Below, in pieces: positions 1 through 64,000 of a stretch of 64,000 nucleotides of DNA (positions within the stretch are counted from its first letter, which is position 1; every line of letters starts with the position of its first letter). The position numbers and the translations under genes were made by a program. Source of the DNA: a phage. Below the pieces are notes generated by a model, which made no database searches, was not told the DNA's origin, and was given only the letters and a program-made list of their open reading frames with translations. Where the stretch lies: the NCBI GenBank assembly GCA_012441205.1, contig GCA_012441205.1_4705.1. One strand, given 5' to 3'.

Positions 1-18
1 GGTGGGGCGAACCCCACC
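1..18 (-). terminator. GC-rich hairpin 3' of CDS 44..469 (window-truncated)
   Basis: ggtgggg-cgaa-ccccacc palindrome; any U-tract would lie beyond the window start. Confidence 0.3.
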
Positions 19-43
19 AAAACGTCAGACACACGCGGGAAAA

Positions 44-469
44 TTAATTCAGTGATGCATATAAGGCATAACGACTGTAGATCTCAACCGCCGGTCCGTT
101 ATGCGTTAACAGACCGTCTCGGCTGTAATACTGGAAAAATGAATAACGTTTGTCGAAGTGATAAACAAAAGCAATGTCTTTGCCGTCAAAACCTGTGATG
201 CGTGGTCTGTTTTTATCTAGCAATGCTTTGACTTTTAACAGTGTTGCCGCACGTGCTTTAACGTTAGGGATCAAGCCATCACAATCGATATAAACAGTGT
301 AACCTGTTTCAGATGTTGCGACGGTCGTATTGCGATTGACGCGGAAGATTTTTGTTTCGTATGTACTATCTTCAAGAATTGGGTTTTGTTTTTCGTATTT
401 TCGTTTACGCAGAAATTCTACAACGGTGATATAGTTAGCGGTAATATGCCCGGTTATAGCTTGTAACAT
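44..469 (-). CDS. hypothetical protein (141 aa)
   Basis: ORF with AAGGA SD 7 nt upstream of ATG; preceded by conserved leader and promoter-like motif. Confidence 0.6.
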   Translation of the reverse strand: MLQAITGHITANYITVVEFLRKRKYEKQNPILEDSTYETKIFRVNRNTTVATSETGYTVYIDCDGLIPNVKARAATLLKVKALLDKNRPRITGFDGKDIAFVYHFDKRYSFFQYYSRDGLLTHNGPAVEIYSRYALYASLN

Positions 470-500
470 CTTGACATCCTTTTATATTGGATTGGTTGCA
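470..500 (-). promoter_or_regulatory. conserved 5' leader / translation-initiation region, copy 1
   Basis: about 28 of 30 nt identical to 28677..28707, immediately upstream of an unrelated start codon. Confidence 0.45.
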
Positions 501-537
501 ATTGTCTTAAATAGATGATAAGATATTTTGCTCTTAT

Positions 538-561
538 CACTAAGGTAATGTAGTCGCGAAA
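538..561 (-). promoter_or_regulatory. conserved promoter-like motif, copy 1 (TTTCGCGACTACATTACCTTAGTG on minus strand)
   Basis: 24-nt motif shared with 28742..28765 and 57488..57511, each 40-90 nt upstream of a minus-strand start. Confidence 0.45.
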
Positions 562-577
562 TAAACTGCGTTAACAC

Positions 578-640
578 GAAATAAAAAACAGCATAGAACC
601 CTCCTCCCACATCCTTCAAGAGGACGGTGGGAAGAGGGAG
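578..640 (-). terminator. putative intrinsic terminator after CDS 644..1045
   Basis: 12-bp stem CCCTCTTCCCAC/GTGGGAGGAGGG then T-rich tract on minus strand; loop is long (15 nt). Confidence 0.4.
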
Positions 641-643
641 AGA

Positions 644-1045
644 TTAAATGTCGTGGACGGCAATGCCGTTTAACCAGCAATACAGCTTAACGCGACAGGA
701 ATACCGCTTCGTTGCGGCAACCATTTCATCGCGTAAACGCTGGTATATTTCATCCTGGTGTTCACGATCAATGGGGTAATCAGCCCAACATTCGATCATG
801 ACGTCACCATTCGTCAGAATCGTCGTACGCATCCTGTCCTGGATACGGCGGTCTTTCCCGGCATTAGGGAAATACATTCCTTCAGTACGAATAAGGTCGC
901 CGCAAGGCATGACTAACCATTCGTTCGTTTTGCCGGTATTCTTATAATCCATTACAGCTTGCATTGCGGTGTCAACGCTAAAAGAAACATAATTCCAAAC
1001 GGATGTCCAACGATAGATTGCGGGTTGTTCGAGTGTTTCGTTCAT
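644..1045 (-). CDS. hypothetical protein (133 aa)
   Basis: ORF with AGGAAAAG SD upstream of ATG. Confidence 0.6.
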   Translation of the reverse strand: MNETLEQPAIYRWTSVWNYVSFSVDTAMQAVMDYKNTGKTNEWLVMPCGDLIRTEGMYFPNAGKDRRIQDRMRTTILTNGDVMIECWADYPIDREHQDEIYQRLRDEMVAATKRYSCRVKLYCWLNGIAVHDI

Positions 1046-1259
1046 GGAGTGCTTTTCCTATTTTTATTTTCTGCACAGGATAAATTCAACGGCATAAAGC
1101 CCTTCCCTGCCCTTATATGGGGCGGGAAGAGTTTATGACCGCAATGAGAATCTCTCACGACAAGCTCACGACGATTATCGCATCACCCCGCGAGTGAGGG
1201 AGATCAGGATCACCTCCTACGTCGTAACGACAGTAATCCCGTTAACGTCGCCTTAGGCA

Positions 1260-1886
1260 TTATGCGAAGCGACGCATGTAACCTGCCAGATAGTTACGTG
1301 TATCGAAGTAAGCAATTTCAGGAATTGCGATATTAAGGTCGATAGCACGGATTTCAACCTGGCGACGGCTTTCATCATAGATCGCATCCATCAGACGCAG
1401 TACTGTCAGGAAAGCCATGCGGGTATGGTAGTCCAGCGGCATGTTATCGATGCCACGATACAGATAACGGTTTGCATTAAATGCTCCTTCGCTGTTATCT
1501 TTCCAGATCTTCAGAATATCAGCAAAGGCGGTGCGGAAAACCTCAGGATTATCCACATCCAGTAACGCACGGAAGGCAGACATTAAAGACCGCTGATGGC
1601 GGATCAACGACTGCGGTGTTTGCGGCATGGTCGGACCCATTTCTTCCGCATATTTCTGGAACGGGGCAACCAGGGTTGCGGCACGAGAAGCCACGATAGA
1701 AACAGCAGGCGATTCTTTCACCGCTGGTTTCGCAGGCTTTTCTTCAACAACGGTTTCCTTCTTCTCAACAGCGACCGTTTCCGGCTGTGCTACAACATCA
1801 CCAACCGGAGCATCTGCAACGGTGGTTTCTACCGCAGTAATCTCCTCGTCCATTTTTGCAGAACGTTGGTCTTTATTCTTGCTCAT
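1260..1886 (-). CDS. hypothetical protein with acidic low-complexity N-terminal region (208 aa)
   Basis: ORF with AAGGAAA SD; E/V/A/P-rich N-terminus. Confidence 0.6.
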   Translation of the reverse strand: MSKNKDQRSAKMDEEITAVETTVADAPVGDVVAQPETVAVEKKETVVEEKPAKPAVKESPAVSIVASRAATLVAPFQKYAEEMGPTMPQTPQSLIRHQRSLMSAFRALLDVDNPEVFRTAFADILKIWKDNSEGAFNANRYLYRGIDNMPLDYHTRMAFLTVLRLMDAIYDESRRQVEIRAIDLNIAIPEIAYFDTRNYLAGYMRRFA

Positions 1887-1911
1887 GTTTATTTCCTTTC
1901 ATTTAACAAGG

Positions 1912-3213
1912 TTAACTAATATAAAGTTCGGGATCGTAAGGCGCTAACGATACACTGGCGTTATGCATTGCTTTCATCATAGTGTTCATGAAAACGTTGT
2001 TTACACCGGTGATCTCTGCCCCGATCGCGTCTGGGGTTGGAGCCATCGCGTTACCGCAACAGGTAGCACAGTATTCCAGTGGGCCTGCTTTACAACGTTG
2101 AGGATCACGTAACTTGATGGTCTGTCCTTCCAAGGAAGCAAGTAATTCAGCATCAATAAGTTTAAGCGCTGCGCCGTCGATCATGTAACGGCCGACAAGC
2201 AGCTTATCTTTGATATGATCGCGGTTTACCGTGAACAGAATATGTTCGTGGGTACCACAGTCGTCCATCGTGATTTTAAGGTTCTGTGTCGCACGTTGTG
2301 ATTCTTTCGCCGTCTGTCCCGCTAAAGCGGTCAGTGCGCCACGTGAGAACGAACCTGCACGTGCGCTGTTGTTGTACTCCGCCCAATGGTCGACACGCAT
2401 CCCTTCAGCCAGGCTGTGTGTGATAACGTTACGTTTACCAGGGTCAACGAAGTCGGCTTCAACCCCCATCATGATGTGCGTTTTCTTTCGAGTATTACCG
2501 AAACTCTTACCGGGGTTAATATAGAACCCTTCCGATTCATCACCCTTAAAGGATTCCTTATCCATTTTGGTCAGCGTGGCTTCGAGTTTGATCAGTTCTT
2601 CAGGCGTGAACTTACCTTCCTCTTGTAAGCGTGCTAACTCTTTATCGCGATAGGCAATAATATCATCATCGACCGTTAACGCTTTATCACTCATTGATGG
2701 AACAATTAAACGGTTGATAGCGGTTAACGCACTAATATTGTTGGTGAATTTCTTCACTTCGCTTGCGTACAACGGACCAATTGGACGTTCGTTAGGATCG
2801 GGTATTCCCTCTTCAGGATCGTCAGCGACGCGTGGCGCAATCAGTGACTCCAGTGTACCGCTGGTCAACCGTCCTGCCTGGTATTCAATCTGAATACCGA
2901 AAGCATCATAAAGGACGTACATATTGAACAACGCTTCACCGAAGGTTGTGGTGGTTGTATTCTTAACCGACGGTAGATCACCAGGTGCAAGCTCCAATGG
3001 CTCCCAGAAACTCAACAGGGGTTTTGTTGGCTCGGTTTCCCATTGGTGTTCTTCACCGTCGATGGTAACCGTAACGACGTTACCTTGACGACGTAATTTA
3101 GGCTGATACTTCTCAGCGCCGCCTTCCGTAAAAGCAAATGCGTCGTTAATCCATTCAAGATAACGGTAGTGCCCTTCACGCATCGCGTAAAGGAAATATT
3201 CACGAGGTGTCAT
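1912..3213 (-). CDS. hypothetical protein (433 aa)
   Basis: long ORF, AGGAG SD; no motif recognised. Confidence 0.65.
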   Translation of the reverse strand: MTPREYFLYAMREGHYRYLEWINDAFAFTEGGAEKYQPKLRRQGNVVTVTIDGEEHQWETEPTKPLLSFWEPLELAPGDLPSVKNTTTTTFGEALFNMYVLYDAFGIQIEYQAGRLTSGTLESLIAPRVADDPEEGIPDPNERPIGPLYASEVKKFTNNISALTAINRLIVPSMSDKALTVDDDIIAYRDKELARLQEEGKFTPEELIKLEATLTKMDKESFKGDESEGFYINPGKSFGNTRKKTHIMMGVEADFVDPGKRNVITHSLAEGMRVDHWAEYNNSARAGSFSRGALTALAGQTAKESQRATQNLKITMDDCGTHEHILFTVNRDHIKDKLLVGRYMIDGAALKLIDAELLASLEGQTIKLRDPQRCKAGPLEYCATCCGNAMAPTPDAIGAEITGVNNVFMNTMMKAMHNASVSLAPYDPELYIS

Positions 3214-3226
3214 GTAACAACTCCTT

Positions 3227-4105
3227 TTAAACCCGGGTCAGGTCACCGTGACATGAAACGAACTCTGATAACGCTCGGGTTGCTTCTTTGGATTCTTCAG
3301 CCATCGGGAAGTTTGCGGTAATAAGTTCTCGTAAGACAGGGACGAGTTCATTATCTTCGAGATCGGAAGCTAAGGCGAATGCAATCAGTTCTTGGGTGTA
3401 TGCATACGGTTGCTGACGTAATGCAGTAAGCTGATCCCGACACTGCGACATTAGCAGGTCCAGTGGAACCGCTATCGTACCCCCTTCATCAATATACTGG
3501 CTGAACACTGGTGGGAACGCATCGCTGATGACACGAATACGTCGACGAATATGATCCGGAATCTGGACGTTTTCTTCATCGACGACGTTTTCGCTATCTT
3601 TCTCCAGCTTCTTGGTCAGTACCTCTTGAATGCGTGGAAGTAAGCTTGAATGCACGAAACCGATTAATGGGGTTACGTTAACAGCATCAACGCCGTAAAT
3701 ATAATGCGCGCATTCCGCTAGCGCTTCAGCTGTGGTGTAGTCTTCATCTTCAACGATAGCGAGTAGAAAAGCGGTATCGTCGTGTGTTTCCAGGTCTAAT
3801 AACGTAGACGCTAGCGCATGAAGATATTTCAGGCTATCCAGAGTTAGCTGCCCTTCGTTAATTCGGATCCCGAAGGCAAGCAATTGTTGTTTATAAAGTT
3901 CGATACATCCGTTTGTTAAAATGATGTCTAATTCGTTTAAATCGTATTGTTCCCCAGCACCTGACAACATCGTACTGCAGAACGTTTCCAGTTGTTCACA
4001 TTTAAAATCTTGGTATAAACGATGTATGCAGTGCTGTAACAGCGTACGCCTTGTTTCAGGGATCTTACCTTCTAACAAAGCCAAGACGGAATCAATCATA
4101 TCCAC
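3227..4105 (-). CDS. hypothetical protein (292 aa)
   Basis: ORF with GGAGTGG SD; no motif recognised. Confidence 0.65.
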   Translation of the reverse strand: MDMIDSVLALLEGKIPETRRTLLQHCIHRLYQDFKCEQLETFCSTMLSGAGEQYDLNELDIILTNGCIELYKQQLLAFGIRINEGQLTLDSLKYLHALASTLLDLETHDDTAFLLAIVEDEDYTTAEALAECAHYIYGVDAVNVTPLIGFVHSSLLPRIQEVLTKKLEKDSENVVDEENVQIPDHIRRRIRVISDAFPPVFSQYIDEGGTIAVPLDLLMSQCRDQLTALRQQPYAYTQELIAFALASDLEDNELVPVLRELITANFPMAEESKEATRALSEFVSCHGDLTRV

Positions 4106-4195
4106 TCCGATGCGGTAAATGTCTACTAGCTCTCATAATCTATTGAAGAAACTACCAGCTTACGCCAACTTAGATTAATCAGGAGTAACCATCCC
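4106..4195. promoter_or_regulatory. divergent intergenic region between minus operon (3227..4105) and plus operon (4196..7263)
   Basis: 90-nt gap between divergent starts, each with its own SD; no canonical -35/-10 pair identified. Confidence 0.35.
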
Positions 4196-4669
4196 ATGCC
4201 AGTTTCATCCAAACCAAGAAAAAAATCCGTAGGAAACCCTAAAGCTCAGGAAACAACAGCAATTCGTTGGGACGAGTTACGTGAACCTATCGAAAACTGC
4301 GAATTGTTATTAGGTACCCTGGGTGCAGCTATTTACCAAGCGACGCAACCCTGTCGTTTACGATTAACCCAAAACAAACGTGATGAGTTCGTTGCATTAT
4401 CAACAAGCACGAATAAAGATCTGACCGAACTTCAAACCGAGTTGACGACGATCAAGAACTCCATCACGCCGATGTACGGTAAAGAAGTTGATGAACAAAG
4501 TATTCTGTTACAGTACAACTACGGGATGTCGTTAATGAACATCCTGGAACGCGCATCCGATATTCTGCGTCCTGACGTTGCACGCCTAAGCCAGCTGCGT
4601 GTCGAAGGGATGGAGAACCAGATCCGATTCGCTAACAGTGTTAAATCTCAAGGAGCCACCGAAGCATGA
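4196..4669 (+). CDS. hypothetical protein (157 aa)
   Basis: ORF with AGGAG SD; ATGA overlap with the next gene. Confidence 0.6.
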   Translation: MPVSSKPRKKSVGNPKAQETTAIRWDELREPIENCELLLGTLGAAIYQATQPCRLRLTQNKRDEFVALSTSTNKDLTELQTELTTIKNSITPMYGKEVDEQSILLQYNYGMSLMNILERASDILRPDVARLSQLRVEGMENQIRFANSVKSQGATEA

Positions 4670-6330
4670 GCGAACAAGAAAAAGAAGTCGTGACGAATCA
4701 GGAAGCCGTTGAGCGTTCAGAGTCGTCCGTTGAAACAACGATTCCGGCAAGTTCCGAGCCTGTTGGTTCCACACAGCAGGAAAGTAAAGACGAAGTAGTG
4801 GCTCCAGAAGCAACCCGTGAAGAAGAACCATCACATCCACCGCTGGTCGATTTCTCGAAGGCAACGATACGTTTCCAATGCGAAGACATTCGTCCTAAGA
4901 GTCCGAAGAAAACAAAACGTCAGCCGTTGGTGTTACCGCTGTATTCTCCACGTGTGCAGACAACGTATTACCGGGAATACATCAACGAAGCAATGGATAC
5001 CGTGCAAGCCATTGTCGCTCAACGCGGTAAACCGACAGACGAACAATTTGATAAATTCAGTAAAGCGGTGGTGCAATCGGTTGCTGATGGACAATATCAT
5101 CCGCGTGGCCCAGCTCACGATCGCGCCTTGGAACGTAAGGGCAGTCAGTGGACTAACGTACCCGTAGACTCATCGGGTGTTGGTCGCGTTATTCCTGGCA
5201 TTCCACAACCGAACCATATCCCTGATGATGTCGAAGCGCCGCTGACAGGAACCGATGCGATCTATTTTGCCATCCGTAATACGAAATCAGGTGCGCCTGC
5301 GGTAATGCCGTTATGGCATAGCGGTATTAAGCTGCAGTTTAATCCGCCGTCAAATGAACGTGTTGCAATTATGCACGAACGTATTGCACGCGATAAAATC
5401 CTGGGTGGACGTGATAGTACCGGTTTCCTGTTTTCAGCAACCTCGATTATCACCATGAAGCACGCTATCGAATTAGCATTAGAATGCTGCTACATGGCCA
5501 ACGTACCGAACCTGGATATCCAGCGTTTGAAAGACATTATTCCGGTTACCGATGTTCCAGCGTTATTGCTGAACGTGCTGGTAACCATGTACCCGTACGG
5601 ATATCCTTACGTACAGACCTGCTATCAGAATCCAGAAACCTGCGACTATCGTGTTGAAGATACCGTAAGCTTTGCAAAACTCTATCAAGTTGACAACAGC
5701 GCGATAACCAAACGTATGCGACAGATCATGACCGAAGGTCCGGTCATGACGGATGAACTTTTGCGTGAGTATGCAAACGAACTGGGTGAAACAAACTCCC
5801 GTACGCTGGATCTGTCCGACAACGGTTCTGTTATCATTGAACTTGAAGTACCGAAGATTTCACGTCAGATCGCCATGGGCGAACGCTGGTTAAGCGATAC
5901 CCTGGAAGATCTGCGTGATATTCTATCGCGTCCGTCAATGACCGAAGAAGAGCGTGATCGTGTTATTCGTGAACGTCAGTTCTATAGCTGGATGCGTCAG
6001 TATGATGCGTGGATCAAATCGATGCACGTGTCAGTAAACGGTACCATGCGTCGTGTAAGCGATGCAGATACGGCAACGGTATTAGCACAGCTGTCACGAG
6101 ACAGCGACCTTCGTGAACGTTATATTGACGGGTTGATGCAATTCATCGGTGATTCGACGATTGCGCTCGCAGCGATGCCTGCCTGGAAATGTCCGAAATG
6201 TAATGCCGATATTGCTGACAATCTGCGTGACCAGAAATACTACGATCTGATTGCTTTGGATGTACCCCAGCTTTTTTTTACCCTAAACTCCGTCCAATCT
6301 CTTCAGGAGGGGATGGACGCGGTATTCTAA
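4666..6330 (+). CDS. hypothetical protein with acidic N-terminal region (554 aa)
   Basis: long ORF; no motif recognised. Confidence 0.65.
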   Translation: MSEQEKEVVTNQEAVERSESSVETTIPASSEPVGSTQQESKDEVVAPEATREEEPSHPPLVDFSKATIRFQCEDIRPKSPKKTKRQPLVLPLYSPRVQTTYYREYINEAMDTVQAIVAQRGKPTDEQFDKFSKAVVQSVADGQYHPRGPAHDRALERKGSQWTNVPVDSSGVGRVIPGIPQPNHIPDDVEAPLTGTDAIYFAIRNTKSGAPAVMPLWHSGIKLQFNPPSNERVAIMHERIARDKILGGRDSTGFLFSATSIITMKHAIELALECCYMANVPNLDIQRLKDIIPVTDVPALLLNVLVTMYPYGYPYVQTCYQNPETCDYRVEDTVSFAKLYQVDNSAITKRMRQIMTEGPVMTDELLREYANELGETNSRTLDLSDNGSVIIELEVPKISRQIAMGERWLSDTLEDLRDILSRPSMTEEERDRVIRERQFYSWMRQYDAWIKSMHVSVNGTMRRVSDADTATVLAQLSRDSDLRERYIDGLMQFIGDSTIALAAMPAWKCPKCNADIADNLRDQKYYDLIALDVPQLFFTLNSVQSLQEGMDAVF

Positions 6331-6422
6331 TCGATCCGCGATACGGGTTACATGACGGACAACTTGTTCGTAATGATGAAAAAATCTGGGAATTGCTATT
6401 AGCCCGTAAAGGCGACGGTGGC

Positions 6423-6752
6423 ATGAAACTGAACATCGAAATGGGTATTGCGTACGATACCATGTTTGGCTTGTACGATCGTGTTAACGACTGGACGCCG
6501 TTGAAATGGGTTGCTCAGCATCCCGCTGAAGATCCCTGGGACAGATTGGGGATTAAACCCTTAATCGAAGATTATGTCCGATTCGGTATTAAAGAGTTCA
6601 TGACGCTGGATGCGTTTTTACAAGCACCGTATCCTTACGCGCAAACGGTACTCAAAATCGCACAAGACGAACTGCGGAAACGTAGTGCGGTACTGGACGA
6701 CGATGAGGACAAGTTACGACGAGAAGAAGAACGTTTACGAAACGGAAAATAA
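6423..6752 (+). CDS. hypothetical protein (about 109 aa)
   Basis: track ORF 6393..6752 begins at TTG; first ATG at 6423 has a GGTGG SD. Confidence 0.5.
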   Translation: MKLNIEMGIAYDTMFGLYDRVNDWTPLKWVAQHPAEDPWDRLGIKPLIEDYVRFGIKEFMTLDAFLQAPYPYAQTVLKIAQDELRKRSAVLDDDEDKLRREEERLRNGK

Positions 6753-6753
6753 A

Positions 6754-7263
6754 ATGGCGAGATTTACCAGTTTGATTGGGTTGGATATTTGGGAAACACC
6801 GGCTGACGTTCGGGTTATTCCTGTTAACACCGTCGGTGTGATGGGACGTGGTCTTGCCAAACAGGCAGCCGATCGTGTGCCTGGTCTTCTTGAAGCGTAC
6901 CGTAAGCAATGTCAAGATGGGTTTAAGGTGGGTGAAGTCGTGTCATATCAGCATGGCGAGAACGATCAGCTCACCTACGTGTTGTTTCCATCAAAATCGG
7001 ATTGGCGTGAAAGAACACGACGCGAGTATATCGTTAACGGTTTACTGGCGTTAAAAGCATGGTTACTGGAGCTTCAGTTCGAAAGAGACGGCTTCTCATA
7101 TCGGCGTCCGGCTGAACCGCTGATCGTTGCAATTCCTCCGGTCGGTTCTGGTTGCGGTAATATCGGTTACGGACAATCCGAAACAATCCAGCCTCAATGG
7201 GTACGCGCACAAATCAAACAGTATCTTGCCACCGTACCAAACGTTCATTTCTACTTGTTCTAA
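6754..7263 (+). CDS. macro-domain protein (ADP-ribose binding/processing family)
   Basis: VIPVNTVGVMGRGLAKQAA and IVAIPPVGSGCGNIGYG resemble the two macro-domain signatures; start set at ATG 6754 right after the upstream stop. Confidence 0.5.
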   Translation: MARFTSLIGLDIWETPADVRVIPVNTVGVMGRGLAKQAADRVPGLLEAYRKQCQDGFKVGEVVSYQHGENDQLTYVLFPSKSDWRERTRREYIVNGLLALKAWLLELQFERDGFSYRRPAEPLIVAIPPVGSGCGNIGYGQSETIQPQWVRAQIKQYLATVPNVHFYLF

Positions 7264-7278
7264 TGCAAAGGTAACATA

Positions 7279-7312
7279 ACCCTCCTCCAACCCGTAAGGG
7301 AAGGAGGAGGGC
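7279..7312. terminator. bidirectional hairpin between convergent genes
   Basis: ACCCTCCTCCAACCC-GTAA-GGGAAGGAGGAGGG hairpin; near-identical element at 12405..12434. Confidence 0.5.
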
Positions 7313-7320
7313 TTATGCTG

Positions 7321-7695
7321 TTAATGTTCGTTCCAGATGGCATCTTCCGGTGGAACAATAGGATCTTTCTTCGGCATTGACGGTACTTCATGACGATGCT
7401 TACGGAATTGCCTATCGATAACCTCACGAAGCCGGTACGCATCAACCCATGTTGATTTATTGAACAGCTCCAATGTCACAGTTAATCGTGTTCTTGACAT
7501 TGAATAGCTTTTCTTTGCAATCAAATTGGGATAATTCAGTTGAGCGAACCACGCACGTATTTGTGCTTCGGTAAAAGCGATGCTGTAATAACTAAGTTTA
7601 CCGTCATTAAAATCGTGCGCGTGGGTGTAACGTCCAGCGTAACGCCAGACAAGATGCACATTCAGATCGATCCATGGTGGGGTGGTATCAGCCAT
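7321..7695 (-). CDS. hypothetical protein (124 aa)
   Basis: ORF with GAGGGT SD. Confidence 0.6.
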   Translation of the reverse strand: MADTTPPWIDLNVHLVWRYAGRYTHAHDFNDGKLSYYSIAFTEAQIRAWFAQLNYPNLIAKKSYSMSRTRLTVTLELFNKSTWVDAYRLREVIDRQFRKHRHEVPSMPKKDPIVPPEDAIWNEH

Positions 7696-7704
7696 GTGTT
7701 ACCC

Positions 7705-8274
7705 TCAACGATTCTTCATCACTTTACCCAGGCTTTCGATATTATCCCAAAAGCGATTTTTACTTGGCGCATCGCCGACGATAACCGACATCAAATCACG
7801 ACGTTCGCGACTGATGATGCCTTGTGATTTCCAGATCACCATCGTCCAGCAAGCGGCCAGAACGAACAGATGGTTAATGCTCGGTTTGGTTTGCGCGATG
7901 AACGCAAGCCATGCCCAGATACCGGTGTATACTAGCGTCACTAAAAAGAGCGAGATTGTTGCAACGACAACAACGAAGTTTTGGACAGCGGGTTGATTAG
8001 CGTTATCATGAATAGCGGTAAGATCAGGAAGATTACCTTCAACTGAACTCGTTTCATCGATTTCCAATTCTTCGATTTCTTTTCGTGTGTCAGGAGCTAA
8101 TCCAGCATCATCGAGATGCTTTTTTAACCGCTGTATGCTTAATCGTTGACCGACAGGAATGTTGATGTTGTCGTAACTATTAAGCGCATCAACCAGGGAG
8201 CGTCCATCAACGAGAACCAAGCTCGCGGTACCCATCGTTTGCGGTTTTATTTTGTAAAGGTCTTTTACTTTCAT
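7705..8274 (-). CDS. membrane protein (189 aa, two predicted TM helices)
   Basis: GGAGGTGG SD; hydrophobic segment VVVVATISLFLVTLVYTGIWAWLAFIA. Confidence 0.6.
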   Translation of the reverse strand: MKVKDLYKIKPQTMGTASLVLVDGRSLVDALNSYDNINIPVGQRLSIQRLKKHLDDAGLAPDTRKEIEELEIDETSSVEGNLPDLTAIHDNANQPAVQNFVVVVATISLFLVTLVYTGIWAWLAFIAQTKPSINHLFVLAACWTMVIWKSQGIISRERRDLMSVIVGDAPSKNRFWDNIESLGKVMKNR

Positions 8275-8295
8275 GTAGACACCACCTCCAACGTG

Positions 8296-10908
8296 TTAAG
8301 CGTCCGGCGTAAAATCAAAAGGAATGTCCGTACGAATGATATCATAACGTTTTCCGAGGAAATAAAACTCTTCGGGAACCTGACCGGGAATAATGCTATC
8401 ACCGATGAACTGCGGATACGCCCAGATGTACTGAGTGAGTCCTTCGAACATATCCAGGTTATTTGCGTGGTTACCCATGATACGTTTCCAGAGTTCGCGT
8501 TTATACGGCGTTTTAACATCGAAACCATAAAGCGGTGCAAGATCTTCACCAGGAACAAATCCCAGGTAATAGTGAATCTGACTAACCGGGAAACCAAGCG
8601 TATCTCGCGGAATGGTGATCGCTTGCTCAGCTTTGGTGACATGCGTTTCAATAATCCAGTCGTAGCACTCTGAATAGAACCGATCGAATTTCTCTGGATT
8701 ATACCACGCTTTGGGAAGATTCAGTTTCTCCGTGAACGCATTCGACATGATCGTCGGTAAGAACGGAAGAACACCGGTTTTGATCTGCGTGTATTTCGAT
8801 TTTACCCGGTTAGCCAAATTCCAGCAACTGTATCCTAACTGTTCGTTACAAAACTCAACGTAGAGATCGTAATCACCGCCGGATAATGGGTTGTTGATAT
8901 CACCAATGTCTGCAGCGTATTTGTTGGGATATCGGTTATTGAAAGCCAGTTTGGTTTGGTAATCGTAGATACACGGTTTGTTGTTCGCTGTATTGATCCA
9001 CCACCAGGGTTCACCCACCTGTACACAAATGTCCTGGACATGAGGGTAAATAATATCGGCAAACGCGGTTAACACATCCCCTAACCACGCCATCGCCTGT
9101 TGGTTACATGGAGACAGCAACCAGGACGGTGGTGTATATCCGGTTGCTGCGATGTTTCCTTCCCAATCCTGCTGCGCCCACTCGAACGGGCAGGCTGTAC
9201 TCATCAATTCGTAACTTAAACTGATGGTGACAGAGAAATGGTGTTTTGCAGCATATGCGGCGAAAGCTTCATGCCACGCGATACAGGGTGGATTTAATAC
9301 ATCCGTGGTGTTCACCAGTAACTTACCCGCACTTGGCGTCCAGACAGTATCGTAGAAATGCGACATTCCAACATAATGCACTAATTCATCTTGATACCCC
9401 GCATAAACCAGGTTCTCAAATACACGCTCTGGCGTGATGTTGTAATGGTCATCGTAAGCGGTTATCGCACGAAGTTCGTGTGGTGTACAGTGGTGACGAT
9501 TAACCGTCATTTCCTGATACACCCCATCGATAGGAAGAATCTCGAGGGTTAAACCGAGGTCGATTGGCGTTTCCAGATAGGTCGTTTCAGTCGCACCTTC
9601 CTTATAATGTCGAGAACTCATGCTGAACATCAACGATGCTACCGATTCGAGTTCGATAGGCTCGTCAGCATAGAACCCCGCCATTGCGTCATTGAAATCG
9701 ATCGTTACGATTGCGCTTCTACCGTCTTCAGAGACATCGGTGGCGTATCGGGTTAATGAGATATACTGACGGCTATCGTCTTTGTGTACGACGGTTAAAA
9801 CCGGCGGGTTTTCGGTATCTGCAAAGTTACGCTGATCGCCAGTAAACGTGATCTTCGCTTTAAAGATCAAACCGAATAACGACGTCATGGGATCATACGC
9901 AATACAACCGTGATCCAGCGTATCCGTTGTCCGCCATTCTATCCCGACCAACCCGTTAGCGGTATGGCATCGCATATACGCATTAAGGACCATGTCTTCA
10001 CTGACAACCGCGAAGTTCTCTGTTGACTGACCGTTGATAATCCAATACATCGGTTGCCAGAGGTTACGCGTACCTTTTGCGTAGCGGTAGGTTGGTGCGC
10101 CTTTAGGGTTGCCGTTATTGAGATGGAATACGGCAGTACCTTGATAATGGTCGTTCGTATTAATCGGAACACTGTAAGCGTCACCGAGGTCCGTACGTTC
10201 CACCTTCGTGACCGTTGCGTTTTCAAATAACCCACGCAACGCTGGTAAACCGATATCTTCAGGCGCGTTTTCTCGACGAATCGCATCCGCGATGCGATGG
10301 GCTAAGGCGGGGTAAATAGCTTCACCCTGTTGTAGGTTTGCAAGACCTACAAAGCGATCAGGGTCGATACCAGCAATCAATAACTCAACATCACCCTTCG
10401 TTCTATCGTCGTTAAGATATTTCAGTCCGGTAAGGTCAAGATGCTGAATAAGCGACAACAGGTTGTATTTACGGTTTTCAACAGTTAGTACAAGATCGCC
10501 TGCCCAAACCAAACTTCCCTCATCCGCTGTTACTTTAACGGATTGTCGGCCTGTGGTAGACGTTGTTGTCGTTTTATTTAATTGTCCTTGTAGGAAGTCG
10601 GTTGCGAGGTCAAAGGCAATACCGTAACGGTCAGCGACCGCTTGCATGATTTCACGTAACTGGGTATCTTCTTCAATGATAATCTTGACAGGTATTCCCA
10701 GGAACGCTTTAGCGAGGTCTCGTTTAACCAACGAGACGAATACGGATTTGTAGTATCGGCTTCCATCTTTCCCTTTAAAAAGAATGGAGGTTGTTTCGGG
10801 TGCCGATAGAACACGTGCAAATTCAACATCGTCGAAAGTAAGAGAAAGTCCGTTTTTCTCGTTGACCAATCTTAGTATTTCATTTTGCGCGGTTTCATGT
10901 AACTTCAT
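8296..10908 (-). CDS. receptor-binding protein (tail fibre/spike) with conserved N-terminal anchor domain and large unique C-terminal domain (870 aa)
   Basis: N-terminal 150 aa align with four other proteins (17249..19003, 16563..17090, 22652..23482, 59837..61291); GAGG SD. Confidence 0.7.
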   Translation of the reverse strand: MKLHETAQNEILRLVNEKNGLSLTFDDVEFARVLSAPETTSILFKGKDGSRYYKSVFVSLVKRDLAKAFLGIPVKIIIEEDTQLREIMQAVADRYGIAFDLATDFLQGQLNKTTTTSTTGRQSVKVTADEGSLVWAGDLVLTVENRKYNLLSLIQHLDLTGLKYLNDDRTKGDVELLIAGIDPDRFVGLANLQQGEAIYPALAHRIADAIRRENAPEDIGLPALRGLFENATVTKVERTDLGDAYSVPINTNDHYQGTAVFHLNNGNPKGAPTYRYAKGTRNLWQPMYWIINGQSTENFAVVSEDMVLNAYMRCHTANGLVGIEWRTTDTLDHGCIAYDPMTSLFGLIFKAKITFTGDQRNFADTENPPVLTVVHKDDSRQYISLTRYATDVSEDGRSAIVTIDFNDAMAGFYADEPIELESVASLMFSMSSRHYKEGATETTYLETPIDLGLTLEILPIDGVYQEMTVNRHHCTPHELRAITAYDDHYNITPERVFENLVYAGYQDELVHYVGMSHFYDTVWTPSAGKLLVNTTDVLNPPCIAWHEAFAAYAAKHHFSVTISLSYELMSTACPFEWAQQDWEGNIAATGYTPPSWLLSPCNQQAMAWLGDVLTAFADIIYPHVQDICVQVGEPWWWINTANNKPCIYDYQTKLAFNNRYPNKYAADIGDINNPLSGGDYDLYVEFCNEQLGYSCWNLANRVKSKYTQIKTGVLPFLPTIMSNAFTEKLNLPKAWYNPEKFDRFYSECYDWIIETHVTKAEQAITIPRDTLGFPVSQIHYYLGFVPGEDLAPLYGFDVKTPYKRELWKRIMGNHANNLDMFEGLTQYIWAYPQFIGDSIIPGQVPEEFYFLGKRYDIIRTDIPFDFTPDA

Positions 10909-10930
10909 TAAAAACCTCAGCCCTTTAGAA

Positions 10931-11572
10931 TTAAATGTACTGCTTACCGCCCACGAAGGAAGTTAACCAGTTCCCGCTGACGAGTTGTGATACCCAGCCT
11001 GGAACGGCTCTACCATTCTGGCTCATGATGTTACCACACCAACCAGGGAATCCGGGACGGATGTAATAGAAAGTTAAATTGTAGAGATGGCAATTCCATA
11101 CCGCAACGTTATGTTTACCAGAAACCGCTTTAAAGACAAACGCGACAGGTAACGGAGACGATAACAATTCGGTCACAGGGACGGCTGACCAGTTCGCATT
11201 CGCGTTCCATGGTTGCCAGGTATGGCTGCGCGAGTCGCAATATACGTTACCGTTGTTACCGCGCCCACCCGCATTCCACCACAGCGACGGACTCATGTTC
11301 TTAAGTGAGGTAAATTGCTGCGGTGGAATATTAGGAATAATAACAGGGTTGGTACCTTGCCCATGTTTCTTTTCTTTTGCGTTCACATACCCGCTTATCG
11401 ATTCGAGGTATTTGACACCAGGATAATTATTCTGGACTTGTGTCGCAATATCACGAACATCGAACGTCCAGCAGATCATGGTGTTGTAGTAAGCATCGGT
11501 GTTGTCGTACCATGCGTTACCATCTTGTAAACGTGCGCCACTATTCGGTGTTTTATCTGTGTTTATAGCCAT
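10931..11572 (-). CDS. fibre-associated protein, paralog A (213 aa)
   Basis: C-terminal about 45 aa nearly identical to the protein at 11582..12349; lies between fibre genes. Confidence 0.6.
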   Translation of the reverse strand: MAINTDKTPNSGARLQDGNAWYDNTDAYYNTMICWTFDVRDIATQVQNNYPGVKYLESISGYVNAKEKKHGQGTNPVIIPNIPPQQFTSLKNMSPSLWWNAGGRGNNGNVYCDSRSHTWQPWNANANWSAVPVTELLSSPLPVAFVFKAVSGKHNVAVWNCHLYNLTFYYIRPGFPGWCGNIMSQNGRAVPGWVSQLVSGNWLTSFVGGKQYI

Positions 11573-11581
11573 AGTGTTGTC

Positions 11582-12349
11582 CTATACTGCGATGATTGAG
11601 ATATCGGATGCCGGATGTGTGTTGCCATCAGGTGGTACGTACAGAAACACCCACAGATAAAACAGTAGCTTCTCTAACTTCAATTTAATTGAAGTTAGAT
11701 ATTGTTTACCTCCAACAAACGACGTTAACCAATTACCTGAAACAAGTTGCGATGCCCAGCCAGGCACTGCCCTACCGTTCTGGCTCATCACGTTACCTGC
11801 CCATCCCGGAAAACCAGGTCGGAAAATATATACTTGAATATGTGTTAAAGCGTTATCATTACCACCGCCAACAGCAACGTTACGACTCCCAGATGACGGG
11901 AAATATTCTTTTAAGAACAGAGGATCGGTTGCTAATAAAGATGCGGGCCAAGGGTTCGCGGATGCATCAACATCGAATTCGGTCCATCGCCATTTACGTC
12001 CCGTGTCGAACCATGTCGATGTACCACCACCCCTCACGGCAAGATTGCGCGCATCACGGACATTATAAATTGATTCGATGTTACGCCATCCACCTTTTGC
12101 AGCGTTTGCTGCATAGCAAACCGCATTACCACCATTCTTCTTCTCGTAAACGGTTCGTTTGATATGAACACGGTCGATGAACGCTTCACCGTATTTGTTG
12201 ACGAGCGTTTGTGCGATATCACGAAGATCGTGCATGTGAAAAGCGATGTCTTCGTTATGGAACCATGTTGTCTGGTTCCAGACGGTACCGTTTGGTTCGG
12301 CACACATCGATCGGATATTGTTGCGTTGATTAATCGCGATAAAACCCAT
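11582..12349 (-). CDS. fibre-associated protein, paralog B (about 255 aa)
   Basis: homologous to 10931..11572 along its length; start set at ATG 12349 with GAGG SD (track ORF extends to 12436). Confidence 0.55.
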   Translation of the reverse strand: MGFIAINQRNNIRSMCAEPNGTVWNQTTWFHNEDIAFHMHDLRDIAQTLVNKYGEAFIDRVHIKRTVYEKKNGGNAVCYAANAAKGGWRNIESIYNVRDARNLAVRGGGTSTWFDTGRKWRWTEFDVDASANPWPASLLATDPLFLKEYFPSSGSRNVAVGGGNDNALTHIQVYIFRPGFPGWAGNVMSQNGRAVPGWASQLVSGNWLTSFVGGKQYLTSIKLKLEKLLFYLWVFLYVPPDGNTHPASDISIIAV

Positions 12350-12404
12350 TGTATACCTCGTTCCTATTCTCAAAAAGGAAATTTCATACGATGACGCCAT
12401 AGCA

Positions 12405-12434
12405 GCTCCTCCTTCCCTTACGGGTTGGAGGAGC
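12405..12434 (-). terminator. hairpin element, second copy of the 7279..7312 element
   Basis: reverse complement nearly identical to 7281..7312; no strong U-tract. Confidence 0.4.
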
Positions 12435-12442
12435 ATACTTAA

Positions 12443-12949
12443 TTACTCGCTGATAACCTCAACGGAATTGGGATCAGCGATCATCGCACGGTCAGTAGAA
12501 CAATTGAAGAAGACCATGCCGACACCATCGCCGTTCGAGTTCAGGGTTGAACTTACGTAAGACAGGGTTGGTTTATTCATGCGGTAGAAGCGTTCGCTGG
12601 TTGCGGTATTGAACCCCAGGTCAACGTAGTCTTTCACCGTGGTGTACAACTGTGTGGACTCGAAAACGGTTACCGGAGAGTCGACGGTAAATTGACTACC
12701 TTCGTCTACAACCAGAACTTTATCGTTCCAGATTTCAGTGGTTGAGAACTTCGGTTTCCAATGTTCGAATTCCTGGGTTGCACCCCAGCAAGAATACACA
12801 GCGAGATTGCTGTTCTTCTCAACAGGTTTCAACCCCACCAGTTGTGTCAGGTCTTTATCCAGGTTCGGTAAGCCTTCCAGCGTAGCACACCCACCCAGAG
12901 AAAGTACCATCAACATACCAAGAACGATCGCACAAAGTTTCTTCATCAT
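12443..12949 (-). CDS. lipoprotein (168 aa)
   Basis: signal peptide ending in lipobox LSLGGC; AAGGAAA SD; directly downstream of the long tail fibre gene. Confidence 0.65.
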   Translation of the reverse strand: MMKKLCAIVLGMLMVLSLGGCATLEGLPNLDKDLTQLVGLKPVEKNSNLAVYSCWGATQEFEHWKPKFSTTEIWNDKVLVVDEGSQFTVDSPVTVFESTQLYTTVKDYVDLGFNTATSERFYRMNKPTLSYVSSTLNSNGDGVGMVFFNCSTDRAMIADPNSVEVISE

Positions 12950-12997
12950 TAGATTTCCTTATGTGTTAACGGAAGTGACTTCCATAAGGATTGATGA

Positions 12998-15217
12998 TTA
13001 CTTTTTGAGCGCTTTAAGTTCTTCTTCCATCGCTTCCACTTTTGCCGTAAGCTTCTGTACTTGTTTGATTAATGGAACCACCAAACGTTCGTACATAACA
13101 CCTTCGGCGACGAGTCCGTTAGAAGAAACGATAGCGGGGTCATCTTCTTCGGTTGCATCACGCCAATGCACGTATTGTGGTGCGATCTCACCAACCTCTT
13201 CGGCAATCAACCCATACCAACCCCAATCCTTGTTGTCGGCTTCGCAGGTAGAACGATACCAGACAGGACGCATCTCCAATACTTTATCCGCTTGTTCATC
13301 CGTGATATTCTCGATATCTTTCTTATAGCGCCGCGACGACGTTGAACGAAACACATTGTTGATCCCAGCAGTAGGACTGATATACATATTAGCCCCGCTG
13401 GTTGTAGTGCTAATGTCCCATACCGCAAATCCGCCGTTACTCCCATTTCTCACGACCAACGTATTGGCAATAATATCCAGGTTATTGTTGTAACCGGTTA
13501 ACTGGTTTTCGGTGACAAAATCGGATAAGTTAACGGAGTAGTTCTTGCTGTTATAACAACGACGCCATCCTGGGCTGTTGGTGCTGCCATTATAGTTGTC
13601 GTAGCTATAAATGAACTCGGAGTTGGTTTTCGCACCACTGACGGAAGACGTGGTTGCGGTGGTAACACGGATAGTGTAGTTCGTCATCCCGAAGCTAACG
13701 ACCTCGATAACCGCACCAGCCAGAGGAATAATACCACATTTGGTTTCACTGTCTGGGATGTATGCGCTATCGGCAGCAGCGAAGGAGCAACGTGCGACCC
13801 AGGCACGGGTATTGAATGCACCTTGGTTCTGTAATAACGTAATAAACGATGAGGTCGTAATCGAGCTGTTATTATCACCTGTGATCAACCAGCCGGTTGG
13901 ACATGCGGTAGCACCAACGTTTTTCGCTGTTAGCGTGATGTTCTTCGATCCGTCGAAGGCTACGCCGCTGATGGTACGTGCAGTCTGTAGCTTCGTCGCC
14001 GTTGCCGCGTTCCCTGATGTGTTCTGGTTGCCTGTTGTATTCACACCCGGGATACTATCCTTAGATGTGTAGATCTGTGCCCATTCCGACCATTTCGCAT
14101 CGGTTGAATCACGACGTGAACGTAGGTAAGCTGGAGCGTGTGCACCCGAGGTACCTGACCATCCAATGAGGATTTCACCTTCGCCGACCGATGAAGCGCC
14201 TTTAAGATGAACAACGTTACCGTAGGCTGTAGGGTATCCGTTATTGTACGCTTCATACATCTGGATACCCGTATTGCTGCCCTGGGTCGCATTAGCTAAA
14301 GCGGTAACCCGTCCCTTGGAAGCGAGCACGTTAATGCTAAAGCTAATATCGGTTGTACCGTCAAAGGCGACCCCATTAATCCTCCGCGCTGTTTGGAGTT
14401 TCGTGGCAGTAGCCGCATTACCAGAGGTACTCTGATTGCCTGCTTTGTTCACACCTGGTAAATCAATGTTGGCGGTTCCATCAAAGGACACGCCCCCTAT
14501 GGTTCTCGCCGTCTGAAGTTTTGTTGCTGAACCAGCGTTTCCGGAAGTGCTTTGATTACCCGTCGCGTTGACACCTGGTAGGTTAATGCTAGCAGAACCA
14601 TCAAAAGAAACTCCACCGATCGTAATAGCTGTTCGCAACTTCGTGGCTGTCGCAGCGTTACCCGTCGTATTCTGATTACCAGCTGCATTGACGCCAGGTA
14701 ATGCGATATCAGCTGTGCCATCGAACGCGACACCTCCGATTTTACGGGCGGTTTGTAGCTTGGTTGCTGTAGCAGCATTACCGCTGGTATTTTGCGTACC
14801 GGCTTTATTTACACCAGGAAGATCGATGTTAGCAGAACCATCGAAGCTGACGCCACCTATCGTTCTTGCAGTAGCAAGTTTAGCGGCTGTAGCAGCGACG
14901 TTACCGACTTTTAACCATTCTCCCCATGGACCATCCACACCGTTCCATGATGCCGTTAAACTGCGCACGTATATGTTTCCTGTACGTACTGTGTAACGTT
15001 GTGTTCCACCGAATTGACCGGCTGGGAGCACTTCGATGTAACCTACAGCATTTGCTTCAGGGAAATTGTGGGCAGCATCGGCATTCGTTGATGTTTGTTT
15101 GGACCAAATACCCACAGACGCTTCAACCGGACCGTAGGTATCCAGATTTGCATCGGTGGGGAGCTGTCCTCGAAAACGTCGGAATAATGAAGCCGATAAC
15201 CCCAACGTTGTTTGCAT
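12998..15217 (-). CDS. long tail fibre, distal segment with tandem fibre repeats and C-terminal intramolecular-chaperone (S74-like) domain (739 aa from first ATG)
   Basis: about 40-aa repeats GNAATATKLQTARTIGGVSFDGSANIDLPGVN; C-terminal YKKDIENITDEQADKVLEMRPVWY...GLIAEEVGEIAPQYV; frame stays open upstream of the ATG to 15325. Confidence 0.8.
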   Translation of the reverse strand: MQTTLGLSASLFRRFRGQLPTDANLDTYGPVEASVGIWSKQTSTNADAAHNFPEANAVGYIEVLPAGQFGGTQRYTVRTGNIYVRSLTASWNGVDGPWGEWLKVGNVAATAAKLATARTIGGVSFDGSANIDLPGVNKAGTQNTSGNAATATKLQTARKIGGVAFDGTADIALPGVNAAGNQNTTGNAATATKLRTAITIGGVSFDGSASINLPGVNATGNQSTSGNAGSATKLQTARTIGGVSFDGTANIDLPGVNKAGNQSTSGNAATATKLQTARRINGVAFDGTTDISFSINVLASKGRVTALANATQGSNTGIQMYEAYNNGYPTAYGNVVHLKGASSVGEGEILIGWSGTSGAHAPAYLRSRRDSTDAKWSEWAQIYTSKDSIPGVNTTGNQNTSGNAATATKLQTARTISGVAFDGSKNITLTAKNVGATACPTGWLITGDNNSSITTSSFITLLQNQGAFNTRAWVARCSFAAADSAYIPDSETKCGIIPLAGAVIEVVSFGMTNYTIRVTTATTSSVSGAKTNSEFIYSYDNYNGSTNSPGWRRCYNSKNYSVNLSDFVTENQLTGYNNNLDIIANTLVVRNGSNGGFAVWDISTTTSGANMYISPTAGINNVFRSTSSRRYKKDIENITDEQADKVLEMRPVWYRSTCEADNKDWGWYGLIAEEVGEIAPQYVHWRDATEEDDPAIVSSNGLVAEGVMYERLVVPLIKQVQKLTAKVEAMEEELKALKK
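13936..14908 (-). repeat. in-frame coding repeats of the tail fibre (about 120-nt unit, about 5 tandem copies at 14344..14908 plus one distal copy at 13936..14047)
   Basis: repeats visible in both DNA and translation; copies are diverged. Confidence 0.6.
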
Positions 15218-15281
15218 CCCTTCAATGCTTGACTGCGATAGAAGCGCCCGAGCTGTCGACGTGATGGCCGCTAAAGCAACC

Positions 15282-16556
15282 TTATCCGTACCGGTAAAAA
15301 AACGGGAATTTGTTTGCTGATGTTGCTAAACCTGAAAGGGCGGTCAGTAATGCGTTAAGGGGTTGTTTCCCGGCTAGCGCGTTAGTCACAGTCGTTGCAA
15401 AGTTTGGATCATTACCTAACGCTTGAGCTAACTCGTTAAGCGTATTTAGCGCTTCTGGAGACGAGTCGATCAGCGACGCGATAGCACGCATCACAAATTC
15501 CGTGTTGGCGATCTGTTGACTGCTATCGTTCTCTGCAGCCGTAGGTGCTGCTGGGATACCGGTGAACACAGGGTTATTAAGATCCGCCTTAAGGGCGATG
15601 AGACGTCTAAGTGCTTCAACATCGACTTTCAGGTTTTCCCATCCGACGAGATAACCATCACCGGTTGTGTGATAACGGTTGTACCAAAAATCGCCATTAA
15701 CGCCAAAATAAAATATTCCCTTCTCTTCGTATTGTGGGCCAGAACTGTTCCGTGATGAGCTAATGTATTTTATTTCGATAAGGCCGTTGAATACCACTCC
15801 TGGGATAATTTTGTCGTTTCCAGACGATTGCGATACCTGGTAAGCCCCCGGTGTTGTGGCTCTAACCCAAGTCAAGAATTCTGATGTTCCAGCGTTACCG
15901 CTAAAACGCTTGACGTCGGTAAGTATCGCACCAAAACCGAACATACCGGGTAAAGCAACTCGCCCATCGGTACGGTCACGAATATCTGTTGCAACAACAG
16001 GCAACTGCTTACGAACATCATTAACTGCTTTAGGTGTCGCTGATTTTGTCTCATCGTCGCTATCGATATCACTGCTCAGGATGGTCAGTCCTCGAGTATC
16101 TGTGGTTGCATCAGGAAGAAACGCGTTATCTAACACCTTAAGCTGTATCGCATCCGTGTTATTAACAACAACATACACTTGACAGTTAAGAACGCTGGTT
16201 GCGCCTTCGGTAGGCACAGGCTTGTATCTTTCTGGTGCACTGCATACGGCGACCAGAACACCTTGATTGTCATACAGACCGATCTCACGTACCCAGAACC
16301 CACCTTGACTGGCAGGAATAATACCCTCAACAATAATCCTGGTTGTGTCGTCAACATCAATACGGATGTTGGAAACTTCCCCACGATAAACTTCGTGTAC
16401 AAGTGCTGTTTGGCTAGCATCGGGGGTTGGTGTAGAACCGTTGCCATCACCAACGGCAAAATGCGTAATTCTTAGTTTCTCACCGTCAGGAAGTAATGCT
16501 GCGGTGATACGTTCAGCGCCTTTATCGGTAATGACCGTTTTATAAGTTGTACTCAT
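15282..16556 (-). CDS. tail fibre, N-terminal segment (P2 gpH-like tail-collar fibre domain), ends prematurely at the T7 run (424 aa)
   Basis: MSTTYKTVITDKGAERITAAL...ITHFAVGDGNG...QTALVHEVYRG...GGFWVREIGLYD matches the P2 H / tail-collar fibre N-terminal domain. Confidence 0.85.
   Translation of the reverse strand: MSTTYKTVITDKGAERITAALLPDGEKLRITHFAVGDGNGSTPTPDASQTALVHEVYRGEVSNIRIDVDDTTRIIVEGIIPASQGGFWVREIGLYDNQGVLVAVCSAPERYKPVPTEGATSVLNCQVYVVVNNTDAIQLKVLDNAFLPDATTDTRGLTILSSDIDSDDETKSATPKAVNDVRKQLPVVATDIRDRTDGRVALPGMFGFGAILTDVKRFSGNAGTSEFLTWVRATTPGAYQVSQSSGNDKIIPGVVFNGLIEIKYISSSRNSSGPQYEEKGIFYFGVNGDFWYNRYHTTGDGYLVGWENLKVDVEALRRLIALKADLNNPVFTGIPAAPTAAENDSSQQIANTEFVMRAIASLIDSSPEALNTLNELAQALGNDPNFATTVTNALAGKQPLNALLTALSGLATSANKFPFFYRYG
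15296..15302 (-). other. T7 homopolymer (A7 on plus strand) at the frame change joining the two tail fibre segments
   Basis: removing one T fuses ...ANKFPFF to TGTDKVALAAITSTARALL... in frame. Confidence 0.55.
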
Positions 16557-16562
16557 GGCGTT

Positions 16563-17090
16563 TTATCCCGGGTAAATAGTGATGACATCACCGATGACAG
16601 TTGCCGCACCGACGCAAAGATACGCTGGTGATGTATCACGCTGGTTTGTCACGATAAGATCCAATTGCCCACGCCAAACCATGGAGGTATTCGCGATGGG
16701 AATCGAGATCTTCTTGGAAGTATCGTCACGAAAATTAATGGCGGTAGCAAGGGTAGCTGAATCAAAATCAACGTCGGGTTCAAAGTTGAAACCGTATTGA
16801 TCCGAAATAGCTTGAATAACCGCTCTTATGGTTGTTGTTTCAACCGACTCCAAAACGATTTTTATCGGTATTCCTAGAAATGCTTTCGCTATATCACGCC
16901 GTGTGTAAGTGATAAAACTTTCACCACACCACCTTGTTCCTTCATTTGCTGTGACGATCACTTTTGCCCTGTTAACACCAGAACTCCCATCCAGGGTTAA
17001 AGTGAGATCGGAGTTGCTGAATACACTACTGTTACGTTGGTTTATCAACGTAATAAGTTCGTCTTTCCATGGTGGGTAAAGTGAACGCAT
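16563..17090 (-). CDS. anchor-domain protein, short paralog (175 aa), immediately upstream of the tail fibre gene
   Basis: MRSLYPPWKDELITLINQRN...RRDIAKAFLGIP aligns with the conserved N-terminal domain; start set at ATG 17090 with GGAGGAGGG SD. Confidence 0.65.
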   Translation of the reverse strand: MRSLYPPWKDELITLINQRNSSVFSNSDLTLTLDGSSGVNRAKVIVTANEGTRWCGESFITYTRRDIAKAFLGIPIKIVLESVETTTIRAVIQAISDQYGFNFEPDVDFDSATLATAINFRDDTSKKISIPIANTSMVWRGQLDLIVTNQRDTSPAYLCVGAATVIGDVITIYPG

Positions 17091-17195
17091 AAGCGCACCC
17101 TCCTCCAACAATCGAATTAATATGCAAAAACGCCTCGAAACAGGAGTGCGATTCGAGGCTAACGTAAACAGTCTTAACGACCGCATAAAATTCCG

Positions 17196-17240
17196 CGCAT
17201 ATTGCCCCTCTATCCCGACAAAGCGAGATAGAGGGGAGGA
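17196..17240 (-). terminator. hairpin after CDS 17249..19003
   Basis: 10-bp stem CCCCTCTATC/GATAGAGGGG with 12-nt loop; weak U-tract. Confidence 0.35.
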
Positions 17241-17248
17241 TAATACGA

Positions 17249-19003
17249 TTATGCTGCTACATATCCAGGCCAACGTTCTCTTGGCCAGTTTGTTGCGCCC
17301 TGTCCAACGTTGTCCTTACCAGAAATTACATTACTTACGTCCCAACCACTAAGATCCTGGTTAAATGCGGTGTTGTTACGCATCATGAGGTCGATATTAC
17401 GTAATGATTGGGTATTCCAGCCGGAAATGTCTTGGTTGAATGCCGTGTTGTAAGCAAACATGTTAACAACGTTTTGTAATTTTGAAGTGTTCCAGCCGCT
17501 AATATCGCCATTGAACTGCATGCTCGAGAACATACTGCTAGCATCGATAAGACTATCTGTTTTCCAGTTAACCAGCTTGTTTTCATCAAGTGCGTTGCAA
17601 CTACTGAACATGTAACTCATGTTGTTAACTTTGGATACATCCCATTTATCTAACCCGTTACCAACGAACTCGTAACAAGCTTGGAACATCCAGCTCATGT
17701 CGGTAACCTGGCTCACATTCCATTTGCTAAAGTCGAGGTTGAGTTTTGCGCATCCGGAGAAAGTTTTATACATACTGGTGATACGACTAACATCCCATTC
17801 TTGAATGTTAGGATCATTAAGTATAGATAAGAATTGGAACAATCCGTCTAACGACGTCCATTTCTCTGGAATACGGTTTGGTACTGTACGGAGCGATGAA
17901 AGGTTATTGGTTGACGGAGAGCGGAACATACCGTTATCCCAATTTACGATTTCCGTAATGTTGTACCCACGGATCGTTTGGCGTCCATTACCATTATACA
18001 CAGACCCTGTTGCAGTTATTGTATATTCGTTTGTATCAGCATACGTATGTTCAGCCTGTGTAGGCCACTCACCTATTACATCCCTATTCCCATCACCCCA
18101 ATCGATGGAAATATTTGTCCAACCATCAAGATCTAGGGTAACGGTCCCGCCATTGGTCTTCAGGATGTATTTACCTGCATTGTCGGTATAATAACAAACG
18201 ATCATCGCACCGTACAGGTTACCAATTTGCCAATCATCCTTTTGAGTTACCGCGATATGTGCTGTGCCACGTTGTAGGAAAAGAACCGTACGGTTCTCGT
18301 CAGTCTGTAATGTGGTTAATGCTTGAGCCTTATCATCGTCGGTAATTTCACCAGCTTCCACTAAAGCACTTAACATTCTTTCGAAGTATTCGATGGGTAA
18401 TTGGTGTCCTACAGACATATCAACTGATGGAACAGCGAGATCATCCAATGCGGCGGCAGTTGCAAGCACTAATGATCCATTGGTGGTGTCTGTTTCTTGG
18501 AGGTAATGCAGTCCCGTAATCTGGTACGCTTGAATGATTGTAATCAGATCCAGCGTATCGTTAATGACCTGTACTTGTAAATGTCCAGACCAAACATAGC
18601 TGCTTTCAGCAATCGGTAATTCGACCGACTGAATACCCGATGTTTCAAAACTGATCTTCTTATTAAGATCGGCTTCCAGGAAATCAACCGCGAGGTCGAA
18701 ATTTATACCGTACTTTTCAGCGATGGAATCTATGATGTTCCTGAAAGCAACATCGGTACTTACGATGAATCGTAAAGGGATTCCTGTGAACGCATTAGCA
18801 ATATCTCGACGAACATACGTAAGTGATTGTTCGAAGAAATAGGGACTGTTATCTCCAGGTTTGATGGTTACCTGACACATTTCAGGATGTTCAGCTGGGA
18901 TGAACGATTCAAATTTAACATCGGATTCCTTCAACGAAAGCATGTTCTTCCGGTTTACCAGCGCCAGAAGATCGGCTTTCCATCCAGGATAAACAGTAGA
19001 CAT
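17249..19003 (-). CDS. receptor-binding protein: N-terminal anchor domain, PKD-like motif and C-terminal BspA/DUF285-type repeats (about 584 aa)
   Basis: anchor alignment; ISIDWGDGN...HTYADTNEYTI; repeats WDVSxVTxMxxMFxxCxxFNxDISxW; start set at ATG 19003. Confidence 0.7.
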   Translation of the reverse strand: MSTVYPGWKADLLALVNRKNMLSLKESDVKFESFIPAEHPEMCQVTIKPGDNSPYFFEQSLTYVRRDIANAFTGIPLRFIVSTDVAFRNIIDSIAEKYGINFDLAVDFLEADLNKKISFETSGIQSVELPIAESSYVWSGHLQVQVINDTLDLITIIQAYQITGLHYLQETDTTNGSLVLATAAALDDLAVPSVDMSVGHQLPIEYFERMLSALVEAGEITDDDKAQALTTLQTDENRTVLFLQRGTAHIAVTQKDDWQIGNLYGAMIVCYYTDNAGKYILKTNGGTVTLDLDGWTNISIDWGDGNRDVIGEWPTQAEHTYADTNEYTITATGSVYNGNGRQTIRGYNITEIVNWDNGMFRSPSTNNLSSLRTVPNRIPEKWTSLDGLFQFLSILNDPNIQEWDVSRITSMYKTFSGCAKLNLDFSKWNVSQVTDMSWMFQACYEFVGNGLDKWDVSKVNNMSYMFSSCNALDENKLVNWKTDSLIDASSMFSSMQFNGDISGWNTSKLQNVVNMFAYNTAFNQDISGWNTQSLRNIDLMMRNNTAFNQDLSGWDVSNVISGKDNVGQGATNWPRERWPGYVAA

Positions 19004-19041
19004 AAGCACTCCAATCATGGGGCGGTAACCGCCCCCATCAG

Positions 19042-22000
19042 TTAAATTGTCGGTTTCACGTCGCGTAATAGGGCAATATAATAGCCTAATCCTCGGAGGA
19101 TCTCCCCACTCCAGAAACCAAAATACATTCCGTCTCTGCCGAGATTAGCACTATCTGGTGCAGGACTCCACCCACCATTCATTGCGTCATCAACGGTGTA
19201 GCGGTTGATGTAGTTTTCAACGATTTCATTATAAACGTTAACGGCAACAGGATAGCCTTTATCGTTGGGATGCCCATACAACATCGCTAACGACGCACCC
19301 GCTAACCATAATCCTGCCATATGACCAGTAAAGTCATTAGGGATAAAAGCAGGGGGTTTATCCATCGGAAAATCCGTAGGAGATTGATAAGCGTTTTCCT
19401 GTTGATACGTAAACAAGAAATCGATCCAATGGCTGATGTAAGTGGTTAACTTCTCAGGGACAGCCAAACCATGATCGAGCAGTCCGGCATAAAGCCTCAC
19501 CGCTGAAAAGAAAGCCCTCGGCTGATAACCAGACCATGCTGTCTGATCGCCGAAGTGGTACATCGTAAAATCATTAACTTTCGATCCGCTTGGCGCATCC
19601 CAACGATCCCACACGTACGCACTTGCTCCTGGCCCTAAAACCCCGAATTTCTGATAATACCACTGCTGCGAGTCATACCAGAAATTCACAACATTCTGAA
19701 TCATGAGGTCACGTCGTTCAGCCGATACGTCCATATCCAGGAAGACCCATGGATGTTGGTAGCCGGGATAAGGCTGACCACGCCAGCTGTCGAACGTCGG
19801 TGCGTTAGGGATATAGTTGTTCGAGAACGGAATAATACCCGGAGTATAAGGCAATGGATCCAGACGTTGGTTGACAATCGTACAATCGCCAACACGCAAT
19901 GTGCCCTCTGCCTCAAAGATTGCTTTTAACGTAAACAGCATGGTATATCCGTCATCCGTGGTGTAAGTTGACGGTGGATTGTTGATGGCGTAAAGCTTAA
20001 ATACCCCTTCAGCGATATCGCTGTCATCAGGCAAGAACAGAATTTCAGTTGAACCGTCGCCCCACACAGGTGCGGAAGGTTTAGGGTCAGTATCAGCATG
20101 GCCAGGTTGATACCCTGAGAGCCTCCATCCGTTCGCCGAAAGCGTCAATGTATTTCTTGCTGTGGTGGCCGGTAGCATATACCACCATCGCCAACCATTT
20201 GCATCTTCTACACGAACGTTGTAGTCAATCGACGCGAAATAACTGACCTGCCTTACGATCTGTTTTGCGGTTGGATTGAATTCAAATTGTCCGCCTGCCG
20301 CAGTAAGCTGCGCTTTTAGGAACAACCCATCCCAGGAATCTTCCACTGCTTCGCTGAATTCTGTTGTGATTGCGATATCGTCTTTCCAGCCGACTTTATC
20401 AGCCGACATCAACACCGAACCTGTAACAGCATCACCGGTTGGTATTGAAGCTTCATCAACCGCATCAGCGGGAATCAACGAGCCTATTTTGAAATCCCAT
20501 CCTTTCGGTTCAACGCTGGAAGGTAATACCAGCTTGTACGTTTTGGCTTTCGCTTCGGTTTTGTCCAAAGAAAGCGATAATGAGATCTCAACCGGAATTG
20601 CAACGCCTGTCGTATCTTTACCGCCGCAGGTTACCCGAAGAATTGAATCACGATTGACGCGGAACGGAATGGCCTGCTGTTCAAGGTAAATTTGTGCTGA
20701 AGATGCTTGAATCACGATCCAACCATCGGTATCACGCGTGATTGTGAACGGCGCTTTCGACGGGTATGTATACGTGTAAGCGATACCGTCGGTGTCGTAA
20801 CGATCGGTTCCTTTTACTTGACGGAAGAACTTATCGTTAGCGTCAATACGGGTATATTCTTCAATCGTAAACAAAGACGCCTTGTACGCTTTCTGATAAC
20901 GCTCCTGCTGCGTTAAACGGTATAAGGTGTAGGCTGCTTCACAAAACCACTGTTCAGCGTCTGACGCGTTTCCCATGTAGTCTCTGGTGACTGGTACCTG
21001 GATCGGTCGGTTATGCTGACACTCGTTCGTTTTGATGAGGTATCCGCCATATTCAACAGGAACACGCGGTGCCCATGCAACCAAGTAAGAACCGTTGACG
21101 GATTTATCTTTGAGTACGATAGTACCTACTTCATCGTCAGTACACGCTTCAAGATCGTCCCCGTCAGCACTTACGTAACGTTTTGTGCGTAACGCAACTT
21201 TCTCGATAGGGAACACCGTACCCTTTGTATCCCAGTCAATCGTCCCATCATCATTGGTTTTGAACACATCCGCGTTCAAATTCTGCCAGCCGAGTTTACC
21301 TTCATAGACCTGAACAACAAGATCCATGTATTCCCCGAACGTTGGTGCCCCATGTGTTATTTTCCCGATACCGTTGGTGAATGTAACCGCTGTGTCATGG
21401 AAACCGCCATGTGTTGGGTAATCGTCTTTTGCAAGAGGATAATGGGCCAACACAGGTTGTTTACCATTAACAATCCAGTTAGCGATCCAGCGTGCCGGTG
21501 TATCCGGTGGTTCAAGGCCTGCATAGAACGCTTTTATATACGCATCGAACGATGCCTCTGCTAATGTGAGATAGTGCGCTTTAAGCTTGGTATCATCCGT
21601 TGTATGACTGAATATACCCGCACCCAGAATTAACAACGACTGTCCTTCTGTTGTTGCGTCACCATCCGGTTGTGCTTCTTGTCGTGTTGCTGCAATGAAA
21701 TGACGGTTGTTTACCATGACCCCGCTTTCATTTAACACGTAATGATCGGTTTCTGGGTCGGTAAACGTTCCTGTGTTTCGGGTTAAGAATCTTGCATGGC
21801 CATAACCAACGAAATTAACCGGCGACGCTGTAATCATCCATTTACCGATAAGTTGAGCAACATCATTATAACGCTCGGATGCGGTGATTTGTTTCACGTA
21901 CCAGTCTTTATGGTTAAATGTCCAAAGCAGGAAGTAATAAGTTGTATCGATTTCCATCACTGGGAACGTCGGCGTTAACGGCTCCAGCGTTAAGTAGTTG

Positions 22001-22638
22001 CTCCAGTCAATCTGTCCGCCAACCACCGATGGGGTAATCTCTAATAACTGACACCATTCATAACGGTCCGGTACACTACTGGACGTTGTTGGTAAAGGTA
22101 ACTTGTATACGCCAGTACGATTCAGATCGAACGCTTTTCTAGCCGATCCTAAATCAACATAAATACTCGATGATGCGCTTGCACTATATGCCCCCAAAGC
22201 ACCTAGCGTTGACCGATACATTGAGATGAACAACGTATCTTTCCAGTAAGGGTTATCCTTGGTTGGTTCTAAAGCGATTTGTGCGGAGATGCTGTTCCAT
22301 GTCCCTAACTGGTATGTCGCATTTAAAGATTCTTCTGTGAAATAACTTTCTGCAATCGTCAGATGGAACTGCTCGTTCAATAACGCGAGTGCGGCGCGGC
22401 CAGTAACATCCTCGTTACCGGTTTCTTTTTTCACGATCGCGCCGAACGGAAACAGTGTCGCGAATGACCGTTTTGGTTTATTAACCGTAACCGTCCCTGT
22501 GTAATTTCCAACACCGTCAAGTTTTTGACTATCGCCAACAGCAGTGACTGCGATACCATCAGCCGGGATATTTGTTTTATTTAGTACATTGAGTTGGTCA
22601 ACCAGATCCTGCTTATCGTCAGGTAAGAATGTCGCCAT
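19042..22638 (-). CDS. large tailspike-like protein, possible depolymerase (1198 aa)
   Basis: very long ORF directly downstream of an anchor-only gene; AAGGTGGAG SD; no catalytic motif recognised. Confidence 0.65.
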   Translation of the reverse strand: MATFLPDDKQDLVDQLNVLNKTNIPADGIAVTAVGDSQKLDGVGNYTGTVTVNKPKRSFATLFPFGAIVKKETGNEDVTGRAALALLNEQFHLTIAESYFTEESLNATYQLGTWNSISAQIALEPTKDNPYWKDTLFISMYRSTLGALGAYSASASSSIYVDLGSARKAFDLNRTGVYKLPLPTTSSSVPDRYEWCQLLEITPSVVGGQIDWSNYLTLEPLTPTFPVMEIDTTYYFLLWTFNHKDWYVKQITASERYNDVAQLIGKWMITASPVNFVGYGHARFLTRNTGTFTDPETDHYVLNESGVMVNNRHFIAATRQEAQPDGDATTEGQSLLILGAGIFSHTTDDTKLKAHYLTLAEASFDAYIKAFYAGLEPPDTPARWIANWIVNGKQPVLAHYPLAKDDYPTHGGFHDTAVTFTNGIGKITHGAPTFGEYMDLVVQVYEGKLGWQNLNADVFKTNDDGTIDWDTKGTVFPIEKVALRTKRYVSADGDDLEACTDDEVGTIVLKDKSVNGSYLVAWAPRVPVEYGGYLIKTNECQHNRPIQVPVTRDYMGNASDAEQWFCEAAYTLYRLTQQERYQKAYKASLFTIEEYTRIDANDKFFRQVKGTDRYDTDGIAYTYTYPSKAPFTITRDTDGWIVIQASSAQIYLEQQAIPFRVNRDSILRVTCGGKDTTGVAIPVEISLSLSLDKTEAKAKTYKLVLPSSVEPKGWDFKIGSLIPADAVDEASIPTGDAVTGSVLMSADKVGWKDDIAITTEFSEAVEDSWDGLFLKAQLTAAGGQFEFNPTAKQIVRQVSYFASIDYNVRVEDANGWRWWYMLPATTARNTLTLSANGWRLSGYQPGHADTDPKPSAPVWGDGSTEILFLPDDSDIAEGVFKLYAINNPPSTYTTDDGYTMLFTLKAIFEAEGTLRVGDCTIVNQRLDPLPYTPGIIPFSNNYIPNAPTFDSWRGQPYPGYQHPWVFLDMDVSAERRDLMIQNVVNFWYDSQQWYYQKFGVLGPGASAYVWDRWDAPSGSKVNDFTMYHFGDQTAWSGYQPRAFFSAVRLYAGLLDHGLAVPEKLTTYISHWIDFLFTYQQENAYQSPTDFPMDKPPAFIPNDFTGHMAGLWLAGASLAMLYGHPNDKGYPVAVNVYNEIVENYINRYTVDDAMNGGWSPAPDSANLGRDGMYFGFWSGEILRGLGYYIALLRDVKPTI

Positions 22639-22651
22639 TATTTACTCCACC

Positions 22652-23482
22652 TTAATCGTAACTAAAATAAAGTTTGCTGCTGACGCCGCTATCGGAATGA
22701 GGTTTTAACACCAGAACAGAGCTTCCGAACGACGGAAGTATTGGAACATCTAAATCGTTCGCATCGGCAACTTTTCCATTATAAACGACATTGGCTGTTG
22801 TGATGAGTTCCCAGGCTAAGGTATAACTCATTGAAATCAGCGACGAGGCTAAACGGAATGCATTGTATCCTTCTGGAGTATCTCCAACCGACATCGTACG
22901 TATCGCATCTTGCGGCGGTAAATTTAGCTTGATGCCGTAGGTGCTGAATGTGTGGAAATCCCCTTGTTTACTATCTTCTGGATAATACGAGGTTAGCGGT
23001 TCTCGCACCGTAATCAGTTCGCTAATATCGGTACTTACCGCTTTTCGGGCGAGGAATTGAAACGTACCGTACCACGATGCTGATGTATCAGAATGAACGG
23101 GAACAGCTATGGTTTTCTCGTCGCTTTCAAATTTAACCTGCGACACTAACGCTGAAGAATCAAAGATCGTTAAATCGATCTTCAACCCATACTTCTTAAA
23201 CAGCTGCGTTAAGCAGTCTGCTATCGTCGTCTTATCAGCAACGACAATAAAAGGTTGGTGTTTGATAAAGAGCTTATTAATGTCTCGACGTTGAAGATAA
23301 ACCTGTACGGGGTCTTCGATATAGTAAGCCGATTGTGGTGCGGGGACTATAGAAAGGCGTAACCGACCTGATGCACCATACCAGGCTGGCGTTAACGTAA
23401 CGTCTGACAGAGACAACGGGTGCTGGAGATAGGCGTTTATTTTAGATAACACTTCCTCCTGCCATGATGCTTCAGGATACAT
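22652..23482 (-). CDS. anchor-domain protein, divergent paralog (276 aa); first gene of the fibre operon
   Basis: W..EVL..IN...LSLSDVTL...YYIEDPVQVYLQRRDINKLF...YGLKIDL aligns with the conserved anchor domain; GAGG SD. Confidence 0.65.
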   Translation of the reverse strand: MYPEASWQEEVLSKINAYLQHPLSLSDVTLTPAWYGASGRLRLSIVPAPQSAYYIEDPVQVYLQRRDINKLFIKHQPFIVVADKTTIADCLTQLFKKYGLKIDLTIFDSSALVSQVKFESDEKTIAVPVHSDTSASWYGTFQFLARKAVSTDISELITVREPLTSYYPEDSKQGDFHTFSTYGIKLNLPPQDAIRTMSVGDTPEGYNAFRLASSLISMSYTLAWELITTANVVYNGKVADANDLDVPILPSFGSSVLVLKPHSDSGVSSKLYFSYD

Positions 23483-23540
23483 GCTGACCTCATAGATGAT
23501 CGTTGATAGGAAAGAAACCTAATTCATACCATGGGAGCCT

Positions 23541-23606
23541 CAAAAAAAAAAAAAAAAACGAAAAAATAGGAAAACGGTGTTCATCCTTTTTAGGGATGAA
23601 CACCGC
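23541..23606 (-). terminator. intrinsic terminator after CDS 23626..24201
   Basis: 11-bp stem GGTGTTCATCC/GGATGAACACC followed on minus strand by a T-rich tract including T17. Confidence 0.6.
23542..23558. repeat. A17 homopolymer (T17 on minus strand)
   Basis: read directly. Confidence 0.9.
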
Positions 23607-23625
23607 GTACCGTTATATCGAACGA

Positions 23626-24201
23626 TTAATGAGGAATCAGATCGTTAAGCTTTTCTTCTTCAATGACAAAGAAGTTGTTCTGGTCGTCTAAATCTGTTAA
23701 CAGGACTTGTCCGACAGTAAAGCACGTACCGCCCTTCTTAGGCACCCATACCGGCTCATTCGTTACCTTATCGGGATACCATTTGAAACGATTGGTATCC
23801 AAGAAGAACGCTGCTTTGTTTGCTTTATCGGTTGAACGATAGCTAACCAATGCAGGCCACTCAATCCAGGTGTTTGTGCATGGTACATGTAAAGGATACC
23901 ATGCGCGCCAGCGTTTGCCCGGACTGTTAGGATCAACCCAATACTCGGCAGTCAATACAGCATCTTTATAATGTTTCTGCATTAACATTTCGAGCACAAG
24001 CTCATTGCCTTTTGATGCGTCTAAAGTCACTTCCGTCATATAAAGAGATTTAGGTAATTCAGACTGTTTTGCGGGTGTTACAACACCGGTAACCAACGGT
24101 CTGCTCGGTTTACGTTTCTGTTCTTTCCGACGTGTGTAAAAGAATAGTCCGATAGATACAGCAACAAGTATAATAAACAACACTACCTTAATCCAATTCA
24201 T
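23626..24201 (-). CDS. membrane-anchored protein (191 aa)
   Basis: N-terminal TM helix WIKVVLFIILVAVSIGLFFY; GGAGA SD; ATGA overlap with upstream gene. Confidence 0.6.
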   Translation of the reverse strand: MNWIKVVLFIILVAVSIGLFFYTRRKEQKRKPSRPLVTGVVTPAKQSELPKSLYMTEVTLDASKGNELVLEMLMQKHYKDAVLTAEYWVDPNSPGKRWRAWYPLHVPCTNTWIEWPALVSYRSTDKANKAAFFLDTNRFKWYPDKVTNEPVWVPKKGGTCFTVGQVLLTDLDDQNNFFVIEEEKLNDLIPH

Positions 24202-24947
24202 TCGTCAATATCTCCTTCCACAAACAGAGTCAATTTGATTTCAGGATCATAGAACATGGTAATCACATCATCTTGCTCTACTGAACGCTGTGCTGTCCAT
24301 ATTAACTGTTCATCCCGAATATCAAATTTATGTCGTTCGTCACTCACCACAGCTTCCGCATCAACGTAATGGTAAACATCACCGAGAGGATTCTCAATCC
24401 AGCCGCGTACCATCAAACGTTCTTTTTGTTTACGTGTAAAGAAGCGATAGGGATCTTCGCACGTGCGCCATACGTCCCCCTTCTCGCTAACCAGTTCATC
24501 ATAAACTTTAGAGAGTTCGTCAGGCACCGGAATCAAAATGTTATCTTGATAGTTCGACCAGAAACGACGTACGTCTTGGATCAACTCATCGTCTGGGAGT
24601 TTAGTCGCTATGTTACTATAATCGATTTCAACAGTATCGATATCAAGACGGGTAAACGGAAGAGCGTCTAGGTTTCCCACCATGACCTCGATCTGATCAT
24701 GATGGACACGAATCCATCCATCGAACCATCTGTACCCATCAGCTTGATATAACGTTGTGTGATAAGTGACGACGTTAATATCCTCGAACGATTCTAATAA
24801 GGCTTTAGCGGCTAAAAGCGGTGAAAAGTTCTTCGATTGTCCTGGTTTACGTATTTCTTCTTTGATAAACAATTTACCGAGCAGTGGGTGTTCGATAACA
24901 AAACCACAGGAAAGCATGATGCTTCCTTGATAACGTGCTTCTTGCAT
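24198..24947 (-). CDS. hypothetical protein (249 aa)
   Basis: ORF with AAGGAAT SD. Confidence 0.6.
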   Translation of the reverse strand: MQEARYQGSIMLSCGFVIEHPLLGKLFIKEEIRKPGQSKNFSPLLAAKALLESFEDINVVTYHTTLYQADGYRWFDGWIRVHHDQIEVMVGNLDALPFTRLDIDTVEIDYSNIATKLPDDELIQDVRRFWSNYQDNILIPVPDELSKVYDELVSEKGDVWRTCEDPYRFFTRKQKERLMVRGWIENPLGDVYHYVDAEAVVSDERHKFDIRDEQLIWTAQRSVEQDDVITMFYDPEIKLTLFVEGDIDE

Positions 24948-25122
24948 TTTTTATTCCTTAAACAAAAGATTGTCTTTTACGCGACATGATTACAAGTACA
25001 CAGGTTACTGAATTTCTGTAAAAGTTAATTTTCGTAAACTAAAAGAAAATGTATCCGTGTTTCCTGGTTCTTCCCCTCCACAGCCTCAGGAAGAGAAGAA
25101 CCGTTTGCTAAGTTGTTATGTA

Positions 25123-25371
25123 TTAAAATGCATTGATTGGACTGTTCAACGCTTTATCACGGATTTGAATCGCCGCCAGCATTGCTTTCTGGTACGAATC
25201 GTAGGCATCGACAGAAACAGTCGTATCAACCAATTCCTTTAATGCGGATTCAGCCGCTTTTACACGGACGCGGAACTTGGTGATTGCGTTATCTTTGTTA
25301 CGATAAACCGTGATGTGGTGCAGCGGTTGAACTTTGGTTTTAACGGATTTAGTTGCTTTGATCGTTTTCAT
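25123..25371 (-). CDS. hypothetical protein (82 aa)
   Basis: ORF with AAGGAAA SD. Confidence 0.5.
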   Translation of the reverse strand: MKTIKATKSVKTKVQPLHHITVYRNKDNAITKFRVRVKAAESALKELVDTTVSVDAYDSYQKAMLAAIQIRDKALNSPINAF

Positions 25372-25464
25372 GATGATTTCCTTCTTTATTAGGATGATTA
25401 CATTTAGTCAGTTTAACAGCATAAGCCCTTCCCACCTTACGCAGGAAGGGCATACGGATTTGTT

Positions 25465-25962
25465 TTACGTGTGTCGTCGTTTACCAAAGAAAATGTGGCT
25501 ATCTACCACGGTGATATTGGTAGCATGTTTTCTGAAATGTTTAGGGCGAAGATGTTTCGCGTTAAAGAATACGGCTCCTCGTGTTGGGTCGGCTTTATGG
25601 TAAGCCGCAATGTCAGTATAACGTAATGTTGCGACCTCTCGTGCTATTGCTCTTGCTCGCTCAAAAGCAGCATGATCGCGTATGACAATACGCCTTTGTT
25701 TTGTCCAGGGGAATTGACCTCTTTGCAGTACGACGTCTCTGACGTTCGTAGGGAATCGGTAGTCCATAGATCGATTATGTATTAAAAACGCCACGGAGTA
25801 TTGCCCTTTTACAGATTCGCCTCTGGCTTCCATATACACAGCGCATGCGACGATCTCTTTCCGGCAATCGATTCTAGGTCCTGCGTTCACCGATGCTTGA
25901 CTGAACGGTGTGATAAGCAACATAACAAGCCCTAAAATCAACGTGTGTAAAATACCTTGCAT
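25465..25962 (-). CDS. secreted cell-wall hydrolase, SleB/CwlJ family (165 aa)
   Basis: signal peptide MQGILHTLILGLVMLLITPFSQA; AVYMEARGE...GQYSVAFLIHNR...FP...GQF matches the family signature. Confidence 0.6.
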   Translation of the reverse strand: MQGILHTLILGLVMLLITPFSQASVNAGPRIDCRKEIVACAVYMEARGESVKGQYSVAFLIHNRSMDYRFPTNVRDVVLQRGQFPWTKQRRIVIRDHAAFERARAIAREVATLRYTDIAAYHKADPTRGAVFFNAKHLRPKHFRKHATNITVVDSHIFFGKRRHT

Positions 25963-26215
25963 CTTAATAACCTCACGATAAGGTGCTGTCCACTGGCGTC
26001 TTGATAACGCATCCCGTCTATCGGGTTGTTCTATTCAGCGGGCAGCAGGTTAGCGTCAGATGTTTGCCCGACATCCACGACAGAAATAAACGGTACTGAA
26101 AATACGGTCTCCTCTGGTTTGGCAATAAACATAACGTTGGATAACAGAACCCATTTCCCGCATCCAACGCGGTAAAGGTGTACATCGTTTGAAGTCATAT
26201 AGTTTCTCAAAGATG

Positions 26216-26536
26216 TTAACCTCTACCGTCGAGCCATAGGTTGTATTTATCCCGAACATACGGCTCACGATAAATACGTCGATAGACTTGATGCGGTATA
26301 AACTTGCAATGTACGAGTTCGTCGCTTAATTTATGCCGTCGCTCCATACCGTTGTGAATACGACGTATCTCCCGGATATTAAAGGTTGTTTTATTCAAGA
26401 GAATAGACATAATGGCGGATCGATGATCCAGATTAAAGATCGCCATCACGCTTCGTATCTCGCGTAAAACAACTTCTCTATCGACAAGGATGCGATTAGT
26501 TAACTTAAGATTCTCCGTGATACCCATAACCTTCAT
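26216..26536 (-). CDS. hypothetical protein (about 106 aa; start uncertain)
   Basis: track ORF 26216..26620 overlaps the upstream gene; internal ATG with SD chosen. Confidence 0.35.
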   Translation of the reverse strand: MKVMGITENLKLTNRILVDREVVLREIRSVMAIFNLDHRSAIMSILLNKTTFNIREIRRIHNGMERRHKLSDELVHCKFIPHQVYRRIYREPYVRDKYNLWLDGRG

Positions 26537-26876
26537 CCTCGACACGTCGACACATCGGTAAAAATAAACACCAGCTTGTTGCACTGAGGACCGCCGTTGC
26601 GACGATATTTGCGATATCACTCAATCGAGCATCGGCTTGCCACATAACAAGCATGAAAAGAACGTACGCGAACCCATACACGACAAACCGTTTTATGTTA
26701 CGCGTCGACCATGTACAAATATACAAAAGGGGAAGCTGCCCTATAACACAAACGATGGTTCGGATAACGTAATAAACGCGTTCCGTCGTTGTTTCAAAAT
26801 CGATATTCGTTGCAGAAATCCCAATCATTATAAAAGTGAAAATGAAATAGATTTTTGCGTATGTCTTTAAACTCAT
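26505..26876 (-). CDS. integral membrane protein (123 aa, about 4 TM helices)
   Basis: hydrophobic segments; GGGAAAAG SD. Confidence 0.5.
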   Translation of the reverse strand: MSLKTYAKIYFIFTFIMIGISATNIDFETTTERVYYVIRTIVCVIGQLPLLYICTWSTRNIKRFVVYGFAYVLFMLVMWQADARLSDIANIVATAVLSATSWCLFLPMCRRVEDEGYGYHGES

Positions 26877-26892
26877 GGCTTTTCCCGATCGT

Positions 26893-27087
26893 TTATTTGT
26901 GTTTTCCTACATTCCTCAACAAGGTAACGATAACGAATACCGCTATCATCAAGAAGACGAACCATAACCCTACGTTAATTCGGGCAGCAGGTTCATCGAC
27001 CATGAAGAACATCATCCCACAAAACCCAATGACCATCCATGCTAGAACCATCCCCGTTAATCCCCGTAGTAGCATATGTCCCATCAT
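26893..27087 (-). CDS. small two-TM membrane protein, holin-like (about 64 aa)
   Basis: two hydrophobic helices and basic C-terminus; track ORF starts at TTG 27126, ATG at 27087 chosen. Confidence 0.4.
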   Translation of the reverse strand: MMGHMLLRGLTGMVLAWMVIGFCGMMFFMVDEPAARINVGLWFVFLMIAVFVIVTLLRNVGKHK

Positions 27088-27260
27088 GAACTCATTCTTA
27101 CTTTTTCTGATAAAGCGATGATTCAAATTTTAGAAACATCACTAACGCGAATGCGAGTAATAACGCACGTACCCACATACCTCCTTGACAACTGTTGTAC
27201 AACATAAAGACCAGAGCGATGCCGCCCATATGCAGGCGGCACTTATCGAACAGTGTTGGT

Positions 27261-27470
27261 TTATACATAAGAGATCAATCGTTGAATGATTTTTACTTTG
27301 CCTTTGCCTGGACCTTTCTTGCGGCGATTCAACAGACGGATACTGTTTCCAGTTACGGTGTCGCCATCATAATCAGCCCGGAACTGTGATAAAAAAGCAG
27401 GTTGTATCTGATCGACACCAGGATTGCTGTGGAAAGGATTGAGACTTAAAAGAGGGTTAGCTGGAATCAT
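27261..27470 (-). CDS. hypothetical small protein (69 aa)
   Basis: track ORF starts at TTG; ATG at 27470 with AAGGA SD. Confidence 0.4.
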   Translation of the reverse strand: MIPANPLLSLNPFHSNPGVDQIQPAFLSQFRADYDGDTVTGNSIRLLNRRKKGPGKGKVKIIQRLISYV

Positions 27471-27488
27471 CGTATTGTCCTTACTCAA

Positions 27489-27839
27489 TTATTTACCCAG
27501 ATAGAGATATTCAGCGCCCTGAACAACGCCGGTTGTTGGATCAACCAGTACGCGAACCCGTGCGTAGGTCTTGAAAGAGGGATTGAAAACTTCGAAGTCG
27601 GCCACTTTCAATTTCACGCTGGGATTGATAGGGTTCTTAACTCCTGGAAGTTCTTTCGGTAATCCGAAGTCGACTCCATATTCTTCAAGGTCTGCTGGCG
27701 TCATGCTCTCCATGGCCATGTAGACCGCTTTTGCTTTATCGTAAACTTCCGGGCTATCCAACAATCCAGCCTGCGCTGAACCGACAACACTACCGAACAG
27801 AATAGCAACAGCAACAAACAATTTAGTTAACGTTTTCAT
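27489..27839 (-). CDS. secreted protein (116 aa)
   Basis: signal peptide MKTLTKLFVAVAILFGSVVGSAQA. Confidence 0.55.
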   Translation of the reverse strand: MKTLTKLFVAVAILFGSVVGSAQAGLLDSPEVYDKAKAVYMAMESMTPADLEEYGVDFGLPKELPGVKNPINPSVKLKVADFEVFNPSFKTYARVRVLVDPTTGVVQGAEYLYLGK

Positions 27840-27877
27840 GATCGTTTCCTTAATAACTTAAATAAACCAATTTAGTA

Positions 27878-28300
27878 TTAACGTACGGCCGCTACACTGT
27901 TAGCGCATGCCTGAATATCATCGGTATTTACGATGATGGTTTCGTTAAACGCACGAATACGCGCACGACGTGCTTCTTTAAGGCTGGCGATTGCGTTAGC
28001 AGCTTGATCTGTATTCGCAAGGCTAATAACTGGGATCAAGCGCATGTCCGGACTGCAGATATTCAATGCCTGGTATACACGTCCATTGATTCCTACGGTA
28101 TCAGACATCGGATAGTGCGCACGGCATTGAAATTGACCCATGACAACAAGCGAACGATCTGAGATACCAATCTGATAACGACCATCTTCACTGTAGGCGT
28201 AGCAGTTATTCCCACGAGCCATCCAGTTAGCCTGTGCTTGCGTGCTAACAAAAGCCAGGGTGGTGACGATAGCGAATACGATATTTTTGAACAGTTTCAT
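27878..28300 (-). CDS. secreted cysteine-containing protein (140 aa)
   Basis: signal peptide MKLFKNIVFAIVTTLAFVSTQAQA; start set at ATG 28300 with AAGGA SD. Confidence 0.55.
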   Translation of the reverse strand: MKLFKNIVFAIVTTLAFVSTQAQANWMARGNNCYAYSEDGRYQIGISDRSLVVMGQFQCRAHYPMSDTVGINGRVYQALNICSPDMRLIPVISLANTDQAANAIASLKEARRARIRAFNETIIVNTDDIQACANSVAAVR

Positions 28301-28358
28301 GATAAAGATCCTTATTGAAATAAAATCGGTATAAAGGCCCCCATTTAGGGGGACCTGA

Positions 28359-28676
28359 TTAGTTTGCACGTAAGAAATGACCTAGAACCGTTACAATTGG
28401 AAACAGTCCTGTAACCGTATTATCACCAGAAAACATCATCTTTGAGTCGTTAACGGTGATGAAACGGATGTCGGTTGCGGATCCGTCGATAGCGACAAAA
28501 CGCATTGAGTTCGGTGGAAGATCCTCAACAACTTCCACGAGGTGTTCACGATTTTCAAAGGCTTCTTTAACACGACGCATGAAACGAATCAATGTTCCTT
28601 CAGCGTCGGCTTCCAAATGACCTAAGATATCGCGATTATTGCGAATAGCGAATACAGACATTTTAAACATACACAT
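28359..28676 (-). CDS. hypothetical protein (105 aa)
   Basis: ORF preceded by conserved leader and promoter-like motif. Confidence 0.5.
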   Translation of the reverse strand: MCMFKMSVFAIRNNRDILGHLEADAEGTLIRFMRRVKEAFENREHLVEVVEDLPPNSMRFVAIDGSATDIRFITVNDSKMMFSGDNTVTGLFPIVTVLGHFLRAN

Positions 28677-28707
28677 CTTGACATCCTCTTATATTGGATT
28701 GATTGCT
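28677..28707 (-). promoter_or_regulatory. conserved 5' leader / translation-initiation region, copy 2
   Basis: near-identical to 470..500. Confidence 0.45.
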
Positions 28708-28741
28708 AATAATTCAAGGTGAAGCTGATTACTGCATTGCT

Positions 28742-28765
28742 TCACCTAGGTAATATAGCCGTGAA
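28742..28765 (-). promoter_or_regulatory. conserved promoter-like motif, copy 2 (TTTCACGGCTATATTACCTAGGTG on minus strand)
   Basis: matches copies at 538..561 and 57488..57511; followed by an 8-bp hairpin. Confidence 0.45.
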
Positions 28766-28784
28766 AATTAATGCATTAATTTAT

Positions 28785-29738
28785 TCACGACTTCGCCATG
28801 TAGGGTTGAATCGCATGGAAGCGTTTAACCACAACTTCAGGAAAAAGTTTGATGATTTCATCAGGCGGTGCTGCACCTTCTGTCCAACGATAGCGTTCAA
28901 CCTTCTCGATGCGTGGACTCCCTCCGACGTCAGCGATACGAAAGATACAGGCGATGCCTAAATCAAAACACACGCTGTAAATATCTTCCGTGCCTCCTTT
29001 ATCAGCAAGTATTTTCGCAAAATGCTCGTTATCAGGAAGAATGGCTAAATTACGTATACGCCAAACATTATTACCCATTTCTTCAAGGATTGGGTATGTT
29101 AAAGTGTGTCCGTGTCGTGTTAACCATCGATGATTTTCGAGGTAGAAGTCCTTATCCCCTGGCCGGTAACCCATAATCACTCCCGTGTAGAAGAGATTGG
29201 GCATATCGAGCAGTTCTTGAATCGTTGGGCCGGTATACTCCCAGAGACAGATTTGTTTGCGGTCTATATCGTAATCTGTAACGTTACTCACCTCCCAACT
29301 TATCGTAAGTTCGTCGATAACATGCCAACCTAAAGTGTGTTCGCAACAAAATAGATTAACAATGGCTGATATCTCATACTTGTCAAATACCCCCAAATTA
29401 CACGGTGGTTGCATCGTACGTAACGGCTCCCATAACGCACTGTAATCATAGAGCAAGTGCCGACACAAACTTTTTGTTAGTGGTGTCTGTTCAGTAAACA
29501 GTGGAAGAATCACCTTATCCAATAACAGACGTAACGGATGGTCGTCTGGTGGTAGAGGAGCAACTAGACGACCTCCTTCTTTAGGGTAATCAGGGCCAAA
29601 CCCGTAACGCTCCGAAATGAGTGCAATCAACACTTTTGCTACGCGATTACGTAGCATGCGATGGATATCATCACTGTAACTGAATTTCGGTTTATTTCCG
29701 CAAACGAAGGTGAAGTATCTAGGTGATAGCTTAACCAT
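28785..29738 (-). CDS. hypothetical protein (about 317 aa)
   Basis: start set at ATG 29738 with AAGGA SD (track ORF extends to 29810, overlapping the upstream gene). Confidence 0.6.
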   Translation of the reverse strand: MVKLSPRYFTFVCGNKPKFSYSDDIHRMLRNRVAKVLIALISERYGFGPDYPKEGGRLVAPLPPDDHPLRLLLDKVILPLFTEQTPLTKSLCRHLLYDYSALWEPLRTMQPPCNLGVFDKYEISAIVNLFCCEHTLGWHVIDELTISWEVSNVTDYDIDRKQICLWEYTGPTIQELLDMPNLFYTGVIMGYRPGDKDFYLENHRWLTRHGHTLTYPILEEMGNNVWRIRNLAILPDNEHFAKILADKGGTEDIYSVCFDLGIACIFRIADVGGSPRIEKVERYRWTEGAAPPDEIIKLFPEVVVKRFHAIQPYMAKS

Positions 29739-29748
29739 AATCTTTTCC

Positions 29749-30195
29749 TTAATCCAAATAGTACGTGATGGATAGGTCTTTTCCATTGAATACAATATCC
29801 GTACAGTCATGGATCGTCGGTAATACCATTTTGGCGGCTATCGGAACATACGCCTGCAACTCCATGAAGTTATCCATACGGAATGCACGACGCACCATCA
29901 ACGGTGTTAGTGTAAACGTTACGCTGACGTTACCGCCCGGAGTCAAGTGCATTATCGCATGCCCATGATCGCACCAACAATGGTTTTCGATCCATCCAGT
30001 GTAAATCAGAATATTTTTATCCTCATCGTAATAAGCAATGCCAGTCTGCTTTAAACGGCTGGTAAATCGAGAGGCCTGCTCATAGCCCGCACGCAACATT
30101 CGAGCAACCAGGCGAGTGTTGTTAGCGATTCGATTCTGTTCGTTGGTTTTTGTGGTTTTGAAAAGTTCGATACGTTCTGCTTTTGTAATTTGCAT
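29749..30195 (-). CDS. hypothetical protein (148 aa)
   Basis: ORF. Confidence 0.55.
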   Translation of the reverse strand: MQITKAERIELFKTTKTNEQNRIANNTRLVARMLRAGYEQASRFTSRLKQTGIAYYDEDKNILIYTGWIENHCWCDHGHAIMHLTPGGNVSVTFTLTPLMVRRAFRMDNFMELQAYVPIAAKMVLPTIHDCTDIVFNGKDLSITYYLD

Positions 30196-30200
30196 GATTA

Positions 30201-30614
30201 CTAACCTAATGAATTGCGTTTAAATAATTGGATGTATGGGGTACCAAATAAAGGACTGTATGAATGTATTCGGTTCTCCTCTGATTCGTAATACTCGATA
30301 GGCCACGATATTGGTTTAGGTAAACGATCTAACGCTTGCAACACGGCGAGTTTAACGCTATTACTTTCGATCGGATACGGAAGTACCGTTGACGAACAGA
30401 ACACACGTGTTCGATGTAAATAAATGAGATGCTGCTGTAGCTTAGACAAACGCCTACGCTTGATTAAGAAACCAGTTACGCGGCAATCGGAGTGATCGTA
30501 GTGATAACGTGCGCTATCGAAATAAACCTGTTCTCCTCTAACAATGAGATACTTTATCGCTTGCATGAAAGAGTAACGGCGTAATTCTCCATTAGCCAAC
30601 ATGACACGAATCAT
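30201..30614 (-). CDS. hypothetical protein (137 aa)
   Basis: ORF; start abuts upstream stop. Confidence 0.5.
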   Translation of the reverse strand: MIRVMLANGELRRYSFMQAIKYLIVRGEQVYFDSARYHYDHSDCRVTGFLIKRRRLSKLQQHLIYLHRTRVFCSSTVLPYPIESNSVKLAVLQALDRLPKPISWPIEYYESEENRIHSYSPLFGTPYIQLFKRNSLG

Positions 30615-31213
30615 TACTTATGTTCCAGTGTTGGTCCAAACAACCAGAATGTCAGGCGCTGATAGACCTGTTCGCTGACCGCGGCTTCTGTTTGCTCTTC
30701 TAGTGATTTCCCTTTTTTATGCTGTATTTCTGGCGGGATGTCGCCCGTGTAAACATACCCTGTTGAGAAGTCCCACGCCAGCCGTTTACCGAATGTGGGT
30801 AAGAATACCTCTTCGAATCGGAACGCTTTCGAATTCCAATGAAGCAGCTGATCGGATTCAACACGTAATGCTTTATTACGTTTGCTTGGCATGTTTCCGA
30901 AGTACTGAACGATGGCTGACTTCATAACCCGATCAGCGAAGTCTTTGGCTTCGGTCTCATCGAGGGGAGGCAGGCGATGCGATAGATTCAGCTTGCGTTG
31001 TTCAACATCAATCTTACGCATCGCTTTAATCAAATCACTAGGGACGATTTTACCCTTATGTCCTTCCTGTCGGTGTATGAAACACCCCTGGAATAACACG
31101 CAAAGTTCTTGAGGTGCGGTACTTTCCATTCGTCCGTAAGCAACGATCACCGAACGGCGACGGTCGATAACTTCGCGGATAAACCGCGGCTCAGTAATAC
31201 TCACCACTGTCAT
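30614..31213 (-). CDS. hypothetical protein (199 aa)
   Basis: ORF. Confidence 0.55.
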   Translation of the reverse strand: MTVVSITEPRFIREVIDRRRSVIVAYGRMESTAPQELCVLFQGCFIHRQEGHKGKIVPSDLIKAMRKIDVEQRKLNLSHRLPPLDETEAKDFADRVMKSAIVQYFGNMPSKRNKALRVESDQLLHWNSKAFRFEEVFLPTFGKRLAWDFSTGYVYTGDIPPEIQHKKGKSLEEQTEAAVSEQVYQRLTFWLFGPTLEHK

Positions 31214-31257
31214 TTAAAGCCCTCTTTATCTTTTTCCATTTCTCTTTACATAACCAC

Positions 31258-31944
31258 TTAAGACGTTGCCATCTTATCTTCCAGAGACTTCTTCGGTAAA
31301 CCATGGATAACTCCTTCCGGGGTTAAGAACACACAGTCTGGATTCTGCGTTCGCGAACGGTCGTCTGGAGTGTTCAACGAGAACAACAACGCAGAAATAC
31401 CTTTCGTCCGGTTTAACGTCGCTACGATCACGTCAAGCTGCCGTAGTGCATCCGATACCGTTCGATGAGGAACGATACGTGACTGTTTGAAGCTGGCTAA
31501 CCGCCAAGTCTCGAACAAACAACGCAGTTTAAACACGTCAGACGGAACAGCAGTAGATCCCTGTTCGATAACCTCAACCCGATCAGCTTCAGGATAACCT
31601 ACGGCAACCGCACTAAAGTGTCTTACCCCATTATGAAAATCATCGATAGATGCTTCAGCGTATTTACATACCGTGCCAGAAACGACCATCACTTTTGCTA
31701 AACCGCGATAATTGATCGTCAACGGAATACGAAATACACGTAAAGCATGTTCCGGATTTAATGAGACGTCGTTAACCTTCGTTGCGGTCAGCTTACCACG
31801 CTCGTAACGTGCGGTGAACGGCAGCCCGTCATAAACGGGATTGATTACAACGCCCCCTGGGGAGGCGTTAGCGTTAAGATGGACATTAAGCCAATCGGAT
31901 ACTTCCTGTCTACTAGTTACGATTAACATAAAACGGTCCTCCAT
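31258..31944 (-). CDS. hypothetical protein (about 228 aa)
   Basis: start set at ATG 31944 with AAGGA SD (track ORF to 31983). Confidence 0.5.
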   Translation of the reverse strand: MEDRFMLIVTSRQEVSDWLNVHLNANASPGGVVINPVYDGLPFTARYERGKLTATKVNDVSLNPEHALRVFRIPLTINYRGLAKVMVVSGTVCKYAEASIDDFHNGVRHFSAVAVGYPEADRVEVIEQGSTAVPSDVFKLRCLFETWRLASFKQSRIVPHRTVSDALRQLDVIVATLNRTKGISALLFSLNTPDDRSRTQNPDCVFLTPEGVIHGLPKKSLEDKMATS

Positions 31945-31954
31945 TTCTTTTCCT

Positions 31955-32605
31955 TTATTCATGACGAGTATCTTCCAAATCATCCCTTTGTTTTGTAAAT
32001 TCTGATTGCTTGCGATAAACCGTCCACGAATCGTATATGCCGTGAAAGTTCAAATGACGTGCATTTAAGTTAACGGTGAATTCTTCCACAGAGGAGAAAT
32101 CCGAACGAAGCATCGAATGGAAGGCGTCATCTCCGGTGCAGCCCCCGTATCCCTCACCCTGATAGATCAAAAGCTGATGTGGTTGAATACGCGCGGCAAC
32201 CAGCGCAGCTTGTGGTTCGCAGTAAGGCGGCCACGACAGTAAAATAACATCGTACTGTGAAAGATCGATGTTCGTGTAGTCGACCTGCTGAATGTCCTCG
32301 ATAAACGGGTGGGGATGTAATTCCGTATCGTAGGCGGTAACGTCCTCAACACCAAGTTTACGTAGTACATAAGTCAGGTAACCTGTCCCACAACCCAAAT
32401 CAGCGACACGTCGCCCGTAACAGATATTCGCTAACTGGAGCGCGGTATCCATGGTTAACAACGACCATCCAATGTGCTGGGTACATTCTTCACGCACACT
32501 CCATTGTTGATGGTACGTCATGGGTTCTATGATACTAGCAAGCTGCTGGTACGGCAATGGCATTCTGGTTTCGCCTTGCGTGAGTAATGCAATAACGTTG
32601 TTCAT
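31955..32605 (-). CDS. SAM-dependent methyltransferase-like protein (216 aa)
   Basis: motif I-like VADLGCGTGYLT and SWPPY resembling the (S/N/D)PPY amino-methyltransferase motif; substrate unknown. Confidence 0.4.
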   Translation of the reverse strand: MNNVIALLTQGETRMPLPYQQLASIIEPMTYHQQWSVREECTQHIGWSLLTMDTALQLANICYGRRVADLGCGTGYLTYVLRKLGVEDVTAYDTELHPHPFIEDIQQVDYTNIDLSQYDVILLSWPPYCEPQAALVAARIQPHQLLIYQGEGYGGCTGDDAFHSMLRSDFSSVEEFTVNLNARHLNFHGIYDSWTVYRKQSEFTKQRDDLEDTRHE

Positions 32606-32631
32606 TTTGTTTCCTTTTTTATCAGCATAAA

Positions 32632-32650
32632 CCCTCCCGTGCCGGGAGGG
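32632..32650 (-). terminator. hairpin after CDS 32656..33084
   Basis: CCCTCCCG-tgc-CGGGAGGG; TTTAT follows on minus strand. Confidence 0.4.
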
Positions 32651-32655
32651 TACGA

Positions 32656-33084
32656 TTATTCATTTTCAATAACTTTAAGATTCGGCGTACCGAGTGTTTT
32701 CTTGACCAACGCCTCAGCAACGCGTTTCTCGATGAAATCGGTCGCATTGCTTCCGTCTATCGTGCGCATGTCACCACGGAAGTTATTGAAGACCATAAAC
32801 AAGTCGCAACCGTCGATAGGTATCGCAAGATCATAACTGACTTGTGATGCCGTGAAATGGACACCGACGACAACGGCGGGAACGAATTTAACCGCTGCGT
32901 TATCTCCTTCTTCTCCGGTTCCGAACGGAAGCTCAACCCGATCACCGATAGAAAATTGCGCAACATCACCAATGATGCGAGTTAATGCTGCTCGTTGCAT
33001 GTCGGCGATATTTTCCTTATTCGCGTCGCAAGGTAGGTCTAAGACTTCTTCCAACGTGAAGAATTTACGATCGAACCAGCTCAT
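32656..33084 (-). CDS. hypothetical protein (142 aa)
   Basis: ORF. Confidence 0.55.
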   Translation of the reverse strand: MSWFDRKFFTLEEVLDLPCDANKENIADMQRAALTRIIGDVAQFSIGDRVELPFGTGEEGDNAAVKFVPAVVVGVHFTASQVSYDLAIPIDGCDLFMVFNNFRGDMRTIDGSNATDFIEKRVAEALVKKTLGTPNLKVIENE

Positions 33085-33085
33085 G

Positions 33086-33619
33086 TTAAGCTCCTTTCTG
33101 TTTGATTGATGATGTTAACCACGATGATCTTACCGTGAAACCCTCGGACTCGTAGAACGCCTGGGCTTCGTCGTTATCAGCACGAACATCCAGGCCGATA
33201 GAATGCCCGCCGCATCGGTAAGCGATGTTACGTGCTTCGTTCATCAAGGCGTGGCCGATCCCGCGTCCACGGTATTCCGGTTTTACAACAATCGATGTAA
33301 CATCATGAATGCCCATATGGCTCTCTGTATTCACTTCCAAGAGGCCTACCGGTATCGAAGCGATGGTGTCGATCATAACGACCAACTTTGCGGTGTCCGG
33401 TAAACGCTTCTCTAATTCTAAGGCATCGTACTCGCGTTTTAAATCGGGGATATTCTCAAACATAAACGTGGTTGCCCATGCCTCTGATTCTACATCATCG
33501 AGAATACGGTACAGCTCACGAATCTGTCGTTTATGTGGGTAAAGGTGTGGATCGGCAGCCGTTGAGGCGATAACGCAATAGAACGGCCGTTCATTAATAA
33601 CTACTGTTTTGATGCTCAT
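33086..33619 (-). CDS. GNAT-family N-acetyltransferase (177 aa)
   Basis: VKPEYRGRGIGHALMNEA ... FYESEGF acetyl-CoA-binding signature. Confidence 0.6.
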   Translation of the reverse strand: MSIKTVVINERPFYCVIASTAADPHLYPHKRQIRELYRILDDVESEAWATTFMFENIPDLKREYDALELEKRLPDTAKLVVMIDTIASIPVGLLEVNTESHMGIHDVTSIVVKPEYRGRGIGHALMNEARNIAYRCGGHSIGLDVRADNDEAQAFYESEGFTVRSSWLTSSIKQKGA

Positions 33620-34122
33620 GCTAAAATTCCCTCATTACCTAACAGTCGATTACGGTGACGTCGGTACATTTGACAAAGTGTTGTGATTTGATAAAGTTTG
33701 TTATAACGTAATTCGATACGTTTTTGCACCTCTTTCCATGAAAGTTTATCATATTGCCGATAACGATGGATTTCATTCAACATCCGAAGACGCGTAGGAT
33801 CGGTATTCTTTATTGTTACGAGCTTCACGCGTTGGTATCCGCGCTGCAACCCCGATTCAGAATACGTAATGCCGAACTCATCCTGAATGATAGTAATGAT
33901 CTCCCGCCATCGGCGCTTCTCGCCGTCACGTAAATGGACAACCCGCGATAAGATATCGTTCCGATTACGATGACTCAGTTTAATGTTAAGCATTGAAGCA
34001 ATCGCGCTAATTGCTCTCTGACTCCGCCCTAACGCCTCACCGATCTCTTTCGATGTCATGACGCCAGCGTTTCGACGTATGAATGCGATTTCGGTTGTTG
34101 TGTATTCTTTACCTGCCGCCAT
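33616..34122 (-). CDS. HTH DNA-binding protein, paralog 6 of tandem array (168 aa)
   Basis: TEIAFIRRNAGVMTSKEIGEALGRSQRAISAIASMLNI and a second HTH-like repeat. Confidence 0.55.
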   Translation of the reverse strand: MAAGKEYTTTEIAFIRRNAGVMTSKEIGEALGRSQRAISAIASMLNIKLSHRNRNDILSRVVHLRDGEKRRWREIITIIQDEFGITYSESGLQRGYQRVKLVTIKNTDPTRLRMLNEIHRYRQYDKLSWKEVQKRIELRYNKLYQITTLCQMYRRHRNRLLGNEGILA

Positions 34123-34586
34123 TTCTTACCACGCGTGTTATAATAGTAACGTTGACAAAGATGTGTGTGATGGTACTCCCGTTTGAACTCGACATTGATA
34201 ATGCGAGCAACTTCTCTCCAGCTAACCCCTTCATGTCGAAGTGTCGTGATACGGTCTGAAATTTTGCACCATTCACCAGGATCGTATCGTCGCAGTTTAT
34301 GACGTCGTATTACGGAGGCGACGCTCGCTTTCGAGCGACCAAGATGATTCGACATTCGTTTAATCGAGTATCTATGGATATTATCGCGAATATAGGAAAG
34401 CTCGTTGTCTGTATACGTCGCGTTGGTTCTCGGCGAAGGGAACAATACGTATAACTTATTCTTAATCGCGCTTTCCGTGCGTTGAAACACGGTAACCAGT
34501 TCACTAATCGATGGTCTAGGTATTTGATACGCGTAATTCTCGAGGCGTGAGAGTTCCTCATCTGTCCAGCGGCGGTATTTGCGCAT
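34056..34586 (-). CDS. double-HTH protein, paralog 5 (about 176 aa)
   Basis: WTDEELSRLENYAY...ISELVTVFQRTESAIKNKL and YTDNELSYIRDNI...IKRMSNHLGRSKASVASVIRRHKL; start set at ATG 34586 with AAGGAG SD. Confidence 0.6.
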   Translation of the reverse strand: MRKYRRWTDEELSRLENYAYQIPRPSISELVTVFQRTESAIKNKLYVLFPSPRTNATYTDNELSYIRDNIHRYSIKRMSNHLGRSKASVASVIRRHKLRRYDPGEWCKISDRITTLRHEGVSWREVARIINVEFKREYHHTHLCQRYYYNTRGKKWRQVKNTQQPKSHSYVETLAS

Positions 34587-35052
34587 GGGCAACTCCTTTG
34601 TTTTTCGTGTAATAACACCAACGTTGATACAACGCATGTTTATTCGTTGTAATCCCAAATTTAACAACAACGTCGTATGTGATAATATTCCAATTTTGGG
34701 TGACGTTAAGTCGTTCCGCGATAATCGCTTCCCGTTCTTGCTTGGTTAACGCACGACGAATTCCATTAAGCCGTATAAACTGACGAACCGAGTCATACGA
34801 ACGGTTTAAATCATACGCAATCTCCCTCAGCGATTTTTGTTTGATTACGGACTTGATGTACGCACGTTCTTCTTCCGTATACGGTCGATGCTTCTGGCGT
34901 TGACGTATTCCCAAACGCCCCAGACACGCGTCGATGCTGGCGTATGTTCGTCCTGTCCGTTGTGCGATTTCATCAATCGTCAGCGGCGTGTTCAAGTACA
35001 TGTGTGTAACATCTTTTAACTCATCGTTACGCCACGGCCGAGGTCGTCCCAT
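34558..35052 (-). CDS. double-HTH protein, paralog 4 (164 aa)
   Basis: WRNDELKDVTHMYLNTPLTIDEIAQRTGRTYASIDACLGRLGI and YTEEERAYIKSVI...LREIAYDLNRSYDSVRQFIRLNGI. Confidence 0.6.
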   Translation of the reverse strand: MGRPRPWRNDELKDVTHMYLNTPLTIDEIAQRTGRTYASIDACLGRLGIRQRQKHRPYTEEERAYIKSVIKQKSLREIAYDLNRSYDSVRQFIRLNGIRRALTKQEREAIIAERLNVTQNWNIITYDVVVKFGITTNKHALYQRWCYYTKNKGVAHAQIPPLDR

Positions 35053-35530
35053 CTTGTATCCCTCTTTTCTTTCTATGATGCCACCAACGCTGATAAACAG
35101 CTTGCTTCGTCCGTGTTATGCCAAAATGCGCATTAACCCGTTCAGCAATGTGGTACCAATCCTGCGTTTCTTCTAACAATGCATCAACGAAGGCTATGAA
35201 GATCTTAGTATCATCCTCGCTTAACCGCTTGAAGCCATGGCGGTGTGCTATTGTTCGAATACTGTTTGGATCTCTGTTTAAATCGCGTGCGAGCTGTTTG
35301 TAACTTTTGTGCTTACAGTGTAGTCTGATATGTTCTAATTCATCGACGCTGAAACGTTTATGCGGTTTACGGCGTTCGACGTTTAAGTACCTCAACCTTG
35401 ATTCGATTGCACCGTACGTCGTTTCCATGATTTCCGCGATTTCACGGATTTTTAATTTCGGGCGACGATCGTATAGTTTCAGCAACTGCTCATCGTACTT
35501 ACGATTCCATCGTCGTACTGGGGGTTTCAC
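35027..35530 (-). CDS. double-HTH protein, paralog 3 (167 aa, GTG start)
   Basis: WNRKYDEQLLKLYDRRPKLKIREIAEIMETTYGAIESRLRYL and FSVDELEHIRLHC...YKQLARDLNRDPNSIRTIAHRHGF; AGGAGAAA SD before GTG. Confidence 0.55.
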   Translation of the reverse strand: MKPPVRRWNRKYDEQLLKLYDRRPKLKIREIAEIMETTYGAIESRLRYLNVERRKPHKRFSVDELEHIRLHCKHKSYKQLARDLNRDPNSIRTIAHRHGFKRLSEDDTKIFIAFVDALLEETQDWYHIAERVNAHFGITRTKQAVYQRWWHHRKKRGIQDGTTSAVA

Positions 35531-35532
35531 AA

Positions 35533-36012
35533 CTAGATTTCTCCTGTTCTACGCGTTTTTAATGCTTGAGTGTAGTAAAGGGTATGAACACCGCTTAACG
35601 TGTAATGGGTGTTAAATTCGTTATTGATGATATTCTGTATTCTCTCCCAGGTTTTCTTCTCTTTTCTAAGAGTATGTATTCGGTGATAGATCATCTCTCG
35701 ACGTTGCGCTTTGCACGCGATAATACCGTAGCGGTAGCAGAGTTTAGCGATCGCATCCACGCTACGATTGAACATTACCGCGGCTTCTTTCACGCTGTGC
35801 GTCTTGAGATAATCGGCTAACATCACGCGTTCTTCGAAACAACAATAGCGGTGACGCGACGTGAGTTTCCAGCGCTTGCGATTACGGTTAATTCGACCTT
35901 GAACCGAACCTTCCGTTCGGCCAAGTCGTACCGCAATATCTTGCATCGGTATACCGTTTCGGTACAGGGTAATCAACATCGCATCTTCTTCGGGTGTCCA
36001 GTCCTTGACCAT
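35533..36012 (-). CDS. double-HTH protein, paralog 2 (159 aa)
   Basis: WTPEEDAMLITLYRNGIPMQDIAVRLGRTEGSVQGRINR (SANT/Myb- or GcrA-like) plus second repeat; GGGGTGG SD. Confidence 0.6.
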   Translation of the reverse strand: MVKDWTPEEDAMLITLYRNGIPMQDIAVRLGRTEGSVQGRINRNRKRWKLTSRHRYCCFEERVMLADYLKTHSVKEAAVMFNRSVDAIAKLCYRYGIIACKAQRREMIYHRIHTLRKEKKTWERIQNIINNEFNTHYTLSGVHTLYYTQALKTRRTGEI

Positions 36013-36024
36013 AATGCCACCCCA

Positions 36025-38688
<2,664 letters not shown>

Positions 38689-38795
38689 GTTGTCGTTTCC
38701 TCCATACGAAACCAAAAAATTGTCAAAATGTACATCGGCATAACGCCCGTGCCCGCCCGTGATGGGAGGGACACAGGCAATACGCTTTTATTTCA

Positions 38796-39404
38796 TCAAG
38801 ACTTCACAACGCATTCGACTTCGTCGTTCATATAGGCTTCGTATAAAGACAGTACTTCCTTCATTTTAATTTCAGGTAACGCAACAGAACGAATCGCTTT
38901 CAGGATATTCCGTGTCTGATGATGTTTAACCTTCGCTTCACGTAGTTTACAGAATTGACGGATGCAGGTATTAACTTTACCACCTTCCGCACGTTCGAGG
39001 GCGACGTGCAGTTTCAGATCCAGTAATACTTCCGTGAGTTCCTGGGTGGCAGGATCGTTACGAATAAGTCGCACCGTCCGTTCATCCGGATTCAACATCG
39101 TGAGGAACTGAAGCTTGATCTGTTCAGGTACGGGTTTCGTGTTCATCATGATGGCGTCAAACTGTTCCTTAACATCCAACTCATTGAACACATAACGTTC
39201 GATGTGTACGACGTGTGCTTTTCCCGACTCACCGTAAATCGCCATCGCACGATAGTCATCGAACAACACGACATACATCAGATCTTGTTCCGGTCCGATG
39301 GTACCATCCATGAGCTTCGGGGCGTGTTTCCTAAAGAAGCCGTAGCGAACCGCTTCATCCGGCATGAGCGTCCACGCATTAACGGGCTGTTTTACGAGTT
39401 CCAT
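38796..39404 (-). CDS. hypothetical protein (about 202 aa)
   Basis: start set at ATG 39404 with GAGGTG SD (track ORF to 39428). Confidence 0.5.
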   Translation of the reverse strand: MELVKQPVNAWTLMPDEAVRYGFFRKHAPKLMDGTIGPEQDLMYVVLFDDYRAMAIYGESGKAHVVHIERYVFNELDVKEQFDAIMMNTKPVPEQIKLQFLTMLNPDERTVRLIRNDPATQELTEVLLDLKLHVALERAEGGKVNTCIRQFCKLREAKVKHHQTRNILKAIRSVALPEIKMKEVLSLYEAYMNDEVECVVKS

Positions 39405-39687
39405 GTAACACCTCATCAAGATTATCACTTACGCCAGGCGGTACCACAATACCGGTACGAATCACAGCAGCAACTTCCTGCATGCCCTTACCCTTCAACG
39501 CATAGGTTTCATGTACCACATTACGTCGAGTCGTTAATCCAACAAATTTACATACAACCATGTTGTTTTCTGAAAGATAAGCGGTGTCGAGTTCACCGTG
39601 CAACAATTCTTTTTCTTTGGTATCAATACCTAATAACGCAATTTGATAAGCAGAAAGTTTCCAATAACGCATAATCGTCCTATTCAT
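39379..39687 (-). CDS. hypothetical protein (102 aa)
   Basis: ORF; start overlaps the dam stop. Confidence 0.45.
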   Translation of the reverse strand: MNRTIMRYWKLSAYQIALLGIDTKEKELLHGELDTAYLSENNMVVCKFVGLTTRRNVVHETYALKGKGMQEVAAVIRTGIVVPPGVSDNLDEVLHGTRKTAR

Positions 39688-40507
39688 AAACTATCAAATA
39701 TTCTGAAACCAAGTTTCTTGTTTCTACTTTTGCCGAAATCGTTCTTCGTACAGTTACAGGGTACAATTTTGTCGCCGAACTATAAATCTCTTCAGTCAAC
39801 GCACAAGCACTGTTGCTAATGATTGTAGGAATTCCCCGCGAGCGCAAGTTGTCAGCCTTTTCTGCAAGATAACGATGATCGTCTAATGTAAACCCCTCTT
39901 GAGTATAGCCCGTAAACGATGCGGTGGGGGAAATGGGAATATAAGGAGGGTCGCAATAAACGACGTCACCCGGAACCACCTTTTCAAGATGCTTCTGGAA
40001 CCCACCACTTACAATTTCTACCCCCCCCCCCTCGACGAAGGCAGCCTGAAGATGGTTCGCTGCCAGACGCAATTCCTGTTTCGGGAAATAGACGGTCTTA
40101 TACCGCCCATGCGCAACATTAAATAAACCATCACGATTATAACGACATAAGCCATTGAAACCGTAACGGTTTAAATACATGAAGCAAACTGCGCGTTCCC
40201 ACGGATCTTCAGCGCGGTTAAAACGTTCACGTATCTCGTAGTAGCTTCTGACGTCGGTAGGATCCGTTTGAAAAAGACGTTCCACTTCTTCGATGAAAGA
40301 TTCTGGACGCGCTAGCAACGCAGACCATACTGAGAGAATATCCTCATTCGCATCACCTATCGAATACGCTGGGTACTTAAGAGCAAGCGTAACAGCGCCG
40401 GAACCAACGAATGGTTCAACAAGACGCTTTCCTTTAGGTAACACTTTTTCAATCTCAGGGATAAGCCTGGTTTTGTTCCCAAGCCATTTAAGAAATGTTC
40501 TGCTCAT
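39680..40507 (-). CDS. dam: Dam-type DNA N6-adenine methyltransferase (275 aa)
   Basis: WLGNKTRL, SAM-binding EPFVGSGAV, catalytic DPPY. Confidence 0.85.
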   Translation of the reverse strand: MSRTFLKWLGNKTRLIPEIEKVLPKGKRLVEPFVGSGAVTLALKYPAYSIGDANEDILSVWSALLARPESFIEEVERLFQTDPTDVRSYYEIRERFNRAEDPWERAVCFMYLNRYGFNGLCRYNRDGLFNVAHGRYKTVYFPKQELRLAANHLQAAFVEGGGVEIVSGGFQKHLEKVVPGDVVYCDPPYIPISPTASFTGYTQEGFTLDDHRYLAEKADNLRSRGIPTIISNSACALTEEIYSSATKLYPVTVRRTISAKVETRNLVSEYLIVYE

Positions 40508-40922
40508 CGATTGGCGTTCCGATAATGTTGATGACTATTTCCGTTCGAACCGGATTGGTCAGTACGGCCTGCATGCATTCAAGCATTGTTGGGTTATCCG
40601 TAACCACCACATCGGCGTAACACAACGGATGGCTTTCGAACGCTTCGGTATCACTTACTAACAGAACACCCATCACATTTACGTATTGCGGTATGCGACC
40701 ACGAATGCGTTGCCACATGTCTTGAGTAAGGTCCTCGCTTTCTAATGCAACCACAACAACAGGACTGATATTTACCGGAAAACGCGGATGCACCGTACGA
40801 CGAAATGTTATCCAGTTTTCGATGTGGGATAATGCAAGTTCGAGAGAACAGCATTTTGGAGAAATCTGTATGTTTATTTGTTGAATCAATGAAAGGGGGT
40901 TTTGTACAGTCGCTTCAGCCAT
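40488..40922 (-). CDS. hypothetical protein (144 aa)
   Basis: ORF. Confidence 0.5.
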   Translation of the reverse strand: MAEATVQNPLSLIQQINIQISPKCCSLELALSHIENWITFRRTVHPRFPVNISPVVVVALESEDLTQDMWQRIRGRIPQYVNVMGVLLVSDTEAFESHPLCYADVVVTDNPTMLECMQAVLTNPVRTEIVINIIGTPIDEQNIS

Positions 40923-41900
40923 TTACTTTTTCCTGAAAATTAATGTTGGTAAGCCGTTTCTTACAGCATAATACAACACTAAGAGGTTAATCTTACCTGC
41001 GGATACCGTAAGCATTTTACGACGACGTGGTAAACTAACCGGTACGGTAGATGCCATCGTTGCGCTGTTCTTGAACGTTTGGGAATAACGTCGCAGCGAC
41101 GCTTCACCTAACAATGGAAGGAACAGATCCTCAGTAAGAATATCATCGCAGATATACGTAATCGCAAGTAACGGTGGATTCCACTCGTTCAGGAACTCGA
41201 AAATCTCGTTTGCGATACCCAGCGCGTTATTGGGAAGCGGAACCTCACGAACGTATTTCTGATTGCCTTTATCCAGCAGGATTCTTGACATACAGTAATC
41301 GTGGATTATACCCGCAACATCATCCGCTGTTTCTGCGTTCTGCATCAACGCCCGTGCTTCTTCCCAGGTCAGCTGACGTTTTGTTTCGTAGTAGGTTGGT
41401 TTCAAAACCGCGTAAAAATCGTGGATTAAGCGACCAACATCCCCACGGGTTTTCTCTGCCAACGCGATCGCGTACGCTTTCTTCTCCGCATCCGTTAAGA
41501 TCTGATTACGCCACAGTTCGTATTCGTCTAACAGCTCGGTGTATTTGGCTGTCCATTCAGAGGAAAGATAATAACCAATACTGTCAATCAATGCGTGCGT
41601 TAAAACACCCAGACGCTCGCGTTTTGGATCGACTGACGGCTCATAGACAAAAGGTAGCTTCGGTTTTTCAAAGCCGCTGGCTACGACGGTATCTGAAAAA
41701 GCGTTAGCGAAAACACCCATCGGTTTCCATGACGTAAGGAGATCCTGATATAGCATCGGATGAACGTTATTAATCGCTGTGAGTTTATCATCGAAAAGAC
41801 TCACGCTTGGATGTTCAGCATTCGCAAGCTCAAAATAAATTCTTTCGAGCAACGCCTTTACCGCATCGCGTGTCTTATCGATTGGGCCAATAGAAGCCAT
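40923..41900 (-). CDS. hypothetical protein (325 aa)
   Basis: ORF. Confidence 0.6.
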   Translation of the reverse strand: MASIGPIDKTRDAVKALLERIYFELANAEHPSVSLFDDKLTAINNVHPMLYQDLLTSWKPMGVFANAFSDTVVASGFEKPKLPFVYEPSVDPKRERLGVLTHALIDSIGYYLSSEWTAKYTELLDEYELWRNQILTDAEKKAYAIALAEKTRGDVGRLIHDFYAVLKPTYYETKRQLTWEEARALMQNAETADDVAGIIHDYCMSRILLDKGNQKYVREVPLPNNALGIANEIFEFLNEWNPPLLAITYICDDILTEDLFLPLLGEASLRRYSQTFKNSATMASTVPVSLPRRRKMLTVSAGKINLLVLYYAVRNGLPTLIFRKK

Positions 41901-41914
41901 GTAAATTATCCTCG

Positions 41915-42181
41915 TTAAAAAGTACCCATGATCGATAGGGCAATATGGTCTTTGTTCACACGCGCATTTAACGACATATCGAGACCGTTTTTCTTAATAT
42001 GCCAGCGTGCCACCAGTTCCGGTTGGTCAACGGAATACAGCCCTTCTCGATGTTGATTCAACCATTTAGCAATTGGATGCAGTTTATCGGGATTGACCAC
42101 ACCCAATTCCAACCCACCGGGTGTTAATGGTTTAGAATAAAAGTCAAGTGCGTTCCGTAAAAAGTCATCCTCGATGCTCAT
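41915..42181 (-). CDS. hypothetical protein (88 aa)
   Basis: ORF; ATGA overlap with upstream small ORF. Confidence 0.5.
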   Translation of the reverse strand: MSIEDDFLRNALDFYSKPLTPGGLELGVVNPDKLHPIAKWLNQHREGLYSVDQPELVARWHIKKNGLDMSLNARVNKDHIALSIMGTF

Positions 42182-42294
42182 CGTAGCATACCTACCATGC
42201 CGATTACAGCAAACAGTACGCCGACAGCGCTATACGCAAGCAGCGCTTTAGCAACCCAAGATTTTATTTCCGTATACTCTTCATTATTCACCAT
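42178..42294 (-). CDS. small single-TM peptide (38 aa), not in the ORF track
   Basis: ATG preceded by GAGGTGAGAC; encodes MVNNEEYTEIKSWVAKALLAYSAVGVLFAVIGMVGMLR; stop overlaps next start. Confidence 0.3.
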   Translation of the reverse strand: MVNNEEYTEIKSWVAKALLAYSAVGVLFAVIGMVGMLR

Positions 42295-42371
42295 GTCTCA
42301 CCTCGTTCGGTTATTGTCTGATCTCATACCTTTACTTAAGCGTATCCCCCGTCATTAAGACGGGGTGTTTA

Positions 42372-42746
42372 TCACCAGAGACGATTACCTTCCTCGTCCC
42401 ACCAAGCAATCGCTCGTGTCGACTCGAATGTGTTAGGGCGTAACGTCATGCCCTTGCGGTCAACGATTAACCGCAACTCAGTACCGAACCACTCAATCGA
42501 GATAAACAAACCCTTCCGAATGATTGCTTGATAACCTGATAGCCGCTCAAAGAGTCGTTGAAAGATCTCATCATGCCCACACGACACTAATGCTTCTGAA
42601 TAGCGTCGCATCGATTTTGCATCGCTAGGTAAACGTGTTTTACAATCCCACCATAACACAGCGTACATCAGTGCAGCATTACGCAATCGTAACGATTGAA
42701 CTGGTGTTAGCTGTCGTCCTTCAACATCATCGATAATGACATACAT
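42372..42746 (-). CDS. hypothetical protein (124 aa)
   Basis: ORF. Confidence 0.55.
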   Translation of the reverse strand: MYVIIDDVEGRQLTPVQSLRLRNAALMYAVLWWDCKTRLPSDAKSMRRYSEALVSCGHDEIFQRLFERLSGYQAIIRKGLFISIEWFGTELRLIVDRKGMTLRPNTFESTRAIAWWDEEGNRLW

Positions 42747-42979
42747 CGCATCTTATTCCGCGCTTGTTTCCTTAACATGGACACATTCCGCATCGATAGT
42801 CACACCGGTAGAACGATGGGTCTCGTTGGTAGAATCAAATCCGCTGTTGAACAACACTGCGAATGTGTTATTATCCATACGAGCAAAGGTCTCCGCAATA
42901 CGATCGGGATGAAAATCAGTGCGGCTGATGGTCGATTTCACAAAAACTCCTATAAACAATTTAATTATTGGTATTAAGA

Positions 42980-43465
42980 TTAAAGCAGGATCTGCGGACA
43001 GCAGCATGATTCGTAACCACCTTCATGTGGTAACGTATTGCTGGTGTCAGGCCAAACGAGCTGAATACCCGCAACCTTTTTACCATATCGAGCGAAAGCC
43101 GCTATCGCATACACTTCGTTGAAGGATTCAATATCCTCTATTTCACGCACGTCAAGACGCAAGGTTTCACCCGTACCTTTCAGAGTTAGATTGCCATCGA
43201 ACGCGCCTAACGGGATGGTCTTTGCCTTCACCATGAAGTTACCCAGTTTGTTGATTGCTGAACCGAGAGCAGGGCAATAACCGGATACGAAGATTTCCGG
43301 CATTCCGTGTTCGGTTAGACCAACAGTATACATAAAGCCAGGCTCGTCGCTTCCCTCATCAGGAGCGACACTGATAATAGCCCATTGCTTTTTCTCGATA
43401 TATTCTTCGATAAAATCGTCCAGTTTTGAAAAATTGTTTTCATTAAGTTTAACTGTGTTACTCAT
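42980..43465 (-). CDS. hypothetical protein (161 aa)
   Basis: ORF with AAAGGA SD. Confidence 0.55.
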   Translation of the reverse strand: MSNTVKLNENNFSKLDDFIEEYIEKKQWAIISVAPDEGSDEPGFMYTVGLTEHGMPEIFVSGYCPALGSAINKLGNFMVKAKTIPLGAFDGNLTLKGTGETLRLDVREIEDIESFNEVYAIAAFARYGKKVAGIQLVWPDTSNTLPHEGGYESCCCPQILL

Positions 43466-43751
43466 GTTCTTTATCCTTTAATGCGTTTTCTAACCAGCGG
43501 ACATAACTTTCACGATAAAGGTGAATATGTCTTTTACCGTCGCGAAAGTTAGGGTCAATAAGATGAATCGCAGCATGGGTTGAGGTCGTCGCATGCTGTA
43601 AATGTTTTCGTGTTAATCGCCCAAGTTTTACCCAACGTTGAATATACCGTGCGTCTGCCGCTAAACAGGTACGTTCATCGATGAAAGGTACCAATACCTG
43701 AACGATACTACCGTAATACACCATCGAACTGTTGAACATCTGCGTCTCCAT
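43458..43751 (-). CDS. hypothetical protein (97 aa)
   Basis: ORF. Confidence 0.5.
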   Translation of the reverse strand: METQMFNSSMVYYGSIVQVLVPFIDERTCLAADARYIQRWVKLGRLTRKHLQHATTSTHAAIHLIDPNFRDGKRHIHLYRESYVRWLENALKDKEHE

Positions 43752-43769
43752 GCAAATGGATGGGGCGGA

Positions 43770-44078
43770 TTAGTGAAGAATTACCGTTTGCGATCCGTTC
43801 TCGTATTCGGTAAGTAACTCGTCATACCGACGATCGACTACCTTGATTGCATTATCGATCTCTGTCGTGTCTGATACAACAGATCGTTTCGCTTCCAGTC
43901 GATATACTAACGCATCACGCATACCCTCGGCTGCAGCGAGTTCACAGGTTGCTTGATGTTTATTATCCGAAAAGACGAAGAATGGTTTGTTCTCTTCATC
44001 GGCCAGGAAGTAGTTACGAATCTCAACCAACCTTTCATCTGGAACCAGTTCACATTTGTTTTCGTTCATTTTCATCAT
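43770..44078 (-). CDS. hypothetical protein (102 aa)
   Basis: ORF. Confidence 0.5.
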   Translation of the reverse strand: MMKMNENKCELVPDERLVEIRNYFLADEENKPFFVFSDNKHQATCELAAAEGMRDALVYRLEAKRSVVSDTTEIDNAIKVVDRRYDELLTEYENGSQTVILH

Positions 44079-44083
44079 CTCTC

Positions 44084-44416
44084 TTAAAGTTTTAACGTAT
44101 TGACGCCGCTTATAAAGGCGTTGATTTCATTGTCAATATTACCAGTTTGCTCGATAATCTTCTCCACGGTCAATCTTGGTTTGTTGTAAGCGATACATAC
44201 AGCATCGGGACCATTTCCATACATGCTCGCGACGTAAATTCGAAGTTCTTTTAAACGATCAAGTAACAACTGTGTGATATCCAGAACTTCTTCTGTGGCG
44301 GTCTGTGTGTTGCATTCGCGTAACTTGTGTTCTAACAGCGAAGTCGCAGCATCGAGCATGGATGTGTATTTACGGTAGTTATAAATATCAATTATAGCTG
44401 TCTGATTCATATACAC
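44084..44416 (-). CDS. hypothetical protein (110 aa)
   Basis: ORF. Confidence 0.5.
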   Translation of the reverse strand: MYMNQTAIIDIYNYRKYTSMLDAATSLLEHKLRECNTQTATEEVLDITQLLLDRLKELRIYVASMYGNGPDAVCIAYNKPRLTVEKIIEQTGNIDNEINAFISGVNTLKL

Positions 44417-44421
44417 GTTAT

Positions 44422-44790
44422 TTATTTATCGGGGTCTGGAAAATAGTAAAATCGCCAATGCAACATAGAAATCGCATTTCTTATTCGATTCGCACGAACA
44501 CGGCGTCCGAGAAAGGACTTGTAGCAAGAATCGCAATCCATAAACAACTCATGGCTCGATTTCATCAGAACCACGATATCTCTTATATACGAATTGCAGT
44601 ACTCGATAAACGGGTCTGTATCGTACGTATATTTCCTCGCACTACCTATCCCCAACCCTCTATTTAACTCACGACAATTTATCATGAGCTTCACATAACG
44701 GATAAGCCGAACGAAGTCACGTAAATTACGATTAAACCAATATCGATACCAAAATGACTGTATACTCCGAACAGTTCTATTTAACTTCAT
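44422..44790 (-). CDS. hypothetical basic protein (122 aa), in AT-rich island
   Basis: ORF; R/K/Y-rich. Confidence 0.45.
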   Translation of the reverse strand: MKLNRTVRSIQSFWYRYWFNRNLRDFVRLIRYVKLMINCRELNRGLGIGSARKYTYDTDPFIEYCNSYIRDIVVLMKSSHELFMDCDSCYKSFLGRRVRANRIRNAISMLHWRFYYFPDPDK

Positions 44791-45418
44791 TGATACCTTC
44801 TATTAGTTGTACAGCAACTTCTTTTTCGGTGCTATAAAAGAACTTGCGATGGAACTGAACAAGAAGTTTTTCGAATTTACATTGAACGATCTTTTTGCGT
44901 TCGATATGACCCAGGGAGAGCAAAGCACCCATGCAACGTACCGCTTGTTCGAGAACTTGTTTCGCGGTATCGTGATCGTCCGGTAACGGTAAATCTTCCT
45001 CATCGTCTTTAGCGATAAGGCGTCTGATGATGTTATCGATACGTATCTCATCACCGTTAATAAAAGCCCCCTTCTCCCAGTCATCGAATCGTTGATGGAT
45101 TCGACGTTGTAAGTTGGCCCTGTCTTCCATTAACTCTTTCAACTGGCTTTCTAAATGGGATACGGTACGGCGGTCGGTTTCAGTGAAGTTTTCCGATTCT
45201 TTGTACCACCAATCATTACGCGATAGTAAATCGTTAACGCGCGAAATCGTCCGACGACACTCACTAACAAGCCCGTCACCATTCGGTAGCTCTGTACCAA
45301 AATAGCATTTGTATTTATAACGCATAACACGGATTAAACGTTTCGCTAGAAAACCTTGCCTTTCCAGTTTCTTCTTCAGTTGTGTGTATTTCTCTTCTTT
45401 TGTTTCCATTAATTCCAT
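44777..45418 (-). CDS. hypothetical protein (213 aa), in AT-rich island
   Basis: ORF. Confidence 0.5.
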   Translation of the reverse strand: MELMETKEEKYTQLKKKLERQGFLAKRLIRVMRYKYKCYFGTELPNGDGLVSECRRTISRVNDLLSRNDWWYKESENFTETDRRTVSHLESQLKELMEDRANLQRRIHQRFDDWEKGAFINGDEIRIDNIIRRLIAKDDEEDLPLPDDHDTAKQVLEQAVRCMGALLSLGHIERKKIVQCKFEKLLVQFHRKFFYSTEKEVAVQLIEGINEVK

Positions 45419-45807
45419 GATGTTGTACCTCGTTCAGCAATCAGGAGAGTCGTGGTTGTGCTTTTCACTAATCTATTAAAGTCTTGATATATCCGCCTGA
45501 GGGATGATTTCAAATCACAATAACGGCTGAAATAAACCTTCAAGTCATCTTTTGTCACAGTCTCCGTATTTATTTTCGTAGAAACACCGAGATCGATAAA
45601 CTCTTTTCTTAATTGGGATAATTCATCAAGAAGTCGATGATGGCTTAGATAAATAACAGATTTATCGGATAACAACTCGCCGGTTATCCGGCTCTGGCGT
45701 TCATCGAAATATTGGAGCCGCCATTCAATTCGCTTACGTAATTTATCAAGTAAATCAACAAAAGCGGTATAGCTGTTAACGGCTAGGTTAACTTGACTCG
45801 TTATCAT
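45409..45807 (-). CDS. hypothetical protein (132 aa), in AT-rich island
   Basis: ORF. Confidence 0.45.
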   Translation of the reverse strand: MITSQVNLAVNSYTAFVDLLDKLRKRIEWRLQYFDERQSRITGELLSDKSVIYLSHHRLLDELSQLRKEFIDLGVSTKINTETVTKDDLKVYFSRYCDLKSSLRRIYQDFNRLVKSTTTTLLIAERGTTSWN

Positions 45808-46154
45808 TCCACTTTCTCCGTTATATGCTTTAAACTGTTACGTATACTTTTCAATCGATGGTTAAATCCGGAACGATAACATTTCCGTACATCCCGTGCT
45901 GATCGCGCTTTATTCGCCTGATTAAGCTGCTCATTCACCTGCGACGCTATACGTAAACGCTCTAATAAAGACCTCAACCGAACGACAACCAACGGCTGTT
46001 CTTTCACCTTCTCTAGTTTGAGTAAAGAGTCAATATGAAACTTTATTTCGATAATCTGATTCCTGTTTTTGCGGTACTGATGAATATACCAACATCGACG
46101 AAAATAGGCGATGTTTAGCATCGGGTAGATCCTTTTCAACGCTACCTCCAACAA
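45804..46154 (-). CDS. hypothetical basic protein (116 aa), in AT-rich island
   Basis: ORF. Confidence 0.4.
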   Translation of the reverse strand: MLEVALKRIYPMLNIAYFRRCWYIHQYRKNRNQIIEIKFHIDSLLKLEKVKEQPLVVVRLRSLLERLRIASQVNEQLNQANKARSARDVRKCYRSGFNHRLKSIRNSLKHITEKVE

Positions 46155-46339
46155 TACATCGGATTAGGCGCTTTATGGTATTTATAGATACCTACTTTCT
46201 TCTGTCTGCCTTTACCCGGGCCTCGTTTAATACGTTTGTTATAAACACGATCCAAATATCGATCAACGATAAATCGGGATAAATACACCGGATCGATATA
46301 AGCCAGGGTACCCGCTTCTGTTTCTTCGAGACATTGCAT
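46142..46339 (-). CDS. hypothetical small basic protein (65 aa); possibly a fragment
   Basis: short ORF; next ORFs follow in shifted frames. Confidence 0.3.
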   Translation of the reverse strand: MQCLEETEAGTLAYIDPVYLSRFIVDRYLDRVYNKRIKRGPGKGRQKKVGIYKYHKAPNPMYCWR

Positions 46340-46365
46340 GCGTAACCTCTCTTTCCTCTAAAAAG

Positions 46366-46572
46366 TCAGTCCAACATAAGCCATGGCATCGCTTTCGCGA
46401 TAGAATCCACCGCAGCATTTGCGATCCTTCGTTCGGTGGTTGGTACCACATGCGCCACGAACCGTTTTCCTTTATTGCAACCTTTCTTGTGTTTTCCTTT
46501 GACTAAACGAACACCAATCATGTCGTTGATAACATGATTTAGTATATGGCGCTGTAGAGAATTAATCATCAC
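46366..46572 (-). CDS. hypothetical small basic protein (68 aa); possibly a fragment
   Basis: short ORF. Confidence 0.3.
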   Translation of the reverse strand: MMINSLQRHILNHVINDMIGVRLVKGKHKKGCNKGKRFVAHVVPTTERRIANAAVDSIAKAMPWLMLD

Positions 46573-46738
46573 TTTTACTCCAGGCCGAGAAGATTCTCGG
46601 TTTTAGTTCTATCTGTCCGCATATCCAGGTGTATCTCCATTTACCTTTACGAGGACCTTTCTTATTTTTAACACCTATCAGAATACGATAGGGATATGAC
46701 CAAGCCATTCTAAACTCCTAAAATAAATCTCGATATTC

Positions 46739-47032
46739 TTAATGCAGTTGCTTCTTAAAACCTAATTTAAGAAGCGTCATTCTCTTGTCGATGGTATCTA
46801 ATGCTTCCAGCAAGGATTCACGCTGTTCTTTCGTAAGCATATCGACGCGTAGACGTTCGTTAATTTCCGCTTTAAGCTGTATAGGAAGGGTTTGTGTAAG
46901 TATGCTATCAGCCTCCATCTCGTAACTATTTTTCGGTGTGGGTAATGCTTCAGTAACACCAGTGAGATAAAAACCGATAGTGGTTACTCGTTCATCCATT
47001 GCTTCTAGCAGTTCAGAACTTACCTCATCCAC
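46739..47032 (-). CDS. hypothetical protein (about 97 aa, GTG start)
   Basis: track ORF start lies inside the thyA terminator hairpin; GTG at 47032 has GGAGAA SD. Confidence 0.45.
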   Translation of the reverse strand: MDEVSSELLEAMDERVTTIGFYLTGVTEALPTPKNSYEMEADSILTQTLPIQLKAEINERLRVDMLTKEQRESLLEALDTIDKRMTLLKLGFKKQLH

Positions 47033-47048
47033 GATAGTTCTCCGTATT

Positions 47049-47068
47049 AGGGTGGGCGTACCCACCCT
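47049..47068 (-). terminator. hairpin after thyA
   Basis: AGGGTGGG-cgta-CCCACCCT. Confidence 0.4.
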
Positions 47069-47079
47069 CAGTTGTTAAT

Positions 47080-48099
47080 TTACACCGCCACCTTAGCCTT
47101 GATAGCGGGGTGTGATTGATATCCGACGAACACAAAGTCTTCGTAACGGTAATCCGTAATACTTTCTGGTTTACGTACGATTGTTAGCTTCGGTAATGGA
47201 TACGGCTCACGACTAAGTTGTTCTTTAACCTGTTCGAAATGGTTGTGATAGATATGACAATCTCCACCTGTCCACACGAACTCACCAACGTCCATATTCA
47301 GCTGTTGGGCAAGCATATGTGTTAACAACGAGTATGATGCGACGTTAAAGCTCCAACCCAAGAGCGTGTCGCACGAACGTTGATAAAGCTGACAGGATAA
47401 AGCACGTGTTGGTACGTTATGCGCATTCAACCAGAGTTCTGTTTCACTGTGTCGTACATCATCCGTAACCCACTGGGTTCTTAGTACGTCATTGCGCTGG
47501 ACATAATCAACGCGTTCATCGATCGTGAGTTCGTGGGTATAGAACTGATAGAATGAATGGCACGGAGCGAGATGCATATCGTCTAAATCACCTACGTTCC
47601 ACGCGCTAACGATGATTCGTCGAGAATCAGGATCTTCTTTGAGTTGACGCATCATGTTTGCGATTTGGTCGTGGTGTTTAACATACAAGAGATGTTTGAC
47701 CATACCGGCGTCAACAACACCGCAATACTCATAGCCGCGTTGCATCAACTCACGAGTACGTTCTGTATCATGCGGAACAACCACTTTGTAGTCAATCCAT
47801 TCTCGCCATTGTCTGCCGTAAATCGGTCCTAGATTCCCTTCCTTATCAGCCCATTCATTCCAAATACGAACACCGTTATCTTGAAGATAAGCAACGTTTG
47901 TGTCGCCGTTAAGAAACCAGAGCAGTTCGTGGATAACGCTCTTAAGGTGAATCTTCTTGGTGGTTACCAGCGGAAATCCTTTCTTCAAGTCAAAACGCAT
48001 CTGACGCCCGAATACCGAACGGGTCCCGGTGCCCGTGCGGTCGGCCTTATCGCGACCGTTATCCATGATGTCTTGCAAAAGGTCCAAATACTGTTTCAT
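47080..48099 (-). CDS. thyA: thymidylate synthase (339 aa)
   Basis: active-site PCH motif and [11 protein letters not shown]...[14 protein letters not shown] signature. Confidence 0.9.
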
Positions 48100-48299
48100 T
48101 TTAATCCTCTAAGTGTTTCGAGTAGTTCCTGAAATTTATAACGATATTTAGGATTGCTTAACGTGTAACAGCAGCCATGTAACACGTTATACGCGTAATC
48201 AACTTGTAAACCATGAACCTTCGGATCCGATGATAGATTCAATGGCACATCATCAAAAATCCACGCTTCAATGTTCTTCTTAGATTCCTTCGTTAACAT
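48096..48299 (-). CDS. hypothetical protein (about 67 aa)
   Basis: track ORF starts at GTG 48308; ATG at 48299 has GAGGTGA SD. Confidence 0.45.
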
Positions 48300-48372
48300 C
48301 GTTTTCACCTCGTAGTAAAAATAAATAGAGTTTTTGTCGAGACGCCCTAATTACTTACAACGTAGGTTATCC

Positions 48373-49257
48373 TCAATAACGACCGTAGCGTTCCTCGAGC
48401 CGTTTTGGTTTTCTCAGAAGGCTATCTTTAAGTGGTACGACGTCGATATCAACACTCTCTGAGTAATAGCCGTTAGAACTACCATACCAACGGATAACAA
48501 CACAACCCTTTGCAGTACGGATATGGTAAAATGTCCATTGTATACGTTCGCTGTAATAACCGTAGTTATCGGTTCTTTCCTCGGTTCTTTCTTCAGCACT
48601 GAGTATCTTTTCACCGATGATATCATTAATATCGCCGTCAATGTCTTCAAGATACACCTCTTCGCAGCAATCCTGCTGATGACAGAATTCGACAACGTTT
48701 CCATCACCACGATAGAAAAGAAGGGCGATACCGTTTCGTAATTGCTCGCTCGTTACATCAGACACACAATGCAAACTTTTATCGTCGGTAATCACCAAGA
48801 CGTTGTTGATTACATGTCCGGCAAGCGCTCCGATCTTATTTACCGTGATAATCGGACGAACCGGTTCAGATTGAACGATAGGAATACGGACACAACCAAT
48901 TAAAGCCATCCGTCCTTTCTTTGGTCTAACCGCAAGGTAAGGTGATTTTCTTGGGTGGTTATGCAGACGTATTTCTAATTCGTCAAATTTAATCCCGTAT
49001 ATACCTAAGAAACGATCGAACAACCGATGAAACTCATCTGTTGCTTCTTCCAACGTTATGGTGTCTACCGTGAGTTTATGTCCCCTGAACACCCGGGTTA
49101 TATCGATAACGTCCAGTGTTTTAAAATGTATTTCCGTAAGGGGGTGATTTGTATTTTCCAGGTAAGTAATTGTTCTTTGAACCACGATTTTAGGTTGCGC
49201 ACCTTTAAAACGTTTCAGGTATTTAACACGATAGCGTGTATGATCTGATGTTAACAT
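48373..49257 (-). CDS. hypothetical protein (about 294 aa)
   Basis: track ORF start lies inside an upstream terminator hairpin; ATG at 49257 has GGAGAGGAG SD. Confidence 0.55.
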   Translation of the reverse strand: MLTSDHTRYRVKYLKRFKGAQPKIVVQRTITYLENTNHPLTEIHFKTLDVIDITRVFRGHKLTVDTITLEEATDEFHRLFDRFLGIYGIKFDELEIRLHNHPRKSPYLAVRPKKGRMALIGCVRIPIVQSEPVRPIITVNKIGALAGHVINNVLVITDDKSLHCVSDVTSEQLRNGIALLFYRGDGNVVEFCHQQDCCEEVYLEDIDGDINDIIGEKILSAEERTEERTDNYGYYSERIQWTFYHIRTAKGCVVIRWYGSSNGYYSESVDIDVVPLKDSLLRKPKRLEERYGRY

Positions 49258-49319
49258 TTTAATCTCCTCTCCCGACTTCAGAGAATTCTTAAAATCCGTT
49301 AGTTTTGATAGATAGGGTA

Positions 49320-49353
49320 AGACGGCATAAAAGCCTCCCATTACGGGAGGCTT
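49320..49353 (-). terminator. intrinsic terminator after CDS 49365..49634
   Basis: AAGCCTCCC-GTAAT-GGGAGGCTT followed by TTTTAT on minus strand. Confidence 0.5.
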
Positions 49354-49364
49354 CATTAATCAGC

Positions 49365-49634
49365 TTATTTCACGTTAGAATCGAGAACCTCACGAACGGT
49401 TTTATCCGTACAACCACGAGCGATGTATGCATTAAGATCATCACGTAATTTACGCATCGTTGTTTTATCCGCATCAGAAACATCTGACTTGGTAAGACGG
49501 AATGCGATTGCATCGCGAATTTTATTCAACGTTGCTGGGTTATTACGCTGTTCTGCAAATACCGCTTTGATGAACTTATCGCTATCTTTCGAAGCAATAG
49601 CAGCATCAAGAATCTCAATATGCTTTTCAGACAT
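49365..49634 (-). CDS. hypothetical protein (89 aa)
   Basis: ORF. Confidence 0.5.
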   Translation of the reverse strand: MSEKHIEILDAAIASKDSDKFIKAVFAEQRNNPATLNKIRDAIAFRLTKSDVSDADKTTMRKLRDDLNAYIARGCTDKTVREVLDSNVK

Positions 49635-49685
49635 CTTCTTTCCTTTATTAAACGATCATCGTCATATTCATTGCGCGTGACGTCG

Positions 49686-50915
49686 TCACTTCAGAAGCTT
49701 AGACATCGCCATGCTTCGCGCCTTCGCAACGTCATACGCATCCATGATCGCGTCACCGATAGCGGTATGACGGATCAACGGAATACCCATATCTGGATAC
49801 TCTTTGGTACCTAAGATGGATACCGGTTTGTCTTGATATGCGGCAATCATCGAACGGATATCCTGAACCTGGTTATAACGACAAACTGGCTTAAAGCCTG
49901 CTTTACGGAACCAATGCTCTAATTGAGGCCAATCTGTTTCACCGCGAGCAAGATAATAGAAGGTATCCTTACCGTAGTAATCAGTAAACACTTCACGAAT
50001 TGTGTTAATAAACTCGTTTACTTCGGCGATGGCTTCTTTATAATCCATCACTTTACTATGTTGAAAACAATAGTCACGCGCTTCCTTCGGTGCTTTGGTT
50101 TGCCACCATTCTACCGTTGATTCACTGATACGACCACCGTCGGCGATTTGACCGTGAACGTCAGGGAAGATATCTATACGTGGACCGTTAGCGATGGATT
50201 CCGGATTAGCTAGATCAAAGAACACCATACCGATTTCCAGCAGTACCCCGTTCTTTTCCAGACTGAGATTCTCAACATCCAGACAAAAAGCGGGTTTCTC
50301 TACCGTTGAAAGATCAAAACGTCCCTCATATCGTGGTGCTGGCTCGGCACCAAGGAACGTCTCTCGGATGAACTGTGAGAATGTTATATTCTCTGCTACT
50401 AAATCAATACCCAATTTACTTAACAAAGGTATAAGTTCACGATCGTTCTGCTGAATTAGCAACATTACTTGGTCGTTGACACAACAACTAATTGAGTAAA
50501 AGAGATGAACGATATCTAACGGTTTGTACGGAGCCTCAAAAATATGTGTCCGGAACGATTGGGCTAGCGCCTTATGCGTTTCTTCGCGATGATTCATCAG
50601 TCGGTAAATAGCGCAGCGCAGATAATGTCGAAGTGTTATCTCGTGAAGATGTGACGTATCTTCTTGAAATAACGTCATGAAACCGTGATATGTATAATAC
50701 TCTCCTCTTTTAATTTCTTCGTGGAGTTCTTTGTTCCCCTTTATTTCTTCTGGTGTTATCGGGTCGATCTGATCATGGATAACGTTGAGTAGATCATCGC
50801 CGTGTACCTTAAACAGTTTTTCAACGTCAAGATTAGGTAATGTCGCAATCGCCGCGTACATTAATGTTTCTGCGGGATTAAGTTCTTTATTGTCGATTGT
50901 GATGGTTAAAGCCAT
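49686..50915 (-). CDS. protein with C-terminal DEDDh-type 3'-5' exonuclease domain (about 409 aa)
   Basis: FCLDVENLSLEKNG (Exo I-like D..E) and HTAIGDAIMDAYDV (Exo III H-x-A-x-x-D); N-terminal half unassigned. Confidence 0.5.
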   Translation of the reverse strand: MALTITIDNKELNPAETLMYAAIATLPNLDVEKLFKVHGDDLLNVIHDQIDPITPEEIKGNKELHEEIKRGEYYTYHGFMTLFQEDTSHLHEITLRHYLRCAIYRLMNHREETHKALAQSFRTHIFEAPYKPLDIVHLFYSISCCVNDQVMLLIQQNDRELIPLLSKLGIDLVAENITFSQFIRETFLGAEPAPRYEGRFDLSTVEKPAFCLDVENLSLEKNGVLLEIGMVFFDLANPESIANGPRIDIFPDVHGQIADGGRISESTVEWWQTKAPKEARDYCFQHSKVMDYKEAIAEVNEFINTIREVFTDYYGKDTFYYLARGETDWPQLEHWFRKAGFKPVCRYNQVQDIRSMIAAYQDKPVSILGTKEYPDMGIPLIRHTAIGDAIMDAYDVAKARSMAMSKLLK

Positions 50916-50959
50916 TTTATTATACCTCATCGAAATCAAATTAGTTCAGTTCTGGTTTA

Positions 50960-51295
50960 TCATTCCGGTCTATCAGCAGCCAGACCAAGTCCAGTCAGCA
51001 TCACGTAGTCGTACCAAGCTTTTACTTTTGCTTTCGCCTCATCTAAACTGAATGCGTTGATGTGCGGAAACTCATCGTTGACCGGGAAAGGTAAATCGCA
51101 GTCGTAGCTTGTATAGTCTTTCCAACCTTTCCATTCGATAGTTAGAGAACCAAAAACGGTCTCAGCGACAACATGGTTATAGCGACATTCTTCACACGGC
51201 GAGCGCTCTTCCGACCAAACAAGCTCATGCTGCGCTAAAAGTTGTTGTATGACCGATAACGGCTGCTCTTCATTAAGTTCGATGCTGTCTATCAT
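50960..51295 (-). CDS. hypothetical protein (111 aa)
   Basis: ORF. Confidence 0.5.
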   Translation of the reverse strand: MIDSIELNEEQPLSVIQQLLAQHELVWSEERSPCEECRYNHVVAETVFGSLTIEWKGWKDYTSYDCDLPFPVNDEFPHINAFSLDEAKAKVKAWYDYVMLTGLGLAADRPE

Positions 51296-51888
51296 CGTAT
51301 ACCCTCCTTTTCCTTATCGTAATCGCTGCAAATATTGACAAACGCAGTATTATCAGACAGCGTGGCGACCATCTGACGGATTGCGTCCAACGGTTCAAGT
51401 TTAGGATTGATTGATTCACCGGTCAACGCGCTTATTGCTCGTGTGATCTCAACCAAATCAACGTTCGGGTCATTATCATCGATGATGAGCAGACTCTTCG
51501 CCGGTTTCTGACGACGTTTGACGATCAACAAATACGTGATGAGGTTCTCACGCCAAGCGTCAGAATCCAGATTGCGTATTACGGTTAACGCACGACGCTC
51601 TTCCGCCCATGATGGTTTCTCACGGATAACAGGCATGTAAGATAACTGCTCAGCAAGTCCTTTCAAACTGACACGGTTGGTACCACCAGGATGCTCACTA
51701 ATCCGCAACATCTCGGTTAACAGACGGACATAGGCGGCTGTTGTCGAAACACCCCTCAACGGCAGGAACACATTATATCCTGGGACACCATCGTGACTCA
51801 GCGGTGCGATATACGCCATGAATCGCCGAATATCATCATCGGTCTGTTCTCCAGCAACGAACTTAAACGCTTCACGTAAAACGCTCAC
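51292..51888 (-). CDS. hypothetical protein (198 aa)
   Basis: ORF; ATGA overlap. Confidence 0.5.
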   Translation of the reverse strand: MSVLREAFKFVAGEQTDDDIRRFMAYIAPLSHDGVPGYNVFLPLRGVSTTAAYVRLLTEMLRISEHPGGTNRVSLKGLAEQLSYMPVIREKPSWAEERRALTVIRNLDSDAWRENLITYLLIVKRRQKPAKSLLIIDDNDPNVDLVEITRAISALTGESINPKLEPLDAIRQMVATLSDNTAFVNICSDYDKEKEGIR

Positions 51889-52174
51889 TATGAAGTCTCC
51901 TTAATGTTTCTTGTATACGCAGTCTCTCCGGCAGGTACAGACGTTTGTATAGATCAATTAACAGATAACGCATAACGGAAGCAACCACCAGGTATTCACC
52001 TTCAGCTTCCGAATAACGTATCATGTTAATTGGGTAGTTCAAATAAGAATAAGAAAAGAGATCATCGTTGGTAAGGTGATGATCTTCAAGATACTGACGA
52101 AACAATTTTGCTAAGGCATCGTACTCCATTCCGTAGTAACACAACGACACCTGTCTTGCAGATAGTCGTTTCAT
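51872..52174 (-). CDS. hypothetical protein (100 aa)
   Basis: ORF. Confidence 0.45.
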   Translation of the reverse strand: MKRLSARQVSLCYYGMEYDALAKLFRQYLEDHHLTNDDLFSYSYLNYPINMIRYSEAEGEYLVVASVMRYLLIDLYKRLYLPERLRIQETLRRLHSERFT

Positions 52175-53013
52175 GCTGGGTTACCTTTTAGTTTTCCACG
52201 TATCATGTCGACAACGCGTGAGGGATCAGAAATAACATTGGCGATAAGATGATCGATAGGTAGGTCGAGAATGATATTCTTCAGCTGGAAAGCCGTATCT
52301 TTACGACGCACGCCGTAGAACACGCCATCTTTAAACACAACCTCGTACGAAATGGGGAGCTGGCTAATAACCGTGTTAGCGTAATCACCCAACCACATCG
52401 ACCCCGCCATCAGATGCGCACAAACCGCATGACTAATACGCACATCTTTGTTCTTCCGGCTAACGTCTTTGGTTTTCGACATGGTAACCAGAAGCTCACC
52501 GATCTTACTCAGCATATCGTCGTATACCCCAAAGAACTTAATCAGTTGTCGGGCACCTAACGATATATATGTTTCTCGTGGTAAGACACAACACACCTGC
52601 GGTAACGTTCCAACCCCATAGACACAACTGTGTGGCGATAATGGGAGCAAATCAGCAACCGCGTTCTTGATGTTGTTATACTCAACGATATCGTTGAACG
52701 GTGAAAGGCCTTTCGTAATCGGTTTATCGAGCGTTACATCAAACTCCGCGAATGTCCATGCTGCTTTACGGGTTTCCCCCTTCTGGTACGGTGGAGCCAA
52801 TACCGCAACAACGCGAAGCCGATATTCGTGGGTATCACGTAGCTTAAGTTGTATACCATCATCGTCGCCTTTACGCACCAGTAGGTAGCGGCTCGCACAA
52901 CCATCGCAGACCACCGTTGGTTCATGTTGACCGTATGCTGCAAGCATCGGTTTACTAAGATCTTTATCGCAATGACCGCAGCGATGATCCTGTTCCTGAT
53001 AACTGATTTTCAC
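52171..53013 (-). CDS. zinc-ribbon protein (280 aa)
   Basis: N-terminal CGHC...CDGC. Confidence 0.55.
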   Translation of the reverse strand: MKISYQEQDHRCGHCDKDLSKPMLAAYGQHEPTVVCDGCASRYLLVRKGDDDGIQLKLRDTHEYRLRVVAVLAPPYQKGETRKAAWTFAEFDVTLDKPITKGLSPFNDIVEYNNIKNAVADLLPLSPHSCVYGVGTLPQVCCVLPRETYISLGARQLIKFFGVYDDMLSKIGELLVTMSKTKDVSRKNKDVRISHAVCAHLMAGSMWLGDYANTVISQLPISYEVVFKDGVFYGVRRKDTAFQLKNIILDLPIDHLIANVISDPSRVVDMIRGKLKGNPA

Positions 53014-53029
53014 GTTGTCAACTCCCTTA

Positions 53030-53992
53030 TTAGTGAAGTACGCGATTGGTAGGAACGGTCACCGAACCGCAAGGGTTCAGATTCGTTGTTTCACGATCTG
53101 GGCTGAAACGGCGACTATTTTCTTCGTGATGTTTAACCGGATCGTCTTGCATCACGATTTCGATAGCTTCCTCAAACGACAGTTCCCGGTATCCGGCACG
53201 ATACAAGAACAACGGCCCGTCGGTTTCCAAACCCTCCACAAAACCCTTCGATAACCAAACACTACCATCGGCACTGTAAAGAATGGGTTCGACATCATAA
53301 TCGAAAACGTATTGGTACCAGTAATTAAACAGTTGGGCGATCCAACGATTGCGCAATAAATAATCGATTACTACAGCACTTTGTAGAATATGACTCCAGA
53401 TTATCTTTTCATTTTCCGTCTTCTGTAATAGCACACCACTTGTTGCTTGATGTACAGTGTACTTAAACAACCAAGCAAGGTTGGTGGCAAAAGCTGCAGC
53501 CAGATTTATATCTGGGAAATAACGTGCGGGTAAAACCAGATGTGGACGGTAAGCAGCAATCAGCGCTTCGTTAACTTCATCGCCTTCGACACAGATAACT
53601 CCATTTGTGGTCAGATGCCCCTGGTTCAATGATTGATCGATATAAAGATTACCTATCATTTCAACATGTTCAGTGCTTCCTAGAGGCAGTTCCGACATAA
53701 ATCGATCAAGGTCGACCTCTAACGTCGTGTTTACGACAAACGGATTGACCGGCCGGTTTAAATTAGGAAAAGTAATCGACCAAACCGCCTCGTGCTTCTC
53801 ATCAGCACTAACAAAGGAAACCCGGCGTTCAGCGTCACAATCGAGAACATAAGGTCTTAGTGTTTGATGACAATTCGAACAAACGTAACGGGCATCACGG
53901 ATAGGTGTGCTCGATATTACTTCGTAACGAATGGATGAAAGCGGGATTTCACATTCACAATGCGGGCACTCATTTTTGATGGTTATTTTCAT
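53030..53992 (-). CDS. zinc-ribbon protein (320 aa)
   Basis: N-terminal CPHC...CSNC. Confidence 0.55.
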   Translation of the reverse strand: MKITIKNECPHCECEIPLSSIRYEVISSTPIRDARYVCSNCHQTLRPYVLDCDAERRVSFVSADEKHEAVWSITFPNLNRPVNPFVVNTTLEVDLDRFMSELPLGSTEHVEMIGNLYIDQSLNQGHLTTNGVICVEGDEVNEALIAAYRPHLVLPARYFPDINLAAAFATNLAWLFKYTVHQATSGVLLQKTENEKIIWSHILQSAVVIDYLLRNRWIAQLFNYWYQYVFDYDVEPILYSADGSVWLSKGFVEGLETDGPLFLYRAGYRELSFEEAIEIVMQDDPVKHHEENSRRFSPDRETTNLNPCGSVTVPTNRVLH

Positions 53993-54222
53993 TGTTGAAT
54001 TCCTTTTGATAAGAATAACTGAATATCGGTAAATTGTTCTTCAGGAACATCGTCGGCAGCCGTTAGAACCTTAGGGCCATGTTCGTTGAGGTAAGCTTCC
54101 CGTTGAAGATGATAAAGTCGATTGGCTTCTTGGAACTCAGTGTCTATCATGTAAACCAGCGTAAACTTCGAACGTTTATTCGGATTATATCTCTTATTAC
54201 GTTTCTTTGGTTTCTTCGTCAT
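53989..54222 (-). CDS. small basic protein (about 77 aa)
   Basis: track ORF start lies inside a hairpin; ATG at 54222 has ACGAGG SD. Confidence 0.4.
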   Translation of the reverse strand: MTKKPKKRNKRYNPNKRSKFTLVYMIDTEFQEANRLYHLQREAYLNEHGPKVLTAADDVPEEQFTDIQLFLSKGIQQ

Positions 54223-54233
54223 AATAGCCTCGT

Positions 54234-54263
54234 GAAGGTGGATGGGTACACCCATCCACCTTC
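54234..54263 (-). terminator. hairpin after CDS 54271..54792
   Basis: 13-bp stem GAAGGTGGATGGGT/CCCATCCACCTTC; no U-tract. Confidence 0.35.
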
Positions 54264-54270
54264 CTCCATG

Positions 54271-54792
54271 TTAAAGTGCGTTCAATTCTTCAGGTGTACG
54301 TACGGTACGCGTGTTGGGATCAACCATTGCTGGCACACCCGCTGGACATTTACGGACATCGATCCGCATCTCCGGCTCGATCGGACGAACGCGATACGTT
54401 TTGCCGTCATCGGTTAACACCGAAATGGTCAACGCTTGGTTCAATTCACTAACGAAGTTCACCAAACGCTGTTGTCCGCCCTTCGACCAGAAGTTAAGAT
54501 CGGTTTCTCCATTGAAATAACTGATTCCTTCCGCGGTTCCAATCGTGATTTTAACGATACCCGGATAGTCACGAAGAAGAGGTGCCTGATAACCTTCATC
54601 TTCCGTATCCAGTTTTACCCACGCGCCTCCCGTAGACAAACAGTTAACTTCCAAGGCGGTTGGTGCGCTGACTTCCGCCGATGACCAGGTATACATCGTG
54701 CCTAGTTTAGCGTGTCCGGTTTCCAGCTCGCTGTAATCCCAAGCATGTGCTGATGCCGTAATAAATAAAGCCGCAAGAAACAACTTTTTCAT
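54271..54792 (-). CDS. secreted protein (173 aa)
   Basis: signal peptide MKKLFLAALFITASAHA. Confidence 0.55.
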   Translation of the reverse strand: MKKLFLAALFITASAHAWDYSELETGHAKLGTMYTWSSAEVSAPTALEVNCLSTGGAWVKLDTEDEGYQAPLLRDYPGIVKITIGTAEGISYFNGETDLNFWSKGGQQRLVNFVSELNQALTISVLTDDGKTYRVRPIEPEMRIDVRKCPAGVPAMVDPNTRTVRTPEELNAL

Positions 54793-54847
54793 TCTTTTCG
54801 ATTCCTATTAAAAGTGACCGATTTCTGTGGTCGAGATTGCTAATAAA

Positions 54848-55309
54848 TTAATTCCGGTTTTGTTTCCGTATTGCACGGTTACGTTTACGTTCTTGGTCTT
54901 TGATGGCACCAAGAAACTTCTTTAATTCCGACGGTTCAAGCGTACCCTCACGTACCACACCGTTTTGTTCGATATGGTACGACCAATAACCAACTTCAGC
55001 CGTTAAGGATAACGTTGTCGGCTGCTCATCGGGTAACGATCGGGGTGAGAAAATAAAGAGTAATTCAAAAGGCGTTTCTCGGCTGATGATGGGACGGATA
55101 CTAACATCAAGCCCCTCCCATCGCTGAGGTTTAAATATTCCTCCAGCCGCGACGATTGTCTCCGAGCGTTGTTCTACAAGCTCGGCTAATTCACGATCGT
55201 CATTGAAATAAATATCGTGAAGGATATCCGTATCGATAAAAAACCCGCGATCCGAATCGTGACGAACAATGGAATTCTTCATTCTAACGCCTTTGTTGTT
55301 TGTTTTCAT
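54848..55309 (-). CDS. hypothetical protein (153 aa; start uncertain)
   Basis: ORF. Confidence 0.5.
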   Translation of the reverse strand: MKTNNKGVRMKNSIVRHDSDRGFFIDTDILHDIYFNDDRELAELVEQRSETIVAAGGIFKPQRWEGLDVSIRPIISRETPFELLFIFSPRSLPDEQPTTLSLTAEVGYWSYHIEQNGVVREGTLEPSELKKFLGAIKDQERKRNRAIRKQNRN

Positions 55310-55358
55310 GTCCTATACGAACATGAAAAACCGTTAATTTTTACCATAGCCGCATGCG

Positions 55359-55634
55359 TTAAAATTCCACACCGCGACCTGTCATCGACGAAGGAACCGC
55401 TCGATAATAGAAGTAGATGTAATGGTCACGATGGCTAAAATAGTTTTTGCAAGCATAGAACTCTCCAGATCCAATGAATGATTTAATACGTGTAACTTGA
55501 GGGTGTCGTGCGATTAACGCCTGTATGACGATTTCCATTTGGTGTGCGCTCAAGCCTGGTCGAGCTGCAACATGATAATGAAGCTCCCTAAGAAATTGTT
55601 TCCAGGGGTCGTGGTGTGTCGATGATCGAGACAT
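55359..55634 (-). CDS. hypothetical protein (91 aa)
   Basis: ORF with AAGGAG SD. Confidence 0.5.
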   Translation of the reverse strand: MSRSSTHHDPWKQFLRELHYHVAARPGLSAHQMEIVIQALIARHPQVTRIKSFIGSGEFYACKNYFSHRDHYIYFYYRAVPSSMTGRGVEF

Positions 55635-55664
55635 CTTTATCTCCTTAACATGTGTTGGTAACGC

Positions 55665-55690
55665 AGCATAAACCCTCCCCGAAGGGAGGG
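55665..55690 (-). terminator. intrinsic terminator after CDS 55701..56258
   Basis: CCCTCCC-TTCG-GGGAGGG followed by TTTAT on minus strand. Confidence 0.5.
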
Positions 55691-55700
55691 TGGTTGACGA

Positions 55701-56258
55701 TTACTCCATCCATACTTCTTCGTCGTAATGATTTTCTATCGCATTACGCCAAAAACGTACGGTGTCCAAACTAATCGGTGCGTAAAAATGTTGGTCAACG
55801 CCGACGTTAAGTCCGTTGGCCTTCGCTAACATACAACGATGAATATGCCCGAATAGATTAAAGTAGCCTGGGTTTCTTTCGCTGGGTTTATGGCATAGCC
55901 AGTAGGATTCGTCATTGCTAATCGGCAACACCAACGGATGTTCATAAACAGCAGCAAACCCCATACCGAGCAGTTTATCACGCCACGCTTCGAAGCTTAA
56001 TCCTGTCGCTTTGTATGCGTCTTCGTCCCAATTCCCCATTACCAATTGAACCTGGATATCAGAACGAATGGCTTCAATGAACTCGAACTTGCCCCAATCA
56101 CCCAGATGCCATAACACACTGTTCTTTGGAAGATTGTTGATGGCTTTCAGCATATGCTGGTTCATATCGGCGACGCTTGCGAACGGACGGCGTGAATACG
56201 TCCATGTACGCTCGCTATCAAAATGGGTATCCGACATAAAGAAGATGGGTGGGGTCAT
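55701..56258 (-). CDS. calcineurin-like metallophosphoesterase (185 aa)
   Basis: motifs SDTHFD, GDWG, GNWDE, GHIH. Confidence 0.7.
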   Translation of the reverse strand: MTPPIFFMSDTHFDSERTWTYSRRPFASVADMNQHMLKAINNLPKNSVLWHLGDWGKFEFIEAIRSDIQVQLVMGNWDEDAYKATGLSFEAWRDKLLGMGFAAVYEHPLVLPISNDESYWLCHKPSERNPGYFNLFGHIHRCMLAKANGLNVGVDQHFYAPISLDTVRFWRNAIENHYDEEVWME

Positions 56259-56737
56259 TGATCTAATTGCTCCAGAAATGCACGACCCGATTTACTTGCT
56301 TTTAAATGCTGTTCTGCGGAAATAAGCAGAAGATCGGTTGGCGTGAACGCAGCGCTACCTTTCCACTCTGTTTTCAGTTTACCCTCTTCGATACTGAACT
56401 GAATCAGTTGTTGGGTACCGAAGTTAAGCGTGTTCGTCGCGGCGCTAAATACGCCACCCATCATGCTGTAACCAAAGACTTTCACGTTTTCCGTGTAGAA
56501 GTCATTGTCGATCAATTTGTTCTGGAGCTCGAGTTGGTCGGACGGCAGCAATCCTCCGTCAAAGACACTTAAAATACCAGCCAGGCGATACATACTCACC
56601 TTTCCTGAAACGCCCACCACGTAATTGCCGTACAGTGTTTCTTCCAGTTTAGCAACAACGGTGCGATCGTCGGAGGTTTTCATCGAAACCTCAATACCAT
56701 CACCAACTTCTGTTAACGTTAAATCAACGATACTCAT
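56255..56737 (-). CDS. hypothetical protein (160 aa)
   Basis: ORF; ATGA overlap. Confidence 0.5.
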   Translation of the reverse strand: MSIVDLTLTEVGDGIEVSMKTSDDRTVVAKLEETLYGNYVVGVSGKVSMYRLAGILSVFDGGLLPSDQLELQNKLIDNDFYTENVKVFGYSMMGGVFSAATNTLNFGTQQLIQFSIEEGKLKTEWKGSAAFTPTDLLLISAEQHLKASKSGRAFLEQLDQ

Positions 56738-56759
56738 TCATTATTCTCCGCTTTCATGT

Positions 56760-57446
56760 TTAACACATGATTTCACCATGTTTCTTTTCAACATACGTAT
56801 AAACATCATCCAAATAAGCAATGAGTTTATCACGATCCGCACAGAGCGATTTAATCATCGCAATCTCTTTCATATAAAGCTGCTGACCTAACGCCGGATA
56901 GGTAATCCAAGCGTAGCCGTCAGGCGCAAATTTAGAAATAAGATAATCGGCGGTTTCCTGTAATGCGAACTCTTTGCTCATCTGGCCGTAACGATGTTCG
57001 ATTGCACGGATACCAAAACGTTCGCTATCGAGACGGCCCATATCCGCCAGACGAAGCACTTGAGAGGCAACCGAACTACGTGGACCAGAATACGAGGCAC
57101 GATGTTCAGCAATAAGTACGCGTATCTCCTCGATGTCTTCCGGTGTGAAAATATGCTGCTCGTTACGAAGCAGGATAACCGATGCACGAATACCCCCGAT
57201 AAGGTGGTGGTATGTTCTGTTTTCGTGGCAAGCGATATCATGCATAAATGCAGCGGTTAATAGACGACGACGTTCCGTGGGTCTGATGATCCCAACCACA
57301 TCAGCAAGTTCATTTGCCAGTTCAACAACGGCAAGCACATGTTCTTCTTGATGTGCAAGATCGTTCTTCCGAATATTTTCAATTACTTCAGCGCGAGTTT
57401 CCCGAGATAAGAAATTTAAACAATCCAACGAATATAAAGATTTCAT
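56760..57446 (-). CDS. HD-domain phosphohydrolase (228 aa)
   Basis: H...HD motif (EEHVLAV...FMHDIACHE). Confidence 0.6.
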   Translation of the reverse strand: MKSLYSLDCLNFLSRETRAEVIENIRKNDLAHQEEHVLAVVELANELADVVGIIRPTERRRLLTAAFMHDIACHENRTYHHLIGGIRASVILLRNEQHIFTPEDIEEIRVLIAEHRASYSGPRSSVASQVLRLADMGRLDSERFGIRAIEHRYGQMSKEFALQETADYLISKFAPDGYAWITYPALGQQLYMKEIAMIKSLCADRDKLIAYLDDVYTYVEKKHGEIMC

Positions 57447-57487
57447 TGCACGTACCTCTTTGAATCTATTAATAAATTTTCTTTACT

Positions 57488-57511
57488 CACGTAAGTAATA
57501 TAGCCGTGAAA
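57488..57511 (-). promoter_or_regulatory. conserved promoter-like motif, copy 3 (TTTCACGGCTATATTACTTACGTG on minus strand)
   Basis: 22 of 24 nt identical to copy 2; 42-65 nt upstream of the HD-domain gene start. Confidence 0.4.
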
Positions 57512-57590
57512 GGATTTGTGTTGGTCCGTTTCGATACCCATCGTATTTTATGGATTGTCGAATGACGTCATTTTAAGGGACATCCCCGGC

Positions 57591-57626
57591 CTCCTCCCCA
57601 GGAAAGGTGTGGGGAGGAGTTTTTAT
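57591..57626 (+). terminator. hairpin plus T-run on plus strand, in the divergent intergenic region
   Basis: CTCCTCCCCA-ggaaaggtg-TGGGGAGGAG then TTTTTA. Confidence 0.35.
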
Positions 57627-57654
57627 CATACATTCTATTAAATCGAGCGCGATT

Positions 57655-59736
57655 ATGTTGGATAGAATCAATCGTTTAATGAACCGAATAGCGGTTAAAA
57701 ATCAGAGTAACAATACCGTGCATATCGGGGGTATCGATGCCTGGCGTCTTTCAGATGACATTCAGCGAATATGGGGTACCTCCCGATTTATGAAACACAT
57801 GTTTCGTAATTTCTCTTCCAGTGGTCTCAGTCTCCACAACTTTTACCTTCCCGATTTCGTTTATATTCTCGAAACGATCATCGAGGCAAAGAATACTCGC
57901 AGTAATAAACGCATGCTGAAACACCTTATTGAGGTACTGCTGCAGGAAACCTGGTTGCAAAATACCACAATCGAGCAACCTGCAATCCTCGATAAAGCAC
58001 GCATGAACAAAATGCTAACGCTCTCCCTGTTCGATTATCAAGATGAGTTTATCGACATCTATAACCGTAACGTACCTAAATATCGACTGAAAGGATACGT
58101 GTGTGCGATGGGTGCGGGTGCCGGTAAAACAATCACCGCGTTGGCTTTAAGCGCCGCAATGAACGTCGACGTATTTGTGGTCTGCTGTCCTAAGAACACC
58201 ATGCGTTCAGCATGGCAATCCGATGTAAACAAAGCCATCGTTGACCCCGCAACAGAAACCGCATTCTGGTCAGATACAATGCCACCGTCACAGCTGCAGA
58301 AAAGCGATAAGTATTATTTTCTGCATTACGAGTCGATGGGTTTATTAAACGATGTAATGATCAAGCATAAACGCACCGCGAAGCGCGTGTTGATCGTGGT
58401 TGATGAAAGCCATAACTTCAACGACAAGAACAGCCAACGTTCCCAACGACTGGTTGATCTCGTACAGACGATGCGTCAGACCATGAATGCGGATGTGCAT
58501 GTCTTGTTTATGTCGGGTACGCCCGTTAAACAGATGGGTTCTGAGATGATCCCCTGTTTAGGTTGTATTGACCCGATGTTCCAAGGACAGGTGGTCGATA
58601 GCTTCAAAGCAATTTACGGTTTAACCAGCAGCCGCGCTAACGATATCCTCAGACATCGTCTTGGGTTCATGATGCATGTTGTACCTAAAGAGGCTTATCG
58701 TAAAACCCGGCCGGAAGTTCAGGACGTTTACGTGAAGCTCCCTAACGGTAGCGATTATACCATCTCGAGTATCCGCGACGACATGGCGATATTCGTACGC
58801 GATCGGGCGAAGTATTACAAGGATAACTGGGGGCATTACAGAAAGATTTTTGATGACGCCTTGGACTACTATCGTAAGACTATTCGTACCGATGGTGAAC
58901 GTAAAGAGCTATCTCGATACGAATCGATTGTTGCTCGTTTCCAGAAAGGTTACGACCCCGTCAGAGACAAAGAAGATGCGATGTTCTGCAACGCGTTTGA
59001 AAAACGTTCTATTATGCCGGTTCTTCCTTCTGATTTAAGGGTTGCTTTCAAAGACGCCAAGAGCGTCATCAAGTACGTTGGGTTGAAAATTCAGGGTGAA
59101 GCGTTGGCGCGTGTTCTAGGTGCAGCCCGCATTCGGTGTCATGTCGACATGGTGGAGTACATCGACTTCGAAGGGTACATCAATAACGCTGAAGCCAAGG
59201 TGTTGATCTTCACGTCGTACGTTCAGGTGGTTGAGCGTGTCGACAACATGCTTCGCGATGCCGGTTTCTTACCGGAACCCATTTACGGGAAGACCAACAA
59301 GAACATCAACCAGATACTTGCTCGCTTACGCGATGATCCTGACAGCGGTCCCGCTATCGCAACATTTGATAGCTTAGCCGAAGGGGTTCCGATGTTGATG
59401 TGTAACGTGGGTCTCTTCTTGAACAACCCATGGCGTTCATCCGATGAAATCCAAGCCATCAGCCGTCTCGATCGTGTAGGGCAAACGCAACCTGTTCGGA
59501 TTTATCGTTTCATGTTAGATACAGGAAGCGAGGGTAACGTTTCTACACGTAGCCACGAAATCATGGAGTTAAGTCGACAGCTTGTTGAAGAAATCACAGG
59601 CGTCAAATACGTGGTGAACAAGCAAGATGCTGTTAACTTGCAGGAAACGTTGGCGATGGAAGGATACGATCAATACGTTACCGTAAACACCACGGAATAC
59701 GATATTAAACCACGACCTGCGTTCTTGGAATGGTGA
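57655..59736 (+). CDS. SF2 helicase (DESH-box, about 693 aa)
   Basis: Walker A GAGAGKT, Walker B VVDESH, motif III MSGTP, motif VI QAISRLDRVGQ; track ORF begins at GTG 57607 inside the hairpin, ATG 57655 preferred. Confidence 0.7.
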   Translation: MLDRINRLMNRIAVKNQSNNTVHIGGIDAWRLSDDIQRIWGTSRFMKHMFRNFSSSGLSLHNFYLPDFVYILETIIEAKNTRSNKRMLKHLIEVLLQETWLQNTTIEQPAILDKARMNKMLTLSLFDYQDEFIDIYNRNVPKYRLKGYVCAMGAGAGKTITALALSAAMNVDVFVVCCPKNTMRSAWQSDVNKAIVDPATETAFWSDTMPPSQLQKSDKYYFLHYESMGLLNDVMIKHKRTAKRVLIVVDESHNFNDKNSQRSQRLVDLVQTMRQTMNADVHVLFMSGTPVKQMGSEMIPCLGCIDPMFQGQVVDSFKAIYGLTSSRANDILRHRLGFMMHVVPKEAYRKTRPEVQDVYVKLPNGSDYTISSIRDDMAIFVRDRAKYYKDNWGHYRKIFDDALDYYRKTIRTDGERKELSRYESIVARFQKGYDPVRDKEDAMFCNAFEKRSIMPVLPSDLRVAFKDAKSVIKYVGLKIQGEALARVLGAARIRCHVDMVEYIDFEGYINNAEAKVLIFTSYVQVVERVDNMLRDAGFLPEPIYGKTNKNINQILARLRDDPDSGPAIATFDSLAEGVPMLMCNVGLFLNNPWRSSDEIQAISRLDRVGQTQPVRIYRFMLDTGSEGNVSTRSHEIMELSRQLVEEITGVKYVVNKQDAVNLQETLAMEGYDQYVTVNTTEYDIKPRPAFLEW

Positions 59737-59740
59737 TTAA

Positions 59741-59785
59741 GAAGCTCTGCCTGATGTCAGGCAGAGCTTTATGCTGTATTTGTTG
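59741..59785 (+). terminator. intrinsic terminator after the helicase gene
   Basis: 12-bp perfect palindrome AGCTCTGCCTGA/TCAGGCAGAGCT followed by TTATGCTGTATTTGTTG. Confidence 0.6.
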
Positions 59786-59836
59786 CAAGATCGTATGACG
59801 TATATGCGTCGTAATTATTAAAATAGGGCAAAATAC

Positions 59837-61291
59837 ATGAAACTCAAACAAAGCTGGAAAGACGAACTTCTCGCGTTAGTAAACAGCAAAAACAGTTTAC
59901 AACTGACATTAGACGATGTAAAATTTGAACTAACGGCACCGGTAAGCGAAGTGCCTGGAACGGTCGTTGTTACAATCAAACCGAACGATAATAGTCGCTA
60001 CTTTAACGAGCAGTCTCTGACCTACATCCGTCGAGACATCGCTAAAAACTTCACCGGGATCCCGTTACGGGTTATCGTTAAGCAAGATACCGCTGTAAGG
60101 GATATCATCAATACGATTGCTGAACGTTACGGATTGGTATTTGACACAGCCGTCGACTTCCTCGAATCCGAGCTGAATAAACAAATTACGTTCGCAGACA
60201 CCGGTATTAAAGACATTACGGTTCCGGTTGCAAACACGTCTTATGTTTGGGCGGGTAATCTTCAGTTCAATATTGCTAACGATACGTTAAGCTTGATTAC
60301 TATCATCAAGAAAACCGATCTTACGAATCTGGTTTATCTGGATGGTGTTGAAGCTGACACATCTGGTTCGTTACTATTAGCAACCGCAGCACTTGTTAAC
60401 GAACACGTAAATGAACCGATGGTTGAAAACGAAGATATCGTTAATGAATTTATTAACGTTCTTAATACTCTAGCCAAATATGGTGACATAACCGGCGATG
60501 AATTAGATGCCGCCTTACAAGCGTACGATGAAGCAGAAAACAGGAATAAAACCACGGTAATAACTCTTGGTGATATCCAGTGTGTTGCAACAGAAAAAGA
60601 CGATTGGGAAATTGGACGTTTACGCGGTCAGATGGTTCTCGCGCTCAAATCCGATAAATACCCGGAGCCCGATAACACGTTCAGGTTGTTTACGAATGGT
60701 GGTGACGTATCGCTAACGTTAAACACAATGAAAGATATAAGTATCGATTGGGGTGATGGGAATAAAGTAACGTTGGATGCTGAAGAAAGATACGCGCACC
60801 ACACATACGCCGACAATAACCAGTACCAAATCGAAATTGTGTCTCGTACGGACCCAGATGTGCTGCGACCAAATTATATTTCTGGGAGTGAGATAACCGA
60901 AGTAATTCACTGGGCTACTACTTCAACAATAGCTCTGAATTTTGTTGGATGCGATAATTTAGCGACTGTTCCAGATGAGATCCCAACTTCGTGGACAACG
61001 TTGGACAGCATGTTTGAAAGTTGTACGAATTTGAATGATCCGTCTATCTCTAACTGGAATACAAGTAACATCACATCAATGAATGGTATGTTCGGCGGAT
61101 GCACTAAATTTAACCAACCTTTAGCTGCCTGGGATGTCAGCTCAGTAACTGACATTGGTGGTATGTTTAACGGATGCAACAGTTTTAACCAAGATTTAAG
61201 TGGGTGGCGATTACCGTCAGGAGTAACCCACGACAATTACGATAGTGGTGCTTTCTCGTGGCAGACGGAACATAAACCGACGTTCCAGTAA
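59837..61291 (+). CDS. receptor-binding protein: N-terminal anchor domain, PKD-like motif and C-terminal BspA/DUF285-type repeats (484 aa)
   Basis: anchor domain aligns with 17249..19003 and others; ISIDWGDGNKVT...HHTYADNNQYQI; repeats NWNTSNITSMNGMFGGCTKFNQPLAAWDVSSVTDIGGMF. Confidence 0.7.
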   Translation: MKLKQSWKDELLALVNSKNSLQLTLDDVKFELTAPVSEVPGTVVVTIKPNDNSRYFNEQSLTYIRRDIAKNFTGIPLRVIVKQDTAVRDIINTIAERYGLVFDTAVDFLESELNKQITFADTGIKDITVPVANTSYVWAGNLQFNIANDTLSLITIIKKTDLTNLVYLDGVEADTSGSLLLATAALVNEHVNEPMVENEDIVNEFINVLNTLAKYGDITGDELDAALQAYDEAENRNKTTVITLGDIQCVATEKDDWEIGRLRGQMVLALKSDKYPEPDNTFRLFTNGGDVSLTLNTMKDISIDWGDGNKVTLDAEERYAHHTYADNNQYQIEIVSRTDPDVLRPNYISGSEITEVIHWATTSTIALNFVGCDNLATVPDEIPTSWTTLDSMFESCTNLNDPSISNWNTSNITSMNGMFGGCTKFNQPLAAWDVSSVTDIGGMFNGCNSFNQDLSGWRLPSGVTHDNYDSGAFSWQTEHKPTFQ

Positions 61292-61352
61292 AAAAAAAAA
61301 TAGTTAGCATATCTTCCTCCCTACCCATAACGGGCGGGGAGGAAGGTTTTAT
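61292..61352. terminator. bidirectional terminator between convergent genes
   Basis: A-run after the plus-gene stop, 9-bp stem CTTCCTCCC/GGGAGGAAG, then GTTTTA. Confidence 0.5.
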
Positions 61353-61363
61353 GGCGTTATGAC

Positions 61364-61702
61364 TTAGAACCAGAGTTCTTTCATGAAGTAGGCTTCCGTA
61401 TCGTAGATAAGCCACCCATCGGGGATTTCTAAAGGATCGTCTTCGGTTAAGGTGAGCATGTGCAGGGCGAACGCACGCTTAATATCTTCCAACAGCTTAT
61501 CATCACCGTAACCTTCGGGTAGTTTACGGTCAGCCAGCTGAGTTTGTTTATAGACATCGCGGAACGCTTCAGGATTATGTTTATCCATCGGGAATTGTTC
61601 AGCAGCCTGAACCATCGAAAGCGTCCAGCTTACAACATTGTAACGCTCACCGTTAATTTCACTGAACTGATCATCGATTAAACAGATTTGTTGTATATTC
61701 AT
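61364..61702 (-). CDS. hypothetical protein (112 aa)
   Basis: ORF. Confidence 0.5.
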   Translation of the reverse strand: MNIQQICLIDDQFSEINGERYNVVSWTLSMVQAAEQFPMDKHNPEAFRDVYKQTQLADRKLPEGYGDDKLLEDIKRAFALHMLTLTEDDPLEIPDGWLIYDTEAYFMKELWF

Positions 61703-62592
61703 TCATTTTCTCCATTCTTATCTTGGTCGCAATCACACTCTTCGACGTCTTTCTTACTTAAACGTAAGACACCGAGTGCGGCATGCTTGAGTTCTTGCAA
61801 CGCGCTTTTCAGCTGACCTTCTTCATCGAAATCAAAATACTTCTCGTTGTAGCTTAATGCTGGAATCATATTTACGAGAGGCTCGATGGCAGGCATCAAC
61901 ATTTCGATGACGACCTTAGGATCAACAAAGCGATCGAACCCTTCAGGAAGTTTGCTCGCTACAACCTTATCGTTCTTGATGAAGAATTTGTTCTTGAACA
62001 AATCGTCAAGAATAGCGTTCTCTTCATCCGTACGTTTTGCGTGGGGACGATCGATCATCTGAACGAAAACACCACTCAACGCTTCAGGCAAAGTCGGATT
62101 TTCACGAAGAGAAGTTCCAGCCGGAATTTCAATATCGATCTTTGCCCACTCAACAACCTGGTGATCTCGTGTGTAGATAACGTCTACTTCCCACGCCAGG
62201 CCGTCCGGACTTTCCACGGTGTAACGTGTTTTCGCTTGACCTTCCGGAGCCATACGCTCAATGGCATCAAACATCTCGACTGGAATTTCTACCTCGCTTT
62301 CCGTTGCATCACCTGGACCACGATACACCTTCGTGGTCATGATGTATTTCGGTTCTTCGTTATCGATCTGTATAGCTCGTGCTCGTACTTGACCTTTCAC
62401 ACCACCAACGGCCGTGTTATCAAACAACCATTGATGTTGCACCATATGTTCAATTTTTGATGCTACTTGACGAAGACGTTCAACACCATCCTCAGCCAGT
62501 TTGCCAAAGAAGACCAACTCACGTTCCTGCTGTGTCTCACCACTTAACATCATTAAATTGGCGATTTGTTTCACGCCTCTTACTTTTGACAT
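61699..62592 (-). CDS. hypothetical protein (297 aa)
   Basis: ORF with GGAG SD; ATGA overlap downstream. Confidence 0.55.
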   Translation of the reverse strand: MSKVRGVKQIANLMMLSGETQQERELVFFGKLAEDGVERLRQVASKIEHMVQHQWLFDNTAVGGVKGQVRARAIQIDNEEPKYIMTTKVYRGPGDATESEVEIPVEMFDAIERMAPEGQAKTRYTVESPDGLAWEVDVIYTRDHQVVEWAKIDIEIPAGTSLRENPTLPEALSGVFVQMIDRPHAKRTDEENAILDDLFKNKFFIKNDKVVASKLPEGFDRFVDPKVVIEMLMPAIEPLVNMIPALSYNEKYFDFDEEGQLKSALQELKHAALGVLRLSKKDVEECDCDQDKNGENE

Positions 62593-62607
62593 ACATGCTC
62601 CGGTTAT

Positions 62608-62629
62608 AAGGGCCTGCTTCGAGGCCCTT
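62608..62629. other. GC-rich hairpin in intergenic region
   Basis: AAGGGCCT-gcttcg-AGGCCCTT. Confidence 0.3.
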
Positions 62630-62660
62630 CATTGATTTTTGATTCCACCAAACGCTATCG

Positions 62661-63968
62661 TTACAATTCAAAATCTTCATCGATAACGCGCTGGGTAAGC
62701 ACTTTGTCGCTGAAGAACTCCACCTTGCGCTGATGGTATTTACGATGTGCTTCTATCGAAGTACATACCAGATACCAGAACGTTGGTGTCATTCCTTCAA
62801 ACTTCCCTTTCAGCTGACGTAGCCGTCCCAACACCTGAATGTTACCGGTTCGTGACCCCATCGCTAACGTCATGAACGTCATCACCAAGTCAGGAAGGTC
62901 GATGCCCGTACCTGCCGATTTCACGGTTGTAACGCTAATATCGTTATCCAACAAGACCATGAAATCTTCTTCAGCAGTATAAGGACCAATCTCTAACTCA
63001 GGAATACGTTCACTGAGATAATGCGACAACGACTTACACATATCGACGGTTGCACAATACACCAGCATCTTCATACCTTCCTGATACTGGTTCATGAAAC
63101 CTTTGATTATAACGGTATAGATGAAGTTAAAGTACGCGAGTTTGAGTTGCTTGTTCTTCATGATAGACTGTTCGAATATCGTGTGAGAATAAGAACCCCC
63201 AAAGCCTTTGTATCTGACTTTATCTGTACTGCGTAGTCGATACGTCACGGCATTTACCGCAATGTATTTCTTGTATTCGCATTTCGCATAACGTGCTTCT
63301 TTCGGATACATCAAATACAACATCCGCTCGATGAACGGATCGTCGGACACCGCCGTTGCTGACAGATAGATGATTTCCGGAATATTCGCGTAGCACTTCA
63401 CTTTGAACAAGAAATGCAAAGCTTCGTGACATTCGTCATGGATTAACAACCCAATGCCTGTTTTCTCCCAGAACTCGACTGGATGGAAAACATACGGTGC
63501 GACACAGTTGTTCTTTTCATAATCGGTTATGTATCTCTGAAACATGTTCAGTGAGAATAACGCAATTTTGAAATCCAGCTCACCTTGTTCCACCAACATC
63601 TGGAATTCCAGCATGCTGTAACGAGGAATGTCGGGATGCGGTGGGTCAGATTGGGCTGTACCGCGTATCTCGATAACATCACCTGGTTCCATACCGAAGA
63701 AACTTAGCAACGAGCTGCGCCATCCAGGCATGTATCTCGGTGACAGAATAATGCCCGTCCGTACACCACGTCGGAAAGTGATCTCCTGCGACATGGCTGT
63801 TTTACCACTGCCCGTGCCTGCGGTGTTTAGGCTCATTCTGAAGGGGGTATCCTTACCCCCGTCCATGTACTCCAACCATTCTTGCTGATCTTGACGCCAT
63901 GGAAACTTCCATTTCTTTACGAACTCCACTTCTTTACCTGGTACCGGATCGTGATAGACGATTTCCAA
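62661..63968 (-). CDS. SF2 helicase (DECH-box, 435 aa)
   Basis: Walker A AGTGSGKT, Walker B HDECH, motif III SAT, motif VI QVLGRLRQ. Confidence 0.7.
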   Translation of the reverse strand: MEIVYHDPVPGKEVEFVKKWKFPWRQDQQEWLEYMDGGKDTPFRMSLNTAGTGSGKTAMSQEITFRRGVRTGIILSPRYMPGWRSSLLSFFGMEPGDVIEIRGTAQSDPPHPDIPRYSMLEFQMLVEQGELDFKIALFSLNMFQRYITDYEKNNCVAPYVFHPVEFWEKTGIGLLIHDECHEALHFLFKVKCYANIPEIIYLSATAVSDDPFIERMLYLMYPKEARYAKCEYKKYIAVNAVTYRLRSTDKVRYKGFGGSYSHTIFEQSIMKNKQLKLAYFNFIYTVIIKGFMNQYQEGMKMLVYCATVDMCKSLSHYLSERIPELEIGPYTAEEDFMVLLDNDISVTTVKSAGTGIDLPDLVMTFMTLAMGSRTGNIQVLGRLRQLKGKFEGMTPTFWYLVCTSIEAHRKYHQRKVEFFSDKVLTQRVIDEDFEL

Positions 63969-64000
63969 CCACTCTTTTCGTATCCCTCGAGAAAAGATAA

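Follow-up and report, generated by a model that had tools for sequence, protein, structure and literature searches.

A predicted DUF7941 virion protein with an apparently exchanged C-terminal cassette in a Goslar-like jumbo phage

The analyzed window is a 64,000-nucleotide stretch of phage DNA. At positions 59837..61291 of its plus strand, an open reading frame (ORF) of 484 amino acids with an ATG start was found. The window shares approximately 95% nucleotide identity and an identical gene order with Escherichia phage vB_EcoM_Goslar. Goslar is a nucleus-forming jumbo phage, transcribed by its own polymerases. The ORF is the ortholog of Goslar gp161 (HOV27_gp161, YP_009820846.1), whose neighbours in Goslar are the SNF2/DEAD helicase gene gp160 on one side and the convergent genes gp162 and gp163 on the other. 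On the plus strand upstream of the ORF lies the ortholog of gp160 (57655..59736), a gene for an SNF2/DEAD-type helicase recognized by the Pfam domains ResIII, SNF2-rel_dom, and Helicase_C and by the Goslar annotation; an alternative GTG start for this gene is present at position 57607. Downstream, a convergent 112-aa gene on the minus strand (61364..61702) is the ortholog of gp162 and belongs to the early expression class. The tail-fibre/DUF7941 cluster occupies 8.3-23.5 kb of the window. Thus, the sequence-only reading, a preliminary annotation made from this DNA, was right to place the gene far from the main fibre cluster, the distance being approximately 36 kb.

A terminator-type hairpin, followed by the tail TTTATGCTGT (59741..59777, plus strand), begins 5 nt past the helicase stop codon. 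Its stem contains 12 Watson-Crick pairs (59742-59753 with 59758-59769) and a closing G.U pair around a loop of 4 nt, and it is among only three perfect hairpin-type inverted repeats of at least 13 nt in the window. The region 59737-59790 has a folding energy of -25.3 kcal/mol (z = -4.8), and none of 200 shuffled sequences was as stable. The tail CTTTATGCTGT (59767-59777) is an exact match to BYTTATKYYGT, the tail of the phiKZ terminator motif (PMC10914365). In relatives, the stem carries the compensatory change from CTCTG/CAGAG to CCCTG/CAGGG, and the Goslar annotators had already marked a terminator at this position. A perfect 12-bp palindrome terminator upstream of the gene, as originally proposed, is therefore well predicted by its 12 perfect pairs, z-score, and exact phiKZ-type tail.

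The spacer between this hairpin and the ORF contains a block, CGTATGACGTATATGCGTCGTA (59792..59813, plus strand), kept in 8 relatives and including two TATG motifs (59794-59797 and 59803-59806). In phiKZ, the late promoter is TATG, with G as +1 (PMC4666361). By analogy, both motifs are candidate late promoters for the phage non-virion RNA polymerase. A further TATG, located inside the hairpin tail (59770-59773), was set aside as a late promoter of the ORF because Goslar has CATG there and yet gp161 is expressed at gp160-like levels.

Downstream of the ORF, a CT-rich/GA-rich hairpin (CTTCCTCCC...GGGAGGAAG) is followed by TTTTATGGCG (61311..61357), and was recognized by its folding energy and phiKZ stem type. 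The hairpin itself (61311-61347) lies between the stop codon of the ORF and that of the convergent gene 61364..61702, 17 nt beyond the latter. The folding energy of 61288-61356 is -29.3 kcal/mol on the plus strand (z = -5.4) and -25.0 kcal/mol on the minus strand (z = -4.0). Both the upstream and the downstream hairpins are retained in 8 relatives; the inner 15 nt of the downstream one, corresponding to the loop region, are inverted in two of them. The downstream hairpin is a predicted phiKZ-type terminator for the plus-strand gene and may serve the convergent gene as well. An A11 run conserved in relatives (61290..61300, plus strand) overlaps the ORF stop codon and lies 10 nt from the hairpin; therefore, it provides no canonical U-tract for minus-strand termination. 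Thus, of the bidirectional terminator with an A-run postulated previously, the strong hairpin folding on both strands was confirmed, but the A-run does not have the position that termination on the minus strand would need.

Terminators of phiKZ were defined by long-read transcript mapping as a stem-loop followed by TTAT, with the consensus BCCYCCCCHWWDGGGRRGGBYTTATKYYGT (n = 61) (Putzeys et al. 2024, PMC10914365). Both elements flanking the ORF have the corresponding organization, a GC-rich stem-loop directly followed by TTAT(K)YYG. They resemble the phiKZ motif in different parts: the upstream element has the same tail but departs from the CCYCCCC type in its stem (AAGCTCTGCCTG), and the downstream element shares the CCYCCCC/GGGRRGG stem type and deviates at one position of the tail (PMC10914365). 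Such elements are common in the window. TTATGCYG was found in 15 copies against 4.2 expected, a number reached in none of 100 shuffles. Eight of the 15 copies lie directly behind GC-rich intergenic hairpins, two further variants were found, and in total approximately ten hairpin + TTATGC elements are present in the 64 kb. A generic promoter/terminator scan called neither of the two hairpins, since their T-runs are short (TTTAT), and its counts were no higher than in shuffled sequences. The sigma-70 sites sought by such scans are irrelevant to a phage that transcribes with its own polymerases. An Rfam scan of 57000-62800 with E-values up to 1 returned only a chance miRNA match. The flanking hairpins are thus best described as real, conserved, and ordinary phiKZ-type punctuation, predicted throughout the genome. 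Because such elements are frequent in the window, hairpin flanking does not single out the ORF, and the view of this gene as specially insulated was not upheld. The predicted use of a phiKZ-type terminator motif in an E. coli chimallivirus as well is a minor part of the finding.

For the expression of the locus, Goslar data are available. In Goslar RNA-seq at 30 min, gp160 and gp161 have nearly equal reads, 1057-1309 against 1096-1319 (10.1101/2023.09.20.558163, Table S2). Upon knockdown of ChmA, when no phage nucleus is present, both genes change by log2 of approximately -5, a drop of about 32-fold; for the opposite-strand neighbours gp159 and gp162-164, the corresponding values are +0.3 to +1 (10.1101/2023.09.20.558163). 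The tail-fibre genes gp86, gp90, and gp92 fall as well, and gp161 shares their nucleus-dependent class (10.1101/2023.09.20.558163). Because gp160 and gp161 fall together while their neighbours do not, they constitute a late island of two plus-strand genes surrounded by minus-strand early genes. By gene-level counts, the reads of Goslar gp161 are approximately 1.45 times as dense as those of gp160, so that the upstream hairpin should be leaky or followed by re-initiation. Co-transcription of gp160 and gp161 is consistent with these data.

These observations bear on the possibility that the two terminators make the ORF an autonomous, separately regulated, moron-like unit, expressed unlike its neighbours. 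The strength and conservation of both hairpins agree with such a unit, as does the conserved spacer, whose two TATG motifs may represent a separate promoter. Single genes between a start site and a stop site are also not rare in phiKZ, where they account for approximately 25% of the transcription units (PMC10914365). Against this stand the near-equal reads of Goslar gp160 and gp161 and their common response to ChmA knockdown, the repeated occurrence of hairpin + TTATGC elements in the window, the fixed position of the gene in 8 relatives, and the absence of a compositional anomaly. We consider an autonomous unit unlikely, and the proposed separate control or differential expression of the gene is not supported, given the shared late class of the Goslar pair.

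The ORF has the same neighbours, the helicase gene and the convergent genes, in each of the eight Goslar-like relatives compared. Scanning IMG/VR yielded no more than two loci, including Goslar, and the further relatives were obtained by exact-protein look-ups. Since the position is conserved in all eight, the gene must be old in this lineage. The sequence-only reading had itself named a position conserved in all relatives, together with co-transcription with the helicase gene, as evidence against its proposal; the first of these was found in every relative compared. The N-terminal part of the gene is also under purifying selection, with dN/dS of 0.06-0.085, and only the C-terminal cassette described below, which makes up the distal two-thirds of the protein, is recent. 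The patchy presence and distinct composition typical of morons were likewise not found, the gene being present in 8 of 8 relatives with unremarkable GC content. Deeper conservation of the helicase-adjacent position was also considered, but was rejected since the best DUF7941 matches of Serratia phage PCH45 and Erwinia phage EarlPhillipIV are located within structural-gene arrays. As these distant chimalliviruses have their matches in such arrays, the position next to the helicase gene is specific to the Goslar lineage.

The ORF product consists of two main parts. Codons 1-183 (59837..60385) encode a DUF7941 N-terminal globular domain and a flexible linker ending in GSLLLAT, together forming a conserved "plug". 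Codons ~184-474 (60386..61258) encode the exchanged C-terminal cassette, and the last 10 codons with the TAA stop (61259..61291) again belong to the Goslar-like backbone, which resumes here according to blastn and defines the right recombination boundary. The C-terminal part includes a helical segment (~aa 179-232), a beta-rich, PKD-like stretch with WGDGN (~aa 237-360), and a leucine-rich repeat (LRR) region of the DUF285/BspA type (~aa 361-484). In Pfam, DUF7941 (PF25613) was matched by aa 4-189 with 89.4 bits against a cut-off of 27, covering profile positions 5-195 of 276, and DUF285 (PF03382, BspA-type LRR) by aa 387-461 with 90 bits against a cut-off of 25. The PKD_4 profile of Pfam stayed below its cut-off (16 bits against 27, E = 0.013). 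The beta-rich region is thus called PKD-like only, on the basis of its WGDGN...HTY motif and beta strands.

An AlphaFold2 model of the product has a mean pLDDT of 85 and contains the helical segment, the beta-rich region, and a confident LRR, which shows the solenoid fold of DUF285/BspA-type LRRs. PHROG families 1037 and 2935, labelled "virion structural protein" in PHROGs, match the N-terminal domain. In a fold search, this domain matched gp127 of the phiKZ peripheral baseplate; in the ORF product, the globular fold is followed by the flexible linker. A sequence search of the PDB with the whole protein returned nothing relevant.

The boundary between the two parts coincides with an abrupt change in similarity to Goslar. 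By blastn, DNA identity is 96.8% up to position 60384 and 93.8% from position 61259, and nothing is alignable between 60385 and 61258. At the protein level, aa 1-183 are 96.7% identical to Goslar gp161, and aa 184-484 are 39.7% identical. In total, 57 orthologs were collected from public assemblies. Their N-terminal parts have a mean pairwise identity of 95.6% (minimum 86%), the identity of their C-terminal parts ranges from 36% to 100%, and in each allele the identity switch lies directly behind the linker motif GSLLLAT. When divided into four segments, the C-terminal parts of the 57 orthologs fall into 5, 6, 11, and 6 classes at 75% identity, which occur in differing combinations. The right-hand breakpoints vary among relatives (60725, 60991, and 61258). 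Eight stretches of the window cannot be aligned to Goslar; only two of them are partial replacements that keep the N-terminus, namely this ORF and the tail fibre 12998..15217.

The difference from Goslar in the C-terminal part could in principle be due to fast divergence in place, driven by diversifying selection, with no replacement of a cassette. A higher dN/dS in the C-terminal part than in the N-terminal part (0.32 against 0.08 between the window and L005, a relative sharing the allele) would fit such divergence. The DNA similarity, however, is lost over a few bases, from 97% to an undetectable level, and is regained equally abruptly, the breakpoints differ among relatives, and the segment classes are reshuffled. 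Moreover, the cassette is 96.9% identical to that of L005, with a dS of 0.066, and the backbone is only 88-94% identical, with a dS of 0.23 in the N-terminal part. At synonymous sites, the cassette has thus diverged less than the backbone, and it is younger than its surroundings. Divergence in place is thus highly improbable, and cassette exchange by recombination is well supported by these comparisons. By sequence class, the ORF carries a C-terminal allele other than that of Goslar.

Two possible sources of the cassette were rejected. Gene conversion from the in-genome paralog 17249..19018 is contradicted by the C-terminal parts, which are 38.6% identical and thus no closer than those of the ORF and Goslar gp161. 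A foreign origin is not indicated by composition, with GC of 0.40-0.44 along the whole gene. Alleles do not track the host genus in the public assemblies: one allele cluster was found in both E. coli O157 and Salmonella assemblies, the Goslar-type allele was found in E. coli, Shigella, and Salmonella, and no correlation between allele and genus was seen.

A conserved, putatively virion-anchoring part combined with a variable, recombining distal part is the pattern of receptor-binding proteins. The 57 orthologs display this pattern as a conserved anchor with a variable, reshuffled head, so the earlier idea of a host-range determinant gained sequence-level support. The fixed anchor, the sharp junction, and the reshuffled distal segments suggest host-recognition-like selection on the distal part, and the natural polymorphism of the cassette provides independent, population-level support for such selection on gp161. 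The cassette swap is the point newly added here, the gp161 family itself being known from a preprint.

In that preprint, gp161 is one of ten Goslar DUF7941 proteins (bioRxiv 10.64898/2026.04.21.720040, April 2026). Three of them, gp86, gp92, and gp161, carry additional domains of the carbohydrate-binding, glycoside hydrolase, or LRR kind, and the paralog gp22 forms filaments (10.64898/2026.04.21.720040). Based on AlphaFold predictions, the preprint models the linker of each protomer as docking on the next N-terminal domain, and it proposes that host recognition involves a "DUF7941 fibre cloud" anchored at the baseplate (10.64898/2026.04.21.720040). Mass spectrometry of Goslar virions detected gp161 with 27 peptides, 54% coverage, and approximately 110 copies per virion (74-174), in a preparation that also contained nucleus-shell and PhuZ material; gp86 and gp92 were present in approximately 5 copies each (10.64898/2026.04.21.720040). 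Gene product 161 is the most abundant of the domain-bearing DUF7941 proteins. In the cryoEM maps of Goslar, the DUF7941 proteins and the peripheral baseplate are not resolved (10.64898/2026.04.21.720040). From these data on the ortholog, we infer that the ORF product of the present phage is likewise part of the virion. Thus, the previous label of a receptor-binding gene stands insofar as the product would be a virion protein of a family proposed for host recognition (10.64898/2026.04.21.720040), but receptor binding itself is only inferred. In the literature on DUF285 phage proteins, no experimentally tested receptor-binding protein was found.

Taken together, the ORF product is probably a late virion DUF7941 filament protein in which a fixed docking module carries an exchangeable host-binding head. 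In line with the preprint model, the N-terminal domain and linker (aa 1-183) would serve as the docking module, joining head-to-tail DUF7941 filaments anchored at the peripheral baseplate. The helical segment, the PKD-like beta domain, and the BspA-type LRR would be displayed outward and bind a structure on the host surface. Since the docking module and the GSLLLAT junction are common to all alleles, the distal part could be replaced as a cassette by homologous recombination; the present phage carries a head 40% identical to that of Goslar on a 95%-identical backbone. Incorporation of gp161 into filaments, which is suggested by AlphaFold predictions, outward display, and host binding with an effect on host range are all putative.

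Alternatively, the product may be a virion-packaged effector that is injected or acts inside the cell. The target of its LRR would then be a host protein, for example a defence factor, and an arms race within the cell, not the choice of receptor, would account for the variability of the C-terminal part. Proteins are bound by LRRs as frequently as glycans are, and an intracellular target is therefore conceivable. Many Goslar virion proteins are injected (10.64898/2026.04.21.720040), and alleles that do not follow the host genus would agree with an effector as well. The N-terminal domain, however, matches a protein modelled on the outer side of the phiKZ peripheral baseplate; paralogs with carbohydrate-binding and glycoside hydrolase domains are located in the tail-fibre cluster; and the combination of a PKD-like domain with a BspA-type LRR is typical of surface adhesins. 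An effector role thus seems improbable, and the filament protein with an exchangeable head is the preferred reading.

A broader version of the preferred reading is more speculative, and we regard it as possible but rather doubtful. The DUF7941 N-terminal domain with its GSLLLAT linker would be a universal plug, acting both in the assembly of micron-long baseplate filaments and as a homology arm for recombination, and the PKD-like/LRR cassette would be the main exchangeable host-range determinant of Goslar-like phages. If so, the allele classes of the public assemblies would represent a ready-made library of specificities. Codon 183 provides a defined junction for head exchange in phage engineering, and near-isogenic backbones allow cassette swaps. 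For host recognition by nucleus-forming jumbo phages, the 2026 work on Goslar proposed a part for DUF7941 proteins with added domains.

The closest known system is Goslar gp161, which has the same locus, domain order, and flanking hairpins and nearly the same length (483 aa in Goslar, 484 aa here); it differs in aa 184-484, only 39.7% identical here, with undetectable DNA similarity over 60385-61258. The phiKZ proteins gp127 and gp126 (PHIKZ127, PDB 9xqd) are DUF7941 proteins of the outer peripheral baseplate, with a sequence identity of only 18-22%; the modelled chain of gp127 has 150 aa, and no LRR part is present in PDB 9xqd. Compared with the BspA-type LRR/DUF285 surface proteins of bacteria, such as BACOVA_04585 of Bacteroides ovatus (PDB 4fs7), the LRR is here fused to a phage virion anchoring domain; the bacterial proteins have a lipoprotein or secretion signal in place of the phage anchor. 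In T-even gp37/gp38 and in the S-type fibres of P1 and Mu, a conserved N-terminal anchor is combined with an exchangeable C-terminal tip. The ORF product shares with these fibres, and with the tail fibre 12998..15217 of the window, the conserved anchor, the sharp junction, and the mosaic distal part. It differs from the T-even, P1, and Mu fibres in the lack of homology, in the absence of a predicted trimeric fibre fold, and in its proposed attachment to DUF7941 filaments, with ~110 copies per virion against 3-18 at fixed baseplate sites. In Citrobacter phage Tr1, which is unrelated, a tail-fibre cluster also ends with a PKD/DUF285 module.

The gene under study (59837..61291, plus strand; the ortholog of Goslar gp161) is accompanied in the window by a second gene of the same architecture. 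This gene (17249..19018, minus strand) is located within the tail-fibre cluster and encodes a protein of 589 aa with DUF7941, PKD-like and DUF285 parts. In the DNA comparison with Goslar, the segment 17262..19006 is an insertion of the whole gene; Goslar has no counterpart of it, and a 584-aa family of this gene is found in many Goslar-like contigs.

Other stretches of the window also lack similarity to Goslar. One is the C-terminal tip of a tail fibre (12987..13948, in gene 12998..15217, minus strand), and another lies in a gene adjoining the tail fibre (11625..12345, gene 11582..12436). In place of these two, the Goslar genome contains genes for a P1 S-like fibre and for fibre assembly. A further three are gene-sized and share no similar DNA with the syntenic region of Goslar: 39673..40522, 45408..45803, and 48373..49365. 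All three are uncharacterised genes on the minus strand.

The head module, i.e., the PKD-like and DUF285 C-part of the gene under study, was also found in Citrobacter phage Tr1 (Stephanstirmvirinae). There, a 351-aa protein (locus L014, 5671..6726) combines this C-part with an Ig-like N-terminus. The Tr1 gene immediately follows a gene for a tail fibre and one for a spike-like protein that degrades colanic acid. Therefore, the same PKD/DUF285 head module is used in tail-fibre clusters of unrelated phages.

Several E. coli assemblies at NCBI, O157 among them, encode a protein identical to the product of the gene under study; the contigs concerned are about 238 kb long. Salmonella assemblies contain members of the same 90% cluster. 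Many assemblies of enterobacterial isolates include Goslar-like genomes of 235-248 kb, which suggests that these genomes are carried along with the isolates.

Downstream, the convergent gene (61364..61702, minus strand) encodes the 112-aa ortholog of Goslar gp162, an uncharacterised protein. The gp162 transcript belongs to the early, nucleus-independent class, despite about 127 copies of the protein per Goslar virion, as estimated by mass spectrometry. In two Goslar-like relative loci (L008 and L012), the inner 15 nt of the hairpin between the gene under study and this convergent gene (equivalent to 61320..61334 of the window) are reverse-complemented, and the hairpin structure is kept despite this flip.

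Another terminator-like hairpin (CCTCCTCCCC...GGGGAGGAG, then TTTTTATC; 57590..57627, plus strand) is located in the divergent region just 5' of the helicase gene. It has no plus-strand gene upstream that it could terminate, and the Goslar annotation places a terminator at this position. This hairpin may be a 5'-leader attenuator, similar to those reported for phiKZ.

A genome-wide punctuation motif, TTATGCYG directly behind a GC-rich hairpin, is enriched 3.6-fold within the 64-kb window, occurring at 1090, 7313, 25417, 32623, 38736, 49323, 55664, and 59769. Because the phiKZ late-promoter core TATG (PMC4666361) lies within its tail, a putative coupled stop/start role of this element is conceivable. 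The hairpin and TTATGCYG elements of the window match the phiKZ terminator motif (PMC10914365).
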